From Candidatus Electrothrix yaqonensis (lineage in GTDB: Bacteria > Desulfobacterota > Desulfobulbia > Desulfobulbales > Desulfobulbaceae): DNA of 32,000 nt. Both the position numbers and the translations under genes were made by a program. Positions 1-32,000 of the stretch are shown here, in pieces. The stretch spans positions 540,001 through 572,000 of the forward strand of contig CP178758.1 in the NCBI GenBank assembly GCA_047651235.1. Reading direction: 5' to 3'. Each line of letters begins with the position of its first letter. The first letter of the stretch is position 1. The notes below the pieces were generated by a model. It ran no database searches. It worked only from the letters and a program-made list of their open reading frames with translations, and was not told the DNA's origin.

Positions 1-2
1 TA

Positions 3-239
3 TCTGACAACGAGATTGAGGTAGTTCTTGACAATATCTGCGCCCTCAGCAAATTTCAAAAAATATATTTTTTGTGGCGACCGTACCTGAAAGACCCGAA
101 AGATGATCATGTCCTTGAGGTGGCTGTGGCATCAAAAACAAGAATAATCGTCACCCATAATATGAAAGATTTTAGAGGGGTTGATAAATTCGGCGTGACT
201 GCGTTACGCCCCGGAAAATTATTGGAGGCAATACAATGA
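3..239 (+). CDS. PIN-domain toxin (PIN_3-like type II TA toxin), 5' end cut by window edge
   Basis: Frame +3 is open from the window edge. Translation: ...SDNEIEVVLDNICALSKFQKIYFLWRPYLKDPKDDHVLEVAVASKTRIIVTHNMKDFRGVDKFGVTALRPGKLLEAIQ*. I recognise the DPKDDhvLEvA and IVTHNxKDF segments from PIN_3-type toxins, from memory with no search run. Stop TGA 237-239 overlaps the ATG 236-238 of the next gene. Confidence 0.7.
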   Translation, partial: SDNEIEVVLDNICALSKFQKIYFLWRPYLKDPKDDHVLEVAVASKTRIIVTHNMKDFRGVDKFGVTALRPGKLLEAIQ

Positions 240-487
240 GTACACTTAGTTTACGGTTACCAAATTCTATTCATCGTCATATTAAGCAAATAGCAACGCA
301 AGAAGGTGTATCGATCAATCAGTTTATTTCGACGGCTGTGTCTGAAAAGATTTCCGCCCTTACAACAGAAAATTATCTGGAGCAACGGGCGAAAAAGGCG
401 GATCGGGCGGCCTTCAGGGGTATATTGGATAAGGTGCCTGATCGGACACCCTTGCCGGGAGATGAGATTATGTCGGAGAATCCATAG
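236..487 (+). CDS. Ribbon-helix-helix (HicB-like/CopG-like) antitoxin
   Basis: 83-aa ORF. The N-terminus LSLRLPNSIHRHIKQIATQEGVSINQFISTAVSEK fits the RHH beta-strand plus two-helix pattern of HicB-like antitoxins. It has a 4-nt ATGA overlap with the upstream PIN gene. Confidence 0.7.
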   Translation: MSTLSLRLPNSIHRHIKQIATQEGVSINQFISTAVSEKISALTTENYLEQRAKKADRAAFRGILDKVPDRTPLPGDEIMSENP

Positions 488-507
488 GGATGTTTCGTAA
501 AACGCCC

Positions 508-1182
508 TCACACCATCCACACCTCATAACTTTCATGGCCGTATGCCGGTGAAGGTTCACGGGTTTCACCGGGGAACGGGGGCTGATCAGGATGCAATGC
601 GTCTTCCTGCCAACGGGACGGGTTATTGCGGATGTATTGGCGGATGCGGTATAATTCTGTTTCGTTGCGGATGACGTGGTCCCAATAATTGCGTTGCCAT
701 AATTTGCCGGGAAACGGTTGCCAACCGTTTTGTTTGACACCCCGGATATATTCGTTGGTGGTCATTGTTTTGAACCATTGCACGACATCCGACAACGATG
801 TCCCCGTAGGGGCAGACCTATGTGTCTGCCCTGGTTGAACCTGCCGGGATGGTTGCATATTCGGCGGGCGGACACGGACACGCGGAATATCCGGGCGGAC
901 ACGCAGGTCCGCCCCTACATTGACCACGATGAAATGAACGTGATTGGGCATACAGACAAATTCATCGCATTCGATCTCGTGGAATTTGTTTTCCAATTCG
1001 GCAAACCATTTTTCCGTCATCCGGCCCGCATCATTCAACCGCATGACCCCGTTGGTGATTCCCCCGAACAGACATTCCCGATGTTGCACACAGATGGTCA
1101 CGAAATAAGCCCCGGCCCGTGTGTAATCATAATTACGCAGGCGGATGGACCGGCGGTGGTGGATGTCAGGGTTGTATGACAT
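508..1182 (-). CDS. REP-associated tyrosine transposase (RAYT; IS200/IS605-like Y1 HUH transposase)
   Basis: 224-aa ORF with HUH motif PNHVHFIV and C-terminal LWQRNYWDHVIRNETELYRIRQYIRNNP (catalytic Tyr region). GTAG-headed REP palindromes lie immediately upstream (1211-1416) and inside the ORF (806-918). Confidence 0.85.
   Translation of the reverse strand: MSYNPDIHHRRSIRLRNYDYTRAGAYFVTICVQHRECLFGGITNGVMRLNDAGRMTEKWFAELENKFHEIECDEFVCMPNHVHFIVVNVGADLRVRPDIPRVRVRPPNMQPSRQVQPGQTHRSAPTGTSLSDVVQWFKTMTTNEYIRGVKQNGWQPFPGKLWQRNYWDHVIRNETELYRIRQYIRNNPSRWQEDALHPDQPPFPGETREPSPAYGHESYEVWMV
806..918. repeat. REP doublet (REPIN-like) embedded in the RAYT coding sequence
   Basis: Left REP: GTAG-GGGCAGAC(810-817)-ctatgt-GTCTGCCC(824-831). 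Right REP in inverted orientation: GGGCGGAC(893-900)-acgcag-GTCCGCCC(907-914)-CTAC(915-918). A degenerate third half-site lies at 864-885. On the minus strand this reads as VGADLRVRPDIPRVRVRPPNMQPSRQVQPGQTHRSAPTG, in frame within the RAYT. Confidence 0.85.
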
Positions 1183-1210
1183 GGCAAATCATTGAATATC
1201 CCGTGGTTTG

Positions 1211-1293
1211 GTAGGGGCAGACCTGCGTGTCTGCCCGGTTGGAACGTGCCGGGATGGTGGACAAACCGGGCGGACACAGAGGTCCGCCCCTAC
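1211..1293. repeat. REP doublet (REPIN-like), intergenic copy
   Basis: Left REP: GTAG(1211-1214)-GGGCAGAC(1215-1222)-cctgcgt-GTCTGCCC(1229-1236). Right REP: GGGCGGAC(1268-1275)-acagag-GTCCGCCC(1282-1289)-CTAC(1290-1293). The spacer ggttggaacgtgccgggatggtgg closely matches the spacer start of the intragenic copy (ggttgaacctgccgggatggttg). Confidence 0.85.
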
Positions 1294-1391
1294 AGGATCG
1301 GCCATGCCCTGATTGATTATCCGGGCAGGGTGCGAACCGGGCATAATCGTTATGGTGCAGGGGGATGGAACGGGTGGTGGGTAATCCCGTT

Positions 1392-1416
1392 GGGGCACGG
1401 CGGGCCGTGCCCTTAC
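1392..1416. repeat. Single REP-like palindrome (variant)
   Basis: GGGCACGG(1393-1400)-cggg-CCGTGCCC(1405-1412)-TTAC. It has the same architecture as the other REPs, with a TTAC tail instead of CTAC. Confidence 0.6.
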
Positions 1417-1442
1417 ATATTCTGGGTTGCGCCTTGCAGGAA

Positions 1443-2423
1443 TTAATACCCCGTAAACAAATACGTTGGGTCAACACTCTGCCCTTGGAAATATCCCTGC
1501 CAATATTCTGTTTGATCAGATTGTTTTATAGGATTCGCCATACAGACATTTGCTCTTTCTTGCATTTCCCTCTGTCTCTGCTCTTCTAATAATCGTTCAT
1601 ACTCTCGCCGAACATCTTCAGCCCAATCTTGGCAGTTATATTTCTCCTTAGACCATGAAATTTTATACAATGCATAGTAGTCATTAGGCTCGACATTATC
1701 TACAGCTTGCCTCAACAATGCATCATCATACCCTGTTTGACTAACATCATAATCTCCTCGATTTTCGTTATTGTAATGCACTTCTCCGTCATCAAAAAAA
1801 CCTACATTACTTCCATCTTCAAAAAAAATATGCTCATGAGCTATTACAGTATTATACTGATCGTCTATAGATCCTACAGTAAGATCCTGAGTGTTATACA
1901 ATTTTCCTAACCATCCATCTAAAGGTCTAGTAGCAAAATACGCATACCCATACCAATCCCAAAACGTCACCGGATTATCCCCCACATACATAAACCGATG
2001 CAAACTCGCCGGATCGTTCAACCGTCCACGATACGTATCCTGCCCCATCCACACCCCGGTCTCGGGATCATAATGCCGTGCCCCGAACCAGACCAGCCCG
2101 GTGTTCTCATCAAACTCCTTACCGGTCAAAGTGTAGTGGTTATGCGGGTCCGTGAAGTTGCCGTTAGCCGGGATCACCCCGCTGTAGGGATCGTAGCGGT
2201 AGGTATGCACGGCATTGCCGTTCTGTTTGGTCAGTCCGGCCACGTCGCCCTTATGGTTGTAGTGGTACCAGCGAAGCTGACCGGTTGCGCCGGAGTTGAA
2301 GTGCTGGGCCATGCTGATGTGCCGATCCGTGCCCCGGTAGTAGTTCTCGTACTGGCCGTTGAGGGTGTCGTACTCGGCCACCGGGTCCAGGCCGTCGAAC
2401 ACGTACTCGGTGCGCTTGTCCAC
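1443..2423 (-). CDS. RHS repeat-associated core C-terminal fragment with a polymorphic toxin tip (LRAT/NlpC-P60-like, inferred); orphan, lacks the RHS N-terminus
   Basis: YD/RHS-type sequence (RTEYVFDGLDPVAEYD, YRYDPYSG, FGARHYDPETGVWMGQD) is followed by the core-end motif YVGDNPVTFWDWYG. A ~170-aa tip follows, containing IAHEHIFFEDG...GEVH...KYNCQDWAEDV (His, His, Cys in LRAT-like order). The frame stays open upstream to about 2546 but RHS-like sequence stops near 2440-2470. The listed start is only a GTG with no SD. Confidence 0.75.
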   Translation of the reverse strand: MDKRTEYVFDGLDPVAEYDTLNGQYENYYRGTDRHISMAQHFNSGATGQLRWYHYNHKGDVAGLTKQNGNAVHTYRYDPYSGVIPANGNFTDPHNHYTLTGKEFDENTGLVWFGARHYDPETGVWMGQDTYRGRLNDPASLHRFMYVGDNPVTFWDWYGYAYFATRPLDGWLGKLYNTQDLTVGSIDDQYNTVIAHEHIFFEDGSNVGFFDDGEVHYNNENRGDYDVSQTGYDDALLRQAVDNVEPNDYYALYKISWSKEKYNCQDWAEDVRREYERLLEEQRQREMQERANVCMANPIKQSDQTEYWQGYFQGQSVDPTYLFTGY

Positions 2424-2473
2424 GCCCTGGGTGCCCGCGCCTGTACCGTTTTTCTTACCGCCCTTTTTTCTGC

Positions 2474-2634
2474 CTTTTGATACCCGATGAACGATCCTTT
2501 TGGTACTCGATAAACGATCCTTTTGATACCCGATGAATGGTTCAGATTACGGGCGTAGAATACATTACTCTACGCCCGATAAATGATCCTTTTGATACTC
2601 GATAAATGATCTGTTTGATACCCGATGAATTTTT
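2474..2634. repeat. Iteron-like array: five 23-bp direct repeats plus one partial unit, split by a 10-bp-stem hairpin
   Basis: Units: 2474-2496 cttttgatacccgatgaacgatc; 2497-2519 cttttggtactcgataaacgatc; 2520-2542 cttttgatacccgatgaatggtt; partial 2575-2588 cccgataaatgatc; 2589-2611 cttttgatactcgataaatgatc; 2612-2634 tgtttgatacccgatgaattttt. Hairpin: CGGGCGTAGA(2550-2559)-atacattac-TCTACGCCCG(2569-2578). Four units contain GATC. Confidence 0.85.
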
Positions 2635-2769
2635 GTTGGATCGGGGTGTGATGTGGAGGGTGAGGGGAAGCTGTCAGGATTTGAACATGTGACTACGGCC
2701 TGTAATCCGTATGGCTGCGGGGTTAGATTTTGGGGTGTGATACTGTGATATCGCCATGATTACTTTTTA

Positions 2770-2797
2770 TTGACTTTTTCAATTCAACATGTATCTT
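2770..2797 (+). promoter_or_regulatory. Candidate sigma70-type promoter for lipoprotein gene 1
   Basis: TTGACT (2770-2775), 16-nt spacer, TATCTT (2792-2797). The block tttttattgactttttcaatt resembles the block upstream of lipoprotein gene 2 (tttttcttgacttacaatt). Confidence 0.3.
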
Positions 2798-2832
2798 TGG
2801 TAAATTAAAATTGCTGGTGTTTATATTAGGGA

Positions 2833-2868
2833 TCTTTCCCTTATTTATTATCTTTCCCTTATTTATTA
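2833..2868. repeat. Perfect 18-bp tandem duplication
   Basis: tctttcccttatttatta occurs at 2833-2850 and again at 2851-2868, directly upstream of the SD (aaggagg) of the 2888 gene. Confidence 0.9.
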
Positions 2869-2887
2869 TTCAAGGAGGAAAAAAAAT

Positions 2888-3541
2888 ATGAAAAAGCTCC
2901 GATTAAGCTTTGTCTTCGTACTGTTCGCTTTGTCGCTCGGTTTGTTAGCATCGTGCGGCAGTTTAACCAACACTGTTCTCCAACAAACAGAAAAAGCTTT
3001 CCGACAAGCAGAAGAAGCAGAGGCAAGAAAAACATTGGAGAGACCGGAAAACTTGAAAAAGGTTGATACTGAGCCGGTTGAAGTCAAGGGGCTTTTTAAA
3101 GATCCTACCAGAGCTATTGCAGCACTTAAGAAAAAGGTCGGTGGCGACAAGGTTATGGCCATCAAACTTCTTATCTATCCGACATTCATAACCTTGGAGA
3201 TACAGGATCAAAATAAAAAAGAGAATGTTGACGCTTATGAATATAAGAACGGATTGGCGTCAGGGCCGGTTCCGGTGAAGCTGATAGGAAATAGCGACCA
3301 AAACACGATCGACGCGAATACGTTCAATCTCGACGAATGCGACTTTACCAAAGTTCCTTTTATGGTGAGAGACATTCAAGAGCGGTTTCAGCTCGAAAAC
3401 GAAGAGGTGACACTTGTATCCTTGGAGAGAAATCTTCCTTTTTCGGACGAAGTTCAATTTCGAGTATATGTGGATGGGACGCGAAAGGACGGCAGTATAA
3501 CCTACGACAAGAAAGGGAATATAATGAAGGTGTGGAGATAA
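2888..3541 (+). CDS. Lipoprotein of unknown function
   Basis: 217-aa ORF with SD aaggagg 7 nt upstream. Signal peptide MKKLRLSFVFVLFALSLGLLASC has the lipobox LLAS-C. The gene is AT-rich relative to its flanks. I recognise no family. Confidence 0.8.
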   Translation: MKKLRLSFVFVLFALSLGLLASCGSLTNTVLQQTEKAFRQAEEAEARKTLERPENLKKVDTEPVEVKGLFKDPTRAIAALKKKVGGDKVMAIKLLIYPTFITLEIQDQNKKENVDAYEYKNGLASGPVPVKLIGNSDQNTIDANTFNLDECDFTKVPFMVRDIQERFQLENEEVTLVSLERNLPFSDEVQFRVYVDGTRKDGSITYDKKGNIMKVWR

Positions 3542-3606
3542 ATCAACTGTCAGGAAGCTTCTTTGTCCCTAAATTTTACGGGTAAAGTTAATGTGTACTA
3601 GATCAT

Positions 3607-3710
3607 ACTTGATCTGACAGTAGCCGGGTACGTGTTTAGCGCGTCACCCGGTTTCTTATTTGTTCGCCCCCCATCACTGCGCAGTCTAATTTCAAGGGAG
3701 GTGTGATACC
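3607..3710. repeat. Copy R1 of a ~105-bp intergenic module (terminator hairpin plus conserved boxes)
   Basis: Aligns with 4833-4942 at roughly 85 percent identity by eye. Shared sequence: acttgatctgaca ... ccgggtacgtg...acccggtttcttatttg ... catcactgcgca.tct.atttcaag.gaggtg. Confidence 0.8.
3624..3662 (+). terminator. Rho-independent terminator after lipoprotein gene 1
   Basis: Stem CCGGGT-ACGTG (3624-3634) pairs with CGCGT-c-ACCCGG (3640-3651). It is followed by tttcttatttg. Confidence 0.65.
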
Positions 3711-3746
3711 TTTAAGTTTTTTTGTTTCTCCCGCAATATATTTTTC

Positions 3747-3776
3747 TTGACTTACAATTATGTCGTTTTGTATTGT
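3747..3776 (+). promoter_or_regulatory. Candidate sigma70-type promoter for lipoprotein gene 2
   Basis: TTGACT (3747-3752), 18-nt spacer, TATTGT (3771-3776). Confidence 0.3.
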
Positions 3777-3837
3777 GTCTCTCGTAGAAGATATCTTACG
3801 GTAGTTTATGTTGAAAAAAACGGAGAGAGAGGGGGAT

Positions 3838-4197
3838 ATGAAGGAAGTGCGCTGTTATGATTACCAAGGGACTGAATATAGATTATATGGATTGAACATA
3901 AAAAAAATCGTATGGTTTTTCTTATTGGGATTTTCTGTTCTTAATTTCGGGTGCGCTCGATATGAATGGGTTAATCCTCATGTAAGAAAAGGTAGTGAAC
4001 AGTTTATTACTGATGAAAATTTATGTGATCAGAAGGCACTGGAAACACCAACGATTAAAACCGATGTTGATTGTGTCCGTAGGGTTGAAAAAAAATGTGT
4101 GCAATTTGTCCCTCGCACATACACTGTAAAAAATACCGAACTATTTGAAGCCTGTATGCAGGGAAAAGGATATAGGAGGCAGCGAGTAGAAGAGTGA
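3838..4197 (+). CDS. Small putative lipoprotein of unknown function
   Basis: The ORF is open from ATG 3808. ATG 3838 is preceded by gagagagaggggg (SD-like). An internal hydrophobic segment KKIVWFFLLGFSVLNFGC is followed by Cys (lipobox-like), so a later TTG start at LNIKK is also possible. The C-terminus is FEACMQGKGYRRQ. The start codon is uncertain. Confidence 0.6.
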   Translation: MKEVRCYDYQGTEYRLYGLNIKKIVWFFLLGFSVLNFGCARYEWVNPHVRKGSEQFITDENLCDQKALETPTIKTDVDCVRRVEKKCVQFVPRTYTVKNTELFEACMQGKGYRRQRVEE

Positions 4198-4217
4198 TGG
4201 GGCGATGAAACTTGCTA

Positions 4218-4318
4218 AGGAATGAGTCTCTAATAACTGTCGCTTTTTGGGGTAGCAATGCCCGTCATAGCGTGCGTCTCGGAAAGACAAAGGGGAAAGT
4301 TATTTCTGACTCATTCCT
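4218..4318. repeat. Inverted repeat enclosing ~79 nt between lipoprotein genes 2 and 3
   Basis: AGGAATGAGTC (4218-4228) and GACTCATTCCT (4308-4318) form perfect 11-bp arms. The interior contains small hairpins (e.g. GTCTcggaaAGAC). Confidence 0.7.
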
Positions 4319-4373
4319 AACGATAGGACAACTTAAGATTAATGTTCAAGGAGAAAGGAGAATATACCCGTTA

Positions 4374-4817
4374 ATGAAAACACGTAATATACTTTCCTGT
4401 TTCTTGTTTTTGGCAATCTTCTTGGCGAGTTGTAGCTATAAACAATTAAAAACTTCGGAAAATTTAATAAATGAAATTACGAGAGCTTTATCTAAACCAG
4501 TAAGTTCTTCATTAGCAATCAAAGAAGAGGTAGAAGCACAAATCATTTTCAGTGCTCCTTATGCTATAAGAAACAATGAACGGTACCTCGTTAGGAATCT
4601 TGGCCCAAGGTTGGTTGCTCAAATATCAGACATCTCCACCGAGAAGAACGGTATCCATTTTTTTATAATTAATCATGGACAAATAACCCATTATGAAAAA
4701 TGGATAAATCCAGCGATCACCTTTAACGGTTATTATCTCACCAAAATAAAACCATCATCACGTAAAATAGAATTTATCATACAAGATAAAATATTGGAGA
4801 AAATAATTGTTAAATAA
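4374..4817 (+). CDS. Lipoprotein of unknown function
   Basis: ATG 4374 is preceded by gagaaaggag. Signal peptide MKTRNILSCFLFLAIFLASC has the lipobox FLAS-C. The 54-codon extension to 4212 in the ORF track lies over the inverted-repeat element and has no signal peptide. Confidence 0.75.
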   Translation: MKTRNILSCFLFLAIFLASCSYKQLKTSENLINEITRALSKPVSSSLAIKEEVEAQIIFSAPYAIRNNERYLVRNLGPRLVAQISDISTEKNGIHFFIINHGQITHYEKWINPAITFNGYYLTKIKPSSRKIEFIIQDKILEKIIVK

Positions 4818-4832
4818 TCTGTAGTAGTTCAG

Positions 4833-4942
4833 ACTTGATCTGACAATTTGACCGGGTACGTGTACGTGCTTAGCACGTAACCCGGTTTCTTATTTGCCCC
4901 CTCCATCACTGCGCACTCTGATTTCAAGAGAGGTGCGCCACC
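4833..4942. repeat. Copy R2 of the ~105-bp intergenic module
   Basis: See R1 (3607-3710). R2 directly abuts RHS fragment A and supplies the non-RHS tail and stop codon of that minus-strand ORF. Confidence 0.8.
4851..4896 (+). terminator. Rho-independent terminator after lipoprotein gene 3
   Basis: ACCGGGT (4851-4857) pairs with ACCCGGT (4880-4886). Inner stem is ACGTGC (4864-4869) / GCACGT (4873-4878). It is followed by ttcttatttg. Confidence 0.65.
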
Positions 4943-5747
4943 GAAAGAGATAGGTTCCGCACCATAATGGTATCGCTCTTCGTTGCCGTCCGGGTACTCC
5001 ATCCTGATCAGGCACAGGTCATCATCATAATGATGGACATGGGCATTGCCGTAGGCATCCGTGACCGTGGTCTTTCCGTCCTCGTAACTGAAGCTGTAGG
5101 ATTCGCTCTCGCCCACGATCTGCTCAGTAACCCGGTATTCGTCATCGTAGCTGTTGCGCACCAAGGGATGCCCCTTGGCTGAGATAATCTCCGTCATCTG
5201 GCCCAGATCATCGTATTGATATGCAGTGCGGTTGCCCCTGCCGTCGATAAAGGCGGTCAGCAGGCCGTCCTCGTACTCGTATTGCAGGGTGATGTCTTCC
5301 GGCAAACGGGCCTCAATGATCTGACCGTCATCATTCAGGGTGAACTCCACCCGCCGTCCGGCAGCGTTCTCTAAGGCGGTCAACTTGTCACCGTCATAGA
5401 ACAGATGAACGGCATTGCCGTTGCGGTCGATCAGAGCAGTCAGGTGGCCGTCGCTGTCAAAGCGTTTTTCTTCTGAGGCACAGCCGCAGTCCGCATCCCG
5501 CATGACATACTCATCCCCTTCCCTGCTGATCACATCATGGGTGCCGGGCGAGGCTGAGACATACTGAGAGCCGGATTTCTTGAAGTTGGCCGTATGGCCG
5601 TCCGGGTAGAGGATCTGCACGCCCTCGAAGGTCGGGATTTTGTAGAATCGATCGCTATCCTTAGGGGAAGCCAAATGGGACGCGCTCTTGCAGAATCGGG
5701 TTCTTTTCTGTACAGTGCCTTATCGTTCCTTTTACCCGGAAAACAGC

Positions 5748-7523
5748 ATGCCGCCCGCAGAACATTCCTGTATCCTTCCTCCACCCATGAGCGCAGCCGA
5801 AACTGCCGGCAGCCGGAAACTGGCCGCCGAGCTTGGTCTGTCCGGGATCGGTGCCCGACTGCTCTGTCAGCGGGGCATGACGACCCCGGAAACAGCCGGT
5901 CCCTTTCTTTCCCCCCGGCTGGAGGAACTGCCGTCGCCGTTGCCCATGAAGGGGCTGTCCGATGCTGTTGACGTGCTGGCGGATGCAATTCTTTCCGGTC
6001 AGCAGATTGTGATTCACGGCGATTACGATGTTGACGGCATTACCGCCACCGTGCTGCTGGCGGATTTCCTTGCCCGGCTCGGTGTGGAGGCGGTCCGGCA
6101 TGTGCCCAATCGGCTGACTGATGACTACGGCCTGACCATGCAGTCAGTGGCCGGGCTGGCCGAAAAGGTAACCATGCCTGCTCTGCTGATTACAGTGGAC
6201 TGCGGCATCTCTTCTCCTGATGAGGTCAGCTACGCCAAAGAACTGGGCTTCAGCGTCATCATTACCGATCACCATCAGCCCTCCACTGATCCGGCCCGAA
6301 TGCCTGTTGCTGATGCGGTGCTCAATCCCAGGCAGCAGGACTGCCCGTTCGCCTGTAAAGAACTTTCCGGGGGCGGGGTGGCTTTTTTTTTGATCATGGC
6401 CCTGCGCCGCAGGATGGTGGAGCAGGAGTTCTGGACCAGGGAAACTATGCCCAACCTGCGGGATTACCTGGATCTGGTCGCCCTGGGCACGGTCGCCGAT
6501 GTCATGCAGCTGACCGGAGTGAATCGGATTCTGGTCCGGGCCGGGCTTGAGGTGCTCAGCGAGCGCCGCCGTCCTGGAATCCGGGCCCTGTGCAGACAGG
6601 CGGGCCTGAACGACGGCAATGTTTCCTCCGAAGATATCGCTTACCAGCTGGCTCCGAGGATCAATGCGGCCGGAAGGCTGGGCACGCCGCAGCTGGCTGT
6701 TGATTTGCTTATGAGTCCTGCGGAGGAGGCGACCGGACTGGCTCAGGAACTGGAACAGGCCAATATCCTGCGCCGGGAACTGGAAGCAGCCGTGCTTGAC
6801 CAGGCGGTTCAGCAGGCCGAGGCGCAGATCAGCAGGGGGCAGGACTGCCTGGTGCTCTGCGGCAGGGACTGGCATGTGGGGGTGATCGGCATTATCGCCT
6901 CCAGAATGGTGGACCGCTACCGGCTGCCTGTGCTGGTTTTTACCGGCGATACCCCGCTGTTTTCCACGGACCAAGGCGAGGTGCCAGTGGTAAAGGGGTC
7001 GGGCCGCTCTGTTGAAGGGCTGAATCTCCATCAGGTATTGGAGCAGTGTCAAGCCCGGATTCTCCGTTTCGGCGGTCATGCGATGGCTGCCGGTCTGACG
7101 GTGCGGAAAGATGAGTTTGAGGCATTTTGCACTGTGTTCAATGATTGTATTCGGACGGCGGAACGCAGAGAACTGCACCCGGGAGTCATCATTGATGCAG
7201 TCCTCAATGAACAGGAAGACTGCCGGGAGCTGCTGCGCGATCTGCAGCGCATGGAACCCTTTGGCGAGGGCAATCCGGAACCGGTTTTTCTTCTGCAGAA
7301 TATCCGGCTGGAAGAAGTCTATCAGCTGCGCGAACATCTGAAATTTTCCGTACGGATTAACGGCAGCCGCCTCAGCGGAATTGGTTTTTTTATGGCTGAG
7401 CAGTATGGGCAGGCAGCCTCCGGCAGGGTTGATTTGGGCTTTAAATTGAAAGAAACCTGTTTCCGGGGCAGAAAACGGCTGGAAGCCCATGCAGTTGCTG
7501 TCCGATCATCGGAGGCAGGGTGA
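5748..7523 (+). CDS. recJ: Single-stranded-DNA-specific exonuclease RecJ
   Basis: DHH motifs IVIHGDYDVDGITA and ITDHH, then a DHHA1-like region GGHAMAAG. The ORF is open from TTG 5688. ATG 5748 or ATG 5787 are the likelier starts, and the choice is uncertain. Confidence 0.9.
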   Translation: MPPAEHSCILPPPMSAAETAGSRKLAAELGLSGIGARLLCQRGMTTPETAGPFLSPRLEELPSPLPMKGLSDAVDVLADAILSGQQIVIHGDYDVDGITATVLLADFLARLGVEAVRHVPNRLTDDYGLTMQSVAGLAEKVTMPALLITVDCGISSPDEVSYAKELGFSVIITDHHQPSTDPARMPVADAVLNPRQQDCPFACKELSGGGVAFFLIMALRRRMVEQEFWTRETMPNLRDYLDLVALGTVADVMQLTGVNRILVRAGLEVLSERRRPGIRALCRQAGLNDGNVSSEDIAYQLAPRINAAGRLGTPQLAVDLLMSPAEEATGLAQELEQANILRRELEAAVLDQAVQQAEAQISRGQDCLVLCGRDWHVGVIGIIASRMVDRYRLPVLVFTGDTPLFSTDQGEVPVVKGSGRSVEGLNLHQVLEQCQARILRFGGHAMAAGLTVRKDEFEAFCTVFNDCIRTAERRELHPGVIIDAVLNEQEDCRELLRDLQRMEPFGEGNPEPVFLLQNIRLEEVYQLREHLKFSVRINGSRLSGIGFFMAEQYGQAASGRVDLGFKLKETCFRGRKRLEAHAVAVRSSEAG

Positions 7524-8305
7524 GAGCTATACCCTTTCTCCTTGCCGTCTTTCTTTTCCTGTCCGGTGCATCTCCTTTACTCGGCAGGAGCGAGGTGCCC
7601 AGCCCGGCTCAGTTTTCCTATAAAATTGTTCACGAGTATCCTCATGATCCTAATGCATTCACTCAGGGCTTGGTCTGGGATGAGGGAACGATGTATGAGG
7701 GCACGGGGCTGCATGGACGGTCTTCCCTGCGCCGAGTTGACCTGCTCTCCGGTCGGGTGGAGCAGCAGCGGAACTATGAACGGCAATATTTCGCCGAAGG
7801 CATCACGGTTTTCCGGAATACGATCTATCAGCTGACCTGGAAAAACAGTCGGGTGTTCCTTTATGCAAAAAAAGATTTTTCCCTGCTCGGCTCACGGTCG
7901 TATCCCCGGCAGGGCTGGGGCATCACTCATAACGGCCGGCAGCTGATTGCCAGTGACGGCACGGCACATCTTTATTTCCTCGATCCGGCAACCTTGGTCG
8001 AGCAACGCAGGATCTTAGTGCAGGATGATCAGGGCCCTGTGAATCGCCTCAATGAGCTGGAATATGTCCGGGGATCGGTGTATGCCAATGTCTGGCATAC
8101 AGACCGAATTGCAATAATTGATCCGGAAACCGGTGTTGTTTCCGGCCAGCTTGACCTTACCGGTCTGTCCGCCAGGGCAGGGGAGAAGAAAAAAATCGAC
8201 GTGCTGAACGGGATCATGTATGATGCGGTGCATGACAGGCTATTTGTCACCGGAAAGCTCTGGCCTTCTCTTTTTGAAATCCGGGTGATTCCTGCTGCAG
8301 AGTGA
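7520..8305 (+). CDS. Glutamine (glutaminyl-peptide) cyclotransferase, beta-propeller type, secreted
   Basis: YPHDPNAFTQGL, GRSSLRRVDLLSGRV, QLTWKN, GWGITHNG, LNELEYVRGSVYANVW and IIDPETG match the plant/bacterial Glu_cyclase_2 pattern. It has an N-terminal signal peptide. The GTG start overlaps the recJ stop. Confidence 0.85.
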   Translation: MRAIPFLLAVFLFLSGASPLLGRSEVPSPAQFSYKIVHEYPHDPNAFTQGLVWDEGTMYEGTGLHGRSSLRRVDLLSGRVEQQRNYERQYFAEGITVFRNTIYQLTWKNSRVFLYAKKDFSLLGSRSYPRQGWGITHNGRQLIASDGTAHLYFLDPATLVEQRRILVQDDQGPVNRLNELEYVRGSVYANVWHTDRIAIIDPETGVVSGQLDLTGLSARAGEKKKIDVLNGIMYDAVHDRLFVTGKLWPSLFEIRVIPAAE

Positions 8306-8479
8306 CTTGTACCGTATCCGGCCTGTCGGCTGTTCAGTCTTGTCTTCTCCTCGGCGGAAGAGAAAATAACCTTTTCCGCTGCCGGTATTTGCTTTTCCTC
8401 CGTATCAGTGATAATATGCTGCCCATCGTTGTTGAGCCTGTAGAGTTTTCCGAATAATCAGACACCAAAGGAGTTACCT

Positions 8480-9952
8480 ATGTTCGACCAGGACATTCCC
8501 CCGGCGTATACTTTTGATGACGTCCTGCTCGTCCCGTCAGCTTCGGAAGTGCTGCCGTCCGAGGTTTCCCTTGTAACCCGGCTTACCGATACGGTGTATC
8601 TCAACGCCCCGCTGGTTTCTGCAGCCATGGATTCGGTAACGGAACATCGTACGGCCATTGCCATGGCCAGAGCAGGCGGTATCGGCATCATCCATAAAAA
8701 TATGTCCATTGCTGATCAGGCCAGAGAAGTGGAGCGGGTCAAAAAATCGGAATCCGGCATGATTATTGATCCGGTCACGGTGACGGATCAGCAGCGTGTT
8801 GCCGAGGCCGAAGAAATCATGGAGATGTATAAAATTTCCGGCCTGCCTGTGCTCCGCAACGGGAAACTGGTGGGCATTGTCACCAACCGGGATCTCCGTT
8901 TTGTCTCCAACAGTGACCTGCGGGTTGCCGATGTGATGACCAGTAAAAATCTGGTTACGGTGCATGAGGGAATCAGTCTTGATCACTGCAAGGCTCTGCT
9001 TCATGAGCATCGGATAGAAAAGCTGCTGGTGGTGGATGAACGGAAAAATCTGAAAGGATTGATTACGATAAAGGATATTGAAAAAATCAAGAAATACCCG
9101 AATTCGGCCAAAGATGTCAACGGTCGGCTGCTGGTCGGGGCCGCTGTCGGCGTGAGTTCAGATATGCCGGACCGGACCGAGGCCCTGGTCTCCGCCGGTG
9201 CAGACGTTATTGTCTTGGACTCCGCCCACGGTCACTCTGCCGGTGTGCTGCAGGCGGTCCGCGAAATCCGGGCCGGGTGGCCGGATCTTTCCGTCATTGC
9301 CGGAAATGTCGCGACAGCAGAGGGGACTGCCGCCCTGATTGAAGCCGGTGCCAATGCGGTGAAAGTGGGGGTCGGCCCCGGCTCCATCTGCACCACCAGA
9401 ATTGTTGCCGGAGTCGGCGTCCCCCAGCTGACCGCCCTGCAGAACGCCACCAAAGTAGCTGTTGAAAAAGGCATTCCCATTATCGCTGACGGCGGCATCA
9501 AATTTTCCGGTGATATCTGCAAGGCCATTGCCATCGGCGCGGACTGCGTGATGGTCGGCTCCCTGTTTGCCGGAACAGATGAAACCCCCGGAGAGACCTT
9601 TCTCTATCAGGGGCGCAAATATAAAGGGTACCGGGGCATGGGATCACTCAGTGCCATGAGCCAGGGGTCCGGGGACCGGTATTTTCAGAAAAAAGAAAGC
9701 GAACCGGCAAAACTGGTCCCTGAAGGGATTGAAGGCAAGGTTCCCTATCGGGGGCCTATTGCCGAGGTGATCTATCAGCTACTGGGCGGACTGCGGGCCG
9801 GTATGGGCTACAGCGGCGCAGGGAGTATCGGCGAGCTGCATAAGCGGGCCAAGTTTGTCCGTATTTCCCCGGCCGGGCTGCGCGAGTCCCATGTTCATGA
9901 TGTAATCATCACCCGTGAGGCGCCGAACTATCGGATCGAGAGTCTGTATTAA
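8480..9952 (+). CDS. guaB: IMP dehydrogenase
   Basis: [22 protein letters not shown], a CBS pair region, the catalytic loop [12 protein letters not shown], and [14 protein letters not shown]. Confidence 0.97.
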
Positions 9953-9971
9953 TTTTTTTCCATGATTATTC

Positions 9972-11516
9972 ATGCATAACGAAACTATTCTTATTCTGGA
10001 TTTCGGTTCCCAGACGACCCAGCTCATTGCCCGGCGTATCCGGGAACAGAAGGTCTATTCCGAAATTCACCCCTATACGCTTCCCATTGAGCAGCTCAGG
10101 GCCATGCAGCCTTCGGGCATTATTCTGTCCGGCGGTCCGGCCTCGGTGTATGATGAAGATGCACCGATTTCCTCGCCTGAAATTTTTGAACTCGGTATTC
10201 CTGTCTTGGGTATTTGTTATGGTGCCCAGCTTATGATGCAGCAGCTCGGCGGTCGGGTGGAGCAGGCCGAGAAACGGGAGTTCGGCAAAGCAGAACTGCA
10301 GATCAGCTATACAGCCGGTCTGTTTGCCGGTCTGGAACCTGCACCAGCCCATCATCAGGTCTGGATGAGCCACGGAGACCGGATTGAAGAGGCTGCACCG
10401 GGCTTTACTGCCAGTGCCGGAAGTGAACATTCTCCCTTTGCCGCCCTGCGGCATGAGGAAAAGCTCTTTGCTGCTGTCCAGTTTCACCCGGAAGTGGCCC
10501 ATACGCTCATCGGCACGGATGTGCTGCGCAATTTTATCTTCGGCATCTGCGGCTGCGAAGCCAGCTGGACAATGCACTCCTTTATTGAGACAACCGTAGC
10601 CGAGATCCGGGAGACCGTGGGGAATGATCAGGTGCTCTGTGCCCTGTCCGGCGGGGTTGACTCCACAGTAGTCGCTGCGCTGGTGCATAGGGCGATCGGC
10701 AGCCAGCTGACCTGTATTCACGTCAATAACGGCCTGATGCGGATCAACGAAAGCGAGACCGTGCTCCGTTTCTTCCGGGAAAAGATGGATCTCAAGGTAA
10801 TTGATGTTGATGCGAAAGGTTACTTTCTTGAACGCCTTGACAGCATTGCCGATCCTGAAGAAAAGCGGAAACGGATCGGGTACGGCTTCATCGAAATTTT
10901 TGAGCAGGAGGCAGGCAAACTCGGCGAGGTCAAGTATCTGGCTCAGGGCACGCTCTATCCGGACGTGATTGAGTCGGTGGTGTTCCGGGGCAAAGCGCCC
11001 ATTAAGTCGCACCATAATGTGGGCGGCCTGCCGGAGCGTATGCAGCTGCAGCTGATCGAGCCGCTCAGGGAACTGTTCAAGGATGAGGTACGGGAACTTG
11101 GACTGGAACTGGGCCTGCCGGAAGAGGCGATTTATCGGCAGCCGTTTCCCGGTCCCGGTCTGGGTATCCGCATCATGGGAGAAATCACCAGAGAACGGCT
11201 GAACATCCTGCGGCAGGCTGATGTGATTGTGCTGGAGGAAATGAAGAGTTCCGGCTGGTACCGTAAAGTCTGGCAGTCCTTTGCGGTCCTGCTGCCCATC
11301 CAGACCGTCGGGGTGATGGGGGACGGCCGCACTTATGAGCACGTCATCGCCATCCGCTCCGTGGACAGCCGCGACGCCATGACCGCTGACTGGTCCCAGC
11401 TTCCCTATGAGCTGCTGAGCAGAATTTCAACACGAATCATCAACGAGGTCAGGGGAGTGAACCGGGTTGTGTATGACATCTCCTCCAAACCGCCTTCCAC
11501 GATTGAATGGGAGTGA
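9972..11516 (+). CDS. guaA: GMP synthase (glutamine-hydrolysing)
   Basis: GATase domain ([26 protein letters not shown]), ATP-PPase loop LSGGVDSTV, and C-terminal [11 protein letters not shown]. Confidence 0.97.
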
Positions 11517-11587
11517 CAGCCCGCCGGAATACTCCGGACGTGCTGAAGACGACCAATTATGATCAATACCTTTATTTTATACTTTTT

Positions 11588-12367
11588 ATGTTAAAAACAG
11601 GAATATACGTAGATGCTGAAAATATTAAAATGAGCGGCGGGTACGGCATGCGCTATGATGTGCTGGTGGACATTGCCAACACAGACCCTTGGACCATGGT
11701 CCGGGCAAACTGCTACCTTGCCGAAGACCGGGAACGAACCAGCAAGGACCCGGAATACCGGCAGAAAGTTTATTATTATCATGATATCCTCCGGCAGTGC
11801 GGCTTTAAAGTCATCAAGAAATATGTCCGCCGCTATGAAGATGAAGACGGCAATGTGACCACCAAGGCCAATGCGGATATGGATCTGGCCATTGATGCTT
11901 TGCTCCAGGCCAGGAATCTGGACCGGATCATCCTGCTCACCGGTGACGGTGATTTTATCCGGCTGGTCACGGCTATGCAGAATATGGGCTGCCGGGTGGA
12001 TGTGATCGGTTTTCATAATGTCAGCCGGGATCTGCGGGAAGCGGCAGACTCCTATATTTCCGGTTTTCTTATACCCGGCCTGCTGCCCATTCATCATCCG
12101 GAAAATTTCAACGGGGAAGGAGAATGGCAGCGGGGAACGGTGGCCAATTTCAACCCGGACAGAGGATTCGGCTTCTTTCGCTTTTTTCGTCTGGAAAACA
12201 AAGACCTGAAACCGGAGACGGTTTTTTTTCATCTCTCCAAATCCACGCTGGAGGGAGATTATTATTTTCAGGATTCAACCCGTATTTTTGAATTCAGAAT
12301 TGTTGAAAACCCGGCCAATGACGGACGTTCAGAGGCATGGGATATTCGCCTTGTCCGGGAATCGTAA
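11588..12367 (+). CDS. NYN (LabA-like, PIN-fold) domain fused to a C-terminal cold-shock domain
   Basis: NYN pattern: GIYVDAENI ... NADMDLAIDAL ... ILLTGDGDFIRLV ... GCRVDVIGF. The C-terminal GTVANFNPDRGFGFF ... VFFHLS is CSD-like. ATG 11588 is preferred over 11507, which overlaps the guaA end and adds a non-homologous leader. Confidence 0.75.
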   Translation: MLKTGIYVDAENIKMSGGYGMRYDVLVDIANTDPWTMVRANCYLAEDRERTSKDPEYRQKVYYYHDILRQCGFKVIKKYVRRYEDEDGNVTTKANADMDLAIDALLQARNLDRIILLTGDGDFIRLVTAMQNMGCRVDVIGFHNVSRDLREAADSYISGFLIPGLLPIHHPENFNGEGEWQRGTVANFNPDRGFGFFRFFRLENKDLKPETVFFHLSKSTLEGDYYFQDSTRIFEFRIVENPANDGRSEAWDIRLVRES

Positions 12368-12397
12368 TGCAAACGGAACACGCAACGGAACAACCGG

Positions 12398-13453
12398 ATG
12401 AAACAACAAAAGCCTGCTCCTGTCATTCTTGCCGGTGATATCGGGGCCACCAAAACGGCTCTGGCCCTGTATGATATTACTGATATTGCAGGTGACAGTG
12501 CAGGCTCTCTGCTGCTGAAAAAGACATTCCGCAATACGGAGTTTCGTGCATTTCAGGAGGTGATCAGTGCTTTTCTTGCCGGACAGGAACGGCTGCCGAA
12601 GCGCGCCTGTTTCGGGGTTGCCGGTCCGGTCCGGGCAAACCGGGTTCAGATGACCAATCTGCACTGGACCGTTGACGGGGATGAATTTGCCGGGCAGTTC
12701 GGCATGGACAGGGTCCTGCTGGTCAACGATCTGGTGGCCACAGCAGCCGGGGCTGTTCAGCTTGCCGATGACGGTCTGATTCCCCTGAATCAGGGACAGA
12801 GGAAACCGGACGGCAGTATCGGCGTTCTGGCTGCAGGTACCGGTCTCGGCCAAGCCTTTGCCATGCCGGTCAATAACCGGCTTCAACCCTTTCCCACCGA
12901 AGGAGGCCATGCCTCTTTCGCGCCCCGCAATCAGGAGCAGATGGAGCTGCTGCAGTTTATGCTTGCCCGGCAGAAGGAACAAGCCACGGAACAGGCTCCG
13001 CATCTTACGCCGCACGTCAGCGTGGAGCAGGTCTGTTCCGGCATGGCCCTGCCTGACCTGTACGCCTTTATGTTGACCCGCTGCAGCGAGCCGGAATGGA
13101 TGCAGAAAACGCGACTGCAGACAGAACCCGACGACCTTGCCCCGCTCATCGTGCGTACAGCCAACACGGCTTTGCACGAAAGTCCCTCCTGTGAGCCTGC
13201 TGTGCGGGCTGTTCAGCTCCTTGTGGATATTCTTGCTGCTGAAGCGGCCAATCTCGCGCTGAAAGTCCTTGCCACGGGCGGCATTTTTCTCGGCGGCGGT
13301 ATGGTGACGCGGCTTCTTCCCTTTTTTACTCCGGAACGTTTTATGGCGATCTTCTGCCGCGGCATCTACCGGCAGATGCTGGCCGACATTCCGGTGCATA
13401 TCATTGTTGAGCCGGATACGGCCCTGCTCGGTGCCCGGCAGCTGGCTTGTTGA
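12398..13453 (+). CDS. glk: Glucokinase
   Basis: ILAGDIGATKTALALYD (ATP-binding N-terminus), FGVAGPV, LVNDL, and GTGLGQA match Glk-family glucokinase. Confidence 0.85.
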   Translation: MKQQKPAPVILAGDIGATKTALALYDITDIAGDSAGSLLLKKTFRNTEFRAFQEVISAFLAGQERLPKRACFGVAGPVRANRVQMTNLHWTVDGDEFAGQFGMDRVLLVNDLVATAAGAVQLADDGLIPLNQGQRKPDGSIGVLAAGTGLGQAFAMPVNNRLQPFPTEGGHASFAPRNQEQMELLQFMLARQKEQATEQAPHLTPHVSVEQVCSGMALPDLYAFMLTRCSEPEWMQKTRLQTEPDDLAPLIVRTANTALHESPSCEPAVRAVQLLVDILAAEAANLALKVLATGGIFLGGGMVTRLLPFFTPERFMAIFCRGIYRQMLADIPVHIIVEPDTALLGARQLAC

Positions 13454-13454
13454 T

Positions 13455-13588
13455 AATGCGAATTAGGAGTTAAAATTTATTGCGCAAAATCAGCAGGATA
13501 AAGATGCCAGATTCTACAGAATCGGAACGACTCTTCTGTAAATATCTGTTTTTACTGAGACCGGATAATCCAATTCCTAATTCGCATT
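13455..13588. repeat. 134-bp palindromic (MITE-like or structured 3' UTR) element
   Basis: AATGCGAATTAGGA (13455-13468) and TCCTAATTCGCATT (13575-13588) form perfect 14-bp arms. An inner imperfect pairing is cagat..tacagaa / ttctgta..atctg. The element starts 2 nt after the glk stop. Confidence 0.7.
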
Positions 13589-13700
13589 GATACGGGGCAA
13601 GATGAAGATGGTCACAAAGCTCGCCCAGTGCGATATGACCAAGATTTAGTGCGGCCAAGGGGAGGAATTGCAGGTCAGCTCAACTTACTGCGTTACAGGG

Positions 13701-13743
13701 TAAAAATGCAAAAAAGGAGATCAGGCCCGAAGGCCCAATCTCC
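13701..13743 (-). terminator. Rho-independent terminator of the DUF11-repeat gene
   Basis: On the minus strand, GGAGAT..GGCC-ttcg-GGCC..ATCTCC (13743-13716) is followed by TTTTTTGCATTTTT. Confidence 0.8.
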
Positions 13744-13787
13744 CTGCTGTGCTCACCAGTGGAGCTTAGCTGATTGTGAAGAGGTGC

Positions 13788-16268
13788 TTACATAGCGCTT
13801 TTGCTGGAGCAGAACCACTTTTCGTCTCCGGTGTACTTGCCTTTGACCTTATCTTCCCGGTTGAACAGCTGAACACAGATTGTTGCCCGGGCTGAAGTGT
13901 ATCCTTCAGGAATATCGTCTGCTTCGGCCGTACAGCTGAAGCTGAACTCCTGCTGTCCACGCAGTTCCTGGTCAACCCACTCGCCGTCGCCTTCCAGAAC
14001 AAAGGGGAAGGAAGGATCGAAGGTGCAGGTACCGTGGACCGGAATGTCAAGCCACTTGTTTCCGTCAGGAACCCGGTATTCGATCTCGACGCTGACATCC
14101 CGCAGGTAGAGTGCATCAACATCGCCGCTGGCATTTTCCACGACAAAGTTGCCGTTGTTTTTCAGGCCTGATACAGAGTAGTCCGTGACAGAAACCTCAA
14201 GGCTCGGCTGCAGCTTGGAGAAGCCGTAGTAATGGCTCGGATCGCAGTCTGTTGCTGTACGTGTCTCCTCAGTGCCGTCTGCATCAATGATGACCGTATA
14301 ATCGCCGCTTGTACAGCCGTTGTTTGCATACTGACCGAGGGTAGCAACGCCACTGCCTGTGCAGGTGACAGATGCGCCTGCCTCCAGTACTCCGATAATA
14401 TTGCTTCCGTCCCCGCAGTCGAGCATAACCCCCTGATCGTCAGTTGCTGCAACATTGTCCAGAGCCACATTGCCGGTGTTGGTTATAACATAGGTCCAGA
14501 CTACGGTGTCACCATCTAGGGCGGGCATACCGGGGGCGATGTCATGGTTGGCATCATCGTTTTCCAGGCAGGCATCAAGACCTGTCGCAGCAGTGCATTT
14601 CTCCATATCAATGCCCGGCAGAGCACCGAAGTAATGGCTCGGATCATCATCATGCACTGGTTTTTTAGTCTCTTCGTCATCCTTGAATGTGCTGTCGGCA
14701 GAGCCGAGATTTTCGTACTGACCTTCAGCGGCTATACCTGTGCCGCTGCAGTTAAAGCTCTCATCCGGCTGCAGGCTCGAAATGATATTGCTGCCGCCGC
14801 CGCAGTCAACCGCAACACCCTTGTCATCGGTCACTGCAATATTTTCCAGCGGTACATTACCGGTATTGGTAACACTGTAGAGCCAGAAGACCGGATCGCC
14901 GACTTCGATGAAAGGTCCGGTTTCCGTATCAGCGTCAAATCCCTGGGTGTGCTTCTCGATATCCAGTTCAGGATCAGCACCGAAATAATGGCTCGGATCG
15001 CAGTCCTTCACAGTGGTTCTGTCAGTCTCGTTGCCTTCAGCATCACGGGCAACATAGTCGCCATCAATGCAGCCGTTGTTTTCATGCTGACCGGCTTCAG
15101 CAAGTCCTGTTGCGGTACAGGTCATGCTTTCACCAACCCGGAGAGTAGCCTGCGGACAGGTGATCTGGCCGAGTATATCGTCGTTCAGCAGAATATTTTC
15201 CAGCAGTACATTGCCGGTATTTTCAACGTCGAATGCCCAAGTGACCGGCTGGCCGACCAGCAGCGTCAGACCGCTTCCGGTATCCGCATCCGCACCGTTG
15301 ATTGATTTTTCAATGTCAATGGCAGGTGCCGGAGTGAAGGAGGGCGTACCGTTGTAATGGCTGGGATCTTTATCTGTTACTTCATTCCCCTCATGTTCGC
15401 CGGTGACAGTACCGATATTAGCATACTGACCGACTGCTGCAATACCACTTGCTGTACAGGTCATGGAATCGCCGGCTGCAAGAACGGTATCGGGACAACT
15501 GATAATTCCCTCAAGGTTGTCGGTTACAGCAACATTGTTCAGCGTTACATTGCCGATGTTGGTTACAATATAAGTCCACTCAACAGGCTGACCTTCTTCA
15601 ATATTCGGACCCGGAGCTTCATCCGCATCTATTCCGTTGGTTGCCTTTTCAATATCAATCTTCGGGTCGTCAGGATCAGGGCCGACAGGGCACTGAATAT
15701 TCAGAGGAATTCGATTGCCCGACTTTCCTGTTGAGGAGGTATCTCCGCCATTCATGTTGACATGGATTTCGATCCCGCTGTAATTTCCCGGCTCAATTTT
15801 AAATGAGCCTTCCCAGCCCAGAAGCGTAGATTGTTCAACACCATCAGGTGCTATCCAGGAGAATTCGGGCGGATTTCCTGTAGGGTTACCTCCGTTGTCA
15901 TCACGGCCATCCACCATATTGCCGTTAAAACCATCTACCTTTACCCAGGCATTATCAGCTGTTTTGTTTGGATAATTACCATCATTCATTACACTGCTGC
16001 CGGGAATATCTTTATCCAGCACTAAGACAGACATTGTCTTGCTGTTGCAGTCATACCGCAGATAGGCATTGGAAAAATGCGTTTTGCTCAACTGTCCTGC
16101 TTCATGCATGGGGAACGATATATCGTTGGCCAGATCCCACTCGTCAAATGAGCCGTCAATTACAGCTGTATCACTGGTGCCGTTGATGTCCAGGGCCTGT
16201 GCAGAGCTGCCGCCAAAAAGTATGGCAGCCACCACAGCCGGTGCGATTTTATAAATTGTTTTTATCAT
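13788..16268 (-). CDS. Large secreted/surface protein with four DUF11-type repeat domains
   Basis: ATG 16268 is preceded by GGAGGAG. Signal peptide MIKTIYKIAPAVVAAILFGGSSAQA. Four ~115-aa repeats follow, of the form (I/L)D(I/M)EK...G(Q/D)PV.W.Y.VTNTGNV.L.N(V/I)...C...C...G...DPSHY. The ORF-track start 16334 adds 22 non-signal residues. Confidence 0.85.
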   Translation of the reverse strand: MIKTIYKIAPAVVAAILFGGSSAQALDINGTSDTAVIDGSFDEWDLANDISFPMHEAGQLSKTHFSNAYLRYDCNSKTMSVLVLDKDIPGSSVMNDGNYPNKTADNAWVKVDGFNGNMVDGRDDNGGNPTGNPPEFSWIAPDGVEQSTLLGWEGSFKIEPGNYSGIEIHVNMNGGDTSSTGKSGNRIPLNIQCPVGPDPDDPKIDIEKATNGIDADEAPGPNIEEGQPVEWTYIVTNIGNVTLNNVAVTDNLEGIISCPDTVLAAGDSMTCTASGIAAVGQYANIGTVTGEHEGNEVTDKDPSHYNGTPSFTPAPAIDIEKSINGADADTGSGLTLLVGQPVTWAFDVENTGNVLLENILLNDDILGQITCPQATLRVGESMTCTATGLAEAGQHENNGCIDGDYVARDAEGNETDRTTVKDCDPSHYFGADPELDIEKHTQGFDADTETGPFIEVGDPVFWLYSVTNTGNVPLENIAVTDDKGVAVDCGGGSNIISSLQPDESFNCSGTGIAAEGQYENLGSADSTFKDDEETKKPVHDDDPSHYFGALPGIDMEKCTAATGLDACLENDDANHDIAPGMPALDGDTVVWTYVITNTGNVALDNVAATDDQGVMLDCGDGSNIIGVLEAGASVTCTGSGVATLGQYANNGCTSGDYTVIIDADGTEETRTATDCDPSHYYGFSKLQPSLEVSVTDYSVSGLKNNGNFVVENASGDVDALYLRDVSVEIEYRVPDGNKWLDIPVHGTCTFDPSFPFVLEGDGEWVDQELRGQQEFSFSCTAEADDIPEGYTSARATICVQLFNREDKVKGKYTGDEKWFCSSKSAM

Positions 16269-16438
16269 GTTGCTCTCCTCCTTTGTACTATTCGGGGTTG
16301 AAGTTGACAGCAGGTCGTATTTTTCTGCGGTCATTAATTGACAATGATACCTTGAATTAAAAGATAAAGATAATCTTCAGCTCTTAGTATCATATTTTCT
16401 TATTTTTATCCGTTAAAAAAATAAAATACAAGGTTGAC

Positions 16439-16456
16439 TTTTTTTTTGGGGGGGGG
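16439..16456. repeat. Adjacent homopolymers T9 G9
   Basis: Nine T at 16439-16447 followed by nine G at 16448-16456. The tract lies 171-188 nt upstream of the DUF11 gene start. Confidence 0.95.
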
Positions 16457-16775
16457 TAGAGGCTGTTTCAATCGGAACTACAAGGAGATATTTTTTATAA
16501 AAATTTTCTTTCGCGAAAAAAACGATCTGCCGTATAACGGGTAACGGCACAGGTAATCATTTTTGTATGTCTTTTGCGTGTACAGTCCTGAAATGACCGA
16601 TGCAGATTGATTCTGCGGGCAGCAGAGAAAAAGAAAAATAAAATGGAGTCGGATGGATTGGGATGCGGCAAGAGAAATTCCAGAAGGATTGTAAAGAGGC
16701 GGGAAGGCTCGGCAGATTATGCCGCAGGAATCAGCGCGGACAGGCGGGCCGAGGAATTAAGGAGGAAGTAATAAC

Positions 16776-17132
16776 GCGCGTTACTATATTTTCAAAGAAG
16801 ATTTACAGAAGCTGGCGGATGAACTGAATATTGAAATTCGTATCGCGCATTATCCGCCGTACACGTCAAAATACAATCCGATAGAACATCGACTTTTTCC
16901 TCATATAACGAGATCCTGTGAAGGCGTTGCATTTAAACGTATTGAGATTGTGAACGAACTGATGAGCAAAGCGAAAATATCCGCAGGGCTGAAAGTTTTT
17001 ACATCCGTTCTTGACAAAGTCTTCGAGACAGGCCGCAAAACGGCTGACGGTTTTAAAGAAAGTATGAAAATTCAATTCGACGAGTTTCTGCCGAAGTGGA
17101 ATTATGCCGCTGTTCCGTCAGGACTGCTTTGA
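16776..17132 (+). pseudogene. ISAzo13-family DDE transposase, C-terminal ~118-aa remnant
   Basis: Translation: ARYYIFKEDLQKLADELNIEIRIAHYPPYTSKYNPIEHRLFPHITRSCEG...FDEFLPKWNYAAVP. The HYPPxTSKxNxIEHRLF ... WNY pattern is the C-terminus of ISAzo13-type transposases. A stop at 16758-16760 closes the frame upstream, and about 300 N-terminal residues are missing. Confidence 0.8.
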
Positions 17133-17145
17133 TTCCCGTAGTTAT

Positions 17146-17529
17146 TTAATTCCCGTTCCTAACCTGCGGCGCACAGTCCCCCTGCTCATGGAGAATATCC
17201 CGCAGGGTATGATGGGAAGGAAGAACTTCCTGACGGGACAGCTTCTTATCTAAATCCAGAAAAATACGCCCATCCAGCAGGGAGTCAAGGCGATCATTCA
17301 AATCCTTGCGGAACTGCCTGAGCAGATCCTGCCGGAGCCTGGGCGGGCAGGCGGTGAGGTCGTCCTGATGTAACGGCGGATAAGGATTATCGCCCTTTCT
17401 GCGAAACAGAGCAACCAAGGGTATTTTGAAAAGAAAGGCCAGAATTGCAAGAGCCGTCAGACCGGCTCCGCTCCAAGTTACCTCAGGATGTTTCCACAAC
17501 CATTGCAGCTTCCCAATAAGCCATTCCAT
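17146..17529 (-). CDS. Hypothetical single-pass membrane protein, possibly 3'-truncated
   Basis: 127-aa ORF whose ATG overlaps the tsaE stop (TGATG), with a TM helix GAGLTALAILAFLFKIPLVALF. It ends 13 nt from the convergent IS remnant. I recognise no family. Confidence 0.5.
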   Translation of the reverse strand: MEWLIGKLQWLWKHPEVTWSGAGLTALAILAFLFKIPLVALFRRKGDNPYPPLHQDDLTACPPRLRQDLLRQFRKDLNDRLDSLLDGRIFLDLDKKLSRQEVLPSHHTLRDILHEQGDCAPQVRNGN

Positions 17530-18032
17530 CAGTTCCTCTCTGTTTCAAGGTGTAGACCTGGTAACGCCTCAATCCGGGAAATCCACGCGGAGCCGTGCGG
17601 CTGCATGACGCACTCCCGCGCTGTCTCATTGACAGCACGCAGGGTGATATCCAGCCGTTCTTCCGGCTGCAGGCTGCCGAGCCGGTCCGGCCATTCTATA
17701 ACGGTCAGACCCGCGCCGCCGATATACTCGGCCAGGCCCGCACCCTCAATATCGTCCTCATCGGCAAGGCGGTAGCAGTCCATATGAAACAGGGGAAGAC
17801 GGCCGGAATATTCGTGCAGCAGAGCAAAGGAAGGGCTGGAGACATACTGATCCGGCGAAACGCCGAGCCCGGCCGCAATGGACTGGGTCAGTGTCGTCTT
17901 ACCGACGCCGAGGTCACCGTGCAGCAGAATAACATCGCCTTTGCGGGCAATGCTGCCGAGCTGCTCACCAAAACGTGCGGTTGCTGCAATATCTTGGAGC
18001 GTCAGACGGAATGATTCCTTTTCAGTACGCAT
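17529..18032 (-). CDS. tsaE: tRNA t6A37 biosynthesis ATPase TsaE
   Basis: Walker A GDLGVGKTTLTQ, SPSFALLHEY, and FHMDCYRL. Confidence 0.9.
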   Translation of the reverse strand: MRTEKESFRLTLQDIAATARFGEQLGSIARKGDVILLHGDLGVGKTTLTQSIAAGLGVSPDQYVSSPSFALLHEYSGRLPLFHMDCYRLADEDDIEGAGLAEYIGGAGLTVIEWPDRLGSLQPEERLDITLRAVNETARECVMQPHGSAWISRIEALPGLHLETERN

Positions 18033-18046
18033 AGCGCCTCTGTCCG

Positions 18047-20011
18047 TTACTTCTGTTTCTTCTGCCCGTCAATCCACCAAGTATAGAGCAGGCTGTAGGG
18101 GTTGTAATACACCGGCAGTTTTTTCGGTCGGTTGAATTTCGCTGCAAAGGCCACCCGATGATAGGCCAGGTACCAGTTGGGCACCACGTAATAGCCGTAC
18201 CAGAGCACCCGATCCAGCGCCTTGCAGGCTGCTGTCAGTTCGTCCTGATGTTCGGCATAGATAATTGAATCAACCAGGCTGTCTACCACCGGTGACTGCA
18301 CTCCGGCCAGATTGCCGGAACCGTTGCTGGAAGCAGCAGCAGCCGACCACATATCCCGCTGTTCATTGCCCGGCGACTGAGACTGCCCGAACACGGTCAC
18401 CACCATATCATAATCAAAACTTTTGATCCGATCCGTGTACAGGGCCGCATCGATTGTCCGGTAGCTTGCCTTGATCCCCAGTTTGGCCAGATTCTTGACA
18501 TACGGCGCCATGACCCGCTCAAAGGAGGGGCTGGACAGCAGGATCTCAAACTCAAACGGCGTACCATCCTCTGAAGTCAGCACCCCGTTTTTCACCTTCC
18601 AGCCCTGTTCGGTCAGCAGCTTTTTGGCCTGCCGGAGATTGCCGCGCAGACTGTTCGGCGGGCTGGTGGTCGGTGGAGTCAGCGGCGTTGTGAAGACCTC
18701 CGGCGGAATTTTTCCGGGATATTTTTCTTTGAGCGGTTCAAGGAGCTTCAGCTCTGCCGGGCTGGGCAGACCGGTTGCTGCCAGCTCGGAATTGCTGAAA
18801 TAGGAGTCCGCTCTGGTGTACTGATCAAAAAACAGAGCGCTGTTCGTCCATTCAAAATCAAAGGCCAAGCCGAGCGCCTGCCGCACCGTGTGGTCGCTGA
18901 ACAGCTTACGCCGATTATTGAAGACAAATCCCTGCATTCCTGCATTGTTTTTATGGGGAAAGGTCTGTTTGACCAGCTCGCCGCTCTCAAAGCGACGGCC
19001 GACTAGGTCGCGCTGCCACTGCTTGGCGATATTTACCCACATAAAATCAAAATCCCCGGCCTTGAAGGCCTCCAGACTGACGATCTGATCTTTAAAGTAT
19101 TTGATGGTGATGGTCTCGAAATTAAACATCCCCTTGCGGCAGGGATGATCAGCCGCCCAGTAATCAGGGTTCCGCTCATAGGTGATTGCTTTTCCTGGAT
19201 TGATTTCCTTGATGATATACGGCCCGCTGCCCACCGGCGGCAGCAGAGGATCACCCTTGCTGTCTGCCCCGAAGCCGTGCTGTTCATAAAATTTCTTGTT
19301 CAGCACCGGCAGCTGGGCGGCAATCATGTGCAGTTCGCGGTTAGGACGGGCAAAAAGGAAACGGATTTTCCCCTGCTCCTTATCCACAATTTCTGCGCTG
19401 CGAATGTCCTGATAATACATCTGATAAAACGGATGACATTGTTCGCTTTTCAGAGTTTCCAGCGAGTACTTGACATCCTCCACAGTTACCGGGCTGCCGT
19501 CGGAGAACCGCGCTTTTTCGTTCAGGGTGAAGAGCACCGAGAGTTTATCCTCGGCCAGCTCGATGTCCTTGGCAAGCAGGCCGTAGGCGGCAAAGGGTTC
19601 GTCCAGACTGCCCGCAGCCAGTGTTTCAAAAATCAGGCTTCCCTCAATGCCGAACAGCCCGAATGCCTCGGTGCCTTTCAGGGTAAAGGGATTCATCTTG
19701 TCAAAGCTGCCCAGAGCATGCAGGGTCAGGTCTCCGCCTTTTCCCGCAGCAGGATTGACATAATCAAAATGACTGAACCCGGCAGGATATTTCAGTTTGC
19801 CGTCAATGGAAACGCCGTGTGCTGCGTACAGGACAGCGGGCAGGGCAAGGTAGGTAACAACGGAAAAAAGCACTGCCGACAAAAAAAAGAGTCTTTCTGC
19901 AGCAAGTCGCTGTTTCGAGGGCGGCATTTCTGCTGCACATGCCGTATCATTTTTCAGCCTGTTCCCGTACTTCCTGTCTTGCCTGTAGTTCTTGTTTGTT
20001 TTCATACTCAT
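18047..20011 (-). CDS. ABC transporter substrate-binding protein, family 5 (peptide/YejA-like)
   Basis: 654-aa ORF with a size and sequence pattern typical of family-5 solute-binding proteins and a hydrophobic signal segment LFFLSAVLFSVVTYLALPAVLYA. The start may instead be ATG 19927 (MPPSKQ...). Confidence 0.8.
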   Translation of the reverse strand: MSMKTNKNYRQDRKYGNRLKNDTACAAEMPPSKQRLAAERLFFLSAVLFSVVTYLALPAVLYAAHGVSIDGKLKYPAGFSHFDYVNPAAGKGGDLTLHALGSFDKMNPFTLKGTEAFGLFGIEGSLIFETLAAGSLDEPFAAYGLLAKDIELAEDKLSVLFTLNEKARFSDGSPVTVEDVKYSLETLKSEQCHPFYQMYYQDIRSAEIVDKEQGKIRFLFARPNRELHMIAAQLPVLNKKFYEQHGFGADSKGDPLLPPVGSGPYIIKEINPGKAITYERNPDYWAADHPCRKGMFNFETITIKYFKDQIVSLEAFKAGDFDFMWVNIAKQWQRDLVGRRFESGELVKQTFPHKNNAGMQGFVFNNRRKLFSDHTVRQALGLAFDFEWTNSALFFDQYTRADSYFSNSELAATGLPSPAELKLLEPLKEKYPGKIPPEVFTTPLTPPTTSPPNSLRGNLRQAKKLLTEQGWKVKNGVLTSEDGTPFEFEILLSSPSFERVMAPYVKNLAKLGIKASYRTIDAALYTDRIKSFDYDMVVTVFGQSQSPGNEQRDMWSAAAASSNGSGNLAGVQSPVVDSLVDSIIYAEHQDELTAACKALDRVLWYGYYVVPNWYLAYHRVAFAAKFNRPKKLPVYYNPYSLLYTWWIDGQKKQK

Positions 20012-20043
20012 TCTCTCTTTTTTCTTTTTTGGTTCGGTTTCTT

Positions 20044-20847
20044 TTATGATCTCCGGACTGGTACGGTTTGTACCATCGTACCATAATGCACCTGTTCCAG
20101 AAACAGGCCGCAGGGAGGGGCTGTCGGTCCGGCCTGTTGCCGGTCTTTGGCCGCCAGAATCGCGGCAAACTGTTCGCAGGTCAGGCGGCCCGTTCCTACC
20201 CAGAGCAGGGTTCCCGCCAGATTACGCACCATATGCCGGAGAAAGCCGTCCCCGCTGAAGCGGAAGAAAAAATGCTCCGGCCGGGCCGGGTCAGTGATGC
20301 ATTCGGCCCGGAATAGGGTGCGCACTGCTCCCCGGCCTGTGGTTCTGCTGCGGTCACGGGAACCGACCGCCTCAAAGCTGGAAAAATCATGGCTGCCCAC
20401 CAGCAGATCCAGGCAGGGCTGCACCCTGTCCGGCGCAAAGCCGCAGGGAAGATGCGTCCGGTAGAGCCGTTCCGCAGGCTGCTGAATGGAGCCGGTGAAA
20501 AAATCATAATGGTAGGTCTTGCCCTTTGCATCGTAGCGGGCGTGGAAATCCGGGCCAGCCTCTGCAGCATCCAGAATACGAATATCCTTGGGCAGCATGG
20601 AATTCAGGGCCTTGGTGAAAGTCTCGGCAGGCATCCCGGCGCAGGTCCTGAAGTTGGCTGTCATGCCCTCGGCATGCACCCCGGCATCCGTCCGGCCCGC
20701 CCCGTTGACCTCAACCGCAGCCTTGGTGATGATGCCGAGTTTTTCCTCCAGCATTGCCTGAATACTCGGACCGTTGCGCTGCCGCTGCCAGCCCTTGTAG
20801 GCAGTGCCGTCATAGGCGATGAGCAGGCGGATATTCCGCTGTTTCAT
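20044..20847 (-). CDS. truA: tRNA pseudouridine(38-40) synthase TruA
   Basis: IAYDGTAYKGWQRQ, the catalytic GRTDAGVHA, and FLRHMVRNL. Confidence 0.93.
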   Translation of the reverse strand: MKQRNIRLLIAYDGTAYKGWQRQRNGPSIQAMLEEKLGIITKAAVEVNGAGRTDAGVHAEGMTANFRTCAGMPAETFTKALNSMLPKDIRILDAAEAGPDFHARYDAKGKTYHYDFFTGSIQQPAERLYRTHLPCGFAPDRVQPCLDLLVGSHDFSSFEAVGSRDRSRTTGRGAVRTLFRAECITDPARPEHFFFRFSGDGFLRHMVRNLAGTLLWVGTGRLTCEQFAAILAAKDRQQAGPTAPPCGLFLEQVHYGTMVQTVPVRRS

Positions 20848-20853
20848 GGAAAA

Positions 20854-21894
20854 CTAGGGAAAAAACGGGGCATGCAGCAGGCCGCAGGTTTCGTCGAATC
20901 CGTTCATCAGGTTCATATTCTGGATAGCCTGTCCGGAGGCCCCTTTGGCGATATTGTCAATGGCGGACATCACAATGACCCGGTTCGTGCGGGGATCAAC
21001 TTTGATGCCGATATCGCAGCAGTTACTGCCCCGAACATGCTGGGTGGCCGGGAAGGAACCCGCAGGGCAGACCCGGACGAAAGGCTCGGCCGCATAGATT
21101 CTCTCGTACAGTTCCTGGATATCCTGTTCTGTGGTTCCGGAGTTCAACGGCGCATACATGGTACTGAGGATACCACGCGAGATAGGCAGCAGATGCGGGG
21201 TAAAGGAGATGGTTACCGGTGTGCCTGCCAGCACGGACAGTTCCTGCTCGATCTCCGGGATATGGCGGTGGCTGCCCCCGACCTTGTAGGCCCGGAAACC
21301 GTCCGTGACCTCGCAGAACAAGGTGCCCACATTGGCGGCACGCCCGGCGCCGGAGGTACCGGACTTGGAGTCGATGATCAATCCGGCCGGGTCGATCAGT
21401 TTTTCCCACAGCAGCGGGGCCAACCCCAGAATGATGGAGGTCGGGTAGCAGCCGGGATTAGCGGTCAGCCGGGCTTTTTGTACCTGGTCCCGGTACAGCT
21501 CCGGCAGACCGTAGGCTGCCTCGGCAATTACCTCCGGGCAGGAATGCGCCTGATACCACTGCTCGTACACGGCAGCATCCCGGATGCGGAAGTCAGCACT
21601 GAGGTCCACCACCTTTTTGCCTGCTTCCAGCAGGGCGGGCACCAGATCCATTGCTGTCTTATGCGGCACAGCAGCAAAAAAGAAATCCGCCCGTTTGACC
21701 AGTTCCTCCGGCCCGAGGTTTTCGCAGATCAGATCAACCCGTTTGCGCAGGTTGGGAAAGACTTCCGAGAGCGGCCTGCCCGCATATTGTCTGGAAGTGG
21801 CAACGGTCAGTTCGACTTCCGGGTGGGCGGAAAGAATGCGGGCCAGTTCAACGCCGGTGTAACCGGAGGCCCCTATGATTCCTACTTTCAGCAT
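20854..21894 (-). CDS. argC: N-acetyl-gamma-glutamyl-phosphate reductase
   Basis: [18 protein letters not shown], the active-site region NPGCYPTS, and 346 aa in length. Confidence 0.95.
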
Positions 21895-22373
21895 GATTTT
21901 TTTCCTGTATGATTTCCTGTAGGAGTAAAAATAATCGCGGCGTTCAATCGGCAGCCGGTTATACTACTATACTGCCGAGTGTTCAAAAACATACAGGATG
22001 CTACCGGGAAAGGCAATTGTTAAGAAGCTGTTTTCACCTCCTCCGTTTCAGGATAAACTTCCTGTCTCAGCGCAACGACTCACAAAGGCAGGAGGTAAAA
22101 AATGGAAGTCCCATAAAGAGATAAAAACTTTTCAGAAATCATCTCGCGAAACAATTCTGTTGTGTCCGGAGCCTATCTCCCGATATCTGAACTCAAGTAT
22201 TACGAAAAGAGCGTCCTTCAGAGAAGGATTAATATTTTTGATATATATCATTAGGTTATATTCTCATTATCGAACTCAGGTTGCCGGAAAATAACGTTCA
22301 AAAAGGTGACCATCGCAACTTTTTTGCTGGTTATTTTACTGCCACGGTGTAATATTGGTCTGTTCAGAATGAG

Positions 22374-22409
22374 CCGTTTCCTGTTCTCTTCAGTACAGGA
22401 AACGGTTTT
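22374..22409 (+). terminator. Orphan intrinsic terminator or attenuator in the cytochrome upstream region
   Basis: Perfect 11-bp stem CCGTTTCCTGT (22374-22384) / ACAGGAAACGG (22395-22405), a 10-nt loop, then TTTT. There is no plus-strand gene upstream of it. The cytochrome ATG is 147 nt downstream. Confidence 0.55.
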
Positions 22410-22555
22410 CATCAGCAGGATTGACTTTGAATGTTCAGAAATAAAAGGGGGAAGAAATTTCAGCTTTCAGAAAAGGAGGTGGTATTGAGGTGCAATGATC
22501 AATTACTCGGGCCTGATATTACAATAATTTTTATTCAACATGGAGGAAAACACGT

Positions 22556-23545
22556 ATGAAAGCAGTGAAGCTGCTGTTCCGGACCTGCATGATACTCGGC
22601 TGTATCATGTTGTTCTGTCAGCCTGTTGCGGCAGAGACCGCAAAACAGGAACCGACAGATACGGCCGATCAACATGCTGGCATCGTTGAAAAGGAAGCAG
22701 AGACCATTGATGAACTCGTCGAAATACTGGACGAGAAGAAATGTGCTGAGTGCCACCCCGAAATCTACAAAGAGTGGAAAAAATCTTGGCATGCCCAGTC
22801 TGTTGTCTCTCCCGGTGCTATAAAAGGTATTCATAATTTCTTCGCCATCGGTCTTCCCAAAGAATGGAAAAAACCGATAACCAAGGCCGAGGTGATGAAA
22901 TGTTATGACTGCCATGCCCCGGTGATCCAGTATGCTTCTGAAGAGTTAGCCGTTGAAATAGCTAACATGGTCATTACGGCCCATAAGGAAAAAGGCAAAC
23001 CTGCCGCTGAAAAGGCGGAAAAAGAGTTGTCCAAGCTGAGTGTCGGTTGTGTTTCCTGTCATAACCTGAAGGCGATCACCGTTGCCCGCGGCCTGCGCGG
23101 TGACCCCAAAAAAGGTGCCATCTACGGCCCCACAGGGGCTGACAGCGGCGGTGCCCATGAAACCATAGAGACTGTGGACATCACCCGTTCAATTTTCTGT
23201 ATGCAATGTCACGGTAAGTACAAGGCACCGGACGGAGAAACCATCCAGTGCAACACGCTTTCCGGCAGCTTCCAGAACGCCTACGGCAACCTTGGGGGGA
23301 GCAAAACCTGTCAGTCCTGCCACATGGAAAAGGGCGGCAAAAACGGCAAGAAAAGCCATCTTTTCCCCGGCGGACATGACCTGGATATGGTGAAAAAAGG
23401 CCTCGGACTTGAGGTCAGTTTCACTCAGTATCGTCACCTGCCCGGCAAAATCCCAGGCGTGAAAAACGACAAAGCCTGGGTACCCAGTGCTGTGGTCACC
23501 GCCTTTGTCAAGAACAAGGCGGGACATCGTATCCCGGACGGCTGA
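22556..23545 (+). CDS. Periplasmic five-heme c-type cytochrome (N-terminal part, ends at in-frame TGA)
   Basis: SD ggagg upstream, and signal peptide MKAVKLLFRTCMILGCIMLFCQPVAA. Five CxxCH motifs are present: CAECH, CYDCH, CVSCH, CMQCH, CQSCH. The ORF ends ...NKAGHRIPDG-TGA (23543-23545). Confidence 0.9.
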   Translation: MKAVKLLFRTCMILGCIMLFCQPVAAETAKQEPTDTADQHAGIVEKEAETIDELVEILDEKKCAECHPEIYKEWKKSWHAQSVVSPGAIKGIHNFFAIGLPKEWKKPITKAEVMKCYDCHAPVIQYASEELAVEIANMVITAHKEKGKPAAEKAEKELSKLSVGCVSCHNLKAITVARGLRGDPKKGAIYGPTGADSGGAHETIETVDITRSIFCMQCHGKYKAPDGETIQCNTLSGSFQNAYGNLGGSKTCQSCHMEKGGKNGKKSHLFPGGHDLDMVKKGLGLEVSFTQYRHLPGKIPGVKNDKAWVPSAVVTAFVKNKAGHRIPDG

Positions 23546-23560
23546 CTGTGGTCAGGCAAA

Positions 23561-23878
23561 GTGGTCCTGGATGTGACCGCACGAAATCTGGAAGAAAAAG
23601 ACCCTGAAAAACAAATCCTCTACTCCGGCCAAAAAACTTGGTTTGAAATCGGTGTTGATATGGACCGGGATATGCGCTACGGTGCCTGGCAGATCAAGGA
23701 AATCATTGATCTGACCCTGCCGCCGCAGCAAACCCAGAAGGTGGAGCACCTTATGCACTTTGATACAGATACCGAAGAGGTTGAGATCGAAGTCAAGCTG
23801 TCCTATTTCATCAGCGGCGGAAAAGGTGATGTTCTCTTTACCGAGAAGAAACAGTTCAGTTATAACATTGACTGGTAG
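23561..23878 (+). CDS. Probable C-terminal continuation of the cytochrome (same frame, no own SD/ATG)
   Basis: It is in the same frame as 22556..23545, and only TGA plus five sense codons (LWSGK) separate them. The ORF-track start is a GTG without SD. The translation VVLDVTARNLEEKDPEKQILYSG...EVEIEVKLSYF looks like a beta-rich domain. Confidence 0.6.
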   Translation: MVLDVTARNLEEKDPEKQILYSGQKTWFEIGVDMDRDMRYGAWQIKEIIDLTLPPQQTQKVEHLMHFDTDTEEVEIEVKLSYFISGGKGDVLFTEKKQFSYNIDW

Positions 23879-23973
23879 CTGAGCTGCCGATCAGAATCAT
23901 CCCGGATGTCCGGTAAATACCACGGCATCCGGGATGCCGGTCTCGCTGAACAAAGAACTGAACACAAAAGCAC

Positions 23974-24001
23974 AAAAAAAAGCCGGGCTGTTGCAGCCCG
24001 G
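23974..24001 (-). terminator. Rho-independent terminator of the 24077..24346 gene
   Basis: On the minus strand, CCGGGCTG-caa-CAGCCCGG (24001-23983) is followed by eight T (A-run 23974-23981 on plus). Confidence 0.75.
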
Positions 24002-24076
24002 TCCTATCAGAAGGAGGAGTGAAAAAAATTCCCAACTGCCCGGCATCATCGCTCCATATGCCGGATTTTTATCTGC

Positions 24077-24346
24077 TCAACATGCTGTTCCAGCATCCTG
24101 GACTGAATGGCTTTCTGCATATAATTCCCTGAAACGTTCCGGTATCATCCTGCCGCGCATCGGGTCCAGCTTGGCTTTGTACAGCTCATTTATTGTTTCC
24201 TGCTCGTTTTTAGTAGCGATTTTATCAACGAGCCTGAAAATTTCCGGATTCACAGTGAGTGTACATGCCGATCCCAAGGTCATCAAAAAACTTGCAACAG
24301 CTGTCCCGACTATAATTTTGTATCTAATATCTTTAAAAAAGTTCAT
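24077..24346 (-). CDS. Small exported protein of unknown function
   Basis: 89-aa ORF with a strong SD GGAGGAGG 5 nt upstream. The N-terminal hydrophobic segment IIVGTAVASFLMTLGSAC is signal or lipobox-like. It has its own terminator. Confidence 0.65.
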   Translation of the reverse strand: MNFFKDIRYKIIVGTAVASFLMTLGSACTLTVNPEIFRLVDKIATKNEQETINELYKAKLDPMRGRMIPERFRELYAESHSVQDAGTAC

Positions 24347-24635
24347 TGTTCCTCCTCCGTGCTATATTTTATGAAATAGTGCAGCACTGCATATCCTTCA
24401 TACTGCCAGCAGTTTTTTAGTAAGAGTAATCATTATCTCTTTATTTTCAAGTTAGCACAAAAGAAAAGATGAGTCAAAGGATAAAACTGTTTTATATCAA
24501 TAATTTATTGTATAAATATTTTTATACAAGTACAAAAAACAATATTCTGAATGCTGAAAGCTGGGGAATAAAAATTGAGAAAGGGCAATATCGACTTATC
24601 GCGTCTTCGTTCCGGCAGCACCCGCAAGCATTTTC

Positions 24636-24664
24636 TTGACAGACTGTGGGGAGCCCAATATGCT
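24636..24664 (+). promoter_or_regulatory. Candidate sigma70-type promoter of pepN
   Basis: TTGACA (24636-24641), 17-nt spacer, TATGCT (24659-24664), about 52 nt upstream of the pepN ATG. Confidence 0.4.
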
Positions 24665-24716
24665 GACCTGAAGCCCGAACATTTCCTAATTTCCCCCTAC
24701 ATTCCCCACAGCCAAC

Positions 24717-27380
24717 ATGGTACATAATACTGCAACAAAATACCTGAAAGATTATAGCCCGTATCCCTTCACCATCTCCACTGTTCACCTGCGGGTGGAG
24801 CTGGATCCGGCACAGACCCGGGTCACCGCCCGCACTGCCATACAACGCAATCCGCAGGCCGAGGATATGCAGGCCCCATTGGAGCTGGACGGCGAGCATC
24901 TGGAGCTGGTTTCCGTTATCGTTGACGAACGGGAACTGCATCAGGACGAGTATATTTATGACGGCGCTGTATTGCGCATTACCGAAGTGCCGGATCAGTT
25001 TCACCTGGAGATCGAAACCCTGATCAATCCGGCAGCCAACACTGCCCTGGAAGGGCTGTACCTCTCCTCTGGCAACTACTGCACTCAATGCGAGGCCGAG
25101 GGCTTCCGCCGCATCACCTGCTGGCCGGACCGGCCTGATGTCCTGGCCGTGTTCACCACCACCATCATCGGCCCGCAGGAGAGCTGCCCGGTCATGCTCT
25201 CCAACGGCAACCTGATCGAACAGGGTACATTGGATGAAGGCCGTCATTTCGCCATCTGGCATGATCCTTTCCCGAAGCCGAGTTATCTCTTTGCCCTGGT
25301 GGCCGGGAAACTGGTCCGCATTGAAGATGCCTTTACCACCATGTCCGGTCGCGAGGTTGCCTTGCATATTTACGTGGAGGAACGGAACCGGGAAAAATGC
25401 GACCATGCCATGCAGTCGGTGAAAAAAGCCATGCGCTGGGATGAAGAGGTCTTCGGCCTGGAGTACGATCTGGATACTTACATGATCGTGGCTGTGGATG
25501 ATTTTAATATGGGCGCAATGGAGAACAAAGGGCTGAATATTTTTAACTCAAAATACGTGCTGGCCCGGCCGGAGACCGCAACCGACCAGGATTACGAGGG
25601 CATTGAAGGGGTCATCGGACACGAGTATTTTCATAACTGGACCGGCAACCGGGTGACCTGCCGGGACTGGTTTCAGCTCAGCCTCAAGGAGGGCCTGACC
25701 GTGTTCCGTGATCAGGAGTTTTCTGCGGATATGGGGTCCAGGGCCAAGCAGCGCATTGAGGACGCCAATATCATACGCAGCTTCCAGTTCCGGGAAGACA
25801 GCGGCCCGATGGCCCATCCGATCCGGCCTGCCTCCTATGTGGAGATCAATAATTTCTACACCCTTACAATCTATAATAAAGGGGCGGAAGTAATCCGGAT
25901 GCTCCACACCCTGCTGGGCGCAGACGGTTTCCGCAAGGGCATGGACCTTTATTTTGAACGCCATGACGGCCAAGCCGTGACCTGCGATGATTTTGTCCAG
26001 GCCATGCAGGATGCAAATCAGGATGCTAATGGCTTTGATCTGGGCCGATTCAGGCACTGGTACAGTCAGGCCGGAACGCCGGAGCTGACCGTTGCGCAGA
26101 AGTATAATGCAGAGAAACAGGAATATACTTTGACCATCAGCCAGTCCTGTCCGTCCACGCCGGAACAGGAGAGCGCGGACAAACAGCTCTTTTTCATGCC
26201 CGTCAAAATCGGCCTGCTGGACAGGCATGGCCAGGATATGCCGTTACAGCTCCAGCATGGAGAGCAGCCGGAGAACGGGGTGTTCATTCTGCATCAGGCA
26301 GAGCAGCAGTTCCGTTTCAGAGGGATCATGGAGAAGCCGGTCTTGTCCTTTAACCGGAATTTTTCTGCTCCGGTCAAGGTGCAATCGGATCTGGATGAGG
26401 AGGCCCTGGCCTTTCTCATGGCCCATGATACCGATTCCTTCAACCGCTGGGATGCAGGCCAGCAGCTCGGTCTGCAATATATGCTGGCCGGAATTACTGC
26501 CCGGCAGGAGGAGCAACAGGTCGTTGTGCCGAAATTATTCCATCAGGCATTTGACCGACTGCTCTGCGATGAGCAAAGTGACCCGGCCTTGCTTGCTGCT
26601 GCTTTGATCCTGCCTTCTGAAAACTGGATCAGTCAGCAGCTGGCGGTCATTGACCCGGAGGCGGTCTTCGGGGTGCGTCAGGCATTCCGTTGGCAACTGA
26701 GCATCACGCACCGGGATACCCTGTATGAAAACTATTCCGCCTTGGGCAGCGAAGACCCGTATCAGTATTCTGCAAAAGAGGCCGGACGACGGGCTTTCCG
26801 CAACTGCTGCCTTGCCTATCTGCTGGTCCCGGAACCGGGAGAGGGGGCTTCGAAAGACGTACTTGAAACCGGTATGGAGCAGTACCGGCAGGCCGATAAC
26901 ATGACCGATATGGCAGCGGCTCTGACAGCGGTGGTCAATGCGGACCGGCAGGCCGGAGATGAGCTGCTGGCGGATTTTTATACCAGATGGCAGAATGATC
27001 CCCTGGTGGTGGATAAATGGCTCGTCCTCCAGGCCACCTGCACTCTGCCCGGAACCTTGGGGCGGGTAAAAGAATTGCTTCGGCACCCGGCCTTCAGCAT
27101 GAAAAACCCCAACAAGGTGCGCTCTCTGGTCGGGGCCTTCGGCAGCAATCTGCAGCAGTTCCACGCCCCGGACGGCAGCGGCTACAGCTTTCTGGCCGAC
27201 TGCATTATGGAGCTGGACCCTGTCAACCCGCAGACAGCAGCCCGGCTGGTCACTCCACTCACCCTGTGGAAACGGTATGATGCTGACCGGCAGGAGCTGA
27301 TAAAAAGGCAGCTTGAGCGGATTGCTGCGTTGCCTGGTCTGTCCCGTGATGTAGGGGAGGTAGTGAAGAAGAGTTTATAG
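24717..27380 (+). CDS. pepN: Aminopeptidase N (M1 family)
   Basis: GAMENKGLNIFN exopeptidase motif and zinc motif HEYFHNWTGNRVT ...x18... LKEG. It is 887 aa. Confidence 0.95.
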   Translation: MVHNTATKYLKDYSPYPFTISTVHLRVELDPAQTRVTARTAIQRNPQAEDMQAPLELDGEHLELVSVIVDERELHQDEYIYDGAVLRITEVPDQFHLEIETLINPAANTALEGLYLSSGNYCTQCEAEGFRRITCWPDRPDVLAVFTTTIIGPQESCPVMLSNGNLIEQGTLDEGRHFAIWHDPFPKPSYLFALVAGKLVRIEDAFTTMSGREVALHIYVEERNREKCDHAMQSVKKAMRWDEEVFGLEYDLDTYMIVAVDDFNMGAMENKGLNIFNSKYVLARPETATDQDYEGIEGVIGHEYFHNWTGNRVTCRDWFQLSLKEGLTVFRDQEFSADMGSRAKQRIEDANIIRSFQFREDSGPMAHPIRPASYVEINNFYTLTIYNKGAEVIRMLHTLLGADGFRKGMDLYFERHDGQAVTCDDFVQAMQDANQDANGFDLGRFRHWYSQAGTPELTVAQKYNAEKQEYTLTISQSCPSTPEQESADKQLFFMPVKIGLLDRHGQDMPLQLQHGEQPENGVFILHQAEQQFRFRGIMEKPVLSFNRNFSAPVKVQSDLDEEALAFLMAHDTDSFNRWDAGQQLGLQYMLAGITARQEEQQVVVPKLFHQAFDRLLCDEQSDPALLAAALILPSENWISQQLAVIDPEAVFGVRQAFRWQLSITHRDTLYENYSALGSEDPYQYSAKEAGRRAFRNCCLAYLLVPEPGEGASKDVLETGMEQYRQADNMTDMAAALTAVVNADRQAGDELLADFYTRWQNDPLVVDKWLVLQATCTLPGTLGRVKELLRHPAFSMKNPNKVRSLVGAFGSNLQQFHAPDGSGYSFLADCIMELDPVNPQTAARLVTPLTLWKRYDADRQELIKRQLERIAALPGLSRDVGEVVKKSL

Positions 27381-27436
27381 GTCAATAATCTGCAGGCCAT
27401 GCAGGCTATTGTTATTTTGTACAAAAAGGTAATCTT

Positions 27437-30388
27437 GTGAACATCCAGGAACACGACCCGCATTTCAAGATCTTCCACGAGCTGATGGCTTTCAGGGTGC
27501 AGGAGATTCTGCTGGTCTCCAGCCCCTACGACGCCTATATCCTGGAAGAAGACGGGTCCATGACCGCCCGGATCATCAACGAGTACCACGGTCTGAACCT
27601 TTCCCGGCCGCCCCGCATCACCCGTGCTGCTGATGCCGGGCAGGCAATGGCGCTGCTGGCGGAGCGGCATTTTGATCTGGTGGTGACTATGGCCCATCTC
27701 GGAGGTATGGCCGGGTGTGAATTCGGCCGGCAGGTCCGCAGGCAGTACCCGGATATCCCGGTCATTCTGCTCACCCATTCTGTGCGGGACGCAGTGAGTC
27801 AGGCCGGTTTTTTCAGTGAACCCTGTTTTTACAACAGCTACACCTGGTCCTGCGATTCCTCCATCATGCTGGCCATTGTCAAAAATGCCGAGGATCAACG
27901 CAACGTTGATGCGGACACGGAAAAGGCGATGGTCCGGGTGGTCCTGCTGGTGGAGGACTCCCCTCTGCACCGCTCCGTTCTCCTGCCCATGCTTTACGAA
28001 GAGCTCGTCCAGCAGACCCTGGCCGTGCTGGATGAGGGACTCAATGAGCACCACCGGCTGCTCAAGATGCGGGCGCGGCCCAAGATCCTCACGGCAGCCA
28101 ACTATGAAGAAGCCCTGTACCTTTTTCAGCGCTACCGGCCGTATATCTTTTCCGTGATGTCTGACGTCCGTTTTCCGAAAAACGGGCAGGAATGCGCTAC
28201 TGCCGGGGTTGAACTGCTGGCGGAAATCCGCTCCCGAATCCCTGATCTGCCCCTGCTCATGCTGAGTGCGGAAAGGGAAAACAGAGACCTGGCCCTGCAG
28301 ATTCCGGCGGTGTTTGTTGAAAAAAATCCACGGACCATGCACCGGGAACTGCATGATTTCTTTATCCAGTATTTAGGGTTCGGCGATTTTGTCTTCCGTC
28401 TGCCTGATGAAAGAGAGGTTGGCCGGGCCTCCACCCTGTACGAATTTGAACAGCGGCTCGCAACCGTGCCGGAGGACTCCCTGTTTTATCATGCCCGGTG
28501 CAATCATTTTTCCAACTGGGTCATGGCCAGAACTGAGGTCGGGCTGGCAGCCCGGCTGCATAAAGAACAGGTACAGGACATCACGGACTGTAACGCTCTG
28601 CGCAGAGATCTGATCACCAAGGTGCATGAGCTGCGCCGTACCCGGCAGCAGGGCGTGATGACCCGTTTTTTTGCCAGAGAATACGACCCGGACCTGACCG
28701 AGTTTACCCGCATGGGTCGGGGTTCGGTGGGCGGCAAGGCCAGAGGAATCGCCTTTATGGCTTCGGAGCTGCATCGGGCGCAATATCTGCAGTCGATCCT
28801 GATGGAGAGCGAGGTCAGAATTCCGCGCACCTGCGCGATCGCTGCTTCCGGATTCCGTGATTTCATCCGCCTCAACAACCTGCAGCCGGATGACAACGCC
28901 TCTGACGCGGAGATCGAACAACGCTTTCTTGCCGGAAACATGCCGGACTGGCTGCTGGCTGACCTGCAGGGGTATCTGGAAAAAACGCAGTATCCCCTGT
29001 CCGTGCGTTCCTCCAGCCTGCTGGAGGATGCCCGCTACCGGCCTTATGCCGGGCTGTACCGTACCTGTATGCTGGAAAATGCCACGCCGGACTGCACTGT
29101 CCGGCTGAACCTGCTTGTCCGGGCCGTCAAGCAGGTCTACGCCTCAACCTGGTTTGAAGGGCCGAGATCATACTCCCGCTCCATCGGCCAGACCAGAGAA
29201 GATGCCATGGCGGTGATTATCCAGCAGAGCGTGGGCAGACAGTACGGCGAGTTTTTCTTTCCGGCAGTTTCCGGCGTGGCCCAGTCGTATAATTATTATC
29301 CGATTGATCCGATGCAGGCTGAGGACGGCATTGTCCATCTGGCAGCAGGATTCGGCCAGACCGTGGTGGAGGGCGAACAGAGCCTGCGTTTCTGCCCGGC
29401 ATATCCGCAGCATATGCCGCAGTTTTCCACAGTGGACGACATTCTGAACAATGCTCAGCGGTATCTGTACTGCCTGCAGTACAGCAGCGGAAAGCACACT
29501 GACCATACTAATAATTCTGACGATACCGGCAGCAGGGTTGTTCGGCGTGCACTTGATGCAGCCGGGGCAGCAGAGCCTTTGCGCCGACTCTGTTCAACCT
29601 ATATCCCGGAAGAACACCGGATTCGTGATGCAGACCTGCGCGGCCCCAAGATCCTGACCTTTGCCCCGATCCTGAAATATGAGGTCTATCCGCTGGCGAC
29701 CTTGCTCAGGGAGCTCTTGGCCCTGGGCAAAGAAGGGCTGGGCTGCGAAGTGGAAATTGAGTTTGCCGTTGATCTGGCAGAAAACCCGGCAGACTCGGTC
29801 TTTTATTTCCTCCAGATTCGTCCTATTGTAGTCAGCGGTGCAACCGGACGCCTGCAGATAACCGGACAGGAGAAAGAAGCGGCCTTTCTGTATTCCAAGC
29901 AGGCACTGGGGTTCGGCCTGCACGAACAGATGCGGGATATCCTTTTTATCCGACCGGATGCCTTTGACCGGGCCGTCACCCGTGAGATTGCTGCGGAAAT
30001 CGGGAAAATAAACCGCACCCTGCATCAGGAGGAACGGCCGTACCTGCTCATCGGCCCGGGCCGATGGGGAACCGCTGACCCCTGGTTAGGTATTCCGGTG
30101 CAGTGGCGGGATATCTCCGGGGTCGGTGCCATTGTTGAGTTGCAGAATGATGGGGCTGTCCGGGCCGAAGCCTCCCAGGGATCGCATTTTTTTCAGAACA
30201 TCACCTCCCTCGGCATCCCCTACCTCATGGCGGAAAATACTGCTGTGGACTGGGATTGGCTGCTGGAGCAGGAGGCGCAGACCGGCCGCTATATCAGCCA
30301 TGTCCAGCTGGACAGTCCCTTCACCCTGAGGGTGGACGGAGAGCGGAATGAGGCGGTTGCTTTTGTCCGGAGGAATGGCAGTGCCTGA
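27437..30388 (+). CDS. Receiver-like + receiver + PEP/pyruvate-binding (PPDK_N ATP-grasp) domain protein
   Basis: First domain: ILLVSSPYDAYILEEDG ... DLVVTMAHLGGMAG, with Thr at the phospho-acceptor position. Second domain: LLVEDSP ... FSVMSDVRFP ... LLMLSAE ... FVEKNP, with a canonical Asp/Ser/Lys set. PPDK_N-like motifs follow: GGKARGIAFM, SVRSSSLLEDA, AGLYRT, YASTWF, MAVIIQQSVG. I saw no phosphohistidine swivel motif. The start is GTG. Confidence 0.8.
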   Translation: MNIQEHDPHFKIFHELMAFRVQEILLVSSPYDAYILEEDGSMTARIINEYHGLNLSRPPRITRAADAGQAMALLAERHFDLVVTMAHLGGMAGCEFGRQVRRQYPDIPVILLTHSVRDAVSQAGFFSEPCFYNSYTWSCDSSIMLAIVKNAEDQRNVDADTEKAMVRVVLLVEDSPLHRSVLLPMLYEELVQQTLAVLDEGLNEHHRLLKMRARPKILTAANYEEALYLFQRYRPYIFSVMSDVRFPKNGQECATAGVELLAEIRSRIPDLPLLMLSAERENRDLALQIPAVFVEKNPRTMHRELHDFFIQYLGFGDFVFRLPDEREVGRASTLYEFEQRLATVPEDSLFYHARCNHFSNWVMARTEVGLAARLHKEQVQDITDCNALRRDLITKVHELRRTRQQGVMTRFFAREYDPDLTEFTRMGRGSVGGKARGIAFMASELHRAQYLQSILMESEVRIPRTCAIAASGFRDFIRLNNLQPDDNASDAEIEQRFLAGNMPDWLLADLQGYLEKTQYPLSVRSSSLLEDARYRPYAGLYRTCMLENATPDCTVRLNLLVRAVKQVYASTWFEGPRSYSRSIGQTREDAMAVIIQQSVGRQYGEFFFPAVSGVAQSYNYYPIDPMQAEDGIVHLAAGFGQTVVEGEQSLRFCPAYPQHMPQFSTVDDILNNAQRYLYCLQYSSGKHTDHTNNSDDTGSRVVRRALDAAGAAEPLRRLCSTYIPEEHRIRDADLRGPKILTFAPILKYEVYPLATLLRELLALGKEGLGCEVEIEFAVDLAENPADSVFYFLQIRPIVVSGATGRLQITGQEKEAAFLYSKQALGFGLHEQMRDILFIRPDAFDRAVTREIAAEIGKINRTLHQEERPYLLIGPGRWGTADPWLGIPVQWRDISGVGAIVELQNDGAVRAEASQGSHFFQNITSLGIPYLMAENTAVDWDWLLEQEAQTGRYISHVQLDSPFTLRVDGERNEAVAFVRRNGSA

Positions 30389-30642
30389 TGCACGGATTTA
30401 TACTGTCAAGATTTTTTTTCTTGACCTTCTGTTTAAGATTTTATACCCTATTTGATAATAGGTGATCAGATTTTGAACTCTGTAAGAGTATTCGGTGTCT
30501 GATACAGATAATGTTGCATTGATCAGCGTTCCCTGATTTTTGGACAGAGAAAATGAAATGCAGCATCTTTTTGAAAAATTTACTGATAGAATAAAAATAC
30601 CCATCCTATCTTAACTCATAACTATGGCAACGCTTATTCAGT

Positions 30643-30762
30643 AAGCAGGTGCTGTGCTTTCCGGTTGATGACGGAAAGCTGAAAAAGCCACAACCGCCGT
30701 GAGGCGGTGTCGGAAAGTCACGGGTCTCCGCAGGGGAGACGGCCGGGCTGCCTGCTTTTTAT
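30643..30762 (+). promoter_or_regulatory. Structured 5' leader (unclassified; riboswitch-like or attenuator)
   Basis: Outer pairing AAGCAGG (30643-30649) / CCTGCTT (30751-30757) encloses three hairpins: CTTTCCG(30657-30663)/CGGAAAG(30672-30678), ACCGCC(30693-30698)-gtga-GGCGGT(30703-30708), and GTCTCC(30724-30729)-gcag-g-GGAGAC(30735-30740). It ends in a T-run at 30756-30760, 28 nt before the ATG at 30788. Confidence 0.45.
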
Positions 30763-30787
30763 TCAATCATATACCGGGAGGTATGTT

Positions 30788-31837
30788 ATGAAATCTATTT
30801 TAGCTCCAAAAATTATTTCAACACTCTTTATGATGAGTGTTGCAACCAGTGTTACGGCAGGCCCCGTTGAATATATAACAAATGGGGGTTTTGAAAGCGG
30901 CGATTTTACCGGTTGGGACGTCATGCGATCTGATGGTTGTGACTTCGCTTGTGAGGGTGGTTGGACAATTAATGACGGCACCTTTGACCCTCCGGGGCCT
31001 GGAGATCCGTTGCCTCCCATATCGGGAAGCTATGATGCTGTATCTTGGCAGCAGGGCCCAGGTCTTAGTGTAATGACAAAACCGATTACTCTTCCATATG
31101 GAATCACCTCAGCTGTTTTGCGTTGGTCTGACCGTATACGGAACCATGCTTCAGTCTTTAGTGACCCTAATCAGGAATGGCGGGTTCTGATAAAAGATAC
31201 GGGCGGGACTGTGCTTGAGGAAGTGTTTTCGACGAACCCCGGTGATCCGCTGGAGCAACTTGGGCCTAATGTTGGGGTATACGATTTGACATCGTTGGCG
31301 CAGACCTATGAGGGTGAAGAAATCGTACTCAGTTTTGAGCAGCAGGATGATCTTTTGTTTTTTAATGCGACTCTTGATGATGTCAGCTTGGAAATTGATA
31401 CCTGTGACGTTGATGCATCCCTTCAATACGGTCAGATGACCATTGATACAACTCCGGGACATGGGGACCAAGATCATGCCAGGTTCAAAATGACCGGTCT
31501 GACCGACCTCGGCGATATTGCACTGCCGGGCGATGTTGACCTGACATTTACCGCCGAGACTCCTGACGGTATCGCCTACACCTTCAGCGGCACAGGCACT
31601 GTCGAGGGCAACAAGTTGAGCCTGCACCAGGAGGCCGGAGACGGAGAGGAAAAAATAACATGCCGGCTTTCAACGGAACTGTGCGTCATATTCATAGAGC
31701 GTGATGTCGATATTGACGAGACCGTGCTTGATGCTAATCCTGTGACTCTCAGTCTTGAGGTCAACGGAACCAAGTACTGTCACAGCGGTGACTGGACTGA
31801 AGAAGTCTTTCCGGAAAGGACTGTATACACCTACTGA
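30788..31837 (+). CDS. Secreted protein of unknown function
   Basis: ATG 30788 is preceded by GGGAGG. Signal peptide MKSILAPKIISTLFMMSVATSVTA. The mature N-terminus is GPVEYITNGGFESGDFTGWDV. The ORF-track start 30707 (GTG) runs through the structured leader. Confidence 0.8.
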   Translation: MKSILAPKIISTLFMMSVATSVTAGPVEYITNGGFESGDFTGWDVMRSDGCDFACEGGWTINDGTFDPPGPGDPLPPISGSYDAVSWQQGPGLSVMTKPITLPYGITSAVLRWSDRIRNHASVFSDPNQEWRVLIKDTGGTVLEEVFSTNPGDPLEQLGPNVGVYDLTSLAQTYEGEEIVLSFEQQDDLLFFNATLDDVSLEIDTCDVDASLQYGQMTIDTTPGHGDQDHARFKMTGLTDLGDIALPGDVDLTFTAETPDGIAYTFSGTGTVEGNKLSLHQEAGDGEEKITCRLSTELCVIFIERDVDIDETVLDANPVTLSLEVNGTKYCHSGDWTEEVFPERTVYTY

Positions 31838-31857
31838 TATCACAGGTATATCGTGAA

Positions 31858-31887
31858 AGAAAACGGGAGCTGCGGCTCCCGTTTTTC
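31858..31887. terminator. Bidirectional intrinsic terminator between convergent genes
   Basis: aaaCGGGAGC-tgcg-GCTCCCGttttt (stem 31864-31870 / 31875-31881), with an A-run on the left and a T-run on the right. Confidence 0.8.
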
Positions 31888-31900
31888 AGTTCGAAGCAAC

Positions 31901-32000
31901 CTACCTTTCTGACGTATCGATAAAACCGAAATTCCCCTCCGCGCTCAGCAGATGGGCAAAGCGGTCCTGATTTTCTCTGATCTGACTGATAACTGACAGG
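31901..32000 (-). CDS. 3' end of an unidentified minus-strand gene (33 codons, cut by window edge)
   Basis: The open frame reads ...LSVISQIRENQDRFAHLLSAEGNFGFIDTSER* with stop (cta on plus) at 31901-31903, directly followed by the bidirectional terminator. It is too short to identify. Confidence 0.3.
   Translation of the reverse strand, partial: LSVISQIRENQDRFAHLLSAEGNFGFIDTSER

Follow-up and report, generated by a model that had tools for sequence, protein, structure and literature searches.

A conserved in-frame UGA in a five-heme cytochrome gene of a cable bacterium is very probably a selenocysteine codon

Introduction

The reading frame of a five-heme c-type cytochrome in Candidatus Electrothrix sp. 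YB6, a cable bacterium, runs into a TGA codon, and a further open reading frame follows in the same frame. This raises the question whether the TGA separates two genes, whether it is a mutation or a sequencing error, or whether it is translated and, if so, into which amino acid. The initial annotation of the window (the whole stretch of 32,000 nt that was analyzed) had proposed one protein of 440 residues with selenocysteine (Sec) at residue 330. The match to a family profile, the alignment to the protein structure 9wt8 and the codons found at the site in homologs all agree with this proposal. We hold with high confidence that the TGA at 23543–23545 is a genuine Sec codon in one 440-residue gene of the MccSep/ExtKL family, with a SECIS hairpin at 23561–23580.

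Results

One reading frame with a single internal TGA

Translation of the window showed that the open reading frame 22556..23545 (329 codons) is closed by the TGA at 23543–23545. A second listed frame, 23561..23878, begins at a GTG and is in register with the first one (offset 1005 nt). The whole region 22556–23878 comprises 440 codons with a single internal stop, followed by a TAG at 23876–23878. The residues just before the TGA are ...NKAGHRIPDG, and the codons CTG TGG TCA GGC AAA lie directly 3′ of it. Translation thus reproduced two features from the initial annotation, namely two frames in register that are separated by five sense codons, and a TGA that directly follows GHRIPDG. The statement that the downstream piece lacks an ATG was correct for its start, but a GTG is present at 23561 and is used by gene callers. 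The chance probability that a frame stays open for about 110 codons past a stop is about 0.005, and the comparative evidence for a read-through gene is far stronger than this figure.

Read through, the gene (22556..23878, forward strand, as are all features below) encodes a homolog of mccSep/extKL, as indicated by its translation, a match to the profile NF040886 and the alignment to PDB entry 9wt8. Inspection by eye revealed a predicted Sec-type signal peptide of residues 1–26 (22556..22633; MKAVKLLFRTCMILGCIMLFCQPVAA, followed by E), with a basic n-region, a hydrophobic core and the sequence VAA before the E. A periplasmic location is predicted for the product. Five heme-binding motifs follow, and all of them are invariant among the aligned homologs: CAECH (residues 63–67, 22742..22756, with C63, C66 and H67), CYDCH (residues 116–120, 22901..22915, also seen in the 9wt8 alignment), CVSCH (residues 165–169, 23048..23062), CMQCH (residues 215–219, 23198..23212) and CQSCH (residues 252–256, 23309..23323). 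The codon of Cys232 (23249..23251) lies between the fourth and fifth motifs. The UGA specifies residue 330 and is followed by a C. The C-terminal domain (residues 331–440, 23546..23875) includes the codon of Lys381 (23696–23698). Residues 330–392 align to 9wt8, and the domain probably corresponds to the immunoglobulin-like beta-sandwich of MccSep, the fold being taken from the published structure (PMC13510729).

A lone stop in an otherwise intact gene is also what a recent nonsense mutation, leading to a pseudogene, or an error of sequencing or assembly would be expected to look like in one sequence. Against an assembly error, the Logan re-assembly of run SRR31704081 was identical to window positions 19556–25672 (100% identity, about 6.1 kb), including the TGA. 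The comparison with homologs, described in the following, was decisive for both events.

The codon at the site in homologs

The codon aligned with the TGA was compared in the window and in 73 of 74 genomic loci with homologous genes; the remaining locus (L074) stops short of the site. TGA occupied the site in the window and in 60 of the loci, 61 sequences in all; a Cys codon, TGC or TGT, was found in 13 loci, and neither TAA nor TAG occurred at this codon among the window and the 73 loci. The TGA-type loci are from Electrothrix, other Desulfobulbales, Thermodesulfovibrio and other Nitrospirota, Thermodesulfatator, and Chloroflexota, and the Cys-type loci are from Magnetobacterium, Magnetominusculus, Caldimicrobium, and others. 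In the loci listed, the frame stays open for 101–118 codons past the site. The initial annotation had suggested inspecting the column after the GH..P.G motif in aligned homologs, and this column holds either TGA or a Cys codon, with a frame that always continues.

The 60 TGA-bearing loci span several phyla, and their proteins are 46–87% identical to the window protein. In addition, the downstream domain is in frame and keeps W332, R374, K381, D385, and Y417, which are invariant. With the TGA conserved in this way, neither a mutation to a stop codon nor an error in sequencing can account for it, and the probability that we assign to these events is vanishingly small.

A second alternative is that the TGA is a true stop and that a protein of 105 residues is initiated separately at the GTG at 23561. 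Automatic gene calls at the locus do predict proteins of 329 and 105 amino acids, the GTG is invariant in 60 of 60 relatives, and a "two-gene structure" has been ascribed to the ExtKL homolog of Electrothrix (EMBO Rep 2025, PMC11976967). However, the codons between TGA and GTG are conserved in a way that is characteristic of coding. The amino acids of the linker L-W-S-G-K are invariant, whereas CTN, TCN, and GGN vary at their third bases (1.2–1.6 bits), and therefore the linker is translated in frame. A conserved Shine-Dalgarno motif is not present before the GTG: the AGG at 23554–23556 requires an A at 23554, which was found in only 28 of 56 sequences. The stop at the site is always TGA and never TAA or TAG, the 13 homologs with Cys each have one uninterrupted reading frame, and in Geobacter the product is a single Sec-containing polypeptide of 49 kDa (PMC13510729). 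The GTG is part of the stem of the SECIS hairpin described below, and this accounts for its lack of variation. Two separately initiated genes are therefore extremely unlikely, and the reading as one gene is retained. The same mis-annotation is widespread, as 119 of the 120 best database homologs (57–91% identity) have been called with a C-terminus of exactly ...GHR[IV]PDG.

The base following the UGA was C in 56 of 56 distinct sequences.

RNA structure downstream of the UGA

E. coli fdhF is the archetype of bacterial SECIS elements, and a hairpin directly 3′ of the UGA had been proposed as the SECIS in the initial annotation. It consisted of a lower stem 23547–23552/23576–23581, an upper stem 23553–23556/23566–23569 and the apical loop caaaGUGGU (23557–23565). 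This hairpin can indeed be drawn in the window, and 84.8% of its cells pair across relatives, but it is not conserved. The pair 23548–23580 is disrupted in 37 of 56 sequences, 23554–23568 in 26 of 56 and 23547–23581 in 19 of 56; compensatory changes were not found, and the observed scores were equalled by every shuffle. Moreover, it is neither the structure of minimum free energy (MFE) nor the consensus obtained with RNAalifold. That so many cells pair is due to bases held constant either by the encoded amino acids (TGG, GG) or by another hairpin, with which the drawn one has the 3′ arm in common. It is thus very unlikely that the SECIS is the hairpin drawn initially.

What relatives keep instead is the adjacent hairpin at 23561..23580, with the consensus GUGGUC(C)-UGGAW-(G)U-GACCGC. 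Its stem of 6–7 bp (G61–C80 through C66–G75, plus C67–G73, with U74 bulged; last two digits of the window positions) starts 15 nt past the UGA and extends from +19 to +38 when counted from the U of the UGA. Across relatives, 99.7% of its cells are paired. The third codon positions 23563, 23566, 23569, 23575, and 23578 have a variability of only 0–0.13 bits, in contrast to 1.4–1.96 bits at flanking four-fold degenerate sites. Compensatory changes from C–G to G–C and from U–A to G–U were found in one relative (L056), and a change from G–C to G–U in a second one (L058). The main support for this stem is the frozen synonymous sites, and the covariation stems from very few variants, mainly L056. 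The mean MFE of the hairpin was −9.3 kcal/mol in the 60 Sec-type sequences (59 loci and the window), versus −3.3 kcal/mol in the 13 Cys-type sequences. The RNAalifold consensus contained the same helix. In the window, the MFE fold of 23540–23600 comprised two hairpins, 23540–23557 and 23561–23580, with −17.4 kcal/mol and z = −1.96 compared with shuffled sequences.

The first of these two hairpins, which was also present in the RNAalifold consensus, is a possible mini-hairpin that would hold the UGA in its stem (23541..23557; pairs G41–C57, C42–G56, U43–G55, G44–C53, A45–U52, and C46–G51). The only four-fold degenerate site that is paired in it, 23542, is C in 58 of 60 sequences, and the unpaired sites 23548 and 23554 vary freely. 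Most of its bases are also fixed by coding, and its existence is therefore proposed tentatively. The signal for recoding may consist of this mini-hairpin around the UGA and, separately, of a hairpin to which SelB would bind.

The hairpin 23561–23580 presumably fits the SECIS consensus rules (bSECISearch model, Zhang and Gladyshev 2005). Bacterial SECIS elements have in common with it a position inside the reading frame and shortly 3′ of the UGA, a G in the apical loop, a bulged U, a distance of about 22 nt from the UGA to the loop, and a C after the UGA. Its sequence is unrelated to that of fdhF, and the UGA lies outside of its lower stem, perhaps within the mini-hairpin 23541–23557. A scan of the window with Rfam at gathering thresholds yielded no match to a SECIS family. 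The only Rfam match was a c-di-GMP riboswitch elsewhere in the window.

The protein belongs to the MccSep/ExtKL family

For profile and homology searches, Cys was placed at residue 330 of the read-through protein. It scored 411.6 bits (cutoff 250) against NF040886 of NCBIfam, an equivalog model that bears the name "multiheme c-type cytochrome (seleno)protein ExtKL". The match extended over residues 35–429 of the protein and positions 20–412 of the 423 profile positions, and the TGA is inside the match. A phmmer search against the PDB retrieved the MccSep entries 9wt8, 9wta, and 9wtb (E = 1.5e-34), and the identity to MccSep is about one third (123 bits over 347 residues). The window protein is a member of this family.

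MccSep is identical to ExtKL (GSU2937-2936) of Geobacter sulfurreducens, and its structures have been deposited as PDB 9wt8, 9wt9, 9wta, 9wtb, and 9wtc (Sci Adv 2026, PMC13510729). It is a periplasmic homotetramer, from which a signal peptide of 25 residues is cleaved off, and a proven Sec-dependent polysulfide reductase that also reduces selenite (PMC13510729). It is made as one 49-kDa product with 0.96 Se per subunit, and the Sec was seen by mass spectrometry in the peptide VEMTNHAGHSIPDGUPTPNR (PMC13510729). In the crystal structures, U325 is 3.6 A away from C239, which is the distal ligand of heme 2 (PMC13510729). Function was lost in the variants U325A/C and C239H, with U325C being nearly inactive; R83 is important for activity, and K372 is catalytic (PMC13510729).

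In the HMMER alignment to 9wt8, residue 330 of the window protein is aligned with Sec325 (X/U325), C232 with C239, H120 with H122 and K381 with K372. C232 and H120 are invariant in 25 homologs, and K381 is invariant in 73 of 73 sequences. R83 of MccSep is aligned with Ala88, and the closest basic residue is Lys90, two positions further on. Lys90 is kept in the Sec-type sequences that were inspected, whereas the Cys-type sequences have Asp or Glu. The initial annotation had regarded the absence of a nearby Cys, as in a CxxU motif, as an argument against Sec. This argument fails, as the partner Cys of MccSep (C239) is distant in sequence, and its counterpart Cys232 is present and invariant.

Taken together, the window protein and MccSep share five CxxCH motifs, the site N-x-x-GH-x-[IV]-PDG-U, the His and Cys at heme 2, the conserved Lys, an N-terminal signal peptide (predicted for the window protein), and a domain after the Sec. 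The two genes share the in-frame UGA, a hairpin 3′ of the UGA, and a frequent mis-annotation as two genes. They differ in that the SECIS stem of the window gene extends to position +38 relative to the first base of the UGA, whereas the UGA plus 30 nt (33 nt) were folded in the Geobacter study, which included a survey of 684 genomes (PMC13510729).

A Cys-ligated heme for sulfur–sulfur chemistry, as is expected here, is also found in TsdA, SoxAX, and cytochrome c552 of Thermochromatium tepidum (PDB 5ze8) (PMC13510729). However, these proteins are devoid of Sec and have other folds and heme counts. The match of the window protein to cytochrome c552 was confined to its N-terminal heme region (residues 49–123, E = 3e-9).

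Genetic code and genomic neighborhood

The UGA could also be read without selenium, if TGA were reassigned or if a near-cognate tRNA inserted Trp or Cys. In line with this, no gene for the Sec machinery was seen within the 32-kb window: ARAGORN found no tRNA and the reading frames included no sel families, so that selA, selB, selC, and selD are all absent from it. Homologs of the Cys type also exist. However, TGA terminates five full-length housekeeping genes of the window (recJ, guaA, glk, tsaE, and a response-regulator gene), and no other confident gene of the window has an in-frame TGA. The window uses the standard genetic code. Furthermore, the dedicated RNA hairpin is kept only in genes of the TGA type, and selenium is present at this site in Geobacter, where replacement of the Sec by Cys leads to a near-complete loss of activity (PMC13510729). 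A decoding without selenium is hence highly unlikely, and selenocysteine is the amino acid assigned to the UGA. An ARAGORN search of 60 related loci also did not detect a tRNA-Sec; it covered the loci alone and is uninformative on the genomes.

Upstream of the gene lie an SBP gene, truA, and argC, and it is followed by pepN and a response-regulator gene. In contrast to the Geobacter gene, which is part of extHIJKLMNOPQS, it stands alone between argC and pepN, and ExtH (rhodanese), ExtI (porin), ExtJ, and the ExtM/N cytochromes are not encoded adjacent to it, as has likewise been reported for cable bacteria (PMC11976967). Clustering of neighbors over 74 loci revealed no widely conserved partner gene, and other Electrothrix loci match the window over 22463–23874 only. 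The argC product is numbered XOF34206 and the pepN product XOF34208, so that exactly one protein fits between the two accessions; it may be either the full-length selenoprotein or the product of the small reading frame 24077–24346. In a terminator scan, neither the TGA nor the TAG was directly followed by a canonical forward-strand terminator, and the scan yielded only an inverted repeat around 23923–23939 and a terminator-like site on the reverse strand (24001–23983).

Discussion

The results strongly support the view that 22556–23878 is a single gene and that it encodes a selenoprotein, a presumably secreted c-type cytochrome with five hemes. The UGA at 23543–23545 would be read as selenocysteine by SelB and Sec-tRNA(Sec), by analogy with other bacteria, and recoding would be directed by the SECIS within the coding region (23561–23580). 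The invariant UGA-C, a weak termination context, may help, and the small hairpin that holds the UGA may do so as well. The 440-residue product is predicted to have an N-terminal alpha-helical domain with five hemes and a C-terminal beta-sandwich with Sec330. By homology, Sec330 would be located beside Cys232 as ligand of heme 2, with His120 on the opposite face of the heme and Lys381 assisting. The reaction would be the cleavage of chalcogen–chalcogen bonds: the Sec would attack polysulfide, leading to a Se-S(n)-S-Cys intermediate that electrons from the heme chain would reduce to sulfide. Polysulfide as the substrate and this direction of the reaction are extrapolated from Geobacter. The MccSep host respires sulfur, whereas the host of the window gene is a sulfide-oxidizing cable bacterium, in which the physiological substrate and direction may be different.

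The window protein is most likely the small pentaheme cytochrome (sPHC) of cable bacteria. The sPHC of Electrothrix has been described as a structural homolog of ExtKL with a "two-gene structure", in which the Ig-like domain is contributed by the downstream gene (PMC11976967). A porin gene is not found nearby, a catalytic heme was predicted, and a possible role in forming nanowires was discussed; selenocysteine does not appear in the main text on sPHC (PMC11976967). In contrast to the two genes of that description, the evidence presented here is for a single polypeptide that contains Sec and belongs to a family of enzymes.

The window gene does not represent a new kind of system, and MccSep/ExtKL is already among the listed known selenoproteins of prokaryotes (PMC13188914); the reading of the TGA as Sec is correct but not new. 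The consequence for annotation is that the locus should be described as one selenoprotein of 440 residues and not as a cytochrome of 329 aa and a hypothetical protein of 105 aa. In big protein collections, almost all of the public homologs are truncated at the Sec codon. The SECIS is now defined by comparison for the sampled clade (Desulfobulbales, Nitrospirota, and a few others), and its stem lies beyond the published 33-nt fold.

For cable bacteria, a protein that has been discussed in the context of nanowires under the name "sPHC" is now tied to a family of Sec-dependent polysulfide reductases whose structure and enzymatic activity have been characterized, and the finding suggests that Electrothrix carries out sulfur chemistry in its periplasm and has a need for selenium. 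We speculate, while regarding it as rather improbable, that in cable bacteria the protein is not a respiratory polysulfide reductase but a periplasmic catalyst for the polysulfide or S0 that arises from sulfide oxidation, passing electrons between sulfur chemistry and the periplasmic conductive-fiber network. Such a catalyst could work oxidatively or in disproportionation. If this were true, the view of sPHC as a two-gene and possibly nanowire-forming protein would be replaced by that of a catalyst, and the long-distance electron transport of marine cable bacteria would be selenium-dependent.

Reading frame and protein family

Translation of 22556-23878 (+) yielded 440 codons with one internal stop. 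The upstream ORF (22556-23545) comprises 329 codons and is closed by the TGA at 23543-23545, directly after the residues NKAGHRIPDG. The second ORF runs from a GTG at 23561 to the TAG at 23876-23878 in the identical frame, and the linker following the TGA is CTG TGG TCA GGC AAA. All of this agrees with the initial annotation, and the five hemes proposed there are matched by five CxxCH motifs. The TGA was also present in the Logan re-assembly of SRR31704081, which matched the window without a single difference across 6.1 kb. Within the window, TGA is the normal terminator of recJ, guaA, glk, tsaE, and the response-regulator gene, and an in-frame TGA was absent from every other confident gene.

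For protein searches, residue 330, the position of the TGA, was replaced by Cys in the query. The Pfam search of the read-through protein gave generic multiheme matches only. The single strong match was to the NCBIfam equivalog model NF040886, the multiheme c-type cytochrome (seleno)protein ExtKL (411.6 bits versus a cutoff of 250). It covers residues 35-429, and therefore, the family match crosses the TGA. A PDB sequence search retrieved the crystal structures of MccSep from Geobacter sulfurreducens (9wt8 and relatives, E = 1.5e-34).

A Sec-containing cytochrome was predicted years ago for the MccSep genes gsu2937-2936, alias extKL (PMC5877670), and a 2026 review counts MccSep among the known prokaryotic selenoprotein families (PMC13188914). 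MccSep is one periplasmic polypeptide of 49 kDa with 4.9 Fe and 0.96 Se per subunit, and its Sec peptide, VEMTNHAGHSIPDGUPTPNR, was seen by mass spectrometry (Science Advances 2026, PMC13510729). The crystal structure is a tetramer whose cap carries five hemes and whose stem is Ig-like; heme 2 has H122 and C239 as its ligands, and U325 is 3.6 Å from the C239 sulfur (PMC13510729). The lack of a CxxU motif, which had been held against selenocysteine in the initial annotation, thus loses its weight, because the Sec partner in MccSep is a Cys far away in sequence but near in space (PMC13510729). The enzyme is a polysulfide reductase with a weaker selenite reduction activity, S0 respiration needs it, and function was lost in the variants U325A, U325C, C239H, R83A, and K372A (PMC13510729).

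In the PDB sequence alignment, residue 330 of the window protein aligns with Sec325, Cys232 with C239, His120 with H122, Lys381 with K372, and Ala88 with R83. The window protein and its homologues conserve both ligands of heme 2 as well as the Sec site and catalytic Lys. In contrast, the R83 needed for function in MccSep is matched by Ala88. Close to this position, residue 90 (22823-22825) was Lys in the Sec-type sequences inspected (S-L-K-G or A-I-K-G) and Asp or Glu in the Cys-type sequences inspected (SIDSI, SLEGL). Judged from this column, the charge of the substrate pocket may co-vary with the Sec/Cys state, and Lys90 may stand in for R83.

Selenocysteine codon versus true stop codon

The best 120 database homologues shared 57-91% identity with the window protein, and in 119 the called end was GHR[IV]PDG. 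Such a shared end fits a conserved gene end and a conserved Sec codon alike, and therefore, locus DNA was compared. The DNA of 74 genome loci was fetched, one of which (L074) stops short of the site, and the codon count comprises the window and the other 73 loci. The aligned codon was TGA in 61 sequences and TGC or TGT in 13; TAA or TAG did not occur. The TGA set includes five Candidatus Electrothrix genomes, many other Desulfobulbales, Thermodesulfovibrio and other Nitrospirota, Thermodesulfatator, and one Chloroflexota MAG, and the TGC/TGT set includes Magnetobacterium, Magnetominusculus, Caldimicrobium, and others. In the published analysis, UGA read-through was required in 394 of 637 retrieved MccSep homologues, and the Cys forms were nested inside Sec clades (PMC13510729).

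The frame stays open for 101-118 codons past the site in the loci listed. The amino acids L-W-S-G-K between the TGA and the GTG chosen by the gene caller were invariant, while the third positions of the degenerate linker codons were nearly free (1.47, 1.59, and 1.24 bits), showing that the linker is translated in the same frame. In the downstream domain, W332, R374, K381, D385, and Y417 were invariant in 73 of 73 sequences.

Together, the codon column, the translated linker, the downstream residues, the TGA stops, and the re-assembly exclude four alternatives. A nonsense mutation is at odds with the conserved TGA/Cys column and the downstream frame, and a sequencing error with, among other evidence, the identical re-assembly. 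Two separate genes, the second starting at GTG 23561, would explain neither the translated linker nor the Cys-type loci, and a code reassignment conflicts with TGA ending other genes of the window. The codon column, the linker, and the family match thus bear out the main proposal of the initial annotation: judged from sequence, 22556-23878 is one gene, predicted to encode a 440-residue protein with Sec at the UGA.

A conserved hairpin downstream of the UGA

The minimum free energy fold of 23540-23600 (-17.4 kcal/mol, z = -1.96 versus shuffles) contains two hairpins, 23540-23557, which includes the UGA, and 23561-23580. In an alignment of 56 distinct Sec-type sequences, four-fold degenerate third positions before and just past the TGA were near saturation (1.4-1.96 bits), whereas the third positions 23563, 23566, 23569, 23575, and 23578 were nearly frozen (0-0.13 bits); at 23581, variation was back (1.58 bits). 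The frozen block coincides exactly with the hairpin 23561-23580. Its stem consists of the pairs G23561-C23580, U23562-G23579, G23563-C23578, G23564-C23577, U23565-A23576, and C23566-G23575, and its tip of an optional pair C23567-G23573, a bulged U23574, and the loop UGGAW. Pairing was retained in 99.7% of the alignment cells, including C-G to G-C and U-A to G-U changes in the stem of one locus (L056) and a G-C to G-U change in another (L058), and the paired fraction fell to 19-72% in slid controls. RNAalifold independently recovered the helix. The region +16 to +42 folded with a mean of -9.3 kcal/mol (range -8.5 to -12.3) in the Sec-type sequences (n = 60, 59 loci and the window) and with a mean of -3.3 kcal/mol and no shared structure in the Cys-type sequences (n = 13). 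Hence, the conserved hairpin belongs to the TGA forms only. About 22 nt separate the UGA from the apical loop, and the second loop base is G; both are presumably inside the SECIS range usual under the bSECISearch rules. The published MccSep analysis folded the UGA and only 30 nt, which would cut the stem, spanning +19 to +38 from the U of the UGA, at +33.

The initial annotation had chosen another hairpin, pairing 23547-23552 with 23576-23581 and 23553-23556 with 23566-23569. It can be drawn as described, but it is neither the minimum free energy fold of 23540-23600 nor conserved. Among the 56 sequences, the pairs 23548-23580, 23554-23568, and 23547-23581 were broken in 37, 26, and 19, respectively, no compensatory changes were found, and the scores did not separate from those of shuffles. 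With one sequence at hand, it seemed convincing because it has its 3' arm in common with the real hairpin; the choice of the relevant hairpin was wrong.

The base after the UGA was always C in the Sec-type sequences; in E. coli, UGA-C is the context in which RF2 terminates most weakly. The preceding Gly codon (23540-23542) was GGC in 58 of 60 sequences (0.24 bits), although Gly codons are four-fold degenerate. A mini-hairpin at 23541-23557 with the UGA in its stem and C23542 paired with G23556 would fit this bias, and variation is unrestricted at 23548 and 23554, the degenerate sites that it leaves unpaired. It is proposed tentatively, because coding also fixes most of its bases. The bias could equally reflect an influence of the P-site codon context on how Sec is inserted.

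Genomic context

The gene stands alone in the window: no sel gene, tRNA, rhodanese, or porin gene was found within the 32 kb. Upstream, on the opposite strand, are argC (XOF34206.1), truA, an ABC substrate-binding protein gene, and tsaE; downstream come a small lipoprotein-like ORF, again on the opposite strand, then pepN (XOF34208.1) and a gene for a response-regulator/PPDK_N protein. The small ORF (24077-24346, -) encodes 89 aa with a lipoprotein-like N-terminus (LMTLGSAC); gene calling on the Logan contig also reports it, and it matched no family.

Five other Electrothrix genomes (L001-L004, L041) share 81-86% nucleotide identity over 22463-23874, i.e., the gene plus some 90 nt before it, and their 6-kb flanks have nothing detectable in common with the window. 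None of the fetched loci has argC, truA, or pepN beside the gene. The position of the selenoprotein gene is thus not conserved within the genus, and neighbor clustering over the 74 loci revealed no widely conserved partner gene.

The response-regulator receiver/PPDK_N (PEP-utilising) protein (27437-30388, +; 983 aa) is encoded 3.5 kb downstream. Homologues with 58-62% identity adjoin the mccSep homologue, divergently transcribed, in five Desulfogranum-type loci (L025, L029, L040, L055, L060), and a regulatory link between the two may exist. In ten loci, including the Cys-type locus L073, the cytochrome gene is preceded on the same strand, at a distance of about 0.9-2.3 kb, by a gene for a multi-pass membrane protein that contains the motif GGGCASG; by eye, this protein looks like a YeeE/YedE-type transporter of sulfur compounds.

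Elsewhere in the window, an Rfam c-di-GMP-I-GGC riboswitch aptamer was detected at 30678-30756 (+), barely at threshold (59.2 bits versus a gathering score of 59, E = 1e-11). Behind it come a GGGAGG Shine-Dalgarno motif and the ATG (30789) of a signal peptide-bearing ORF that extends to 31837 and matched no family in Pfam or NCBIfam. In Geobacter, genes for extracellular electron transfer are controlled by riboswitches of this class. At the left end, a REP-associated tyrosine transposase-like ORF (508-1182, -) and RHS/YD-repeat protein fragments (1443-2423 and 4829-5674, both -) resemble what is left of a polymorphic-toxin locus.

Implications for cable bacteria

Exact matches assign the window to Candidatus Electrothrix sp. 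YB6, a marine cable bacterium. The protein is most likely the one named "small pentaheme cytochrome, sPHC" in cable bacteria, which was described as structurally homologous to ExtKL, having "a two-gene structure" and lacking a nearby porin, and put forward as a possible nanowire-forming cytochrome (EMBO Rep 2025, PMC11976967). Selenocysteine is unmentioned in the main text of that paper, and a full-text literature search for cable bacteria and selenocysteine returned nothing relevant.

By analogy, SelB-GTP with Sec-tRNA(Sec) would dock on the hairpin 23561-23580 when the ribosome gets to the UGA, and the complex would outcompete RF2. By homology to MccSep, Sec330 of the mature, presumably periplasmic protein would attack polysulfide and hand the sulfur chain to the heme-ligating Cys232, and electrons from the five-heme chain would reduce the Se-S(n)-S intermediate. 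In a cable bacterium that oxidises sulfide, both substrate and reaction direction may differ.

The feature is real and already known from a curated NCBI family model, the structure and enzymology of the Geobacter protein, and a published cable-bacterial homologue. In the text searched, the cable-bacteria papers draw no link between sPHC and the Sec enzyme family. This link is of modest residual value, as are the corrected annotation of the locus and the comparative definition of the SECIS element for the sampled clade.
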